Source: Dehalococcoidia bacterium
GTDB lineage: Bacteria; Chloroflexota; Dehalococcoidia; GIF9; UBA5629
DNA: 51,605 nucleotides
Direction: 5' to 3'
Assembly (NCBI GenBank): GCA_003142375.1
Contig: PLME01000019.1
Location: forward strand, 37,102 to 88,706
The notes beneath the pieces were generated by a model. It ran no database searches, was not told the DNA's origin, and worked only from the letters and a program-made list of their open reading frames with translations. Shown piece by piece: positions 1 to 51,605 of the stretch. Position numbers and translations under genes: made by a program. Position 1 is the stretch's first letter, and each line of letters starts with the position of its first letter.

Positions 1-106
1 TTCAGATTTTCTTCTCCGCAACAACCTTGTCCACGAACATTCACACAGGCACAAAGACCTTGTTCACCGCCATCCGCACTTACATGAGCGCAGCCATGAA
101 CACTGA
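1..106 (+). CDS. 3' end of a CDS with a His-rich C-terminus, resembling the tail of CbiO/NikO-type Co/Ni ECF transporter ATPases (partial)
   Basis: Frame 2 reads SDFLLRNNLVHEHSHRHKDLVHRHPHLHERSHEH then TGA (104-106); 10 His in the last 24 residues. Not in the ORF track. Family assignment is from recall of similar tails. Confidence 0.6.
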   Translation, partial: SDFLLRNNLVHEHSHRHKDLVHRHPHLHERSHEH

Positions 107-152
107 AGATAAATTAAATAATTAAATGGTCGCTGCTCTTATTCTTTGCAGC

Positions 153-1016
153 TTAAAACTCAGCTAGTTCGAGGCTGATATCCAGTGCCCGGGCCGAATG
201 CGTCAATGCTCCAACCGAAATCCAGTCCACTCCCGTTTCAGCAATTGCCCGCACAGTATCCAGGTTTACGCCTCCTGAGGCTTCAAGGATGGCTTTGTGC
301 TTTATCAGTTCTACGGCCCGACGCATATCATCCAGGCGCATATTATCCAGCATTATAACGTCTGCACCGGCGTTGGCTGCTGCCAGGGCGTCTTCCGGAT
401 TGCTGGTCTCTATTTCGATCTTGATATTGCGGGCTGATTTGCTGCGTGCTTGCCGGATGATCTCCTGTATACCCAGACCGCCTTTGCGCAGGATGGCGAC
501 GTGGTTATCTTTGATCAATACCATATCGCCCAGGCCCAGGCGATGATTAGTGCCGCCCCCCACCGAGACAGCGTACTTTTCCAGTATCCTCAGGCCGGGA
601 ACGGTTTTTCGCGTGTCCAGTATTTTCACCGGCAAACCTTTTACCAGTTCAACATACCGGGCTGTCAGCGTGGCAACTCCGCTGAGATGCTGAATGAAGT
701 TCAGAGCGGTCCTCTCGGCCTTCAATATATCGGCAACATTCCCTGAAACACTAGCCAGAACATCGTTCTGTTTTACGGTAGCTCCATCAGCAACAAGTAT
801 CGAGAATTTCAAAAAGGGATCAACTTTGAGAAATACCATGCCGGCCAATTCGAGGCCCGCCACTATCCCCGTTGACTTGGATAGGAAGTTTGCTTTGCCC
901 TTGGCGTGCGGCGGAATCAAAGAATCCGTAGTGATATCGCCCGAGGCCAGGTCTTCTTCCAGAGCCCTATCGATCAGGTCCTCAATTTGGGGCAGGTAGT
1001 CTGCTAGCTTGATCAT
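153..1016 (-). CDS. nadC: Nicotinate-nucleotide pyrophosphorylase (quinolinate phosphoribosyltransferase)
   Basis: EDLASGDITT, ERTALN, DTRKTVPG, HRLGL, IKDNH, MLDNM, EASGG, ISVGALTHSA motifs. Confidence 0.97.
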   Translation of the reverse strand: MIKLADYLPQIEDLIDRALEEDLASGDITTDSLIPPHAKGKANFLSKSTGIVAGLELAGMVFLKVDPFLKFSILVADGATVKQNDVLASVSGNVADILKAERTALNFIQHLSGVATLTARYVELVKGLPVKILDTRKTVPGLRILEKYAVSVGGGTNHRLGLGDMVLIKDNHVAILRKGGLGIQEIIRQARSKSARNIKIEIETSNPEDALAAANAGADVIMLDNMRLDDMRRAVELIKHKAILEASGGVNLDTVRAIAETGVDWISVGALTHSARALDISLELAEF

Positions 1017-1256
1017 CTAAGCCTCTTTGCCCGCCAGATAAGTGCAGTATCCATAGCTAACCGGCCCCGTTTTAGTTACTTCGCAGGGAAAATCAGGGCA
1101 TTCGAAGCAGATCCTGACATTTTTAACGAAGGCGCAGGAAGCTATCTTGCAGAAGGGGTTTTCTCTGGGTAAACAGCCTGTTTCCCGGTTGGGACAATTG
1201 CCTTTGGTCATCCTGGGACATTTTTCACAAGCTATTCCACAAACGCCGATTTTCAC
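1017..1256 (-). CDS. Small Cys-rich metal-binding protein (DUF3795-like), 79 aa
   Basis: True start inferred at GTG 1256 with AGGGAG SD upstream; CGIACEKC, GC, CKIASC, CFECPDFPC pattern. The longer 1017..1712 ORF overlaps tspO. Confidence 0.75.
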   Translation of the reverse strand: MKIGVCGIACEKCPRMTKGNCPNRETGCLPRENPFCKIASCAFVKNVRICFECPDFPCEVTKTGPVSYGYCTYLAGKEA

Positions 1257-1270
1257 TAGCGGGCCGCTCC

Positions 1271-1786
1271 CTAAGTTAAGGGATTTAAGAGATAGAAGGC
1301 GAAGTTGAGCACAGTTGCGTAACTCACCCACAGAATATAGGGGATCAGCAGAAATGATGCAGTTTTTGAGATCTTGTAGAAATTTAGGATGGTCAGGAGT
1401 ATGGCTGTCCATAAGGGCACAATCACCAGTAGCCCTACCAATGTTGATTTTAAGCCGAAGAAGGCGTAGGACCAAAATGCATTTAGAAATAATTGCACCG
1501 TAAAGATAATTATGCTTTCCCTGACCTGGAACTGTCGGAAACCTCTGCGCCAGATAAGGAATGCAGAAATTCCCATTAATATGTACAGCAAAAACCAGAT
1601 GGGAGCGAACAGCCATGAGGGAGGCGCAAAGGGTGGCTTTTGGAGTAGCGAATACCAGGCTGGGATCGATCCGCGGGTGAAAAGAGATCCTATCAGCCCG
1701 GCGCCTATGCACACGGCAAGGCTAATGAAAAGCTTTAGCCCGTCGCGAAGCCTCTTGTCTGTTATAACTTTATCGGGAAAGTTCAT
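1271..1786 (-). CDS. tspO: TspO/MBR family tryptophan-rich sensory protein
   Basis: WYSLLQKPPFAPPSWLFAPIW, QLFLNAFWSYAFFG, LLIPYILWVSYATVLN; ATG 1786 has AAGGGA SD (alternative start 1810). Confidence 0.93.
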   Translation of the reverse strand: MNFPDKVITDKRLRDGLKLFISLAVCIGAGLIGSLFTRGSIPAWYSLLQKPPFAPPSWLFAPIWFLLYILMGISAFLIWRRGFRQFQVRESIIIFTVQLFLNAFWSYAFFGLKSTLVGLLVIVPLWTAILLTILNFYKISKTASFLLIPYILWVSYATVLNFAFYLLNPLT

Positions 1787-1887
1787 CGAGTCTTCCCTTA
1801 ATTCTGGCATGCGAATTCCAGCAAATAATATACGAATCCGTGTTTTAACTCAAACCGGCAGGCATGAAAACACTGTCTTTTCTCCCT

Positions 1888-1916
1888 TTGTTGCCCTGTA
1901 AAAGCTATGCTAAAAT
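1888..1916 (+). promoter_or_regulatory. Putative sigma70 promoter for mfd
   Basis: TTGTTG (1888-1893), 17 bp spacer, TGnTAAAAT extended -10 (1908-1916). Confidence 0.5.
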
Positions 1917-1964
1917 CGTATCGAGGGCTGTCCCCAAGCGGGACAGCTCCGTATGTGTTTGACT

Positions 1965-4900
1965 ATGAACCTATATTTCTTAAGCGATGTAATTGAAGGG
2001 CTTCCGGAGTTCAAGCGGGTCTCGGACCGGCTGCGAAAAGACGCACAGGTCAGGCTCAATTTGCGCCTGCCTGAGCAGGCATACAGCTACTTTGCCGCTT
2101 CAATTTACAACTTGCTTGGCTTGCCCGTATTACTGGTTACTGCCCACCCCGATTCGGCGGCTAGGATCTGCGAACAGGTGAAGCTCTGGCTGCCGCCTGA
2201 GAACGACGCCAGCTTTTTCCCTGAGATCGATTTGCTGGGCGGGACGTCTGCCTCGGATCCTGTAATAACTTCCGACCGCATGAAAGTGCTGGCCAGTCTT
2301 TCCGGTTATGATAGCGGAGGCGATAGCAGCAGGCGCCCGTTTGTAGTTACCAGCGCACTGGCGCTGGCGGGCAGGTCTGCCGGAAAAGATGAGATCCAAT
2401 CAAGGCATCTTTCATTGGAAAAGGGCAGCTATATACATCAGGAAGAGTTGCTTGAACGCCTGCAGTCAATCGGCTACAAGTATGAAGAAGTCGTTGAGAT
2501 ACCGGGCACGTTTTTAAAGCGAGGTGGCATTGTAGACGTCTTCCCTGCAGGCCGTGAACTCCCGGTGCGCATAGAGCTCTTCGGCGATGAAGTTGACAGC
2601 ATCAGGGAATACGATCCCAGGACGCAGCGCTCGCAGGCGCAACTTACGTCGGTAACAATATTGCCTTCACAGGATGTTTCCGCTACAGGTAATGCCAATA
2701 TTCTGGATTATCTGCCCGTCAAGTCCATTCTGATTCTAGACGATCCCCAGCAGATTGAAGAAGAGATAAGAAAAATTGAAGAGGAAGCCAGGGATTTGAA
2801 GTCCTCGGACGAAAATGATAGCGGCAAAGCCGGGCAGACGACTGCCTATTTTGCCTGGGAAGAGATAGATGCCAGGATAGAAGCCCTAGACCATGTTATC
2901 CGGCTCAGCGCCTGGGACGAAGCCGAACCGGGCGGTAAAAGTTACGCTCTGCCATTTAAACCAGCGCCCGATTTTATGGCCAGGTTCTCTGCTTTTGCAG
3001 AACACTTACCCGAATTAAGACATCAAAATAAGCGGGTTATCATAGTAAGCCAGCAATCGGACCGGCTGAAGGAGCTTCTGGTCGAGCAGAATATCGAGGT
3101 TGCTCCTGCAATGCATCTTGCAGAGATGCCGCTGGAAGGTTCGCTGACCCTTATACAGGGATCACTCGGAGGAGGCTGGCAGCTTGATGATGAGCTTCTC
3201 TTGATGACAGACAGGGAACTGTTCGGGATTGTAAAGCAGCGTAGAGCGGTAAAATCCCGGCCTGTACCGCACCACCTGTTCTTGAATGATATTAATGTGG
3301 GAGACCTGGTGGTTCATATCGAACATGGGATCGGACGATTTGCAGGCGTAACCATGAGGGTCAGCGCCGGCGTTCAGAAGGAATATCTTATGCTTGAATA
3401 TGCCGGTAGTGACACACTTTACGTTCCCATAGATCAGGTGGCACGTGTCAGCCTGTATATAGGTGGGGGAGAACGGACCCCGTCTCTCAGCCGTCTCGGG
3501 TCGCAGGAATGGAACCGGGCCCGTCAGAAGGTCAAGGAATCGGTTGCCGATATAGCGGGCGAGCTAATAGAACTCTATGCCACCAGGGAAGCGGGAGGCG
3601 GATTGAGATTTTCGCCGGACACGCTCTGGCAGCAGGAACTCGAAGCATCTTTCCCCTATGTTGAAACAGCCGACCAGGTCGATGCTCTGAAGGCGGTTAA
3701 AGCTGATATGGAATCTTCGAAACCTATGGACCGTCTGGTATGCGGTGATGTGGGCTACGGCAAGACCGAGGTCTCCGTGCGAGCTGCCTTCAAAGCAGTG
3801 ATGGATGGCAAACAGGTTGCCATCCTTGTGCCGACCACCATCCTGGCGCAGCAGCATTTAAACACCTTCACGGAAAGGTTGAAGTCTTTCCCCGTCAAAG
3901 TGGCTGCCCTGAGCCGTTTTTGTACTCACCGGGAACAAATGGACATGGTTGAGGGAGTCAAAAAAGGGACGATAGATATATGTATAGGAACGCACAGGCT
4001 GCTGCAAAAGGACGTCGTTTTCAAAGACCTGGGCCTGGTTATTATCGATGAAGAGCAGCGCTTCGGCGTCGCTCATAAAGAGCATTTCAAGAAGATGCGG
4101 CAGTCGGTGGACGTGCTGACCCTCAGTGCCACTCCTATCCCCCGTACTATGCACATGGCACTGTCGGGCATCCGCGATATGAGCACGATCGAGACGCCGC
4201 CTGAAAACCGAATGCCGGTTAATATTTATGCCGGCGAATTTAATGAAAGGTTGGTTCGTGAAGTCGTACTGCGTGAACTTGAACGTGACGGCCAGATATT
4301 TCTGGTACACAACCGGGTGCACAGTATAGATGAACTGGCCGCAGGGATAGCCCGGCTGGTGCCTGAAGCCAGGGTTTCTGTTGCACACGGTCAGATGGAC
4401 GAAGAGAAACTACAGCGTGTTATGAGCGATTTTGTGGAGGGCAAAAGTGATGTGCTGGTTACCACGACTATCATCGAATCCGGTTTGGATATGCCCAATG
4501 TTAATACTTTGATCGTGGACAGCGCCGATAAGATGGGGTTGACACAGCTTTACCAGTTGCGCGGCAGGGTCGGCAGGGGCGCCAATGCAGCCAGTGCCTA
4601 CTTTTTCTTCGACTCGGGCAGAACGATGACGGAGCAGGCCAGGGAGCGCTTGAAGACGATTGCCCGCGCCACTGAACTCGGGGCGGGCTTTGCCATAGCC
4701 ATGAAGGACCTTGAAATAAGGGGGGCGGGCAACCTGCTGGGTGTAGAGCAAAGCGGCAACATTGCCGCCGTTGGATTTAACTATTATAGCCGGCTTTTAG
4801 CTGAGGCGGTCGAAGAGATCAAGGCTAAAAGGGAAGGGCGTGAGGCAGTGAAGAAGGTCGAGGAACCGGCAGTATCGATCGAGCTTGCCCTGCCGGCTTA

Positions 4901-5309
4901 CATCCCCCAGGAATACATAGGTGAGACACGCACCAGGTTTAATATCTATCAGCGGCTGGCTCTAGCAACCTCGACGGACGCTGTCCATGATATCGGTGAA
5001 GAAATGATCGACAGGTTTGGCGAACAGCCGGAAGAGGTCGAGAATCTTTTATATATTGCTGAACTCAAGCAAGCCGCCATGCGCGCCGGAGTAGAATCCG
5101 TGAGTATGAATGAGGATATTGTTACCATTTCATTCAACGATCAGGCAGCCGCCGACGGCCGGCTGTCACTTGTAGTCAGAAACCGGGCGCTCAAAATCGG
5201 GAACAGGCAAATTAAGCTTGATACCGATATAGCGGGAGAAAATTGGCGGACAATTCTCAAATCGCTGCTTGACGAGATCGGCGCTACTGTAGCAGAGCAA
5301 TTGACTTAA
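1965..5309 (+). CDS. mfd: Transcription-repair coupling factor
   Basis: UvrB-like N-terminus ([22 protein letters not shown]), CarD/RID domain (VVHIEHGIG), SF2 helicase ([23 protein letters not shown]), TRG motif [12 protein letters not shown]; start 1953 or 1965. Confidence 0.97.
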
Positions 5310-5315
5310 TAGAGG

Positions 5316-5573
5316 TCAGTCATCGATCCCTGCTTCCAACAGGTAATCCACCAGGTTCTGCACTGTGACGATGTTGTCTGAGTCATCATCGGGTATTTCC
5401 AGCTTGTTGCCCTGCGTGCTGAAGTTATCTTCTATAGTGGTAAAAAACTCGGCCAGGTCATCAGGGTCCATATTCAAATCGTCAATAAATGAAGCCGAAG
5501 GGATGACAGCCGTTTCATCCACTCCCAGCTCATCAACAAGTATTTTCTTGATACTATCTAATATCTTGGGCAA
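5316..5573 (-). CDS. acpP: Acyl carrier protein homologue lacking the phosphopantetheine-attachment serine (DSL -> DPD)
   Basis: ACP signature (ELGVDE...ASFIDDL, EIPDDD...IVTVQNLVDY) downstream of fabD and nusB; codon 37 (5463-5465) is CCT/Pro; TTG start. Confidence 0.85.
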   Translation of the reverse strand: MPKILDSIKKILVDELGVDETAVIPSASFIDDLNMDPDDLAEFFTTIEDNFSTQGNKLEIPDDDSDNIVTVQNLVDYLLEAGIDD

Positions 5574-5632
5574 CTGACCCCTCGGATAAATTATACGATG
5601 TGCGATGCGTATCTATCAATCTATTTATTTCG

Positions 5633-6046
5633 CTATTTTGGTAATTCTGAAATTGCTGAACCCAGCACGCCGTTTATGAATTTAGGCGAAGTGTCGGCGC
5701 CGAACTCCTTGGCCAGCTCCACTGCTTCGTTAATTGCCACCTTGGGAGGTGTCTTTTTATTTATCAGGATCTCGAAGAGGGCCAGCCGCAGGATATTGCG
5801 GTCCATGGGAGCCAGTTGATCTACGGGGAAGGTGGGGGCATAGCGGGCTATAGTGTTGTCCAGCAACTGCTTGTTATCGATTACGCCGTGCAGAAGAAGG
5901 GCGGAAAAGTCAGCCGCCTCACCTTTAAATTCCTGCTCCTTGACTGTACGTTCCAGTATGTCTTCGGGGCTATTGGCCGCGAATTCCAGTTCGAATAGTG
6001 TTTGCAGGGCGATGATCCTTGCGCGATGCCTGAGACCCCTGGACAT
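5633..6046 (-). CDS. nusB: Transcription antitermination factor NusB
   Basis: RHRAR, DRNILRLALFE, VAINEAVELAKEFG, KFINGVL. Confidence 0.96.
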   Translation of the reverse strand: MSRGLRHRARIIALQTLFELEFAANSPEDILERTVKEQEFKGEAADFSALLLHGVIDNKQLLDNTIARYAPTFPVDQLAPMDRNILRLALFEILINKKTPPKVAINEAVELAKEFGADTSPKFINGVLGSAISELPK

Positions 6047-6093
6047 ACGATTACCGGAAGGAATTGAAGATAGCTCTGGAGGTGAGCCTTAGG

Positions 6094-7044
6094 CTATCTA
6101 CCACCCTTTCGCCATCTTACTATTTCGCTGGTACTCTGGGCGTTGCTTATATTATAGGTAAGAGCGCCCGGGCTGATGTTTTTGATGTACTTGGTTAATA
6201 CGTCGCCGGGCCCCACTTCAAAAAATGTCGTAATGCCCCTGGCCAGCATGGCTTCTATACTTTGCTGCCATTTGACGCAATGAGCGATCTGACTTATCAA
6301 TTCTTCTTTGATGGCTTCAACGATATTCATGGGTTGGGCCGTAACATTGGCTACTACCGGGATAGTGGGCGCCTCGAACTTAAATTGTGAAACTGCATTA
6401 ATCATGCCTTCCAATGCCGGTTCCATCAGGGAGGAGTGGAAAGCCCCGCTGACTTTAACCGGTACCATACGCCTTGCACCTTTGACCTGCGCCAGCCTCC
6501 TGGCCTTGGCCAACTTCTGTTCATCCCCGGCGACTACGATGTTGTCCGGGGAGTTAATGTTGGCTATCTCCACGCCGGTGGTGATACAAATGCCCTCAAT
6601 AATATCTCTATCGACATCCATTATGGTCAGCATGCCGCCCGGCCTGCGGCGGCCGGCTTCGTTCATCAACCTGCCGCGTTCGCGGATCAAGCGGACTGCA
6701 TCGCCCAGCTTCATGATTCCGGATGCCACCAGAGCAGCATATTCTCCGGCGCCATGGCCGGCGACCATAGTAGCAGCCGGCAGCGTAAAATCAGTGATAT
6801 TTTCCGCTGCCCTCAGGCAGGCGACGTCAACGGCCAGCACGGCCGATTGTGCATTGATCGTTTGAGCGAGATCTTCCTCCGGCCCCTCAAAGCAAAGGCG
6901 TGATAGAGGAAAACCAAGCGCTTTATCTACCTCGTCGAAAACTTCCCTGGCTGCGTTATAGTGGACGTAAAGGTCTAGTCCCATGCCGACCTGTCTGGAT
7001 TCCTGGCCCGGAAACACATAGGCAACTTTTACTTCCTCGACCAT
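6094..7044 (-). CDS. fabD: Malonyl-CoA:ACP transacylase homologue lacking the catalytic serine (GHSxG -> GHGAG)
   Basis: FPGQ..GMG, RGRLM, ANINSP, VSGAFHS, EVGPG motifs; codon 98 (6751-6753) is GGC/Gly. Confidence 0.9.
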   Translation of the reverse strand: MVEEVKVAYVFPGQESRQVGMGLDLYVHYNAAREVFDEVDKALGFPLSRLCFEGPEEDLAQTINAQSAVLAVDVACLRAAENITDFTLPAATMVAGHGAGEYAALVASGIMKLGDAVRLIRERGRLMNEAGRRRPGGMLTIMDVDRDIIEGICITTGVEIANINSPDNIVVAGDEQKLAKARRLAQVKGARRMVPVKVSGAFHSSLMEPALEGMINAVSQFKFEAPTIPVVANVTAQPMNIVEAIKEELISQIAHCVKWQQSIEAMLARGITTFFEVGPGDVLTKYIKNISPGALTYNISNAQSTSEIVRWRKGGR

Positions 7045-7091
7045 TTACTTCCCTCCTTGAAATGCCTGATCAGCATATTAATTAAGCGGGG

Positions 7092-7292
7092 TTATTTCTT
7101 CTTCTTTTTAGCGCTTTTGATTTCGATGACTTCCCTGCCGTCGTATGTTCCGCAGGTTGGGCATATTTGGTGAGATAATTTCAAGCTGTGGCAGCGCGAG
7201 CATTCGATCGTCGCCGTGGGGCTCATTGCCAGATGACTGCGCCTCTTACCCTGACGCGATTTGGGGTATTTTTTCTTTGGAAGTGGTGCCAT
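7092..7292 (-). CDS. rpmF: 50S ribosomal protein L32 (Zn-ribbon form)
   Basis: MAPLPKKK...KRRSH, CSRC and CPTCG. Confidence 0.96.
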   Translation of the reverse strand: MAPLPKKKYPKSRQGKRRSHLAMSPTATIECSRCHSLKLSHQICPTCGTYDGREVIEIKSAKKKKK

Positions 7293-7801
7293 TAGACTTT
7301 GCTCTCCTTTTCTAGCTGTACTAACTTATCCCAACGATGGTCGTAAGCTTTATTTCTGTGCTTGCAATCGCCTTTTGCGAATTCCTGGCCGCAAACCGGG
7401 CAAATGCCGGGACAATCCGGCTTGCAGAGCAGTTTAGTCGGGGTTGCCATTATGATATATTGCCTGATAGCCTCGTCCAGATCAAGGATGTGGTTCTGGT
7501 CGATAGTCAATTCGTCGGCAGCTACTTCTTGATGTAAGCCTGAATTGATATCGATAACGGGGAAAAACTCATCCTCCATTTTAAATTTAATTGTTGTACC
7601 CGCCGGACAAAGGCACCTCGAGCAAAGCCCTTTTATTTGAGCTGTCAACTTGCCGGTCACCAGGATGCCGAGGCTGGTGCGAGTGAAATCGATATAACCG
7701 GCCACTTGGGTATCACTATTTTCGCCGGCCGGTTCATCAACTTTGTAGTTGCGCTTTGCTCCTACCGGCTCCTTAAGAAGCTGTGCAACATTAATTTGCA
7801 T
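7292..7801 (-). CDS. yceD: DUF177/YceD family protein
   Basis: CSRCL, LCKPDCPGICPVCG, RWDKL; directly upstream of rpmF. Confidence 0.92.
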   Translation of the reverse strand: MQINVAQLLKEPVGAKRNYKVDEPAGENSDTQVAGYIDFTRTSLGILVTGKLTAQIKGLCSRCLCPAGTTIKFKMEDEFFPVIDINSGLHQEVAADELTIDQNHILDLDEAIRQYIIMATPTKLLCKPDCPGICPVCGQEFAKGDCKHRNKAYDHRWDKLVQLEKESKV

Positions 7802-7830
7802 AATAATGCGTACGAATTTAAATTTGGCTC

Positions 7831-7859
7831 ATTATATGTTGAGATACGTTTAATGTCAA
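7831..7859 (-). promoter_or_regulatory. Perfect-consensus sigma70 promoter of the yceD-rpmF-fabD-nusB-acpP operon
   Basis: Minus strand TTGACA (7859-7854), 17 bp, TATAAT (7836-7831), 30 nt upstream of the yceD ATG. Confidence 0.85.
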
Positions 7860-8213
7860 GCAAATGAACGTATTTTTAAACTGTCAATTAAAGCTGATAG
7901 ACATATTGTAAACGAGTGTGAACATTAACGTATATAAGCTTGTGCCTGACCTTGACTACAAGCATAAAAACGATTTAAACTGTTGGCCGAAGGGAAGCAG
8001 GCAAGGTTTGGAAGTTAAATTGCCATGATGGTTCACCTGACACCAAGCGGTTTCTAAAACAGGTAATCTCCACAAGAGTCGCAAACCGTAGTAAACTTGC
8101 GTAGCCCCGAGTAAATTGTTATCGAAAACAACGTCATCATCGAGGCGTTTTAGGTATAATATTAACCAAACACACAAATCAGCAAGATAAGTAAAGGAGT
8201 TTGATTTTAAATC

Positions 8214-8660
8214 ATGAAAGTCGTATTTATTGAGGATGTATCAGCCAAGGAGAAAAAAGGCGATATTAAAGAGGTATCCGCTGGCTACGCCAGGAATTTC
8301 CTCTTGCCTAGGGGACTTGCCATGCCGGCAACGCCCGGTTCCTTAAAGGCGGCGCAGAAGATAGCCGACGAGCGTGATAGAAAGCGCGTGCGCCAGCACG
8401 ATGAATATGTAGCACTTGCCGGACAAATCAACGGCCAGGAACTGCATTTTAAAGGTAAGGCCAGTGCCAAGGGCACGCTGCACGGCTCCATCACCAGTGC
8501 CGATATAGCCGAAAAGTTGTCCAAGCTCGCAAACGTCGAAATCGACCGGAAAAAGGTTGCACTTAAAACTACATTACATAAAGTTGGAAGCCATGAAGTC
8601 GAAGTTATTTTCTCCAAAGACGCGATTGCTAAGATAACAGTTATAATTGAAGAGGAATAA
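8214..8660 (+). CDS. rplI: 50S ribosomal protein L9
   Basis: [32 protein letters not shown]; AAGGAG SD upstream. Confidence 0.96.
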
Positions 8661-8670
8661 CCGGAGTTAG

Positions 8671-10062
8671 ATGAAAGAGACCCTTCCTCCCTATGATCTG
8701 GATGCTGAGGAAGCAGTCCTGGGATCGCTTCTCATAGACAACGAGGCGATCACGGAGATCGATACTATTATCGGTACCGAGGACTTTTTCAGCGAACAAA
8801 ACCAGCTCGTTTATAACGCCTGCCACAACCTCTCCCTGCGCGACGAGGCCATCAACCAGATAACAGTGGCGCAGGAACTGGTGCGTCATGGCAAGCTCGA
8901 TGAGATCGGAGGGGCTTCCTATCTCAGCCATCTGGTTTCCATAGTGCCGACCTCGCTGCATGTCAAGCACTATGCCCAGATCGTATTCAGGCTCTCGACC
9001 ATGCGGCGCTTGATAAGCGCGGCCGGTCAGATTGAATCCATCGGCTATAAAGCAGATCCGGACGTTGACCTTACATTGACCAAGTGCGAGGACATTATTT
9101 TCAAGCTCAGGAACAAGCAGGGCCGGGGTGAATTCGTGCCCATTCAGGATGCTTTAAACACCTATTTCGAAGAGGCGGGCAAGACCGCCCACGAAAAAGA
9201 TATGCAGAGCTTGAGGACCGGGTTCAATGCCATAGACAATGCGCTGGGCGGGCTTCAGCGCTCCGAGCTGGTCATCCTAGCTGCCAGGACCAGCATCGGC
9301 AAGACCAGTTTAGCTTTGAATATAGCCCGCAATGCGGCTATCAATCAGAAGGCCTGTGTTGCCATCTTCAGCCTGGAAATGTCACGCCGTGAAGTTATAC
9401 AGAGGTTGCTCTCCAGCGAGGCCAATATCGAATCGCAACATTTCCGCAAGGGAAGGTTTTCCGACCTGGAAGAGAAGCTGCTGCACCGTGATATTATCCC
9501 CCGGCTTGCTGATACATCCATATATATCGACGACACGCCCAACATGCGTATCAGCGAAATCCGCAGCAAGGCTAAAAGGCTGCATCTTAAGCGTAATGTC
9601 GACATGGTGATTCTCGACTATATACAGTTGGTGCGCGGCGATTCCAGGAATGATAATCGCGTGCAGGAGATCACCGAGATCACTCAATCGCTCAAAGCCC
9701 TTGCCAGGGAGATCGATGCCCCCGTTCTGGCTTTGTCTCAGTTAAGCCGCAACATCGAGCATCGCCAGGAGGGCAAGAGGCTAAAGCAACAGGTGAAGCC
9801 CCAGCTATCCGACCTGAGGGACAGCGGCAGCATCGAGCAGGATGCCGACGTCGTCCTGTTCATACATCGCTGGGACAAGATTTACCCTACCGAGGCAGAC
9901 TGGCAGCGGGAATATGGTGACGAGGAGCCATATCCCAAGGGGATTGCACACATTTTAATCGCCAAGAACCGCAACGGACCCACGGGCGAGGTGCCGCTGA
10001 GGTTCATACAGGAAATGACGAAATTCGATAACATGATCGTTGAAGTCGGCGCAGTCACATAG
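8671..10062 (+). CDS. dnaB: Replicative DNA helicase
   Basis: PPYDLDAEEAVLG, AARTSIGKT, FSLEM, LDYIQL, LSQLSR, LSDLRDSGSIEQDAD, AKNRNGPTG; no intein. Confidence 0.97.
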   Translation: MKETLPPYDLDAEEAVLGSLLIDNEAITEIDTIIGTEDFFSEQNQLVYNACHNLSLRDEAINQITVAQELVRHGKLDEIGGASYLSHLVSIVPTSLHVKHYAQIVFRLSTMRRLISAAGQIESIGYKADPDVDLTLTKCEDIIFKLRNKQGRGEFVPIQDALNTYFEEAGKTAHEKDMQSLRTGFNAIDNALGGLQRSELVILAARTSIGKTSLALNIARNAAINQKACVAIFSLEMSRREVIQRLLSSEANIESQHFRKGRFSDLEEKLLHRDIIPRLADTSIYIDDTPNMRISEIRSKAKRLHLKRNVDMVILDYIQLVRGDSRNDNRVQEITEITQSLKALAREIDAPVLALSQLSRNIEHRQEGKRLKQQVKPQLSDLRDSGSIEQDADVVLFIHRWDKIYPTEADWQREYGDEEPYPKGIAHILIAKNRNGPTGEVPLRFIQEMTKFDNMIVEVGAVT

Positions 10063-10083
10063 TTATTTCTCTGGGATCAGACT

Positions 10084-10806
10084 ATGAGCGAAAGCAGTTT
10101 CAAGGGTTTTCCGGCCAGGGCGGAGGTTACACCGCTGCCCAATATATTTTTCACCGAATTGTTGCCGGGCATTGAAAACCTGGCCGAAGCCAAGACGGTG
10201 ATGCAGATATTATTCCTGTTGAGCAGAAGGAAGGGTTATCCCCGGTTTGTCAGCTACAAGGAGTTAATCAACGACCCTATATTAATGAAAGGATTGTTCT
10301 CTTTGCCGGGCAAATCGGGCGATCTGCTGAGGGAAGCACTTGATCTGGCGGTTAAGCAAGGAATCCTGCTTCATGTCCCAATAGAAGCAGGCGGCCAGCA
10401 CGACGACGCTTACTTCATTAATAATCAGGTTGAAAAGGAGACCATAGCGAAAATAGTCAGCGGTACATTGAAGATCCCCAACATTAATATAAGAAAGATA
10501 GAGGAATCCGTACGTGAACAGCCTTCCGATATATACAATCTCTATGAACAAAATATAGGGATGCTCACGCCCATCATTGCGGAGGAACTGCAGGAAGCTG
10601 AGCATAAATACCCGGCAGATTGGATACAGGATGCCTTTAGAGAGGCAATCAGGGCCAATGTACGAAACTGGAAATACGTCCACAGCATTTTGAAGCGCTG
10701 GGAAAGAGAAGGGAAAAAAGATGGAAGAACTGTCCGAGATACTCGGAAAGAAGGAGACCCTGATAAATACATCAGGGGAAAATACGGGCACGTGGTTCGG
10801 CGATAA
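10084..10806 (+). CDS. DnaD-domain replication protein
   Basis: N-terminal PLPNIFFTELLP; C-terminal DnaD/DnaB_2 domain YEQNIGMLTP...WIQDAFREA...WKYVHSILKRW. Confidence 0.88.
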   Translation: MSESSFKGFPARAEVTPLPNIFFTELLPGIENLAEAKTVMQILFLLSRRKGYPRFVSYKELINDPILMKGLFSLPGKSGDLLREALDLAVKQGILLHVPIEAGGQHDDAYFINNQVEKETIAKIVSGTLKIPNINIRKIEESVREQPSDIYNLYEQNIGMLTPIIAEELQEAEHKYPADWIQDAFREAIRANVRNWKYVHSILKRWEREGKKDGRTVRDTRKEGDPDKYIRGKYGHVVRR

Positions 10807-12124
10807 CGCAGACACACCTGGCTCTGAATCCGGGAATGCTTCGTGCCCGATTTGTCATGGTACGAAGTTCATCCATCCTTTATTACCTTCGGGCGAGCCT
10901 GACTATAGCAGGCTTGTTTCCTGTAGTTGCAGCAGGGATGACATCGATAAGAAGCGCATGCAAAGGCTGCAGGCGATCAGCAATCTGGGCAGCCTCAGCA
11001 AGCTCACTTTTGACAACCTGCTGCCTTTAGGGCGAAGCGGCGATCCCGTATCTCAGAAGCTATTTCAGTTGGCTCTGGACGAGGCTCGCAAATTCGCTGA
11101 AAACCCGAATGGCTGGCTCGTGATAGCCGGTCCCGTCGGAAGCGGTAAAACACATCTCGCCTGCGCGGTAGCCAATTTCCGTATAAGCAAAGGCCAGGCC
11201 GCCTTCTATATCACCGTTGGGGAACTGCTGGATCACTTGCGCGCCACATTTAATCCGAACAGTGAAATCGAATATGATCAGCTGTTCGAGCAAATCAAAG
11301 ATAGTCCTTTGCTTGTGCTCGACAATATGAATTATTCCGCTACTACTGCCTGGTCCAAGGGCAAGCTCGATCAGCTGTTGGAGCATCGCTTTAACAGTAA
11401 ACTGCCCACTTTGATCACAACCAGCATGCCGGTTGAGGAGTTTGAAAACGATTATGCAGGTCACATAAATGATCCTGAGTTTAGCAGGGTGCTTATATTG
11501 AAGAAACAGTCTTCAAGTCTGCAAAGCCTTGATAGTCTTGATCTTCCTCTCCTAAAGAACATGACATTCGACAACTTTGACTGCAATTTGAGCCTGCCGG
11601 AGAACGTCAGGCAGACCTTGGAAGGAGCTTATAAATTTGCTAAGGACTGGGCCAAAGAACCGCTGGAATGGGTCATTTTGCAGGGTTTGAACGGATGCGG
11701 AAAAACGCACCTGGCAGCAGCCATTGCCAACCAGCTTAGAGGATCGGGCCGGGAGGTCCTCTTTATCGTCGTCCCTGACCTGCTTGATCACCTTCGTTCT
11801 TCTTTTGGGCCGGAAAGCCGCGTTTCTTATGATGCATTGTTTGAAAGAATAAAAAAGGTGCCGGTGCTAATACTGGATGATTTTGGCGAGCACGCAGCCA
11901 CCCCATGGGCGAAGGAAAAGCTATATCAATTGATTAACTATCGCTATAACGCCCGATTAGCAACAGTAATTACCACATGTCTTGCGCTTGATGAAATGGA
12001 CAACAGCGTCAGTTCCCGCCTGGCTGACCTCCAGATCTGCACCAATCTCAATATCACAGCGCCTGACTATCGTGATAAAAAGACGACCAGGACATCGCGG
12101 CCTCGCTCCCGGACAAAAGGCTGA
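10721..12124 (+). CDS. Tandem DnaC/DnaI/IstB-type AAA+ ATPase (putative helicase loader) with N-terminal Zn-binding Cys motif
   Basis: CPIC...CSC; two repeats of TFDN..., Walker A GPVGSGKT and GLNGCGKT, LLDHLR, Walker B LVLDN and LILDD. Confidence 0.88.
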   Translation: MEELSEILGKKETLINTSGENTGTWFGDNADTPGSESGNASCPICHGTKFIHPLLPSGEPDYSRLVSCSCSRDDIDKKRMQRLQAISNLGSLSKLTFDNLLPLGRSGDPVSQKLFQLALDEARKFAENPNGWLVIAGPVGSGKTHLACAVANFRISKGQAAFYITVGELLDHLRATFNPNSEIEYDQLFEQIKDSPLLVLDNMNYSATTAWSKGKLDQLLEHRFNSKLPTLITTSMPVEEFENDYAGHINDPEFSRVLILKKQSSSLQSLDSLDLPLLKNMTFDNFDCNLSLPENVRQTLEGAYKFAKDWAKEPLEWVILQGLNGCGKTHLAAAIANQLRGSGREVLFIVVPDLLDHLRSSFGPESRVSYDALFERIKKVPVLILDDFGEHAATPWAKEKLYQLINYRYNARLATVITTCLALDEMDNSVSSRLADLQICTNLNITAPDYRDKKTTRTSRPRSRTKG

Positions 12125-12186
12125 TCACCAGCCCGCCTTTTTTGAGGCTGCTTATATTTCCTGTTAAAATATTTTCTGACACGAAA

Positions 12187-12708
12187 GTGAACGATACTAT
12201 AATTAACCAACCCGTTTTAGTTTTAAATGAGAACTACCTGCCTTTGAACATTTGCAGAGTTCGCAGGGCGGTGGTGCTTGTGCTGGTTGGCAAGGCGGAG
12301 GTAGTGGAGAACGGGCGCGGCTATTTTGCCGCCAGCTCAGGCAGTTATGAGATACCCTCCGTAATCAGGCTTATATATCTGGTACGAAAACATTCCCATC
12401 CCCGCAAAATGACCAAACTGGAGATATTCAACAGGGATAAATATACATGTCAGTACTGCGGCAAAGAAGGCAAAGAGCTCACGCTGGATCATGTTATTCC
12501 CAGGCGGCGCAAAGGCGAGCATACCTGGGAGAATATTGTGGCTGCTTGCATACCCTGTAACAGGCGCAAAGCCGGGAGGACTCCCTCCGAAGCAGGTATG
12601 CCGTTGTTGAGACAGCCCCGTGCGCCTGGTAACATAGGTTTCTATATACCTTATCAATACTTGAGGGCTCGTGAGGAGTGGCAGAAATATCTGCCGCATG
12701 CCAGGTAG
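12187..12708 (+). CDS. HNH endonuclease with PLMP/RRXRR-like N-terminus
   Basis: VLVLNENYLPL...RRAVVLVLVGKA; CQYCG, TLDHVIP, WENIVAACIPCNRRK; start uncertain (GTG 12187 or TTG 12142). Confidence 0.88.
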   Translation: MNDTIINQPVLVLNENYLPLNICRVRRAVVLVLVGKAEVVENGRGYFAASSGSYEIPSVIRLIYLVRKHSHPRKMTKLEIFNRDKYTCQYCGKEGKELTLDHVIPRRRKGEHTWENIVAACIPCNRRKAGRTPSEAGMPLLRQPRAPGNIGFYIPYQYLRAREEWQKYLPHAR

Positions 12709-12723
12709 GATGAGTGTAGACTC

Positions 12724-13536
12724 TTAAGTCCGCGTAGGATTTATCAGGACAGCTTCACTGATAGGGACTTCAATCGTTACGCCGGTTTCGAGTTCGGCCA
12801 TAAACGTTGCTTTAATTACGTTTCTTCCGACTATCTTAGCCCTTCCCATCTTGGTCTGAATTTCCTGGCCGATGTCGGGCAATTTACATTTCATGTCCCG
12901 GTATTGATCATATTCATAGCCAAGGCAGCAAAGCAGGCGGCCACATAGGCCGGATGTCTTCATGGGGTTGAGGGCAATATCCTGTTCCTTGGCCATCTTG
13001 ATGGAAACCGGTACAAACTCATTCAAGAATGAGACACAGCACAGCTGGCATCCGCACTTGCCCACCCCTCCGATCAGCTTGGCCTCATCTCTCGCACCGA
13101 CCTGCCGGAGCTCCACGTGTGTCCTCAGCTCGTGGCTGATCTTGCGCACAAGTTCGCGGAAATCGATCCTTTTCTCGGAATAGAAAAATACGATGAGATG
13201 GCTGCCGTCCAGATTGTATTGGGCGTAGATGGCCTTCATTGGCAGATTGAGGTTTTCTATCAATTCCTTGCTTTTAGAGAGGGCTTTCTTGGCCCGACCC
13301 CGCTGGTGTTCCGCCTGAGAAATATCCTCAGGCGTGGCCAGACGAATGATAGGCTTGTACGGCTCCGTGTTTTCCTCAAGTGTCACTTCTTTGGCGGCTA
13401 TAACCACCTTTCCCAACTCCTGGCCTCGGTTGGTTTCTACTACCACCAGGTCATTCAGCTTGAGACTCAGGCCTGCCGTATCAAAATGGTATATCTTCCC
13501 CGCCTGGGTGAAGCGCACTCCGACTATAACTGCCAT
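12724..13536 (-). CDS. ricT: PSP1-domain protein RicT/YaaT
   Basis: RIDFRELV, ELRQVGARDEAK, CGCQLCC, SIKMAKEQ, SGLCGRLLCCL; downstream of holB. Confidence 0.9.
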   Translation of the reverse strand: MAVIVGVRFTQAGKIYHFDTAGLSLKLNDLVVVETNRGQELGKVVIAAKEVTLEENTEPYKPIIRLATPEDISQAEHQRGRAKKALSKSKELIENLNLPMKAIYAQYNLDGSHLIVFFYSEKRIDFRELVRKISHELRTHVELRQVGARDEAKLIGGVGKCGCQLCCVSFLNEFVPVSIKMAKEQDIALNPMKTSGLCGRLLCCLGYEYDQYRDMKCKLPDIGQEIQTKMGRAKIVGRNVIKATFMAELETGVTIEVPISEAVLINPTRT

Positions 13537-13544
13537 TATTTATC

Positions 13545-14582
13545 TTAACGGGAGGAATTGATTGCGTATTCGCCCCGCTTCTCCTTTCTCGGCATATCGA
13601 GCATGATCACTTCAAATAACAGGTGCAGGTTCACATTGCGACTTAAATTTACAACAGCCCTGTTCAAACAATCGATAAATTCCTTTATTTCAGGCACGGT
13701 CATCATGTTGGCCCAGGCCTTAAGATCCTTTACACAGTCTATATTAATGACCGCCCCGTCACAATTATATTTTACCAGCAGAACGTCGCGACACCATAAT
13801 AACCACAGCTTTAGAATATCTTCTGCACCATTCCTGTCGGAGGGCAACTGCTGCACATACCGGAATCGCTCGTCCCAGTTCTGTCCCATGAGCGAAATGA
13901 ATTCAGATAACCTTTCCCTTCGATTCACAAGATATCCTTCATCGTCCAGTGCGTTCAAAGCCCATCCTAAACAACCCCCCGATAGCCTGGCCAGCAACTT
14001 GACCTTTTCTTCAGGGACACCTTCCCGGCGACATAGCTTTTCCTCTATTTCCTGCATGGCGACGGGTTTAAGTTCGAACCTTTGACATCTTGAGAGAACG
14101 GTCGGCAACAACTTATGCTCTTCGGTTGTAAGTAAGATAATCAGTATATAGTGAGGCGGCTCCTCCAGTGTTTTGAGCAGGCAGTTTGCGGCCTCTTCCG
14201 ACATTAAATCGGCATCATCAATGATGAATACTTTGTATTTACCTTCATAGGGAGGCAAATTGGAGCCGCGCTGCATCAATTCCCTGATAGTATCGATGCT
14301 AATTTCAGTGGCCTTTTTGCGGTCCTTCGGGTCGCGGCCGGCATTTTTATCAATAATGATCACATCGGGGTATTTGCCCTGCTCGATGCGCTGGCAGGTT
14401 CGGCAAGAGCCGCAGGGGGGTTCGCTGCCGCTGCAATTCAAGGCCCTGGCCAGGTCGAGAGCCAGGGTCATTTTGCCAACGTGAGCGGGGCCGGCGAAAA
14501 GATAAGCATGCGCCAGTGAGCGGAGTTGGATGGAATCCTTAATTATTTTAACGATCCGGTCCTGGCCGGCGGTTTGCCACAT
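13545..14582 (-). CDS. holB: DNA polymerase III delta' subunit
   Basis: HAYLFAGPAHVGK, Zn module C...PCGSCRTC, ANCLLKTLEEPP, LPTVLSRC. Confidence 0.93.
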   Translation of the reverse strand: MWQTAGQDRIVKIIKDSIQLRSLAHAYLFAGPAHVGKMTLALDLARALNCSGSEPPCGSCRTCQRIEQGKYPDVIIIDKNAGRDPKDRKKATEISIDTIRELMQRGSNLPPYEGKYKVFIIDDADLMSEEAANCLLKTLEEPPHYILIILLTTEEHKLLPTVLSRCQRFELKPVAMQEIEEKLCRREGVPEEKVKLLARLSGGCLGWALNALDDEGYLVNRRERLSEFISLMGQNWDERFRYVQQLPSDRNGAEDILKLWLLWCRDVLLVKYNCDGAVINIDCVKDLKAWANMMTVPEIKEFIDCLNRAVVNLSRNVNLHLLFEVIMLDMPRKEKRGEYAINSSR

Positions 14583-15911
14583 TTATGCTTTGCCCATGAC
14601 ATCGTATTTCATAAGGTCCGAATATTTCTGCCTTTTGCGTATGATCCGGGCTTTTCCGTCTTTGACCATGGCGATAGCGGGGTGCGGGACCATATTGTAG
14701 TTGCTGGACATAGGAATGCAGTATGCACCGCATACCGGGATGGCTATTATGTCGCCCGAAGCTGTTTCGGGCATAACGATATCCTTTATTAATATGTCCC
14801 CTGACTCGCAATACCTGCCGGCGATCGTAACTTTTTTAGACGGGCGGGCAGTGACCTTGTTAGCCAGGACGGCCTCATATTTGGACTCATATAAAGCAGG
14901 CCTGATGTTATCTCCCATGCCGCCGTCCACGCAGACGTATGTCCTCACTCCGGGTATTTCCTTGATTGAGCCTACCGTATACAGGGCTACCCCGGCTCTT
15001 GCTATGATGCTGCGTCCCGGTTCGACTATCAGCCTGGGCTTGGCAAGCCCCAGCCGGGAAGTCCATGAATCCAGTTGCCCTGTGATGGTTTCGGCATAAG
15101 CCGAGACCGGCGGTATCTCGGACGAAGTGGTGTACCTCACGGCAAATCCCCCGCCCGGGCTGAAATCATGCATAATAAATGAATAGCGAGATTTCATCTC
15201 GGCGGCGAATTTGAGCACAATTTCCAGCCCCTGCCTGTAGGGGTCGGTATCATCAATGGGTGAACCCAGATGGAAGTGCAATCCCTTTAATGAGACATTT
15301 TTCATAGACATGGCCGACTTGACCGCTAGCTCAGCCTGGCCCGTGCCGATGGGGAAGCCGAATTTACTGTCCAGTATGCCGGTAGTCGTATGGCGGTGCG
15401 TATGAGGGTCCACGCTTGGATTCAGACGAAGTAGTATATTTGCCTTCGTATGCTTAGCCGAGGCCAGCCGGTTAAGCAGTTCGAGCTCGTAAAAGTTGTC
15501 TACGACGATGCGGCCCAAGCCCCATTCCAGTGCCATTTTGAGCTCGTCTTCGCTCTTATTATTGCCGTGAAAAAAGACCTTATCGGCCGGAAAATCAACG
15601 GATTGGGCTACGCTTATCTCTCCTCCGGACACCGTGTCCATACCCAATCCCTCTTCTTTCAATATTTTAGCCAGCGGCCTGCTGGTGAAGGCTTTCGACG
15701 CGTAGGCTACCACGCAATTCTTATAGCGTGAGCCGAACTCCCCCACGAATTCCCTGCTGATACTTCTTATGGTAGCCTCATCGAAGATATAAAGGGGCGA
15801 GCCGTATTTTTTCAGTAGGTCCGTGCAGTCGCAGCCGCCTATCGCTAGATGATCACTCTTCTTTTTTACCTGAACCGTCAATGGAAATAGTTCAAGTCTA
15901 TTTACTGTCAT
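14583..15911 (-). CDS. lysA: Diaminopimelate decarboxylase
   Basis: YASKAF PLP lysine, HGNNKS, SKFG, HFHLGS, EPGRS, DGGMGDNIRPALY, CESGD, GAY. Confidence 0.96.
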   Translation of the reverse strand: MTVNRLELFPLTVQVKKKSDHLAIGGCDCTDLLKKYGSPLYIFDEATIRSISREFVGEFGSRYKNCVVAYASKAFTSRPLAKILKEEGLGMDTVSGGEISVAQSVDFPADKVFFHGNNKSEDELKMALEWGLGRIVVDNFYELELLNRLASAKHTKANILLRLNPSVDPHTHRHTTTGILDSKFGFPIGTGQAELAVKSAMSMKNVSLKGLHFHLGSPIDDTDPYRQGLEIVLKFAAEMKSRYSFIMHDFSPGGGFAVRYTTSSEIPPVSAYAETITGQLDSWTSRLGLAKPRLIVEPGRSIIARAGVALYTVGSIKEIPGVRTYVCVDGGMGDNIRPALYESKYEAVLANKVTARPSKKVTIAGRYCESGDILIKDIVMPETASGDIIAIPVCGAYCIPMSSNYNMVPHPAIAMVKDGKARIIRKRQKYSDLMKYDVMGKA

Positions 15912-16046
15912 ATGATTATTCTGCTATCATTTATATAGATGCTGACGGTATTATACAACATAGGATACTGTGGCTGTCATATTAAACCGGTCTGCCCCGA
16001 CGAAATCCAATCCAATCGAATGTATTAAATAGTAATGAATCTTCGT

Positions 16047-16075
16047 TTGACAAAAAAGAGAATTATTGATATACT
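16047..16075 (+). promoter_or_regulatory. sigma70 promoter for rpoBC
   Basis: TTGACA (16047-16052), 17 bp, TGnTATACT (-10 at 16070-16075). Confidence 0.8.
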
Positions 16076-16210
16076 ATAAATTTGCGATTATACCATTCCA
16101 ACCTATGACAGTAATATTAGTTCCCGCATAAAAAATCCGCGCATACCAATTGTTAATTAATTTGTCAATCAGTTCGCAACAGATTGGGAATTTGCACGAC
16201 AGGAGAAGAT

Positions 16211-19200
16211 ATGTCTGTTTCTGCAGCCAAAGAGAATCAATATCTACCCATAGTTAAGAGTAAAAACTACGCCCGTCTGCCTCAGGTGCTTGAGATACCC
16301 AACCTTATTCAGGTTCAGTTGGACTCATTCAGGTGGTTTATGGAGGAGGGGATCAAGGACCTGCTGCAGGAAGTATCGCCCATTAAAGACTTTACCGGCG
16401 GTAAAATGGAACTTTCCTTTACGGGATACGAGTTCCGTCCTCCTACTTACGATGTGCCCGAGTGCCGCCAGAGGGACATGACTTACCAGTCCAATCTTTA
16501 TGTGCGTGCCAGTCTATTAATAAAGGAAACAGGCGAGATTAAGGAGCAGGAGGTCTTTCTGGGTGAGATCCCCTTGATGACGGAGAATGGTACCTTCATC
16601 ATCAGCGGCGCTGAGAGGGTGGTGGTGAACCAGTTGATTCGCTCGCCAGGTGTGTACTTTACTACAACCGTTGAAGAGAGCGGACGCCGACTGTGTTATG
16701 CCAAACTGATACCGGAACACGGCGCCTGGCTTGAATTTGAGACATCCGGTAAAGACGTAATCTGGGCCAAGATTGACGGCAGAAGGAAAATTGCCGTCAC
16801 CACTTTGCTGCGCGCTATAAGTGGCGAGGGTGATCCGGAAGATGCTTTAGACTGTGAAACGGATGAAAAGATTTTGGACCTTTTTAAAGATGACGATGAT
16901 AACCCTGACCACAAATATATTCAGGCGACCGTAGATAAAGAGCCGGAATCGATAAGGACGAAAAAAGAATCGCTGATCGATATCTACAAAAAGCTTCGCC
17001 CGGGCGAGCCGCCTGACGGTGAGAGCGCCAAAAGCCTCATCATCAATATGTTCTTCCACCCGCGCCGCTATGACCTGGGACGCATCGGGAGATTCAAGCT
17101 GAATAAACGGTTGGAGTATGAAGAGCGTGGCTATCATGTGACTTCGCGTGCGCTCAAGCCGCGCGACATGGTGGAAATAATCCGCAAGATCATACAGATA
17201 AACAATGAAAGGGTGCAACAGGACGATATCGATCATCTGGGCAATCGCAGGGTGAGAACTACCGGCCATTTGATTCAGAACCAGTTCAGGGTTGGCCTCA
17301 TCCGCCTGGAGAGGACCATCAAAGAGCGCATGAGCTTGCAGAGCGATGATCCTACGCCCGCCAACCTCATTAACAACAGGCCTATTATAGCTTCCATGAG
17401 GGAATTCTTCGGCGGTTCACAGCTGTCACAGTTCATGGACCAGACCAACCCCCTGGCGGAATTAACTCACAAGCGCAGGTTATCGGCCATGGGCCCCGGC
17501 GGTTTATCCCGTGAACGCGCCGGCTTCGACGTGCGCGATGTGCACCATTCCCACTACGGCAAGATTTGTCCCATCGAGACTCCCGAAGGTCCCAACATCG
17601 GCCTTATCGGTTCACTTGCTACTTATGCCAGAATCGACACGCTGGGCTTTATCGAGACGCCTTACCGCAAGGTCTATAACGAGTTGGATAATAATTCGAA
17701 AAAGCTGGTAGGCAGAATTCTCAAGCAGGATGTAAACGACAGCAAAAAGAAAAATGTCGGCCGTGGAGGGGCCCTTGTGGATGAAGCTCTTGCCAAGAAG
17801 CTGGCGGCATTAGGCAAGACCAAGATTAAGATTATCCCTTACGTGTCGGGCGAGATCGAATATTTCACCGCTGACAAAGAAACCAATAAATGTATAGCGC
17901 AGGCCAATGCGCCGCTAAATATGCGCGACGAGTTCATCGAAGAACGAATCGGCGCTATCCGCAGTGGAAAGTACGTGATGGAACCGCCCGAGAAAATCGA
18001 CTATATGGATGTTTCACCCAAGCAGGTTTTCAGCGTAACTACGGCGCTCATACCTTTCCTGGAGCACGATGATGCCAACCGTGCCCTGATGGGTTCGAAC
18101 ATGCAGAGGCAGGGTGTTCCTCTGATCAGACCCGAGGCTCCCCTTATTGGAACCGGCATGGAAAGCGAAGTGGCTAAGTACAGCGGCCAGGTTGTCTACG
18201 CCCGGGAAGGTGGCGAAGTTGTGGCCGTCGACAGCCGGAAGATCGTTATTAAAAGCGATGGTAGAAAACATGAGTACCCGCTGACCAAGTTCTACCGGAC
18301 CAACCAGGGCACCTGTATTAACCAGCATCCCATAGTCAAGCACGGGGATGTTATTAAGCAGGGGCAGGTCATTGCGGATGGGGCAGCTACGCAGGAAGGC
18401 GAGCTTGCACTGGGGCAGAATGTACTCTGTGCATTCATGACCTGGCGCGGATATAACTTTGAAGACGCCATCATTATCAGCGAAAGGCTGGTCAAGATGG
18501 ATAAATTCACTTCCATCCACATTGAAAAATATGAAGTCGAAGCACGTGAAACCAAGCTGGGCAAAGAGGAGATTACCAAGGATATACCCAATGTGGGAGA
18601 GGAAAGCCTGAGGGATCTCGATGAAGAAGGTGTGGTCAGGGTTGGCGCCGAGGTAGGCCCGGGCGACATACTCGTCGGCAAAATTACGCCCAAAGGTGAG
18701 ACCGAGCTGACGGCGGAAGAGAAACTACTGAGGGCTATATTTGGCGAGAAGGCCAGGGAAGTTAAAGATACTTCCTTGAGGGTCCCACATGGAGAGGGCG
18801 GCAAGGTAATCGAAGTCAAAGAATTTTCAGGTGATAACCATGCTGACTTACCGGCCAATGTAATTAAGCTGGTGCGCGTATGGATTGCCCAGCGCCGCAA
18901 GATATCGGTGGGAGATAAGATGGCAGGACGCCACGGGAACAAGGGCGTCATATCCATTATTCTTCCTGAAGAAGATATGCCCTTCCTGCCCGACGGCAGA
19001 CCGGTTGACATCGTACTTAATCCCATCGGCGTGCCTTCACGTATGAACATAGGCCAGATACTTGAAACTCATCTTGGCCTGGCTGCCGACATTTTCGGCG
19101 AGAAAGTTATCAACCCTATTTTTGACGGCGCTGATAATCTGGCTATCGAAGACCAGTTGGGCAAGGCATGGATCGTGCAGAAGTGCCGTGAAGAGGGCGT

Positions 19201-19933
19201 AATCAATCAGGATCGCCTGGATGCCCAAGGCATGGCCGATGTTAAGAAATGGCTGGGCGAACATGTGTTTAATGCCGACAAAGTCCTGGATAAGAGCGGC
19301 AAATATCGCGGCGAAGCCAGAAGGGCCAGTCTTATTCTGTGGCTTGAACTGGAAAAAGGCGTTGGGATGCCGACCGTAGACAGGAACATCAGCAATGAGG
19401 ACCTGGATGAGCTGGTTGAGAAAGTTTATCTGGAGAAAAAACTGGTGCCTCCCACTTTCGGCAAAATTCAGCTTCGCGATGGAAAGACCGGCGACCTTTT
19501 CGATCAGCCTATAACCGTGGGCGTTATCTACATGATGAAACTCATACATCTTGTGGATGACAAGGTGCATGCCAGGTCGACCGGACCTTACTCGTTGATT
19601 ACGCAGCAGCCCTTGGGTGGTAAAGCCCAGTTTGGCGGACAGCGCTTCGGCGAGATGGAAGTATGGGCGCTTGAGGCTTACGGCGCTAGCCATACCTTGC
19701 AAGAGCTTCTGACGGTCAAGTCGGACGATGTTCAGGGCAGGGCCAAGGCCTATGAGGCGTTGGTCAAGGGAGAAGACGTGCTGCAGCCTGGCGTACCCGA
19801 ATCGTTCAAGGTTCTGTTCATGGAATTGCGCAGTCTGGGGCTGGCTGTTGAGCTACTGAACGAAGAAGACCAGAGTATACAGCTCTTCGAAGATAAGAAG
19901 AAAATGATTAACATACCCAAAGCTTTAAGATAG
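16211..19933 (+). CDS. rpoB: DNA-directed RNA polymerase subunit beta
   Basis: [51 protein letters not shown]; ATG 16211 has AGGAG SD. Confidence 0.99.
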
Positions 19934-19942
19934 GGGTAAAAA

Positions 19943-22900
19943 GTGTTTGAAATAAACGATTTTAATGCAATCCGCATATCGCTGGCATCTCCCACACAGA
20001 TTGAGGAATGGTCTTATGGCGAAGTGACCGAGCCCGAGACCATAAATTACAGGACCCTTAAGCCGGAGAAAGACGGGCTGTTCTGCGAGAGAATATTTGG
20101 ACCCGTTAAAAACTACGAATGCTATTGCGGCAAGTATAAAAAGATTCGTTATCGAGGCGTGACCTGCGAAAGATGCGGCGTTACGGTGGAGCATTCAAAA
20201 GTTCGCCGCGAGCGCATGGGGCACATTACTCTGGCGGCGCCGGTGGCGCATATATGGTTTGCCAAGGGTGTTCCCAGCAGGCTGGCTCTATTGCTGGATA
20301 TTTCCCCGCGCAACCTGGAACGCGTGCTTTATTTTGCACAGTATGTGATAGTCTCTGTCAATCCCGAGGCCTGCAAAGAGAGGTTGGAGGAATACCAGGT
20401 CAACAAAAAACAGGAGCTTTTGAAGGCTCTGGGCGAGGTTGAGGCTGCTGCCCCCACAGGCAAAGCTGATTCAGAGAAAAACGCCGACAAAAAGCGCGAT
20501 TTGGAAGAGAAACTGGGTGATCTTGAAAGCGATAACAAAGTCGACCTTTCCGAAATCGCTAAGCTGCCGCTGCAGGTCCTGAGTGAGAGCGAGTATCAGC
20601 ATTACAAGGAAAAGTACGGCGATGCTTTCGAGGTAGGGATGGGTGCCGAAGCCGTGCTGAATATCCTTAAGTCCATGAATCTTGAAGACTTAAGGCAGAA
20701 GCTGGTAAAGGATATCAGGTCCAGCGAGGGCCAGAAGCATAAGAAGTTAAGCAAACGGCTGCGCATTGTAGAGGCATTCTGGCGCAGCGGCAATAAGCCT
20801 GAGTGGATGGTGTTCACAGTTCTGCCGGTCTTACCGCCCGAGCTGCGCCCCATCGTTCAGCTTGATGGTGGAAGGTTTGCCACCAGCGACCTTAACGATC
20901 TTTACCGAAGGGTCATCAATCGCAACAACCGCTTAAAGAAATTGATGGAACTGGGAGCGCCCGAGATTATTGTTCGCAACGAGAAAAGGATGCTTCAGGA
21001 AGCTGTTGATGCCCTGATCGATAACGGCAGGAGGGGCAGGCTGCCCAGCGCTGCCAGCACACATAAGCTCAAGTCTCTGTCCGATATGCTGCGCGGTAAG
21101 CAAGGCCGCTTCCGTCAGAACCTGCTGGGTAAGCGCGTGGACTACAGCGGACGTTCCGTTATCGTGGTAGGACCGGAATTAAAGCTGCATCAGTGCGGTT
21201 TGCCCAAGCATATGGCGCTTGAGCTTTTCAAGCCCTTCGTAATGCGTAGATTGATAGAGCAGGGCTTTGCCCACAATATAAAGAGCGCCCGCAGACAGGT
21301 CGAGCGTGCCAGGTTAGAGGTCTGGGATATACTGGCGGAAGTGATCAAAGAGCGCCCTGTTATGCTGAATCGCGCCCCCACCCTTCACAGGCTCAGTATC
21401 CAGGCCTTTGAGCCGATACTGATTGAAGGTAGCGCAATACAGCTTCATCCACTGGTCTGCTCGGCTTTCAATGCCGACTTCGATGGCGACCAGATGGCCG
21501 TTCATGTGCCACTTTCCCGTTCGGCTGTACGTGAAGCGCGTGAGCAGATGCTCAGTGTACACAATATGTTGCTACCGAGCTCCGGCGAGCCGGTCATGAC
21601 TCCCACCCTTGATATGGTGCTCGGTTGTTATTACCTGACCAATATGAAGCCTATTACAGACGGGACGCCCAAAATGTTTGGAAACCCTTCCGAAGCCGTC
21701 CTTGCCTATGAAATGTTCAATATAACCGGCGACAGCACGTACCCTTCGTTACATGAAGAGGTCAAGGTGCGCATAAAGGGTACTGAAATAAAAGAAGAGC
21801 AGCCCCTGACGGAAGAAGTTGCTGAAGTTACGGAAGATGCCGAAACTCCGGCCGCCCCGGAAGCGGTAGAAACCCCGGAAGACATCGAACAGGAAGAGGA
21901 ATTACGTATGGCTGGTCCGGAGAGCCGGATGATAAATACCAGCGTCGGCCGCATAATCTTTAACAGGATTGTACCCAGCGATTTACGCCAGCACGAACCT
22001 TACAACGGATTTTGCAATTTTGCCACCAGCAAGGGCGATCTGCGCAGGCTGGTATCTGAGTGCTTCCGCTGGTGTGGCCGTGAAAAAACCGTACGCATGC
22101 TTGACGAGCTCAAACGCATCGGCTTCGAATATACTACCAAATCAGGCACCACCATCTCGGCCAGGGATATTGAAGTACCCAAGAGCAAACCCAAGATCAT
22201 TGCTAAGGGCGACGAGGATATAGCCATACTTCAGAACCAGTTTAACAGGGGCCTGATCACTGACGAAGAGTACGAGACGCAGGCCATAGATGTATGGACT
22301 AAGGCGACTAACGACATTGAAAACGAGATAAAGAGATCGCTGGACAGGTACGGCGGCGTTTACATGATGGCCTTTTCGGGCGCCAAAGGTAATATTTCCC
22401 AGATCAGGCAGATGGCCGGCATGCGCGGCTTGATGACTGACCCTTCGGGACGTATCATACCGTTCCCCATCAAAGCAAGTTTCCGTGAAGGCCTCTCGGT
22501 CATGGAATATTTCATGTCGACCCACGGGGCACGCAAAGGTCTGGCAGATACGGCCTTAAGGACGTCCGATGCAGGTTACCTTACCAGGCGACTGATCGAC
22601 GTGGCCCAGGAACTGATCGTTCTGGAAGAGGACTGTGGCTATTCAGGTGACGGCCTTGAATTCTCGGGCATAGTAAACGAGAAAGAAAAAGGTTTGCTGC
22701 CGGCTTTTGAAGAACGTATGAAGGGCCGCCTGGCGGCTAAAGATATAGTCGATCCTCAGACGGGTGAAATCATCGTTGCCCGCGACGAGACGATCGACGA
22801 GGAAAAACTTAAGCTGATCCTTCAGGCGCAGCTCAAGACTGTCAATGTCAGGTCGCCGCTCATCTGCAATTCCAAGCGGGGCGTCTGTCGGTATTGCTAC

Positions 22901-24079
22901 GGACGTGACCTTTCAACGACGGAGATGGTCAAGATCGGGACCGCCGTAGGTATTATCGCAGCCCAGAGCATCGGTGAACCCGGTACTCAGCTTACGCTGC
23001 GCACATTCCACACCGGTGGTGTGGTGGGCGCAGATATCACTACGGGTCTGCCCCGCGTCGAAGAGCTTTTCGAAGCCAGGGTGCCTAAGGGCAAGGCTGT
23101 CCTAACCGAAATCGACGGAACGGTAAATATGAACGAGGTGGTCGAGAACGGTAGTTTGCAGAGGCGTGAGATAACCATTACCCATGTTGAAGCTTACCCC
23201 ATAGAGCACGAGATTCCGCCCGGATATAAAGTAGTCGCTGAGAACAATATGCCTGTCAGGCGTGGCGATGTCCTTGCCCAGCCGGGCAAGGCCGTTATTA
23301 AAGGCGATGACGTGGAAAGCCACCCGCTGGTCGCCCGTGTGGACGGCATGGTCAGGGTGGAAACGGGTAAGGTCATCATAACCTACGAAGACAAAGACGA
23401 GCGCAAATACGAAGTGCCGGCTACCAGCCATGTTCTGGTCAGACAGGGAGACTACGTAAGGGCCGGGGACAAGCTGGTTGAAGGCGTAAAAGACCCGCAG
23501 GATATCCTGCATATCAACGGACGCAACGATGTACAGCGCTATCTGATAGACGAGGTACAGAAGGTATACCGCTCGCAGGGTGTGAGCATTAACGACAAGC
23601 ATATTGAGACGATCGTCAGACAGATGCTCCGCCGCGTGAGGGTGGAGTTCTCGGGCGATACCGACCTGCTGATCGGCGATCTGGTCGACCGGCTCGACTT
23701 TGAAAATATCAATGCCAAGATGGAAGCTGAGGGCGGTGACCAGGCTGTGGCACGTCCCGTGCTGCTGGGCATCACCCGCGCTTCGCTCAATACCGATAGC
23801 TGGCTGGCTGCGGCTTCCTTCCAGGAAACCACCAGGGTGCTGGCCGAAGCAGCCATCTGGGGCAAGACAGATAGGCTGCACGGTCTCAAGGAGAACGTGA
23901 TTATCGGCAAGCTGATACCCTCCACCATTACCCTTACGCAGAGATTGGGCAAGCCGTCCAACTTGTTGCTAGATGATGGCCCCATCGTCTTTTCGGAGCC
24001 GGTGGAGAATCTGCTGGAAGTTACCGAGAGCCCGGTTGCCGTTGAAGATGTCCCTGATGTCAATGGTGAACAAGAGTAG
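19943..24079 (+). CDS. rpoC: DNA-directed RNA polymerase subunit beta'
   Basis: N-terminal Zn finger, NADFDGD catalytic motif, [18 protein letters not shown]; GTG start. Confidence 0.99.
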
Positions 24080-24107
24080 CGGTCTTCAATAATAACTTCG
24101 TAACGAT

Positions 24108-24140
24108 AGGGTCCCCGCCTCGGCGGGGACCCTTCATTTT
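24108..24140 (+). terminator. Intrinsic terminator after rpoC
   Basis: AGGGTCCCCGCC-TC-GGCGGGGACCCT inverted repeat followed by TCATTTT. Confidence 0.8.
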
Positions 24141-24205
24141 GGAATCCGGTTTTTTCATCTGTGATAAAATCCCTGTGATATAATGCTACTAACCTCCAAT
24201 TAGAT

Positions 24206-25252
24206 ATGGCTGAAATGCAGGAAGAGGAATCATCAAGGATCGTCTCAGGCAAGCTGAGCCCCGAAGATAATTCGCTGGATGCCAACCTCAGGCCCAGAAA
24301 GCTCGCCGACTTTATCGGTCAGCAGAAGGTCAAGGACAACCTGGAGATCGGCATCAAGGCTGCTCAGAAGCGCGGCGAAGCCATCGACCATATACTGCTC
24401 TACGGACCACCCGGCCTGGGTAAAACCACCCTGGCCTTCATCATTGCCGGCGAGATGGGCGTCAATATCAAAGTAAGCTCCGGTCCTGCCATCGAGCGTC
24501 CGGGAGACCTTGCGGCCATCCTCACCAACTTGCAAAAAGGCGACGTACTTTTCATCGATGAGGTCCACCGCTTGAGCAGGATAGTCGAGGAGATACTCTA
24601 CCCGGCCATGGAAGATTATGCTCTCGACATTATCCTTGGCAAGGGTCCCGGCTCCAGGAGCCTGCGATTAAATCTGCCCCGCTTCACCCTGATAGGTGCT
24701 ACTACGCGCTATGCAGCCATGAGCTCTCCCTTGAGGGATCGCTTCGGCTCCGTACACCGGCTGGATTTTTACGATGTCGAATCTATAGCAGCCATTATCA
24801 AACGCTCCGCTGAGATATTGAAATTAAAGATCGACAAAGAGAGCATTGATCTGATCGCCTGCCGGGCCAGGGGCACGCCTCGCGTGGCCAACCGCCTGTT
24901 GAAACGTATCCGTGACTATGCGCAGGTCAAGGCCGATGGGGTGGTAGACAACAAGGTGACGCTCGAAGCTATGGGCAAGCTGGAAGTGGACCAACTGGGG
25001 TTGGATGAGATCGACCGCAAGGTCCTCAGGACGATCATTGAAAAATTCGACGGCGGTCCGGTTGGCCTGGATACCATAGCTGCATCCATCAGCGAAGAGT
25101 CCGATACCATCGAAGGCGTCTATGAGCCTTATCTCCTCCAACTGGGGTTCCTGGAAAGGACCCCCAGGGGACGAATGGCCACGCGCCTGGCCTATGAACA
25201 CCTTGGTATCGCCTATAAGAAAGGTGCTACCCCGCAGAGCAGCCTCTGGTAA
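24206..25252 (+). CDS. ruvB: Holliday junction branch migration helicase RuvB
   Basis: [49 protein letters not shown]. Confidence 0.98.
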
Positions 25253-25290
25253 CCTGCACGGGTGAACGCAAATACAGCTTGTTTTCCTAT

Positions 25291-25319
25291 TTGACAGAGC
25301 GTAAATCTTGTTATAAACT
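25291..25319 (+). promoter_or_regulatory. sigma70 promoter for the 5S rRNA gene
   Basis: TTGACA (25291-25296), 17 bp, TAAACT (25314-25319). Confidence 0.75.
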
Positions 25320-25332
25320 ATATTCCATTAGT

Positions 25333-25452
25333 CCTCTGGTGGTCAGAGCGAGGCGGCACCACCCGTTCCCATCCCGAACACGGAAGTGAAACGCTTCAGC
25401 GCAGACGATACTGAGGGAGGGATTCCTTGGGAAAATATGCCACTGCCAGAGG
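25333..25452 (+). rRNA. rrf: 5S ribosomal RNA (stand-alone)
   Basis: Conserved CACCCGTTCCCATCCCGAACACGGAAGTGAA and GATACTG segments; complementary ends CCTCTGGTGG / CACTGCCAGAGG; about 120 nt; followed by a T-tract. Confidence 0.97.
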
Positions 25453-25514
25453 CTTTTTTTATACCCTTTTTCTGACATCTCCCTGTCCCTGATTCTATTT
25501 GAAGCTGTCACTCT

Positions 25515-25543
25515 TTGACTTCAAGTATGGTTCAACATATAAT
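25515..25543 (+). promoter_or_regulatory. sigma70 promoter for clpC
   Basis: TTGACT (25515-25520), 17 bp, TATAAT (25538-25543). Confidence 0.8.
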
Positions 25544-25598
25544 TCATATGAAAGAGTGAATGTACAGACCAATCTGATTACACTTTTTCGAGGTAACT

Positions 25599-28118
25599 AT
25601 GGCTAGTAGATTTGAGAAGTTTTCTGAGCGTGCACGCCGGGCGCTTACTCGTGCGCAGGAAGAGGCGCAACACTTCGGTCACAATTATATAGATACCGAG
25701 CATATATTACTCGGCCTTATCGCTGAAGAAGACAGCGTCGCCAGCCAGGTCCTCGCCAATCTGGGTGTAGCTGTGAGCAAAGTCAGGTCAGCGGTGGAGT
25801 TCATAGTAGGACGCGGCGGCCGGCCGAATACCAGCGAAGTGGGCCTCACGCCCAGGGCCAAGAAAGTTATTGAACTGGCTGTAGATGAAGCCAGACGGCT
25901 AAACCACAGCTATATAGGTACAGAGCATCTTCTTCTGGGGCTCCTGAGGGAACGTGAGGGATCGGCGGCGGGCGTATTGGAGAGCCTGGGGGTGACCCTC
26001 GACCGTGTAATGGTCGAGGTCAACAAGCTGCTCAATACCGGCAGCGGCCAGGCCAGGGCCGTCACTAAGGAAGGGGCCAGGACGCCTATTCTCGATCAAC
26101 TGGGTGTTGATCTGACCGGTCTGGCACGCAACGGCAAACTGGATAATATCGTCGGCAGGGAAAAAGAGTGCGAGCGCATCATCCAGATCCTTAGCCGTCG
26201 CACCAAAAATAACCCCGCTTTAATAGGCGAGCCGGGTGTCGGCAAATCAGCCATCGTGTCCAAGCTGGCCCAGCAGATCGTGACGGGGGATATACCGGAG
26301 CCTCTCAGAAACAAAAGGCTGGTGACCCTCGATATAGGATCGCTGGTGGCAGGCACTAAATACCGCGGTGAATTTGAAGAGCGGCTGAAGAAGGTGATCG
26401 ACGAGATAAAAAGCGCAGGCAACTGCATCGTATTTATAGATGAGCTGCATACCATAGTCGGCGCAGGTGCAGCCGAGGGCGCGGTGGATGCCTCCAACAT
26501 TCTGAAGCCTTCACTGTCCAGGGGTGAGATCCAGTTCATCGGCGCCACTACCCTCGACGAGTACCGCAAATACATTGAAAAAGACGCCGGACTGGAAAGG
26601 CGCTTTCAACCCGTGATGGTAACCGAACCAACGGTTGAACAGACCGTAGCCATCTTGAAGGGTATCAGGCACCATTATGAGGACTATCATAAGCTGATTA
26701 TTAACGATGACGCCCTCCAGACGGCGGCATCTATGGCAGCCCGCTACATCTCCGACCGTTTCCTGCCTGATAAGGCCATCGATATTATGGATGAGGCCTC
26801 CTCGCGTGTCAGGATCAAAAAGGGAGTTGTCCCCATCAGCATCGCCGAGGCTCAGAAAGCCCTGGAAAACCTGCGGCGTGACAAGGATAATGCCATTGCA
26901 TCACAGCAATATGAGATGGCCGCCGAGCTTCGAGATAGGGAAGTCCAGCTCCAGAACAAGGTCAAGAGCATGGAGCAGGAATGGCAGGATACTAAGAAGA
27001 AGGAAACCCCGGTGGTGACCGAAGAGGATATCGCCGAGGTTGTCAGCATGTGGACCGGCATACCCAAGGACAGCCTTACCACGGATGAAAGAGAACGCCT
27101 GCTCAAGATGGAGAAGGCGGTACATGAAGATATCGTCGGCCAGGATGAAGCGATCATAACCATCGCCCGGGCGGTACGACGTGCCAGGGCAGGCCTGAAG
27201 GATGCACGGCGTCCCATAGGCAGCTTCATTTTCCTGGGTCCGACCGGCGTCGGCAAGACGGCGCTGGTGAAAGCACTGGCTAAGTTCATGTTCAAGAGCG
27301 AAGATGCTATGGTCAGGCTGGATATGTCCGAGTTTATGGAACAGCACAACGTCGCCCGGCTGGTGGGTGCTCCCCCGGGATATATCGGCTATGAAGAGGG
27401 AGGTCAGCTTACCGAAGCCGTAAGGCGCACACCCTATTGCGTGATCCTGCTGGACGAGATTGAGAAGGCGCATAAGAACGTGTTCGATATCCTGCTCCAG
27501 ATCATGGATGATGGTCACCTTACGGACGCCAAAGGCCGCAGGGTCGACTTCCGCAATACCATAGTAGTTATGACGTCCAACGTGGGCGCCGATGAGATCA
27601 AGAAGAATAAAGGGCTGGGCTTCAACGTTAACGCCGATGAAATAAAAACACGACAGGGTGCCTACGAGAAGATGAAAGACATCGTAATGCGCGAGATGAA
27701 GAATAAGTTCAGGCCTGAGTTCCTGAACCGTATAGATGCTTCTGTGGTCTTCCACGCCCTCACCAAGGAGCATATCCGCCAGATCGTCGACCTCATGCTG
27801 CGTGAGGCAGTGGCCTCTATGGGAGAGAAGAAGATCACGTTGGAGGTCTCCGAAGCCGCCAGGGATTTCCTGGGCGAAAAGGGATACGATCCTGAGTATG
27901 GCGCACGTCCGCTGCGCCGCGTGATTCAACAGGAAGTGGAAGATAAGCTTTCCGAGAACGTGCTGCGAGGCGAATATGAGACCGGCTCCAAAGTGCTGGT
28001 GGACTATGACGGCACGCAGATAGTCATTCATAAGCTTGAAATAGCCGTTCTGCTGAGCGGCGAGAGCAAGCTATTGCCCGGCGAAAGCAACCATTTGCTC
28101 AGCGACAGCAATCCTTAA
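25599..28118 (+). CDS. clpC: ATP-dependent Clp protease ATP-binding subunit ClpC
   Basis: Two Clp-N repeats (TEHILLGL/TEHLLLGL), NBD1 GEPGVGKS, UVR coiled coil, NBD2 GPTGVGKT, LGF loop, GARPLRR. Confidence 0.96.
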   Translation: MASRFEKFSERARRALTRAQEEAQHFGHNYIDTEHILLGLIAEEDSVASQVLANLGVAVSKVRSAVEFIVGRGGRPNTSEVGLTPRAKKVIELAVDEARRLNHSYIGTEHLLLGLLREREGSAAGVLESLGVTLDRVMVEVNKLLNTGSGQARAVTKEGARTPILDQLGVDLTGLARNGKLDNIVGREKECERIIQILSRRTKNNPALIGEPGVGKSAIVSKLAQQIVTGDIPEPLRNKRLVTLDIGSLVAGTKYRGEFEERLKKVIDEIKSAGNCIVFIDELHTIVGAGAAEGAVDASNILKPSLSRGEIQFIGATTLDEYRKYIEKDAGLERRFQPVMVTEPTVEQTVAILKGIRHHYEDYHKLIINDDALQTAASMAARYISDRFLPDKAIDIMDEASSRVRIKKGVVPISIAEAQKALENLRRDKDNAIASQQYEMAAELRDREVQLQNKVKSMEQEWQDTKKKETPVVTEEDIAEVVSMWTGIPKDSLTTDERERLLKMEKAVHEDIVGQDEAIITIARAVRRARAGLKDARRPIGSFIFLGPTGVGKTALVKALAKFMFKSEDAMVRLDMSEFMEQHNVARLVGAPPGYIGYEEGGQLTEAVRRTPYCVILLDEIEKAHKNVFDILLQIMDDGHLTDAKGRRVDFRNTIVVMTSNVGADEIKKNKGLGFNVNADEIKTRQGAYEKMKDIVMREMKNKFRPEFLNRIDASVVFHALTKEHIRQIVDLMLREAVASMGEKKITLEVSEAARDFLGEKGYDPEYGARPLRRVIQQEVEDKLSENVLRGEYETGSKVLVDYDGTQIVIHKLEIAVLLSGESKLLPGESNHLLSDSNP

Positions 28119-28145
28119 ATAGATCCGGGTAACGGTTAGGATTAA

Positions 28146-28193
28146 AAGGGGCGGGGCCAGTTTAACAAGCTGCAGCCCCACCCCTTATTTTTT
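28146..28193 (+). terminator. Putative intrinsic terminator after clpC
   Basis: AAGGGGCGGGGC...GCCCCACCCCTT imperfect stem followed by ATTTTTT. Confidence 0.55.
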
Positions 28194-28275
28194 ACTCCTA
28201 TATGCGGTCAGGGCAAATTGCGACTATTTTTGTTATTATTGGCTGACTTAGTGTCCGCAAGTGTTATAGAAGAAA

Positions 28276-29673
28276 TTGGAAAAACATAAAGTCAAGACAG
28301 TTTATATTTGCCAGAACTGCGGCAAGGAATGTCCCAAATGGGAGGGGCGGTGTCCCGGCTGCCAGGAATGGAATTGCCTGGTCGAGAGTACCGTTGCCGT
28401 GACCAAACACGCGGCAGGCAAACCTGTTGACGCCGGCAGCCCCCTGCACGAATTGGCCAAGGTGCAGAAGGATACTTATGCCAGGATGGCCTTCCCGATT
28501 GAGGAATTGAACCGCGTACTGGGGGGTGGACTGGTTGGAGGATCGGTCGTCCTCATAAGCGGCGATCCGGGCATCGGTAAATCTACGCTATTGCTCCAGG
28601 TTTCCGACGCTGTGGCCGCCAAAGGGGGAATGGTCGTTTACATTTCAGGCGAAGAATCGTCGCAGCAGCTTAAAATGCGCGCCGAACGGTTGAACATTAA
28701 CGGAAGCGGACTCTTTATCTACCCGGAAACCAACATGGAAAATGTCATGGCCAGGCTGGAGTCCGCCGAACCCAAGCTTGTAATCGTCGATTCCATACAA
28801 ACGGTTTACATGGAGGACATCAACGGCGCCCCCGGCAGTATCAACCAGATCCGCGAATGCACCCTGCGTTTGTTGAGATGGGCCAAGAAGTCCGGCGTGG
28901 CCGTTTTTATCTCGGGCCATGTGACCAAGGACGGCTCTATCGCAGGCCCCAAGGCGCTCGAGCACATCGTAGATGTTGTGCTTTACCTCGAAGGTGAGCC
29001 TTTCAACAGCTATCGTATCCTTCGAAGCGCCAAGAACCGCTTCGGTTCAACCAATGAAGTCGGTGTGTTCGAGATGAGCGGCGCCGGGCTGATGGAAGTG
29101 CCTAACCCATCGCAGTTCTTTCTGGAATCCTATATGAACGGCACCATCGGCGCCGCTGTCGTCCCCACACTGGAAGGCAGCCGGCCGCTGCTGGTAGAGA
29201 TTCAGGCGCTTACCAGCCCGTCGGCTTATGGCCCTCCGAGGCGCATATGCAACGGCGTGGATTTCAACCGCCTGCTGATGATATCGGCCGTCCTGACCAG
29301 GCGGGCCGGCGTGGGCCTCTACAACCAGGATGTGATCGTGAATGTAACCGGAGGCATCAAGATTTCGGAGCCGGCAGCCGACCTGGGCATCGCCCTGGCC
29401 ATCGCTTCCAGCTTCAAAGATACCAGGTCTATTCCCGGCACAGCAGCGGTTGGCGAAATAGGGTTGAGTGGTGAGCTGCGGTCGGTAACTCAAATCGAAA
29501 GGCGCATATCGGAAGCCGCCAGGCTTGGTTTCACCCGCTGCATCATACCGGGCATATCTAAAGCTTTTCATAGTATAGATGGCATTGAGATCATCAAGGC
29601 CGATAATGTGGCCGCGGCTCTCAGGCTGGGACTGGAAAAAACGGTAAAGAAAAAAGAGCAGGAATTTGAGTAG
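28276..29673 (+). CDS. radA: DNA repair protein RadA/Sms
   Basis: C4 Zn finger CQNC...CPGC, GDPGIGKST, KNRFG, Lon-like C-terminus; TTG start. Confidence 0.97.
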   Translation: MEKHKVKTVYICQNCGKECPKWEGRCPGCQEWNCLVESTVAVTKHAAGKPVDAGSPLHELAKVQKDTYARMAFPIEELNRVLGGGLVGGSVVLISGDPGIGKSTLLLQVSDAVAAKGGMVVYISGEESSQQLKMRAERLNINGSGLFIYPETNMENVMARLESAEPKLVIVDSIQTVYMEDINGAPGSINQIRECTLRLLRWAKKSGVAVFISGHVTKDGSIAGPKALEHIVDVVLYLEGEPFNSYRILRSAKNRFGSTNEVGVFEMSGAGLMEVPNPSQFFLESYMNGTIGAAVVPTLEGSRPLLVEIQALTSPSAYGPPRRICNGVDFNRLLMISAVLTRRAGVGLYNQDVIVNVTGGIKISEPAADLGIALAIASSFKDTRSIPGTAAVGEIGLSGELRSVTQIERRISEAARLGFTRCIIPGISKAFHSIDGIEIIKADNVAAALRLGLEKTVKKKEQEFE

Positions 29674-30352
29674 CGTACCGAAAGTAGCTGCAATAGTGGT
29701 TAGCGCCGGCGCCGGGCAAAGGATGGGCTCCGATAAAACCTTCCTGAAGCTGGGAGATAAACCTCTGATAGCCTGGACGGTCGACGTCCTGCAGCGCAGC
29801 AAATCGGTCGACCGCATTGTACTGGTTCTGCAGCAAGGCAAGCTGAACGAGGGTAAAAAAATGGCAACAGCGCGGGGTTGGTCCAAAATTTCCGGCATAT
29901 GCGCCGGTGGAGAATTGAGGCAAGATTCTGTGAAGAAAGGTTTAGCGCTGGTGGATGGTTGCGACTGGGTACTGATACAGGATGGCGCCCGCCCTTTCCT
30001 GACCGAGAAACTGATAATGGACGGCCTCCAGGCCGCTGTTCAGACAGGAGCGGCGGCCGCCGCCGTGGAGGTCAAAGATACCATTAAACAGTTCGATGAT
30101 ATGGGGATGGTGCTGCAAACTTTGCAGCGCGATGGTTTAAGGGCCGTGCAGACGCCGCAGGTATTTCGGACTGCTATTCTGAAAATTGCTTACGATACGG
30201 TTGAATGCATTGTCACGGATGACGCAGCAATAGTGGAGCTGGCCGGATACAGGGTAAAATTGTATCCTGGAGAATACGAAAATATTAAAGTAACTACACC
30301 TGACGATTTACTGCTGGCGGAAATGATTGTGAAAAAAGGGTTTAAATCATGA
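29666..30352 (+). CDS. ispD: 2-C-methyl-D-erythritol 4-phosphate cytidylyltransferase
   Basis: AGAGQRMG, GGELRQDSV, DGARP, VQTPQVF, TDDA, NIKVTTPDDL. Confidence 0.94.
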   Translation: MSSVPKVAAIVVSAGAGQRMGSDKTFLKLGDKPLIAWTVDVLQRSKSVDRIVLVLQQGKLNEGKKMATARGWSKISGICAGGELRQDSVKKGLALVDGCDWVLIQDGARPFLTEKLIMDGLQAAVQTGAAAAAVEVKDTIKQFDDMGMVLQTLQRDGLRAVQTPQVFRTAILKIAYDTVECIVTDDAAIVELAGYRVKLYPGEYENIKVTTPDDLLLAEMIVKKGFKS

Positions 30353-30819
30353 GGACGGGAGTCGGCTACGATGCGCATGCCCTAATAGCGGGCAGGCCGC
30401 TTATCCTCGGCGGGGTCGAGGTACCCTTCGACAAAGGGCTTGACGGTTACAGCGATGCCGATGTACTGGTGCACGCCATTATGGATGCCCTGCTGGGAGC
30501 TGCGGGGCTGAAGGACATCGGCCATCAATTCCCCAGCGGAGATCCGCGGTATAAGAATGCTTCCAGCATCGGATTGCTTGAGCAGGTCAGGCGTATGGTT
30601 GCTGCAAAGGGATATGTGGTAAAAAATATCGACAGCGTTTTGATAGCCCAGGCGCCCAAAATAGCCCTTTATATAGATGAGATGCGGGCCAATATAGCCG
30701 CCGCTCTCAGGATCGACGATGATCAGGTGATGGTTAAGGCGACCACCACTGACGGGTTGGGCTTCACCGGCAAAGGAGAAGGCATGGCGGCTTATGCCTC
30801 TGCCATGCTGGAAGAATGA
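30349..30819 (+). CDS. ispF: 2-C-methyl-D-erythritol 2,4-cyclodiphosphate synthase
   Basis: GYDAH, SDADVLVHAIMDALLGA, DIG, KATT. Confidence 0.95.
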   Translation: MRTGVGYDAHALIAGRPLILGGVEVPFDKGLDGYSDADVLVHAIMDALLGAAGLKDIGHQFPSGDPRYKNASSIGLLEQVRRMVAAKGYVVKNIDSVLIAQAPKIALYIDEMRANIAAALRIDDDQVMVKATTTDGLGFTGKGEGMAAYASAMLEE

Positions 30820-30842
30820 TCATACTGTACTAGAGGTGTTTC

Positions 30843-32201
30843 ATGAAGATATTCAGTACCCTGTCCGGCCAGAAGGAAGAGTTTGCCCCGCAAGACAACG
30901 AAGTAAAAATGTATGTTTGCGGAGTTACCGTATATGATGTCTGTCACTTCGGCCATGCGCTGAGCTACATTTCATTCGATGTCATCAGGCGCTACCTGGA
31001 ATTCCGCGACTACAAAGTGAAATATGTGCAGAATTTCACCGATATCGACGACAAGATCATCAACCGCTCCAATGAGAGGAATATACCCTGGAAAGAGCTG
31101 GTAGAAAAATATATAGGCGAATTTTTCGTCGATATGGATGCCCTCAATATCAAGCGGGCCACCCTCTATCCCCGGGCTACCGAGGAGATACCTATGATCA
31201 TCCAGGTTATCCAGACACTTATGGATAAGGGTCATGCATACAAGGCCGACGGCAGCGTGTATTTTCGCGTAAAGAGTTTCCCCGGCTATGGCAAATTGAC
31301 CCATCAAACGGCTGACGATATGAGGGTTACGGAGACATCTGAGACCGAAAAAAAGGAAGACCCGCTGGATTTCGCACTTTGGAAAGCAGTCAAGCCGGGC
31401 GAGCCGGCATGGCTCAGTCCCTGGGGTGATGGGCGTCCGGGTTGGCATATCGAATGCACGGCCATGTCTATCAAGCACCTGGGCAAGACGCTGGACATAC
31501 ACGGCGGCGGACAGGACCTGGTATTTCCCCACCACGAAAATGAGATAGCCCAGTCCGAATGCTTCACCGGGGTGGACCCCTTTGTGCGCATCTGGATGCA
31601 TAACGGTTTCCTGCAGCTCGGGGCGGACAAAATGAGCAAATCCCTGGGCAATCTGGTCACCATCAAGCAGGCGCTGGAACGCAACAGTGCCGATGCCATC
31701 AGGCTTTTTATTATAAGCTCCTATTATAGGATGCCTCTGCGCTACAGCGAGGAAGCGCTCGATGCAGCGGAAACCGGGATCGAAAGGATGAGACAGGCGC
31801 TCAAGGCCGAGGGCAAAACGGGCGCTGAAGTTCTTGATGCCGAGCTGTATATAACCAGGTTCATCGAGGCCATGGACGATGATTTCAGCGCCCCGCAGGC
31901 TATGGCTGCCATGTTCGAGCTGGTGCGCGAGATAAACCGCGGCAGTGAGAGGGGGATGGATGTCGGCCGCGCCCAGCAGGTGCTGAAAGAGCTGGCCGGA
32001 GTGATAGGCTTCACATTACAGGAGGCCAGGAAGCTCGATCACTCGCAGGAAGAGAAAATCCTGGAGCTGATCTCCCGGCGCAATGCGCACCGCAAAGCTA
32101 AAGAGTGGAAGCAGGCCGACGAAGTGCGCGACCAGTTGCTCAAGATGGGTATTGCCATAGAGGACACTCCCAAAGGGACCACCTGGAAGATAGCCAAATA
32201 G
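30843..32201 (+). CDS. cysS: Cysteine--tRNA ligase
   Basis: MYVCGVTVYD, HFGH (HIGH), GRPGWHIEC, HGGGQDLVFPHHENE, KMSKS. Confidence 0.98.
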   Translation: MKIFSTLSGQKEEFAPQDNEVKMYVCGVTVYDVCHFGHALSYISFDVIRRYLEFRDYKVKYVQNFTDIDDKIINRSNERNIPWKELVEKYIGEFFVDMDALNIKRATLYPRATEEIPMIIQVIQTLMDKGHAYKADGSVYFRVKSFPGYGKLTHQTADDMRVTETSETEKKEDPLDFALWKAVKPGEPAWLSPWGDGRPGWHIECTAMSIKHLGKTLDIHGGGQDLVFPHHENEIAQSECFTGVDPFVRIWMHNGFLQLGADKMSKSLGNLVTIKQALERNSADAIRLFIISSYYRMPLRYSEEALDAAETGIERMRQALKAEGKTGAEVLDAELYITRFIEAMDDDFSAPQAMAAMFELVREINRGSERGMDVGRAQQVLKELAGVIGFTLQEARKLDHSQEEKILELISRRNAHRKAKEWKQADEVRDQLLKMGIAIEDTPKGTTWKIAK

Positions 32202-32204
32202 AGG

Positions 32205-33050
32205 TCAGAGCGGCAGTGCGCTGAGGATTTTAACCGGATCGCCGATACGTATGCCCAGAAAGACGGCGGCGTTGCCGTCTTTTAACGAAAGCTCGAGATA
32301 GTCACTGCTGCCTATGATCGCCATCAGCCCTTTGCCCTGCGCGTAATAGCTGCTGGTATTGGTTATCCTCTGATTTTTTATTTCCACCGCCGCGCCCCCC
32401 ACCGGTATATGGCTGCTCCTCAGGTTGGTAATAAGGTTGCCGAACCTGTCTATATGTATAATCTGGCCGATTATGTGGCCGGTGGCGTCCTTGAAGGGGA
32501 TTGGGACGTGGAAGGCATTGAGGCTTTCAATGCTCTCACCGAATTCTTTGGCAGGTAGACCCAGGGACAGGTGTGCCGCCACCGGGGCGAAAATATCACG
32601 CCCGTGGAAGGTGGAGCTTACCGGCTGTCGCCAGTATTCCTGCTTGGTGATGGAGACTGCTTCGCACCCCTCGGGCAGCGCCCGCTTGGCAACCTGTTCG
32701 GAGAAAGGGACAGCCTGCGCCGCTTTTTCAGTAGAAAGCTCGTGCAATATATAGCTGAGGGTGCCGTTATCCGGCGTAACGAAAGTCGCGGTTGGTGTTC
32801 TTAGGATGACCGCCCGGCGGTGGCTGCCCACTCCCGGGTCGATTACGATGACATGAATGGTGCCTTCGGGGAAATAGCGCCACGAAGTATGCAGGATGAA
32901 TGAGGCTTCTCTGATTGATTGGGGAGCTATGGCGTGGGTGATATCGACGATCTTAGCCTGCGGATTTATGCCAAGCATGACACCTTTCATACTTGCAACA
33001 TAACCGTCGCCGATGCCAAAGTCGGTCGTCAAAGTGACAACCTGTGACAT
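32205..33050 (-). CDS. SAM hydroxide adenosyltransferase (DUF62; chlorinase/fluorinase superfamily)
   Basis: TLTTDFG, IDPGVGSHRR, PDNG, STFHGRDIFAP, IDRFGNLITN. Confidence 0.9.
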   Translation of the reverse strand: MSQVVTLTTDFGIGDGYVASMKGVMLGINPQAKIVDITHAIAPQSIREASFILHTSWRYFPEGTIHVIVIDPGVGSHRRAVILRTPTATFVTPDNGTLSYILHELSTEKAAQAVPFSEQVAKRALPEGCEAVSITKQEYWRQPVSSTFHGRDIFAPVAAHLSLGLPAKEFGESIESLNAFHVPIPFKDATGHIIGQIIHIDRFGNLITNLRSSHIPVGGAAVEIKNQRITNTSSYYAQGKGLMAIIGSSDYLELSLKDGNAAVFLGIRIGDPVKILSALPL

Positions 33051-33065
33051 GCTAATACTCCGGAC

Positions 33066-33290
33066 TTACGAAGAGCTGACTCTGACGATTACAATCGAGA
33101 GAGCTATAAAGATAACGGACAGCACTATAGTAACCTGAAACAGCGTTTTTTCAACGCCGCGTCTGGTCCTGTAAACGCCATCGGCCTGGCCGAATATACC
33201 GCCGAGGCCGCCGCCCTTAACCTGCAAAGTCAGCACAGCTATAAGCGCCAGCGCTATTACTATCTGTGCTACGGTCAGATAAATTGGCAT
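33066..33290 (-). CDS. secG: Preprotein translocase subunit SecG
   Basis: Two TM helices flanking LQVKGGGLGGIFG...RRGVEKTL. Confidence 0.92.
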   Translation of the reverse strand: MPIYLTVAQIVIALALIAVLTLQVKGGGLGGIFGQADGVYRTRRGVEKTLFQVTIVLSVIFIALSIVIVRVSSS

Positions 33291-33291
33291 A

Positions 33292-34767
33292 TTAATTTCC
33301 TCCGAGTTTGTCGACGATCAATTGCCTGACTACCGACGGGTTGGCCTTGCCCCTGGAAGCTTTCATAACCTGTCCCATGAGAAAGGTCAAAGATGCTTCC
33401 TTGCCCGCCTTAAAGTCTACAACCGCTTTTTCGTTATCTGCAATTATTTTATCTACAATTATAGCAAGTTCTCCGCTGTCGCTGATTTGCACCAGCCCTT
33501 TCTCAGCTACGATCACGCTCGCTTTTTTGCCACTGTTGAACATCTCTTCAAAGACCGTTTTGGACAGCGGACCGCTCAGTGTCCCCTTTTCAACCAGGTC
33601 CAGCATCTCCACAAAATTGGCCTCAGGCACCCTGTCATGGGCCTCCTCCGCCCTAATGTTTTTAGCGTTGAGCAGCCGGGTGAACTCGCCCAGCATCCAG
33701 TTGCTTATGGTCTTGGCCCTCTGTTTAACGTTGACGGAGGTGTTCGCTCCAAGCCCGATGCTGGTCTTGAAATAGGCGACATAATGTTTGGATTGGGTTA
33801 TTAGCTCAGCGTCATACGGCGAGAGGTCGTATTTGGCTATCAGCTCGTCATAAATCTTTTCCGGCAGATCGGGCAACCCGGCTTTGATTTTATCCACCAT
33901 CTGCCGGCTGAATGAAAGGGGCGGCAAATCCGGCTCGGGAAAATAGCGGTAATCATGGGCATATTCCTTGCTGCGCTGGCTTACCGTGATTTCCTTATCA
34001 TCAACCCAGCCACGTGTTTCCTGGACGATCTTTTCACCTTTAGCCATGGCTTCCCGCTGCCTCTGGGCTTCATATTCCAGTGCGCGGTAGACGGCGCGGA
34101 AGCTGTTCATATTTTTGACTTCGACCTTGGCCAGGTATTCTTTACTGCCCTCGGGCCGAATGCTGATATTGGCATCGCAGCGGAAGCTGCCCTCTTCCAT
34201 GTTGCCCGTCGAGACGCCCAGGTATTGCAGGATAGATCTCAACTTGACCAGGTAAAGGCGGGCTTCCTCGGGCGAGGCCATGTCCGGTTCGCTTACTATC
34301 TCCATCAGCGGCATGCCGGCGCGGTTGATGTCCACCAGGCTGTAGCTTTCCCCTTCCGGTGAAGTGCGGTGCGTCAGCTTGGCTACGTCTTCTTCGAGGT
34401 GCACACGGGTGATGCCTATCTTCTTTTTCTTGCCTTCGATGTCGATTTCCAGCCAGCCCTTGACGCACATCGGCATGTCATATTGCGATATCTGGTAGCC
34501 TTTCATAAGGTCCGGGTAGGGATAGTTTTTCCGGTCGAACTTGGCATGCTCGGGGACAGTGCAGTTGAGAGCCAGGCCGGTCCTGACCGTGAAAATAACC
34601 GCCTGCTCATTTATGGTGGGCAGCACGCCCGGCATACCCATGCATACCTGGCAGACGTGGGTATTGGGAGGGTCGCTGGCATAATCTGCACTGCAGGAGC
34701 AGTACATCTTGCTGCGCGTCAGCAGTTGCGAATGTACCTCCAGCCCGATAATGGTCTCGTAGTTCAC
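33292..34767 (-). CDS. gatB: Asp/Glu-tRNA amidotransferase subunit B
   Basis: IGLEVH, RKNYPYPDL, HLEED, NRAGMPLMEIVSEP, RCDANIS, YRYFPEPDL; GTG start; gatA and gatC not adjacent. Confidence 0.98.
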   Translation of the reverse strand: MNYETIIGLEVHSQLLTRSKMYCSCSADYASDPPNTHVCQVCMGMPGVLPTINEQAVIFTVRTGLALNCTVPEHAKFDRKNYPYPDLMKGYQISQYDMPMCVKGWLEIDIEGKKKKIGITRVHLEEDVAKLTHRTSPEGESYSLVDINRAGMPLMEIVSEPDMASPEEARLYLVKLRSILQYLGVSTGNMEEGSFRCDANISIRPEGSKEYLAKVEVKNMNSFRAVYRALEYEAQRQREAMAKGEKIVQETRGWVDDKEITVSQRSKEYAHDYRYFPEPDLPPLSFSRQMVDKIKAGLPDLPEKIYDELIAKYDLSPYDAELITQSKHYVAYFKTSIGLGANTSVNVKQRAKTISNWMLGEFTRLLNAKNIRAEEAHDRVPEANFVEMLDLVEKGTLSGPLSKTVFEEMFNSGKKASVIVAEKGLVQISDSGELAIIVDKIIADNEKAVVDFKAGKEASLTFLMGQVMKASRGKANPSVVRQLIVDKLGGN

Positions 34768-34810
34768 AACGCCGCATAGTATAGCAATATGGACACTTAC
34801 ACGGCAAACT

Positions 34811-34839
34811 TTGACATATGCAGAAAAAAGTTATATAAA
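34811..34839 (+). promoter_or_regulatory. sigma70 promoter for marR, divergent from gatB
   Basis: TTGACA (34811-34816), 17 bp, TATAAA (34834-34839). Confidence 0.7.
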
Positions 34840-34874
34840 TAGAACAAAATACACCGTAGTTTATTTCAATATCA

Positions 34875-35339
34875 ATGGCCGAGAAACCGGAAGACGTAAA
34901 GCTCGACAGCATAGTGGACAGCCTGTTAATATTTCTTCCTCTTTTCTATCGCAAAATATTCCAGGTCGCCCATGCCAAAGCGGGCGTAAACCCCGGCAAC
35001 ATGCAGTTTCATGTTCTGGCTATGATCATGAGGCTGGGCACTTTGCGGACTTCCGAGATTAGCCGCAGGTTGGGCATATCCAAGCCCAATACAACCTCTC
35101 TGCTGGATAAGCTTATTGAGAGGGGCTATATTCAGCGTGTACTCGACAGCAGCGACAAGCGGATTAAACAAATAAGCATCACCGAGAAGGGCAGGCGTTT
35201 TGTTACAGGCAGGAAAAAGATCATGCGCAACGAGGTCAGAAGAAGCCTGTCGACTCTGGACATTACTGAGTTACTGACCCTTTCCGGCGCTCTGGAGTCC
35301 TTTACCGACATTGTCAGCAAGGTGGATTATGGTTCGTAA
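34875..35339 (+). CDS. MarR family transcriptional regulator
   Basis: wHTH SEISRRLGISKPNTTSLLDKLIERGYIQR, DKR wing, ITEKG. Confidence 0.93.
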   Translation: MAEKPEDVKLDSIVDSLLIFLPLFYRKIFQVAHAKAGVNPGNMQFHVLAMIMRLGTLRTSEISRRLGISKPNTTSLLDKLIERGYIQRVLDSSDKRIKQISITEKGRRFVTGRKKIMRNEVRRSLSTLDITELLTLSGALESFTDIVSKVDYGS

Positions 35340-35403
35340 TTTAAAAGAAATTGTTTATAAGCAGCCTTTTCAGGCATGAACTTATGCAGGGAGTATCACT
35401 TAT

Positions 35404-37086
35404 ATGAGTAAAGTATGGCTTTTTAAGATTGCGGCAGTTGTACTGGCGTTATCCATCATTGCTGGAGGGTGCAGCAGCGGCCCCATAACCCAGCAGCAAA
35501 TGGTGGCAACCGTCCAGCGCGGAGATTTGGAAGTAACCGTCGTCTCGGTTGGCGTGATAGAGATGCCGGAGGCCGTGAACCTCTATTTTGATACTTCCAT
35601 GTTCAGTCTGACGCAGCCTTACAGTGCCCAGATTAAAAAGGTCTATGTGCAGAAAGGCGACATGGTCAAAGCCGGTGCGCTGATTGCCAGCCTGGACGAC
35701 ACAGCCCAGAAGCAGAACGTCGAGACGGCCCAGTACGGGCTGGAATCAGCCATCAATAACGTTGTGCAGACCGTTTGCTGCGGATGCACGCGCGTGCCTT
35801 CGTTCTACAGCGATGCCGTGGCCCTTTACCGCTTCGATTTTGCCACAAAAGAGATGCAAAAGGCTCAGACGCTTCTGCAGACGGGCCAGTATGGGGATGC
35901 GGCCGAACAGATTTCGCTGGCCAACTATGATATCGAGGCAGCCAGGAAAATCTACAGCGACCCGGCATTCAACAGGGTCAGGCCGGACCTTATAAACGAT
36001 GTCGGGCAAGTAATCAATACCAGCCAGGATGCCGACACGGCCATTCAGCGGCTGTCTGCCGAAATGGATGTAATTACCACCGTTCAGCAGCAGGTAAAAG
36101 ATGGAAAATACGGGGATGCCGTCAGCACCATCCAGGATATGCTTACCGAGATGTCCGATACCTATGACGTGGTAAAGAGGATCACGCACCTGCCTACCGA
36201 TGCCACATCTGTCGATACCTGCACGACCTATACTGTGGTCAACGAGATACTTGCCTCGATGGATAAGCTGCAGACTATGGCCGGACAGAAGGACGTCGAT
36301 CCGATCGCCTTCGCCCAGACGTTGAGCTCGGTGCGGCACGACCTGGAATTAGCCAACAAGATACTGGATGAAAACATCTCCACATACAGGCAGGGACTGA
36401 ACTTGAAAGTCTTGCGTGACTACAATATCGGGGTGCAGACGGCCATTATCAACCTGGACCGCGCCAAGCTATCGTTGCTCAAAACGGAGTTGCTGGCCCC
36501 CTTCGACGGACAGGTGGTGGATGTCAACCTGCATGCAGGAGATATGATAACCCAGAGGTATTCAGTAACGGGCCTCCCCATCGATTCCTACGTGGCACGC
36601 CTGGCCAATACTTCCTATGTCAGGATGACCGCCTCTGTCAGCCAAACCGATGTGCTCAAGATTGCCAGGGGACAGAAGGCACTGGTGTATGTCGATGCCG
36701 TCCCCGGCAGGGTCTTCGAGGGGCAGGTGTCATTCATCTCTCCTTTCGGGATACCGCTCCCAAAAGGAAGCTATGCAGTTGAGATCTCTTTGGATCCCAG
36801 CGATACTGCTTACCTGGCCGGTGGTATGACTTGTACGGCTGATATAATTATAGGAAAGCATGCCGATGTATTGCTGGTGCCCAATGCAGCAATCAGCAGT
36901 CAGGCAGGCGACTATTATGTTAGTGTCTGGGAGGACGAGAAGACCAACATCGTCGAGCAGAGGCCGGTCAAGATCGGCCTGCAGGGCAAGACCCAGACCG
37001 AGATAGTATCCGGGCTGAGCGAAGGGGAAAAGGTGCTGCTGGAGACAAGCTACGCTCCACCCAAATCGTTACAGCTTACTAAATGA
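35404..37086 (+). CDS. Lipoprotein membrane-fusion (efflux adaptor) protein with a greatly extended helical region
   Basis: Lipobox IAGGC; VQKGDMVKAG and LLAPFDGQV lipoyl halves; beta-barrel and MP domain (VLLVPNAAI, VKIGL, EIVSGLSEGEKV). Confidence 0.85.
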   Translation: MSKVWLFKIAAVVLALSIIAGGCSSGPITQQQMVATVQRGDLEVTVVSVGVIEMPEAVNLYFDTSMFSLTQPYSAQIKKVYVQKGDMVKAGALIASLDDTAQKQNVETAQYGLESAINNVVQTVCCGCTRVPSFYSDAVALYRFDFATKEMQKAQTLLQTGQYGDAAEQISLANYDIEAARKIYSDPAFNRVRPDLINDVGQVINTSQDADTAIQRLSAEMDVITTVQQQVKDGKYGDAVSTIQDMLTEMSDTYDVVKRITHLPTDATSVDTCTTYTVVNEILASMDKLQTMAGQKDVDPIAFAQTLSSVRHDLELANKILDENISTYRQGLNLKVLRDYNIGVQTAIINLDRAKLSLLKTELLAPFDGQVVDVNLHAGDMITQRYSVTGLPIDSYVARLANTSYVRMTASVSQTDVLKIARGQKALVYVDAVPGRVFEGQVSFISPFGIPLPKGSYAVEISLDPSDTAYLAGGMTCTADIIIGKHADVLLVPNAAISSQAGDYYVSVWEDEKTNIVEQRPVKIGLQGKTQTEIVSGLSEGEKVLLETSYAPPKSLQLTK

Positions 37087-37137
37087 GATAAAGGATGTTT
37101 ATGATGGCCATTTCAAATACAAGCGGAGGCAACATCT

Positions 37138-37860
37138 ATGGCGAATAATCTTAATGACAGGATGAAATCTGTTTTTGCCACCACGCGTGGCAGGGTGATA
37201 TTTATAGTCGTTGCTGTGATCCTCCTGGGTGGAATAATTACCGGCGTATATCTGGGCTACCAGAATTACAAATACGTCAGCACGGACAACGCCCAAATCT
37301 CGGGGGCACGCGTTAATATCAGTGCAATATCTGCTGGCCAGCTGGTCAGCGTGGACGTTGACTACGGCAGCTATGTGGAAAAAGGTCAGGAAATCGCTAC
37401 TATAGGCGCACCGCTCTATACCAACAGTGCTTTGCAACAGGGGCAGCAGGGTAATCCAGTGGGCCGTGCTTCCGTAGAGTCCCCGGTCAACGGCTATGTG
37501 GCGTATGTATATGCTTATCCCGGGCAAATTCTTTTTGCCGGCACTCCCATTGTAACGATATACGATGTTTCATCGCCCTGGGTGATTGCCAACCTTTCTG
37601 AGGCTGACCTTTACAAGATCGAGCCGGGCCAGGACGTAGAAATATCAGTGGACAGCCTGGGCGGCCTGAAGTTCAAGGGCAAGGTGGTGGGAATCTCGGC
37701 GGCCAGCGCTGCCACCTTTTCGCTCTTGCCCGCTAATAATACTACAGGCAACTTCATCAAAGTCACGCAGCTTGTACCCGTAAAGATATCCATCGAAAAT
37801 TCCGGGCATTACATACTTATTCCCGGCACGTCGGTAGAAGTGAAGATAACCGTAAGGTAG
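37138..37860 (+). CDS. EmrA/HlyD-like adaptor protein, short form without hairpin
   Basis: N-terminal TM, VSTDNAQI, VEKGQ, SPVNG, FSLLPANNTTGNFIKVTQLVPVKI. Confidence 0.88.
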   Translation: MANNLNDRMKSVFATTRGRVIFIVVAVILLGGIITGVYLGYQNYKYVSTDNAQISGARVNISAISAGQLVSVDVDYGSYVEKGQEIATIGAPLYTNSALQQGQQGNPVGRASVESPVNGYVAYVYAYPGQILFAGTPIVTIYDVSSPWVIANLSEADLYKIEPGQDVEISVDSLGGLKFKGKVVGISAASAATFSLLPANNTTGNFIKVTQLVPVKISIENSGHYILIPGTSVEVKITVR

Positions 37861-37875
37861 TGGGAAGAGCTACCT

Positions 37876-39423
37876 ATGCCAAGAACCAGCGAGTCCAAGG
37901 TACTGCTTATCGCCATCGCCGGCACATTCATGGTGATTCTGGATCAGACCATCATGAATACGGCCCTGCCGCATATCATCGCCGTTTTTAATGAGACCGC
38001 CGACCGGGCGCAGCTTGTTATCTCCGCCTACCTGATGGCGTCGGCCATATCCACGCCCGCCGCCGCCTTTTTAGTCGAGCGCTACGGTATAAAACGCGTT
38101 TATCTGTTCGCCCAGGCCGGTTTCCTGTTCGGCTCCATCCTTTGCGGCCTGTCATGGGATGCCAGTTCCTTGATAACATTTCGTGTGCTGCAGGGGTTAT
38201 GCGGCGGGCTTCTCGGCCCGCTGGCCATGACCTTCCTCTTTACTACTGTGCCGCCCGAGGACCGCGGCGAGGCTATGTCTCTCTTCGGCATTCCCATGAT
38301 GGTGGCTCCCGCCATAGGCCCCACACTGGGAGGTTACCTGGTGGACTCCTGGAGCTGGCGGATGTGCTTCTATGTGAATGTGCCGGTGGTCCTCCTGGCC
38401 ATCCTCATGGGGCTGGCCTGGATCGAGGATACTCCCACGACTGATGTCTCTTTCGACTATAAAGGATTCACCCTGGCGGCGGTGGGGTTCAGCGCCTTCC
38501 TGTACGCTCTTTCCTATGCCCCGACCTGGCACTGGGATGACTGGCGCATTATCAGCCTGATATCGGTGGGTGCAATTTGTATCCTGGCCTGGATACTGGT
38601 CGAGCTTAACGTAAAGAGGCCATTGTTAGACCTGCGTATGTTTAAAAGCTTCGGCTATTCCCTGGGCATAGGGCTAACTTTTATCACAACTATCGGGTTG
38701 TTCTCCTTGATTTTCCTGCTGCCCCTGTTCCTGCAGACCCTGCGCGGATTCACTGCTCTCTTGAGCGGGCTTATGTTATTGCCCCAGGCCATCGGCGCTA
38801 TGATCACCATGCCGTTGGCAGGCAAGCTTTACGATCGGTTGGGGCCGCGTGTGCCTGCTGTGATAGGGCTGGTCATGCTCGGCGTTTCCACACTGGCCAT
38901 GCATGGACTCGACCTTAACATGCCGGACAACACCCTGCGCATGATTCTCTTCATCCGTGGTATGGGGATGGGATTCGCCATGATGCCCATCATGACCTAT
39001 GCCCTCTCCGCCGTGCCCCAGCGCATGACGGCACAGGCTTCATCGCTGCTCAACGTCTGCCGCACCATCTTCGGCTCGCTGGGTATAGCCTTCTTTGCAA
39101 CTATGCTGGATACCTTCACCAAGCAGAATGTAGCTTCCATCATTCAGACCGTTACCCCCAACTCGATTGTTGATATGAGCTGGCTGGCCCAAGTTCAGGC
39201 ACTCCTTATGCAAATGGGATTTACATTGCAGATGGCGCACGACGAGGCCATCACCTTGCTGTATCAATATGTCAGTTTAAGGGCTAATATCACGGCCTTT
39301 CAAATGGATTATGTTATCAGCGCTGTGGTGGTGCTGCTGGGCGTCCTGCCGGCTATGTTACTGCCTTTCGGGCGCATCAAAAAAGACGCCGGAGAGGCGG
39401 CTATTCCGGGTATGGTCGAATAG
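37876..39423 (+). CDS. DHA2/EmrB-QacA family MFS efflux transporter
   Basis: FMVILDQTIMNTALP, RVLQG, APAIGPTLGG, WRMCFYVNVP, PLLDLRMF; about 14 TM segments. Confidence 0.93.
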   Translation: MPRTSESKVLLIAIAGTFMVILDQTIMNTALPHIIAVFNETADRAQLVISAYLMASAISTPAAAFLVERYGIKRVYLFAQAGFLFGSILCGLSWDASSLITFRVLQGLCGGLLGPLAMTFLFTTVPPEDRGEAMSLFGIPMMVAPAIGPTLGGYLVDSWSWRMCFYVNVPVVLLAILMGLAWIEDTPTTDVSFDYKGFTLAAVGFSAFLYALSYAPTWHWDDWRIISLISVGAICILAWILVELNVKRPLLDLRMFKSFGYSLGIGLTFITTIGLFSLIFLLPLFLQTLRGFTALLSGLMLLPQAIGAMITMPLAGKLYDRLGPRVPAVIGLVMLGVSTLAMHGLDLNMPDNTLRMILFIRGMGMGFAMMPIMTYALSAVPQRMTAQASSLLNVCRTIFGSLGIAFFATMLDTFTKQNVASIIQTVTPNSIVDMSWLAQVQALLMQMGFTLQMAHDEAITLLYQYVSLRANITAFQMDYVISAVVVLLGVLPAMLLPFGRIKKDAGEAAIPGMVE

Positions 39424-39427
39424 CTGC

Positions 39428-40423
39428 CTAAATCCATTTCTTCCTGTGAAAATAGACCAGCATGACGACCGCTACAATCAACATGAAAGCCAGGATAGCC
39501 GGGTATCCCAGGGGACTTTCGAGCTCTGGCATGTATTTGAAGTTCATCCCATATAACCCCACGATGAAGGTCAGGGGTATAAATATCGTAGCCACCACCG
39601 TCAGCACCTTCATGACCTCGTTGGTCTTATTGCTCATGCTGGAGAGGTAGATGTCTATCAGGCTGCTGACCATGTCGCGCGTATTTTCGATTAAATCCAT
39701 AGCCTCGAAGATACGGTCGTACACATCACGGAAATAAGCCACAGTCTCGTCCTTTATGAGTGAGGAGTCCTTTTTACTCAGTTCGCTGAGTATCTCCCTG
39801 ACCGGCCATACGTACTGCCTGAGCTGAAACATGTTTTTCTTGATGCCCTGGATGGAATTTAATGTCTGGCGCGTGGGATTGGCGACCAGCTCGTCCTCCT
39901 TGTCCTCGATCTCCTCACCGAAGCTCTCCACTGTACCGAAATAATTGTCCACCACCGTGTCTATGATGCGGCAGGCCAGGAAGTCGGGCCCCATCTTCCT
40001 GACTATCGACTCGGCGACCTTTATTTCATCGCGCAGCGGCCCGAAAAAATCACCCGGCCTCTCCTGAAAGGTGATAACGTAGTTGGCTCCGAAAACTACG
40101 CTGAGCTGTTCGCTATCGATGGCTTTGGCCTTGATGTCGTATTCCAGCATCTTCAGCATGATAAGAAGATAGTTGGAAAAATCCTCGTATTTTACACGGT
40201 GCCCGGTGTTCTCAATGTCCTGTATAGTCAGGTCATGCAGGCCGAAGATGCTCCCCAGGGTCTGCAGCAGACTTAGATCTGTGACCGAGTCAACGTTTAT
40301 CCAGGTGACGCCGCCGTTTTTTGCCGAAAGGCGGCAGTCATCCAGTGTGGCCCGGCTGTTGAAGCTATAATTACTACGGTCGTAGTGAATAATACTCAGT
40401 CCTGTGCTATCCTGTTCAACCAT
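39428..40423 (-). CDS. corA: Magnesium/cobalt transporter CorA
   Basis: NEVMKVLT, YGMNF, MPEL, terminal KKWI. Confidence 0.95.
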   Translation of the reverse strand: MVEQDSTGLSIIHYDRSNYSFNSRATLDDCRLSAKNGGVTWINVDSVTDLSLLQTLGSIFGLHDLTIQDIENTGHRVKYEDFSNYLLIMLKMLEYDIKAKAIDSEQLSVVFGANYVITFQERPGDFFGPLRDEIKVAESIVRKMGPDFLACRIIDTVVDNYFGTVESFGEEIEDKEDELVANPTRQTLNSIQGIKKNMFQLRQYVWPVREILSELSKKDSSLIKDETVAYFRDVYDRIFEAMDLIENTRDMVSSLIDIYLSSMSNKTNEVMKVLTVVATIFIPLTFIVGLYGMNFKYMPELESPLGYPAILAFMLIVAVVMLVYFHRKKWI

Positions 40424-40508
40424 TTGTTTCCTCGTTTATCCGTCTCTTCCCGGTATGAAAGCGAATATATCACCAAATCGAGGAAGAGTAAAGACAATAT
40501 GATCATAT

Positions 40509-41309
40509 TTATTGGTGGTCTGCCTGGAAGCGTGCCACCTGGGGTTGGTTCAGCAGTTCCCATTTGCCGGTGACGCCGCAGCTCAGGGCGCCCAGCTCGA
40601 TGTGCAGCATGGCAATGCCGCAATCCAGCCGCTTGGATACGTTATACTGCGGGCCACCGCCGCTTATCGAAACCGTGATGCTGTCCTCCCCGATATTGAA
40701 GGACCACGGCTGGCGGTTGGTGGCCGAAGGAGCCAAACGCGCTGCTTCCACGGCTTTCTCAGCCCACTGCGGCCGATGGGAGATGTCGAAGCCGCTGACC
40801 ATGCTGGCCAGGGGCTTGCGGCGGCGGTTGGCCCCGAAGGCTGAGAATAAATTTTCGCCGAAGGTCCATGCTTCCGTGGTATGCCCTACCGGGCTGACGG
40901 CCAGCAACTTTTCTCCGACGCTCAGCTTCAGCATGGATAAAGCTGATTTAGAGCGGTAGGTCAACGCTACCCAGCACGTCCCCAGACCCAGTGAAGTTGC
41001 TTCTAAAACTATGCCTTCGCCGGTATAGCCCAGCTTCTCCTGTACGTTGACGTCGGACATATCGCCGATGAAGGCCAGGAAGGCCCGGGCGTTCTTGATG
41101 TTCCCGTAAAAACCCAGGGCGTGGGAGAAGATGTCATCGGGCGGCTCAGGTACGAATTCCACCCTGGCTGAAGAGTAGGGCCTGAACTCGCCGCATGCCT
41201 GCTGCAATTTCTCCGCGGCATCTTTTTCGATCGGCCTGCTTTTATCATAGCTTCGCCGAGAGCAGCGTACTGCGATGGCGTGGTACCAGCTAAGCGGAAG
41301 TGCGGTCAT
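40509..41309 (-). CDS. Nitroreductase family protein (two-domain)
   Basis: RCSRRSY, GLGTCWV, ARLAPSATNRQPW, LDCGIAMLH; ATG 41309 has AGGAG SD. Confidence 0.87.
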   Translation of the reverse strand: MTALPLSWYHAIAVRCSRRSYDKSRPIEKDAAEKLQQACGEFRPYSSARVEFVPEPPDDIFSHALGFYGNIKNARAFLAFIGDMSDVNVQEKLGYTGEGIVLEATSLGLGTCWVALTYRSKSALSMLKLSVGEKLLAVSPVGHTTEAWTFGENLFSAFGANRRRKPLASMVSGFDISHRPQWAEKAVEAARLAPSATNRQPWSFNIGEDSITVSISGGGPQYNVSKRLDCGIAMLHIELGALSCGVTGKWELLNQPQVARFQADHQ

Positions 41310-41355
41310 AGAATTTACTCCTATATGTTCATTACCGGAGGCACATATTGTGTTA

Positions 41356-41438
41356 AATTTAGATTCTTGTGCACTAATTGTCAAGACGTTTTACTGCGGG
41401 TATTTTTATTTTGCACGTAACCTCATGGATGCTATAAT
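41356..41438. promoter_or_regulatory. Divergent promoter pair (nitroreductase and ECF S component)
   Basis: Minus strand TTGACA (41384-41379), 17 bp, TAAATT; plus strand TTGCAC (41411-41416), 16 bp, TGnTATAAT (-10 at 41433-41438). Confidence 0.6.
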
Positions 41439-41486
41439 CAGGTCAAAATTCAGTCTTATAAGTAGTCTGATATAGCGAGGTAGACC

Positions 41487-42098
41487 ATGGAAAGTTCAAA
41501 AAATACTGCGGTTTCAATTGCCGTGCCGTTCAAAGGCCTGTATTTCAGCGATTATAGATTATATTTGTTTTCCGCGGGTTTGATAGCCATGGATGTTGCC
41601 GTGCCATGGTGGACACACCAGTTTGGCGTCGCTGGGGCCGCGCTGCTGCCCATGCAATTTTTTGTTTTGCTGGCGGGATTGATGTTTGGCTGGCGGGCCG
41701 GGCTTTTTATAGGCTTGATCAGTCCTGTAGCCAGTTATCTGCTGTCGGGGATGCCGTTGATGGCATTGTTGCCTCAGATAACGATTGAGAGCCTTACCTA
41801 CGGATTTACTGCAGGTTTGCTGCGCGAAAGACTTAACCTGGGTAGCTTTAAATCGCTGGCCTTATCCATGCTGTGCGGCAGGTTGATGCTGCTTGCGGCT
41901 GTGACCGTTATATATTGGAGCCGCAGCATTCCGTTACCGTTGACAATACCAGTGGTGGCCGGTATGCTTCCGACGGTTATCTCGCCTCTATCCTATGTCG
42001 CTGCTGCAGTTTTAATGGGCTTGCCAGGCATCTTAGCCCAGCTGGCGCTTATACCGTTTGCAGCAAGGGCGGCTGACCGCTGGCTGCAGAAGGTCTGA
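41487..42098 (+). CDS. ECF transporter S component
   Basis: Hydrophobic 203 aa; LLPMQFFVLLAGLMFGWRAG, SPVASYLLSGMP, GRL, GLPGILAQL. Confidence 0.8.
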   Translation: MESSKNTAVSIAVPFKGLYFSDYRLYLFSAGLIAMDVAVPWWTHQFGVAGAALLPMQFFVLLAGLMFGWRAGLFIGLISPVASYLLSGMPLMALLPQITIESLTYGFTAGLLRERLNLGSFKSLALSMLCGRLMLLAAVTVIYWSRSIPLPLTIPVVAGMLPTVISPLSYVAAAVLMGLPGILAQLALIPFAARAADRWLQKV

Positions 42099-42103
42099 AG
42101 GCT

Positions 42104-42505
42104 TTGAACCCCTCCTGGATCGAGGAATTCCACAACAGCGCCGACACACTGCGGGTTTATAAAGGCGGCAGCCTTATCTTCAGATCTGATAAAGACCGGC
42201 TGGCTCCCCTGATCGATTTCTTAAGGGATTTTGCTCCGGCCGGAGGGCAGGCATATTTCCTGGACAGGGTTGTGGGCAACGCAGCCGCTTTGCTATTGGT
42301 TAAGGCCCGCTGTTCCGAGGTGTACTCAGAGGTGGGCAGCGAATTGGCGGCACACACATTGCGCGATGCCGGCATAACATTTGAATTCAAGCTCACCGTC
42401 CCCTTTATTGTTAACCAGAGTGGCGATGATATGTGCCCCATGGAGAAGCTTTCGCTGGATAAGACGCCGGAAGACTTCTGGCAAGAGTTGCAGACCTCCA
42501 AATAA
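42104..42505 (+). CDS. DUF1893 (TM1506-like) protein
   Basis: LAPL, DRVVGNAAA, VPFIVN...MCPMEK; TTG start. Confidence 0.8.
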   Translation: MNPSWIEEFHNSADTLRVYKGGSLIFRSDKDRLAPLIDFLRDFAPAGGQAYFLDRVVGNAAALLLVKARCSEVYSEVGSELAAHTLRDAGITFEFKLTVPFIVNQSGDDMCPMEKLSLDKTPEDFWQELQTSK

Positions 42506-42579
42506 TCGACATTTGCCTGTGCTGGCAGCAGTGCCCAAATAGAATTATAATGCGGCATACCAATTAAGGAGGTAATAAA

Positions 42580-43206
42580 GTGGCTGATAGTTATCCGGTA
42601 AGCATGGCTATCGACTATCCCGATCGCAAGCTCAACAGGTTGACCAGTTTCTTCCGCATATTCACTGTTATACCCATTATGATCTTATTCCTGGCGTTGC
42701 TGGGCGGCGGCTACAAGTATACTGCCGGATCAGGCGACACTGGCTGGGCTGTTGGCATGGGTTTCTTATTCCTTCCCATTCTGTTGATGCTCCTGTTCAG
42801 AAAGAAATATCCCAGGTGGTGGTATGACTGGAATTTCAATCTGGCCAGCTTCGCTTTAAGGGTAGGCGCTTATATCTGCCTGCTGACGGATGTCTATCCC
42901 TCCACGGACGAGGAGCAGTCCGTTCATCTGGAGTTGCCTTATCCTGATGCAGCTACCGAGCTGAACCGCTGGCTGCCGCTGGTGAAATGGTTTCTGGCCA
43001 TCCCTCACTTCTTTGTATTGATATTTCTGGAGTTGGCCGCACTGGTGGTTACATTGATTGCCTGGTTCGCCATACTCTTTACCGGCCTTTATCCCAGGGA
43101 CCTGTTCAATTTTGTGGTCGATGTCTTAAGATGGAGGTTGAGGGTGGCAGCCTACTTCATCATCCTGACCACGGACAAATATCCGCCTTTCAGGCTGGGC
43201 GTTTAA
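42580..43206 (+). CDS. DUF4389 family membrane protein
   Basis: Two repeats ending LLTDVYP and LTTDKYPPF; LNRWLPLVKWFLAIPH; GTG start with AAGGAGG SD. Confidence 0.85.
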   Translation: MADSYPVSMAIDYPDRKLNRLTSFFRIFTVIPIMILFLALLGGGYKYTAGSGDTGWAVGMGFLFLPILLMLLFRKKYPRWWYDWNFNLASFALRVGAYICLLTDVYPSTDEEQSVHLELPYPDAATELNRWLPLVKWFLAIPHFFVLIFLELAALVVTLIAWFAILFTGLYPRDLFNFVVDVLRWRLRVAAYFIILTTDKYPPFRLGV

Positions 43207-43261
43207 TTTTCTGAACTGGCACAAGAAGGGAATACCTATAAAGACAAGCGTGGGGACCGGC

Positions 43262-45277
43262 TCATTGTTCGGGTGGGTGGTTCTCGCGTTTGTTTTCATA
43301 CATAAATTTGTCGGCGGTATCCAACAGCTCGCTGAGATTGCAAGGCTCGCTGGATGCCCTGCAGGCTATCCCGAAGCTGAGTGAAAGCTCATAAGGCTTC
43401 TTTTCACGGGTGTTGTAGTCTTTAAGTTTGTTCTCGAGGCGGTTTACGATCGCCTCGGAGTAGGCCTGGTCTGCGCCTGCCATGAAGACGGCGAACTCGT
43501 CGCCGCTTATGCGGCCCACGATATCCGATTCACGGAAGGTCTCTTTAAGCATCCTGGAGGCATTGACCAGAGCGGCATCGCCCTCCAGGTGCCCCATGTT
43601 ATCGTTGATCCATTTCAATTTGTCTATATCGGCGAATAGCAGGGTCACGCCCCTGTCCATGCGGTAGCTCAGCTTTAGCTGCTGGTTGGCCAGGGTGAGG
43701 AAACCCCTTCTGTTATAGAGTCCCGTGAGGTCGTCTATGAGAGAAAGCGACCTGAAGAGGTCTTCGTTCTGTTTGCGTTCCGATACATCGACGATGGTGC
43801 CCAGTGTAGCCTGCCTGCCTTCATAATGTATGGAGGAAACCGATTCCATGAACCACTTTAGTTTGCCGCTGGCGGTCTTGACGCGGTAGTCGTAAGTCTG
43901 GAAACGGTCTTTGGACGACTTGAGCGCCTTGACGGCTTCCTGGCGGACGCGGGCCGCATCTTCCGGCAACACCAGTGAAAGCGCTTCACGGTCTATAAGC
44001 TCGCCTTCGGCGAATCCCAGGTAGTTGCGGAACTGGGGATTGACCAGCCTGAACTTGCCATCCTGGACGATATACATGCCGATGGGCGACCGGCTGAAAA
44101 TGGCGCGGAAGAGATCCTCGGCCTCTTTGCGTTCCGTGATGTCCTGGCCCGAGCTGAAGGTGCCCACGATCCTACCTGTTTCATCCCTGAGCAGCTCGTT
44201 ATGCCAGGTGATGATCCTTTCTTCGCCGCCTGATGTCATCACCGGCCTTTCCTGATATCTTTCCAGCTCGGCGTGGCCGGACATTATATTTACATAATCA
44301 TTTTTAACGGCCTGCCGTATGTTGAGCGGGAGGAACATGTCGAAGGGCTTGCCCAGGATATCCGCCTCTGCAGCCCCCAGGATCTCCCTGCCTTTGCGGT
44401 TAATCATAGTGACCTTTTGCTCGGCGTCCTGGGACAGAAGTATCGACTCCTCGAGGTCGAGGATATTCTGTAATTTATCGCGTTCTTTTTTCAGCAGGCC
44501 GCTGCTTTGCGCCAGGTTATAAAAGAGGATGTCATAGGGCTTTAAAAGGTGCACTACGACTATGGCCCGGTAGATCAGCAGGAATGAGATCAGGTAAAAC
44601 AGGTGCCCCAGTATGCTGAACTGGCTGGTAGGGTCCTTATACAGCATGAAGCACAACTCAGCTGCGATACTGACTCCGATTGAAAGCAGTAAGTAGAGCA
44701 ATACGTCGCGGTCAAACTTTTTACGTGATAACCAGAGCATTCCGGCCGCCATAATGAAAAATGCACAGACTACGAATTCGCTGACGATATAAAATGGGGT
44801 CGGCCCTTCGCCCCAGACGTACGACATTGGGAAGATGTTCCAGAGGAACGTGGAGAGCAAGACCAGCAGCGTGAGAGCACCGAGGCCTAACAACGTAAAA
44901 GTTGCTCTGAATCTGCGCTGAACAAAAACCGGGGCTACCAGCAGGGCTATGCTCTGTAGATATCTGGCGGCTATCCATAGCTGTGTATCCGCATCCGAAG
45001 AGTAGGTGAGGAATAGGGGCATACCCTGATAAGTCAGGGTATGCATGAGCTGCAGTGCGCCCACGTAGAGATAAGCGATGCCCAGGAAGGTGAAATAGTG
45101 GTTATCGGTATAACGGCGGGAATTCCAGGCTATGATGAATATGCTGAAGCATACTACTATGCTGCAAAGCTCTATTATGGTGTGAAACAGGAGATAGTTG
45201 TACAGACTGGTCAGATAAATGGCGGCCAGGATGATGATGCCTGATAGAGCGCGCCAGGTAATTCCGAACTTGGTCAA
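43262..45277 (-). CDS. Membrane diguanylate cyclase: MASE3-PAS-PAS-GGDEF
   Basis: YNYLLFHTIIEL...QLWIAARY MASE3-type TM domain; two PAS/PAC (QDITERK, VDVSERK); DDLTGLYNRR, KWINDNMGH, RESD I-site, SGDEF. Confidence 0.9.
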   Translation of the reverse strand: MTKFGITWRALSGIIILAAIYLTSLYNYLLFHTIIELCSIVVCFSIFIIAWNSRRYTDNHYFTFLGIAYLYVGALQLMHTLTYQGMPLFLTYSSDADTQLWIAARYLQSIALLVAPVFVQRRFRATFTLLGLGALTLLVLLSTFLWNIFPMSYVWGEGPTPFYIVSEFVVCAFFIMAAGMLWLSRKKFDRDVLLYLLLSIGVSIAAELCFMLYKDPTSQFSILGHLFYLISFLLIYRAIVVVHLLKPYDILFYNLAQSSGLLKKERDKLQNILDLEESILLSQDAEQKVTMINRKGREILGAAEADILGKPFDMFLPLNIRQAVKNDYVNIMSGHAELERYQERPVMTSGGEERIITWHNELLRDETGRIVGTFSSGQDITERKEAEDLFRAIFSRSPIGMYIVQDGKFRLVNPQFRNYLGFAEGELIDREALSLVLPEDAARVRQEAVKALKSSKDRFQTYDYRVKTASGKLKWFMESVSSIHYEGRQATLGTIVDVSERKQNEDLFRSLSLIDDLTGLYNRRGFLTLANQQLKLSYRMDRGVTLLFADIDKLKWINDNMGHLEGDAALVNASRMLKETFRESDIVGRISGDEFAVFMAGADQAYSEAIVNRLENKLKDYNTREKKPYELSLSFGIACRASSEPCNLSELLDTADKFMYENKRENHPPEQ

Positions 45278-45387
45278 ATACCACCCCCGGCAAAAATCGG
45301 TGGGACTGGAAAATCAAATCTGTTGTTTCGGCCAAGATTATAACAGACTCAGCCGGACGTTAATAGAGGATTTCCACTAAATTTTAA

Positions 45388-45750
45388 TCAATTTATGACA
45401 TTTTGCAGGATTTCGACGTCTGCATGTTTGGCCGGACTGCCTTTGAACCGCACAGCCACGAAGTCGAATCGCCAGTTCTCGTCAGGCTTTCCGTGGGCAT
45501 TCAAATAGTCCAGCGCCGTCGAAATCAGCCGCTGTTTTTTCCCGCTGGTTATCGATTCCTCCGGCGACCCGAAAGATGTACCTGTCTTGCTGCGCACCTC
45601 GATAAACACCAGGGAGTCTTTGTGGCGGGCTATGATATCTATCTCGCCGTAGCGGCAGCGGTAGTTTTGCTCAATAATACGGTAGCCCTTCTTTTTCAAT
45701 GCTGAGCAGGCCAGTTTCTCCCCGGCGTCGCCCTTCTCCTGTTTATTCAT
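45388..45750 (-). CDS. yraN: YraN (UPF0102) family putative endonuclease
   Basis: GDAGE, NYRCRYGEIDII, FIEVRS, RFDFV. Confidence 0.92.
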   Translation of the reverse strand: MNKQEKGDAGEKLACSALKKKGYRIIEQNYRCRYGEIDIIARHKDSLVFIEVRSKTGTSFGSPEESITSGKKQRLISTALDYLNAHGKPDENWRFDFVAVRFKGSPAKHADVEILQNVIN

Positions 45751-46406
45751 ATCATCCTAGCCAGGTCGCGCACCGGCCCGAAGGTCATGCGGTGGATATG
45801 GCATGCACCGTAGCGCTGAAGACATTTCAAATGTTCGCTGGTGCCGTAGCCCTTGTGATCGCGAAATTTATATTGCGGGTACTTGGCGTCCAGCTTCAGC
45901 ATTATACGGTCGCGCGTCACCTTGGCCACCACCGAGGCGCAGGAGATTACCAGACAGGAGCAGTCGCCTTTGACTATGCCCTTTTGAGGTATGCGCAGCC
46001 GCGGCAGAGGCACGGCGTCCGTCAACAGATAATCGGGGGGTTTTTTCAGCTGCCCGATGGCCAGCTTCATAGCCTTTTTGGTGGCATTTAAAATGTTGAT
46101 ATTGTCGATGATCTGCGGGGAAATGATGCCTGCGCTGAACTCCAGTCCCGAATCCTGCATGAGTGAGAAGATATTTTCACGGATGGTTTTCTGGAGCTGC
46201 TTGCTGTCCCTGACCATCGCCAGCCAGTGGAAATCGGCATGTTCGGGCAGTACCACCACCGCCGCCACCACGGGTCCGGCCAGCGCTCCTCTCCCCGCTT
46301 CGTCCAGGCCGGCCACGCGGCGGTACCCGGCCGCGAAAAGGGCCTGTTCCTCACTGCGGTCCGGCCGGGCTTGAACCCGCTTTACAACTTTCTTCAATTG
46401 TTTCAC
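45747..46406 (-). CDS. rnhB: Ribonuclease HII
   Basis: GLDEAGRGALAGPVVAA, DSKQL, KGD, ASVVAKVTRD, HKGYGT, HRMTF; start probably GTG 46406. Confidence 0.95.
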   Translation of the reverse strand: MKQLKKVVKRVQARPDRSEEQALFAAGYRRVAGLDEAGRGALAGPVVAAVVVLPEHADFHWLAMVRDSKQLQKTIRENIFSLMQDSGLEFSAGIISPQIIDNINILNATKKAMKLAIGQLKKPPDYLLTDAVPLPRLRIPQKGIVKGDCSCLVISCASVVAKVTRDRIMLKLDAKYPQYKFRDHKGYGTSEHLKCLQRYGACHIHRMTFGPVRDLARMI

Positions 46407-46426
46407 CGGGATAATGGATTCTGTAT

Positions 46427-47080
46427 CTAGTGCAAGGCAAAAGCCGGGTACTTTTTTTGCAGGGCGGGCAGCAGGCTCTCCCACACCAGGCGGCTAATTT
46501 CCTCGGGAGGTTGCAGGGCCTGGATGATACGCCATCTCTCGGGTTGCAACTGAGCCGATTTCAGGTAGCCGTTGCGAATCTTGTAGTGAAATGAGATATT
46601 TTCAGCTTCAAAGCGGTCGTCCCCGCTGTTGCGCTTGCGTCCCAGACCGACTTCCGCCTGTGCATCGAGCAGAATCGTGATATCCGGGCTCAATCCACTC
46701 GCTGCCAGCTCATTGATCTCTTCGATCATCTTCAGGTCCAACCCTCGGCCGTATCCCTGGTAAACAAAGGTCGAATCGGAAAAACGGTCGCAAATCACCA
46801 CCTTGCCGGAAGAAAGGGCAGGCAGGATAATGTCTGAGATCAGTTGAAAGCGGCTGGCGGCAAAGAGGAATAGTTCCGCTTCGGCTGCAATATGGAAATC
46901 GCGTTTTACCTTCAATATGTCCCTGATCTTATTTCCCAGGGGCGTCCCTCCCGGCTCGTGCGTTAGGGTGCATGGCAGCCCGTGCTGCCTGAGTGCATTA
47001 TAGAGAAGCCGGGTCTGGGTGCTCTTGCCGCAGCCCTCGCACCCTTCGAAGGTGATGAATAAGCCGGGATAAGAAGTCAT
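46427..47080 (-). CDS. tmk: Thymidylate kinase
   Basis: FEGCEGCGKST, EPGGT, CDRFSDSTFVYQGYGRG. Confidence 0.96.
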   Translation of the reverse strand: MTSYPGLFITFEGCEGCGKSTQTRLLYNALRQHGLPCTLTHEPGGTPLGNKIRDILKVKRDFHIAAEAELFLFAASRFQLISDIILPALSSGKVVICDRFSDSTFVYQGYGRGLDLKMIEEINELAASGLSPDITILLDAQAEVGLGRKRNSGDDRFEAENISFHYKIRNGYLKSAQLQPERWRIIQALQPPEEISRLVWESLLPALQKKYPAFALH

Positions 47081-47106
47081 AACTTAACAACAAATATAAC
47101 GCGGTC

Positions 47107-48603
47107 TCAGTTATTTACTATTTTAACGTGGCGCGCCGGTTCCTTGCCAGTGCTCCTGGATGCCACGTCATGCCTTTCGGCCAGCAGATGCTGCAGCCGC
47201 CGGATGAAGGCATTCTGCGGGCTTAACTCAACTTCCTTCCTGCCGTTTTTCACCTGTTCGATAGCGCTCATGGCCTCATCGAGGGCTGTATCTACAACCT
47301 GGTCCCGTGGCCCCGTATAGATAGTATCCAGGCAGTGGCGCAGTTGTTGAAGGCTGTTTCCCCGGATGGCGTATACAGGTATTCCCAGCAGCTCGGCGTC
47401 CCTCAACTTTTGAGGTTTGCGCCGGAAGTAGTTTTTGGTAGTTATCAGCAGGTTGGATTTCTTCAGGTCGTCGGTTATATCGATATTCATCGCTTTCTCA
47501 TGGGCCGCCTGCTCCAGGATGGGGCGGTTGATGCCGAAAAGGTAGACGTGCAATTTCTCCTTTTTAGCTTCGCTATGGCTGTGTTGCGGTTCGTGCATGG
47601 CTGCGCCCTGCTCTTTGACTATATTGCCCTCCTGGTCCAACCAGCGTATCTCCGACTGGCTCTCCCTGCCGTGCAAAACCGAGTCCACCGCCGCTGCCAC
47701 GTTGGGATGGACCAGCACCTTGTAGCGCTCCTGGATCTCCACCACGATATCGAAGGTGGGAGGCGCTTTGCGTTCCAGGACGGACTTCTGCGTATGGCGG
47801 CGCCGTGCTTCCTCGTCGCCCAGCGTGACGGTCTGTATGCCGCCGATCAAGTCGGAGAGGGTGGGGTTCATCATCAGGTTCTCGAGGCTGTTGCCGTGAG
47901 CCGTCCCGACCAGCTGCACGCCGCGCTCGGCAATGGTTCTTGCGGCCTCGGCCTCCAGGCTGGTGCCGATCTCATCGATTATGATCACCTCGGGCATATG
48001 GTTTTCTACCGCTTCTATCATCACGGCGTGCTGTAAAGTTGGAGTGGGGACCTGCATGCGCCGGGCATGGCCGATGGCGGGATGTGGGATATCTCCGTCC
48101 CCGGCGATCTCGTTGGACGTATCGACTACAATTACGCGCTTCTTCAGATCGTCTGCCAGCACCCGCGCCGTCTCGCGCAGCATGGTGGTCTTGCCGATGC
48201 CGGGGGGACCCATAAGCAGCACATTTTTCCCCGTTTCAACCAGGTCCTGGATTATTTTGGCCGTACCCATGACCGCCCTGCCCACACGGCAGGTCAGGCC
48301 CACGATCTTACCTTCCCTGTTGCGTATGGCGGAGATGCGGTGCAGGGTGCGCGTCAGGCCTGCGCGGTTGTCGCCGCTGAAGCTGCCGATCCTTTTGACA
48401 ACGTGCTCGATATCCGATTCGGTGAGTTCGTGGTCGCCCAGGAAAACCTCGCGGCTGGGGAAGCGCGCCTCGGGCGGGCGGCCCAGGTCCATGACTATTT
48501 CCAGCAGGTCGCCGTCTTCAAGCTCCTTCAGAAGTTCATCGGAGATATTATGCGGCATAACTGCCAGCAGCGATTGTATGTCATCGATATTTACTGTCTG
48601 CAT
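47107..48603 (-). CDS. AAA+ ATPase with C-terminal R3H domain (Ycf45/SpoIIIAA-like)
   Basis: DLGRPP, LHRISAIRNR, GPPGIGKTT, DTSNEIAGDGD, IIDEIG, RRLQHLLA (R3H); AAGGAGG SD. Confidence 0.9.
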   Translation of the reverse strand: MQTVNIDDIQSLLAVMPHNISDELLKELEDGDLLEIVMDLGRPPEARFPSREVFLGDHELTESDIEHVVKRIGSFSGDNRAGLTRTLHRISAIRNREGKIVGLTCRVGRAVMGTAKIIQDLVETGKNVLLMGPPGIGKTTMLRETARVLADDLKKRVIVVDTSNEIAGDGDIPHPAIGHARRMQVPTPTLQHAVMIEAVENHMPEVIIIDEIGTSLEAEAARTIAERGVQLVGTAHGNSLENLMMNPTLSDLIGGIQTVTLGDEEARRRHTQKSVLERKAPPTFDIVVEIQERYKVLVHPNVAAAVDSVLHGRESQSEIRWLDQEGNIVKEQGAAMHEPQHSHSEAKKEKLHVYLFGINRPILEQAAHEKAMNIDITDDLKKSNLLITTKNYFRRKPQKLRDAELLGIPVYAIRGNSLQQLRHCLDTIYTGPRDQVVDTALDEAMSAIEQVKNGRKEVELSPQNAFIRRLQHLLAERHDVASRSTGKEPARHVKIVNN

Positions 48604-48772
48604 AATAACCTCCTTTCAATAGATTTTATCGGGCCTGGGGAAAAGCCTGCGGATGAACGAGGATTAAGCGGGGATGCGCGCAAAACTGTAGAAAAGTTGA
48701 AAAATCTGCGGTCTGCCTTTTTATCATATAACAGTGTCTACAGCCTCATGGGGCTCAGAACACAATTCTATA

Positions 48773-49657
48773 TTACCATCCCCTGGTGGCCATCAGGCTG
48801 TCTTCCGGGATAGCCTTGATATCCAGGCCCGGCATGGCGGCGCCCAATGCCTTCGAGACCTCGGCGATGATGGCCGGATCTTTATAGTGGGTTACCGCCT
48901 TTACAACTGAGATGGCGCGTGCTTCAGGATCGCTGGACTTGAAGATGCCCGATCCGACAAACACACCCTCGGCGCCCAGCTGCATCATAAGTGCTGCATC
49001 GGCGGGTGTAGCTACGCCACCGGCCGCGAAATTGACCACGGGCAGCTTGCCCGTCTTATGGACTTCGATCACCAGCTCCAGCGGGGCTCCCAGCGCCTTG
49101 GCCTCGGCCGGCAGCTCGTCCTCTGACATGGACTGCACCCTGCGCATGGCCGACTGTACCGCGCGCATATGGCGCACGGCCTCAACGATATTTCCGGTGC
49201 CGGCTTCGCCCTTGGTACGAATCATGGCTGCACCTTCCGAGATGCGGCGCAGAGCTTCACCCAGGTCACGGCAGCCGCAGACGAAAGGGACTTTGAAATC
49301 ATGCTTCCAGACGTGATGGCTCTCGTCAGCCGGCGTCAGCACCTCCGACTCGTCTATAAAGTCTACGCCCAGCGCTTCGAGAACCTGGGCCTCGACGAAG
49401 TGTCCTATGCGGCACTTGGCCATCACCGGTATGGTTACCGCCTTCATGATAGCTATAATGACCGTGGGATCAGCCATGCGTGCCACGCCGCCTGCGGCGC
49501 GGATATCGGCCGGCACACGTTCCAGTGCCATTACGGCGCAGGCCCCGGCGTTTTCCGCTATTTTGGCCTGGTCGGGCGTTACTACGTCCATGATAACCCC
49601 GCCCTTGAGCATCTGGGCAAGGCCGGTTTTTACTTTCCAGGTTCCTGTGTCAGTCAT
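48773..49657 (-). CDS. pdxS: Pyridoxal 5'-phosphate synthase lyase subunit
   Basis: [56 protein letters not shown]; pdxT not adjacent. Confidence 0.98.
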
Positions 49658-49814
49658 TTCAGTATCCTCTTGAAGTTCAGTAGATATACGATTGATTTAT
49701 AGCTGTAAGTGAATTATAGCATTTATCTGAAGCGATTTGAATTTGTTATAATGTTGAATCGGCGGACGTCGGATGGGCATGTAGGCTCAAATTAGCCCCC
49801 GTAGATAGTGAAAA

Positions 49815-51089
49815 ATGATGCCAGAGTATCAGAAAATTACCCTTGACAACGGCCTGGGTATGGTTACCTGTCCCATGCCGCATACGCGTTCCGTTTCGGT
49901 GCTGTTTTTCGTCAGGGCCGGTAGCTGTTACGAGAGGGCCGACCAGGCGGGCATCTCACATTTCATCGAGCATATGTGCTTCAAAGGCACGGCCCGGCGT
50001 CAGACCTCGCGGGAGATCAGCGAGGCTATCGAGGGCGTGGGCGGCATCATGAACGGCGGTACCGACCGCGAGCTTACCTCTTACTGGTGCAAACTGGCCA
50101 GCCAGCACATGGAAACTGCGGTGGATGTGATCGTGGACCTTCTGCGCAACCCGCTATACCGTGAAGAGGATATCGATAAAGAGCGGCAGGTGATCATCGA
50201 AGAGATCAACATGAGCCTGGATTCACCCCAGCAACGGGTCGGCATGATCTTCGATGAAACCATGTGGCCCGACAGCCCCATGGGAAGGGATGTGGCCGGT
50301 AGCAAGGAGACGGTCTCCTCCATCAATCGTCAGCAGATGAAGGGTTTTATGGGTGGCTATTATACTCCGGACAACATGCTGGTCAGCCTGGCCGGGGATT
50401 TCGACCCTGATAAAGCGGCGCAGATCATTGAGCGCTCAACCGAAGGATGGCAGCGGGGCGTCAAGCCCGAATACTTTTCCAGCAGGCCGGGGCAGACGAA
50501 ACCCAGGGTACGCATTGAATATCGCGAGACCGAGCAGGTCAACCTGGTGCTGGGCGTGGAGGGCGTATCGTTATTTCATCCGGACAGGTTTGCCATAGAC
50601 CTGTTGAGCATGATGCTGGGCGAGGGCATGAGCAGCAGGCTGTTCACGGAGATCAGGGAAAAGCTGGGCCTGGCTTATGATATTCACAGCTATGTAGAGC
50701 ACTTCCTCCAGACAGGTGTTTTCGTCATCCAGGCCGGGATCGACCCGGGCCAGACTGAGAAAGCTACCGGGGCCATTCTGGAGCAGTTGGGGCGTGCCAG
50801 GGACGGCGTCTCGGACATGGAGCTGCACAAGGCCAGGGAGATGGCCAAAGGCAGGCTGCTGCTGAGCATGGAGAACAGCCGTAACGTGGCGGGCTGGTAC
50901 GGCGCCCAGGAAATGCTCATGGGCCGCATCATGAGCGTCGACGATGTCACTGAAATCATCGAGAATATTACGGCGGAAGATGTAAAGCGTGTGGCCGGGG
51001 AACTGTTCCTGACGGATAAACTGAACCTGGCCGTCGTGGGCCCAATCCAGAATGAAAGCGCCCTGGCCGATCTTTTGACCATAAAATAA
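49815..51089 (+). CDS. M16 family (pitrilysin-like) zinc peptidase
   Basis: HFIEH inverted zinc motif, ERQVIIEE, SSRLFTEIREKLGLAY. Confidence 0.94.
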   Translation: MMPEYQKITLDNGLGMVTCPMPHTRSVSVLFFVRAGSCYERADQAGISHFIEHMCFKGTARRQTSREISEAIEGVGGIMNGGTDRELTSYWCKLASQHMETAVDVIVDLLRNPLYREEDIDKERQVIIEEINMSLDSPQQRVGMIFDETMWPDSPMGRDVAGSKETVSSINRQQMKGFMGGYYTPDNMLVSLAGDFDPDKAAQIIERSTEGWQRGVKPEYFSSRPGQTKPRVRIEYRETEQVNLVLGVEGVSLFHPDRFAIDLLSMMLGEGMSSRLFTEIREKLGLAYDIHSYVEHFLQTGVFVIQAGIDPGQTEKATGAILEQLGRARDGVSDMELHKAREMAKGRLLLSMENSRNVAGWYGAQEMLMGRIMSVDDVTEIIENITAEDVKRVAGELFLTDKLNLAVVGPIQNESALADLLTIK

Positions 51090-51101
51090 ATAGATATAAT
51101 A

Positions 51102-51133
51102 AAAAAAGGCCGCTTGTACAAGCGGCCTTTTTT
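51102..51133. terminator. Bidirectional intrinsic terminator between the M16 peptidase and groEL
   Basis: Perfect palindrome AAAAAAGGCCGCTTGTACAAGCGGCCTTTTTT between convergent genes. Confidence 0.9.
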
Positions 51134-51152
51134 ATTTAATTCGACTGTTGAG

Positions 51153-51605
51153 TTAGTACTCAGGCATGGGTGGCATGGATGACATCTTATCCTTCTCGGG
51201 GATATCGCAGACCAGCGCTTCCGTTGTCAGGATCATGCAAGCGATGCTGGCAGCGTTCTCCAGGGCGGTCCGGGTGACCTTCAAGGGATCGATGATGCCT
51301 TTGGTGACCATATCGGTATAATCGTTGTTGAGGGCATCATAGCCTACGCCCTTCTTGCTGCGCCTCACCTTGTCAACCACTACCGAGCCTTCCTGGCCGG
51401 CGTTAATGGCGATCCAGCGCAGGGGCTCTTCCACGGCCTTCTTAATAATCTCGCAACCGGTCTTTTGGTCGCCCTCGACCTTGAGCTTATCGAGAACGGG
51501 GCTGGCGTTGATAACGGCCACACCGCCGCCGGGCAGTATGCCTTCCTCGACGGCTGCCCTGGTGGCTGAGAGGGCGTCCTCGACGCGGTGCTTCTTCTCT
51601 TTAAG
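51153..51605 (-). CDS. groL: Chaperonin GroEL, 3' part (partial)
   Basis: [28 protein letters not shown]...[20 protein letters not shown]...TTEALV; runs off the window edge. Confidence 0.97.

What the first reader, a model, noticed from the sequence alone, without database searches (positions are those of the whole stretch)
5316..7044. Co-inactivated FabD and ACP pair: candidate repurposed, non-catalytic fatty-acid-synthase module
Seen: two cognate partners in one operon each lack the serine their chemistry needs (FabD GHGAG, ACP DPD). Both are full-length with no frameshift or stop, and they sit with rpmF and nusB behind a perfect TTGACA-17-TATAAT promoter. Established: FabD transfers malonyl via its GHSxG Ser to the phosphopantetheine on the ACP DSL Ser, so neither protein can do type II FAS chemistry. 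Inference: matched loss in both partners with the folds retained looks like selection for a new job rather than decay, for example a CoA/malonyl-CoA-sensing pseudo-enzyme with an ACP-like adaptor or decoy. It also suggests the lineage may get membrane lipids another way.
Basis: partly seen in the sequence, partly recalled or inferred. Interest (0 to 1): 0.85.

Follow-up and report, generated by a model that had tools for sequence, protein, structure and literature searches.

The report
Dead FabD–ACP pair kept by selection
A peat-dwelling Dehalococcoidia bacterium has lost fatty-acid synthesis yet keeps catalytically dead versions of two of its proteins (FabD and acyl carrier protein) under strong selection, so the pair must now do some other, still unknown job.

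Summary
On the minus strand lie yceD (7292-7801), rpmF (7092-7292), a full-length FabD homologue with GHGAG in place of GHSxG (6094-7044), nusB (5633-6046) and an 85-aa ACP homologue with DPD in place of DSL (5316-5573). A 12/12 TTGACA-17-TATAAT match lies upstream.

The 92%-complete genome has no other FabD or ACP. FabF, FabA/Z, AcpS/Sfp and PlsX were not found. It has FakA, four FakB and five PlsY, which is an ACP-independent route from free fatty acids to phospholipid.

Among 41 related genomes, FabF and AcpS are missing together in the same 16. Every FabD (14 of 14) and nusB-adjacent ACP (15 of 15) read in those 16 lacks the serine. The serine-less FabDs of the family form one well-supported clade.

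dN/dS within the genus is 0.044 for FabD and 0.047 for ACP, lower than for nusB, rpmF and yceD. This is not decay.

In most clade members the catalytic His201 is also replaced. Arg117 and the ACP-docking basic residues stay conserved.

Best reading: a pseudoenzyme and pseudo-carrier pair kept for a serine-independent binding role. What that role is remains unknown. The closest precedents are the Ppant-less Plasmodium mitochondrial ACP and human MCAT acting in mitoribosome assembly.

The parts
7831..7859 (-). sigma-70-like promoter match TTGACA-17-TATAAT (12 of 12) upstream of yceD
   Evidence: consensus match only, use not shown
7292..7801 (-). yceD (DUF177, large-subunit rRNA accumulation protein family), first gene of the operon
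   Evidence: PF02620, 80.4 bits
7092..7292 (-). rpmF, ribosomal protein L32
   Evidence: TIGR01031, 68.4 bits
6094..7044 (-). FabD-like pseudoenzyme, 316 aa. By E. coli numbering: Ser92->Gly98, Leu93->Ala99, Gly12->Glu15, Gln14->Arg17; Arg117, His201, Gln11 and Gln250 kept in this genome
   Evidence: AlphaFold2 model mean pLDDT 75.2, pTM 0.75
6751..6753 (-). GGC codon for Gly98 at the position of the catalytic Ser
   Evidence: identical in independent peat contigs
5633..6046 (-). nusB, transcription antitermination factor
   Evidence: TIGR01951, 134.3 bits
5590..5619 (-). second promoter-like match TTGATA-18-TATAAT (11 of 12) between nusB and the ACP-like gene
   Evidence: consensus match only
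5316..5573 (-). ACP-like pseudo-carrier, 85 aa, Pro37 at the phosphopantetheine-Ser position, 5-residue insertion before helix III
   Evidence: AlphaFold2 model mean pLDDT 83.9 with helices at 2-16, 37-51, 62-67 and 71-80
5463..5465 (-). CCT codon for Pro37 at the position of the Ppant-attachment Ser
   Evidence: identical in independent peat contigs

Best explanation
The window belongs to a peat Dehalococcoidia lineage that has lost type II fatty-acid synthesis. It makes phospholipid from free fatty acids through fatty-acid kinase (FakA/FakB), acyl-phosphate and PlsY, a route that needs no holo-ACP. When the neighbouring genes ACP1-fabF-acpS-fabK were deleted from the ancestral operon, fabD and the nusB-adjacent ACP paralogue survived. 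They then lost the residues needed for acyl transfer: the FabD Ser, in most clade members also His201, and the ACP phosphopantetheine Ser. No phosphopantetheinyl transferase is left in the genome. Both genes are still held under purifying selection as strong as in FAS-proficient relatives. They therefore act as a pseudoenzyme and a pseudo-carrier with a serine-independent function. SHOWN: the loss of FAS genes, the matched residue losses, their age and clade-wide spread, the strength of selection, and retention of the pair beside a complete FAS island in one same-genus genome. INFERRED: the job is a binding or scaffolding role that existed before FAS was lost (moonlighting). The two proteins probably still dock on each other through FabD's conserved basic patch and the invariant acidic helix II of the ACP. 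The target of that role is unknown. Candidates are ribosome biogenesis (from operon context and the mitochondrial precedents) or sensing of a CoA-linked or carboxylate ligand through the invariant Arg117 pocket.
For: FAS loss in the own genome (92% complete):
- One FabD hit and one PP-binding hit only.
- No PF01648, PF07977 or PF02504.
- The four weak PF00109 hits are thiolases.

Co-absence in relatives:
- FabF and AcpS are each found in the same 25 of 41 genomes and missing in the same 16. Four of those 16 are 97-99% complete.
- In a class-wide sample FabF is found in 147 of 151 genomes. The 4 without it all belong to the window's family.

Residue states:
- All 14 FabDs and all 15 nusB-adjacent ACPs read in the 16 FAS-less genomes lack the Ser.
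- 65 of the 120 best metagenome FabD hits lack the Ser, including all 46 hits at 71% identity or more.
- 119 of 121 ACP-like sequences (the query plus the 120 best hits) lack the Ser: Pro 106, Ala 10, other 3.

Age:
- The 16 Ser-less family FabDs form one starred clade, support 96/89.
- Synonymous codons vary at both sites.

Selection:
- NG86 dN/dS over 15 genus pairs: fabD 0.044, acp 0.047, nusB 0.070, rpmF 0.067, yceD 0.081.
- GY omega, fabD: 0.048 in the Ser-less clade against 0.047 in Ser-bearing family members. acp: 0.055 against 0.081.

Non-redundancy:
- G004 (same genus, a single contig) keeps the dead pair beside a FAS island (carboxyltransferase-ACP-FabF-AcpS-FabK-FabD-ECH-HCDH-PlsX-FabF). 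A DDE transposase flanks the island.
- G009 has a live FabD but a Ser-less nusB-adjacent ACP, plus other ACPs.

Binding surfaces, using interface residues from passages of 10.1101/2020.05.15.098798 and counts:
- The FabD equivalents of K189, R190 and K286 stay basic in 47/47, 45/47 and 47/47 of the window's clade.
- A new Lys/Arg replaces Gly283 in 47/47, against Gly in 53/55 Ser-bearing proteins.
- ACP D38 and E41 equivalents, and the LNMD-x-DD and AEFF motifs, are invariant.

Alternative lipid route: 5 PlsY, 4 DegV/FakB and 1 Dak2/FakA.
Against: - No function was demonstrated.
- Expression rests on two short contigs from RNA libraries: 151 nt inside fabD-like and 201 nt inside yceD. These could derive from DNA.
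- All genomes are metagenome-assembled and kin are not independent. On the tree the matched loss is essentially one event in this family, plus one separate FabD event (G028) and one separate ACP event (G009).
- G028 pairs a Ser-less FabD with a Ser-bearing ACP, and G009 does the reverse, so the two losses are not strictly coupled.
- Three FAS-less genomes (G007, G015, G021) keep PlsX. PlsX normally needs acyl-ACP, and this is unexplained.
- In 37 of 121 FabD sequences a Ser or Cys sits one position after the Gly (GHGSGE, GHGCGE). That leaves a small opening for residual chemistry in those members, though not in this genus, which has Ala there.
- dS is high in the deeper groups (tree lengths 4-18 substitutions per codon), so the omega values there are rough.
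Confidence: 0.8

Rival explanations
1. Early pseudogenisation. After FAS was lost the two genes are simply decaying, and the serine changes are the first visible hits.
For: The functional residues are gone and no partner enzymes remain in the genome.
Against: Both ORFs are full length in every genome where they were read. dN/dS is 0.044 and 0.047, lower than for nusB, rpmF and yceD. Omega equals that of FAS-proficient relatives. The Ser-less forms span 46 FabD clusters down to 71% identity and 120 ACP clusters down to 64% identity, with invariant motifs.
Confidence: 0.03
2. The pair is still catalytic by other means. A shifted nucleophile (Ser or Cys at +1, or Asp in the GHD forms) replaces the Ser, and an unrecognised transferase modifies the ACP at another residue.
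For: GHGSGE (24), GHGCGE (13) and GHD (12) variants exist among the 121 FabD sequences. Several ACPs of the sister subclade read D-[APG]-S-D, with a Ser one position later. PlsX is kept in G007, G015 and G021.
Against: This genus has Ala at +1 and Pro-Asp-Asp in the ACP, so neither shift is available to it. His201 is Tyr in 39 of 47 clade members and Asn or Tyr in 16 of 19 of the sister group. No PF01648 transferase of either AcpS or Sfp type was found in any of the 16 genomes. No condensing enzyme is present to use a loaded carrier.
Confidence: 0.05
3. Assembly artefact. The FAS genes exist but lie in unassembled or unbinned parts of the metagenome-assembled genomes.
For: The own genome is 92% complete in 27 contigs. 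Some FAS-less relatives are only 67-87% complete.
Against: The same genes are missing in G002 (98%), G003 (98%), G007 (99%) and G019 (97%). In the window the four genes that relatives carry between rpmF and fabD are absent from a contiguous stretch. The residue losses themselves fit disuse.
Confidence: 0.03
4. A specific version of the main reading: the FabD-like protein is a ligand sensor (malonyl-CoA, another acyl-CoA, or a free carboxylate) and the ACP-like protein is its adaptor, regulating lipid uptake or incorporation.
For: Arg117 (121/121), Gln250 (121/121), His91 (121/121) and Gln11 (112/121) are kept across the Ser-less and Ser-bearing groups together. R190, which binds the CoA 3'-phosphate in E. 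coli FabD (passages read), is kept in 45/47. A 531-aa acyl-CoA carboxyltransferase is present, so malonyl- or methylmalonyl-CoA may be made.
Against: Gly12->Glu in all Ser-less forms puts a carboxylate near the pocket and could occupy it, which would make Arg117 conservation structural (this is inference, no coordinates were available). The same residues are conserved in true enzymes, so their retention alone does not show binding. No regulator or DNA-binding partner lies in the operon.
Confidence: 0.2
5. Another specific version: the pair works in ribosome biogenesis, as mitochondrial MCAT and mtACP do.
For: The pair lies in an operon with yceD (large-subunit rRNA accumulation family), rpmF and nusB, conserved across the order. 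Human MCAT is an mtSSU assembly factor that sequesters rRNA h31 (PMC9892005, passages read). PDB entries 8csp-8css with MCAT appear among the FabD-like protein's sequence matches.
Against: The yceD-rpmF-fab linkage is general in bacteria and is usually read as co-regulation (recalled, not tested). There is no gain in net positive charge in the Ser-less FabDs: median -4 and -2 against -3. In some FAS-proficient relatives fabD is separated from yceD-rpmF by four FAS genes.
Confidence: 0.12

Closest known systems
Plasmodium falciparum mitochondrial ACP (mACP) lacking the phosphopantetheine group (Falekun et al. 2021, PMC8547962; abstract read)
   Same: An ACP homologue without the Ppant-attachment site, kept in a compartment or organism that has lost the FASII enzymes, with a FASII-independent function.
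   Different: It is eukaryotic and organellar. Its partner (Isd11-Nfs1, an LYR-motif protein complex) is known and it is essential. Here the organism is a free-living bacterium, no partner is known, and a dead FabD is retained alongside.
Human MCAT (mitochondrial FabD homologue) as a mitoribosomal small-subunit assembly factor (Harper et al. 2022, PMC9892005; passages read)
   Same: A FabD-fold protein with a structural role unrelated to acyl transfer. It shows that the fold can moonlight. The gene context here is ribosome-related.
   Different: [quoted passage not shown] Its role is shown by cryo-EM. Here the catalytic Ser is gone and no ribosome association has been tested.
Canonical bacterial FabD and AcpP (E. 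coli 1mla, 2g2z, 6u0j; TIGR00128, TIGR00517)
   Same: Same folds. 283.6 bits to TIGR00128. E = 5.8e-54 to 1mla and 5.7e-13 to a solved ACP. Arg117, Gln11, Gln250, the ACP-docking K189/R190/K286 equivalents, and the acidic helix II are all kept.
   Different: Ser92->Gly, Leu93->Ala, Gly12->Glu; His201->Tyr in most of the clade; ACP Ser36->Pro. No AcpS, FabF, FabZ or PlsX in the genome.
Fatty-acid-auxotrophic bacteria that use FakAB-PlsY, for example FASII-less Lactobacillus (search listing only)
   Same: Loss of de novo FASII with reliance on exogenous fatty acids activated by fatty-acid kinase.
   Different: I did not check whether those bacteria keep holo-ACP and AcpS. From recall they do, for PlsX and PlsC. 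Here no phosphopantetheinyl transferase remains, PlsC was not found in the genus (0 of 6), and PlsY is multiplied to five copies.

Membership tests
FabD, malonyl-CoA:ACP transacylase (TIGR00128 / PF00698) | Sequence scores above the curated family cut-off | tested here: met
   283.6 bits against cut-off 260.9; PF00698 117.6 bits
FabD, malonyl-CoA:ACP transacylase (TIGR00128 / PF00698) | Nucleophilic Ser92 in the GHSxG elbow | tested here: not met
   Gly98 aligns with Ser92 of 1mla. Gly in 47/47 of the clade
FabD, malonyl-CoA:ACP transacylase (TIGR00128 / PF00698) | Catalytic His201 | tested here: inconclusive
   His203 is present in this genus, but Tyr in 39 of 47 clade members and Asn/Tyr in 16 of 19 of the sister Ser-less group
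FabD, malonyl-CoA:ACP transacylase (TIGR00128 / PF00698) | Arg117 for the malonyl carboxylate, and Gln11/Gln250 | tested here: met
   R123, Q14 and Q252 are present. Arg and Gln250 are invariant in 121/121
FabD, malonyl-CoA:ACP transacylase (TIGR00128 / PF00698) | A holo-ACP acceptor and the rest of FASII in the same genome | tested here: not met
   No AcpS/Sfp, FabF, FabA/Z or PlsX; the only ACP lacks the Ser. Genome is 92% complete
Acyl carrier protein (PF00550 / TIGR00517) | Sequence scores above the curated cut-off | tested here: inconclusive
   PF00550 22.4 against 20.8, barely met. TIGR00517 53.8 against 70.45, and all 10 other NCBIfam ACP models are also below cut-off
Acyl carrier protein (PF00550 / TIGR00517) | Ser of the DSL motif that carries 4'-phosphopantetheine | tested here: not met
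   Pro37. Pro/Ala/other in 119 of 121 relatives
Acyl carrier protein (PF00550 / TIGR00517) | Four-helix bundle with an acidic helix II | tested here: met
   AlphaFold2 model, pLDDT 83.9, helices at 2-16, 37-51, 62-67 and 71-80. D39, E42 and AEFF are invariant
Ppant-less moonlighting ACP (apicomplexan mACP type) | No Ppant site, and FASII absent from the same compartment or organism | tested here: met
Ppant-less moonlighting ACP (apicomplexan mACP type) | Binds an LYR-motif protein (Isd11) with the cysteine desulfurase; essential | not testable with these tools
   No partner search was possible. Bacterial LYR proteins were not looked for
FabD-fold ribosome assembly factor (human MCAT type) | Physical association with pre-ribosomal particles or rRNA | not testable with these tools
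   Only operon context. No charge shift was seen

The most novel reading that the evidence does not exclude
FabD and ACP have an ancient role in ribosome biogenesis or its coupling to growth that does not depend on fatty-acid synthesis. This is the same role that survives in mitochondria as MCAT on the small subunit and mtACP on the large subunit. In ordinary bacteria that role is hidden behind the essential FAS function. This Dehalococcoidia lineage, having discarded FAS and the catalytic residues, exposes it in pure form: a yceD-rpmF-fabD*-nusB-acp* operon in which all five products serve the ribosome.
Probability: 0.12. Interest if true: 0.9.

Novelty: new variant of a known kind. Interest (0 to 1): 0.72.

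Why it matters
Pseudoenzymes are well documented in eukaryotes. A matched, clade-wide inactivation of an enzyme and its carrier-protein partner in a free-living bacterium, with selection undiminished, appears not to be described. Five full-text searches found nothing.

It offers a natural separation-of-function system. Whatever these two proteins still do is a function of the FabD and ACP folds that cannot be studied cleanly where FAS is essential. ACP is among the most connected proteins in bacteria (recalled), and its non-FAS roles are hard to isolate.

It also marks a group of peat Dehalococcoidia as probable fatty-acid auxotrophs. They would depend on community-derived lipids and have an unusual PlsY-rich, PlsC-less, holo-ACP-free phospholipid pathway. 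That bears on cultivation attempts and on the interpretation of lipid biomarkers and isotope labelling in peat.

Tried and rejected
- Complex prediction of FabD-like with ACP-like, using alignments A1 and A2, gave no verdict: score 0.00 against a mark of 0.32, and the controls were not run. It counts neither for nor against binding.
- The 1.84-billion representative search with the FabD-like protein was swamped by multi-domain polyketide synthases. It returned no stand-alone relative above 49% identity, so it said nothing about how widely the Ser-less form occurs.
- A net-charge comparison to look for a gain of RNA-binding character showed no shift: medians -4, -2 and -3.
- Literature searches for FAS loss or dead FabD/ACP in Dehalococcoidia or other bacteria returned nothing relevant. 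Only listings and abstract starts were seen, and subscription journals are not covered.
- RNA evidence: only two short contigs from RNA libraries lie on the operon. The parts without RNA cover prove nothing.
- I considered and rejected a sequencing error (independent contigs and synonymous codon turnover), a frameshifted or truncated gene (none), and a second hidden FabD or ACP in the genome.
- I considered archaeal-type or isoprenoid lipids and CoA-dependent reverse beta-oxidation as alternative lipid sources. Four thiolases are present. I did not test either idea.
- Supplementary files were not consulted.
Full report
WHAT IS THERE. The minus strand of 5316-7859 carries a compact operon:
- a promoter-like site TTGACA-17-TATAAT, 12 of 12, at 7859..7831;
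- yceD at 7292-7801 (PF02620);
- rpmF at 7092-7292 (TIGR01031);
- a 316-aa FabD homologue at 6094-7044;
- nusB at 5633-6046 (TIGR01951);
- an 85-aa ACP homologue at 5316-5573, preceded by a second promoter-like match at 5619..5590.

The FabD homologue scores above the curated FabD cut-off (283.6 against 260.9 bits). It aligns end to end with solved FabDs (E = 7.7e-57 to 3qat and 5.8e-54 to E. coli 1mla). In that alignment Ser92 of the GHSLG elbow is Gly98 (GHGAG), Leu93 is Ala99, Gly12 is Glu15 and Gln14 is Arg17. Gln11, Arg117, His201 and Gln250 are kept.

The ACP homologue just passes Pfam PP-binding (22.4 against 20.8) and fails all eleven NCBIfam ACP models listed. Against solved ACPs the Ser of DSL is Pro37 (MDPDD), and five residues are inserted before helix III. 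Both ORFs are uninterrupted.

NOT AN ERROR. Contigs from two other peat samples are letter-identical over both codons. Relatives carry synonymous Gly codons (GGC, GGG, GGT, GGA) and Pro codons (CCT, CCC, CCG) at the two sites. The serine-bearing family members use AGC or AGT, so Ser->Gly is one transition and Gly->Asp one more.

THE GENOME HAS NO TYPE II FAS. The assembly has 2.14 Mb in 27 contigs and is 92% complete with 0.16% contamination.
- The FabD model finds only this gene, and PP-binding finds only this ACP.
- Nothing matches the phosphopantetheinyl transferase family, which covers both AcpS and Sfp types, nor FabA/FabZ, nor PlsX.
- The four weak ketoacyl-synthase hits are thiolases.
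- By contrast there are five PlsY paralogues, four DegV/FakB genes and one Dak2/FakA gene next to two of them.

Together these give fatty acid -> acyl-phosphate -> lysophosphatidate without any ACP. PlsC-type acyltransferases were not found in any of the six genomes of the genus, so the second acylation step is open. One 531-aa acyl-CoA carboxyltransferase is present.

COMPARATIVE PICTURE. Names attached to close homologues place the organism in Dehalococcoidia, Chloroflexota. The DNA recurs in peat metagenomes. In 41 genomes (own, genus, family, order) the FabD-like protein finds a match in 40, and fabD-nusB-acp synteny is general.

FabF and AcpS are each present in the same 25 genomes and absent from the same 16: G000-G003, G005-G008, G010, G011, G013, G015 and G018-G021. 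Four of the 16 are 97-99% complete.

The residue states follow the same split.
- In the 16 FAS-less genomes, all 14 readable FabDs lack the Ser (Gly in 11, Asp in 3). All 15 readable nusB-adjacent ACPs lack it (Pro, Ala or Gly). G020's FabD is cut by a contig end. G008 (67% complete) has no FabD hit.
- In the 25 FAS-positive genomes, 21 have GHSLGE at this locus, and G032 was not read because its FabD is in fragments.
- The other three (G004, G016, G028) have a Ser-less FabD at this locus plus a second, Ser-bearing FabD inside a separate FAS cluster.
- Cross-tabulating the 33 genomes where both proteins were read gives 15 with both lost, 16 with both kept, 1 with FabD lost only (G028) and 1 with ACP lost only (G009).

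Kin are not independent. On a FabD tree of 41 rows the 16 Ser-less family proteins form one starred clade (96/89). The Asp forms are nested inside it and G028 lies apart. This amounts to one old loss in the family plus at least one independent FabD loss and one independent ACP loss.

In a class-wide sample of 151 genomes at 85% completeness or more, FabF is found in 147. The four without it all belong to this family. FAS loss is thus a peculiarity of this lineage and not of the class.

HOW THE LOCUS CHANGED. The FAS-proficient family member G009 carries the following:
PlsX-ACP3-FabG-FabF2-FabG-thioesterase-DegV-YceD-(rpmF)-ACP1-FabF-AcpS-FabK-FabD-radical SAM-NusB-ACP2.

The window has yceD-rpmF-fabD*-nusB-ACP2*. 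The block ACP1-fabF-acpS-fabK between rpmF and fabD is gone, while fabD and the distal ACP paralogue remain.

The nusB-adjacent ACP was already one of two to four ACPs in such relatives. In this family it reads DS[ASNT]D and not DSLD. In G009 it has already lost the Ser although FAS is intact. These points suggest (inference) that this paralogue had a partly FAS-independent life before FAS was lost.

SELECTION. Within the genus (6 genomes, 15 pairs, dS 0.33-1.09 for fabD), Nei-Gojobori dN/dS values are:
- fabD-like 0.044
- ACP-like 0.047
- nusB 0.070
- rpmF 0.067
- yceD 0.081

A Goldman-Yang codon model gives these omega values:

gene | window's Ser-less clade | other Ser-less | Ser-bearing family members
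fabD | 0.048 | 0.093 | 0.047
ACP | 0.055 | 0.090 | 0.081
nusB | 0.105 | 0.115 | 0.058

The deeper sets are near saturation for synonymous sites, so these are rough. Nothing points to relaxation.

In public metagenomes, 65 of the 120 best FabD hits lack the Ser, and all 46 hits at 71% identity or more read GHG[S/C/A/T/E]GE. Of 121 ACP-like sequences at 64-100% identity (the query included), 119 lack the Ser. The residue at that one position varies (Pro 106, Ala 10, Gln, Val, Thr, and Ser in 2). Its surroundings do not: LNMD-x-DD, AEFF, ED-F and IP are invariant or nearly so.

The stem branch of the window's clade is long (0.27 substitutions per site). That would fit a phase of remodelling followed by renewed constraint; this was not tested.

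WHAT WAS KEPT AND WHAT WAS LET GO IN FabD. The groups are 47 clade sequences, 19 other Ser-less sequences and 55 Ser-bearing sequences.
- Let go: Ser92 in all Ser-less forms. His201 is Tyr in 39/47 of the clade, with His only in 8 that include this genus; it is Asn or Tyr in 16/19 of the other Ser-less group; it is His in 55/55 Ser-bearing proteins. Leu93 is lost. Gly12 is Glu in all Ser-less forms that cover it, against 2/55 Ser-bearing proteins. Gln14 is lost.
- Kept: His91, Arg117 and Gln250 in 121/121, and Gln11 in nearly all.
- ACP-docking residues defined for E. coli FabD-AcpP (passages of 10.1101/2020.05.15.098798): the K189 equivalent is Arg/Lys in 47/47, R190 is Arg in 45/47, and K286 is Lys/Arg in 47/47.
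- At the docking surface Gly283 has become Lys/Arg in 47/47 of the clade and 17/19 of the other Ser-less group, against Gly in 53/55 Ser-bearing proteins. On the ACP side Leu37 has become Asp, and D38 and E41 stay.

So the catalytic dyad was abandoned, while the carboxylate-binding Arg and the basic ACP/CoA-docking patch were conserved and even reinforced. I read this as a remodelled but maintained interface, or ligand site. That is inference.

AlphaFold2 models keep the expected architecture. The FabD-like model has pLDDT 75.2 and pTM 0.75, with an uncertain N-terminus. The ACP-like model has pLDDT 83.9 and four helices, with helix II starting at Pro37.

THE PAIR IS NOT REDUNDANT WITH A LIVE FAS. 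G004 is of the same genus and assembled as a single contig. It carries the dead pair at 96% and 89% identity. About 250 kb away it carries an island with carboxyltransferase-ACP-FabF-AcpS-FabK-FabD(GHSLGQ)-enoyl-CoA hydratase-hydroxyacyl-CoA dehydrogenase-PlsX-FabF, flanked by a DDE transposase. Its FabD groups with the second FabD of G016, outside the clade of locus FabDs (100/95). Acquisition is the simpler reading. Having a working FabD and ACP did not release the dead copies from selection.

MECHANISM, WITH ODDS.
- The pair is maintained for a function that needs neither acyl transfer nor phosphopantetheine: about 0.8.
- That function is binding or scaffolding through the conserved basic patch and acidic helix II, most simply with the two proteins still docking on each other: favoured but unproven. 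The complex prediction gave no verdict.
- The Arg117 pocket senses a CoA-linked or carboxylate ligand: about 0.2.
- The pair serves ribosome biogenesis, as suggested by the yceD-rpmF-nusB company and by human MCAT acting as an mtSSU assembly factor (PMC9892005): about 0.12.

The closest documented parallel for the ACP half is the Ppant-less mitochondrial ACP of Plasmodium. It is essential, through binding Isd11-Nfs1, in an organelle without FASII (PMC8547962, abstract).

WEAK POINTS. Expression is supported only by two short contigs in RNA libraries. All genomes are metagenome bins. The statistical weight of the co-loss rests on one main evolutionary event. Three FAS-less genomes keep PlsX, and most of them also PlsC, which I cannot explain. 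Variants with Ser or Cys one position after the Gly leave a small door open for chemistry in some members.

VERDICT. This is a real, ancient, selected pseudoenzyme and pseudo-carrier pair in a fatty-acid-auxotrophic Dehalococcoidia lineage. It is a new variant of the known phenomenon of moonlighting ACP and FabD folds, and its present function is unknown.

Noticed in passing
G000 contigs C17:75101-75676, C9:6864-7448, C6:25153-25644, C5:36563-37078 and one more (outside the window): PlsY is multiplied: 5 copies in the own genome and 3-11 in most members of the family, against 1-4 in the Dehalococcoides-sized relatives. PlsC-type acyltransferase was not found in any of the 6 genomes of the genus. 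A PlsY paralogue may have taken over the second acylation step.
   Followed up: partly
L037 (G004:C1:2027000-2040000): A same-genus genome carries a complete FAS island (carboxyltransferase, ACP, FabF, AcpS, FabK, FabD, ECH, 3HCDH, PlsX, FabF) flanked by a DDE transposase, beside the dead pair. The island looks acquired.
   Followed up: partly
G007, G015, G021: Three genomes without FabF and AcpS, and with Ser-less ACP, still carry PlsX and a PlsC-type gene. What PlsX uses as acyl donor or acceptor there is unexplained.
   Followed up: no
L045 874-1131 (G009): A FAS-proficient relative with a live FabD (GHSLGE) already has a Ser-less nusB-adjacent ACP (NVGPSD), alongside other ACPs with DSL. 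The ACP paralogue lost its Ser independently of FAS loss.
   Followed up: partly
metagenome homologues P0004-P0045: In the window's clade the residue after the Gly is Ser (24), Cys (13), Ala (8), Thr (1) or Glu (1), giving GHGSGE or GHGCGE in most members. A nucleophile-capable residue sits one position out of register. Its meaning is unknown.
   Followed up: no
window 5590-5619 (-): A second near-consensus promoter-like site (TTGATA-18-TATAAT, 11 of 12) lies in the 59-nt gap between nusB and the ACP-like gene. The ACP-like gene may also be transcribed on its own.
   Followed up: no
L040 2533-3720, L045 1604-2743 and equivalents: In several relatives (G009, G010, G015, G021, G029) a radical SAM gene of about 380-400 aa lies between fabD and nusB. 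It is absent from the window (Pfam confirmed for G009 and G010 only).
   Followed up: partly
G000 contigs C27, C10, C5, C1 (L003-L006): Four thiolase genes are present in the own genome. They fit beta-oxidation of scavenged fatty acids. In reverse they could form a CoA-dependent route to acyl chains. Not examined further.
   Followed up: no
window 1953-5309 (+), 8214-8660 (+), 8671-10062 (+): The neighbours look ordinary. A large ORF with helicase motifs (Mfd-like by eye) converges on the ACP-like gene. L9-like and DnaB-like ORFs diverge from the operon promoter (not run against family libraries).
   Followed up: no
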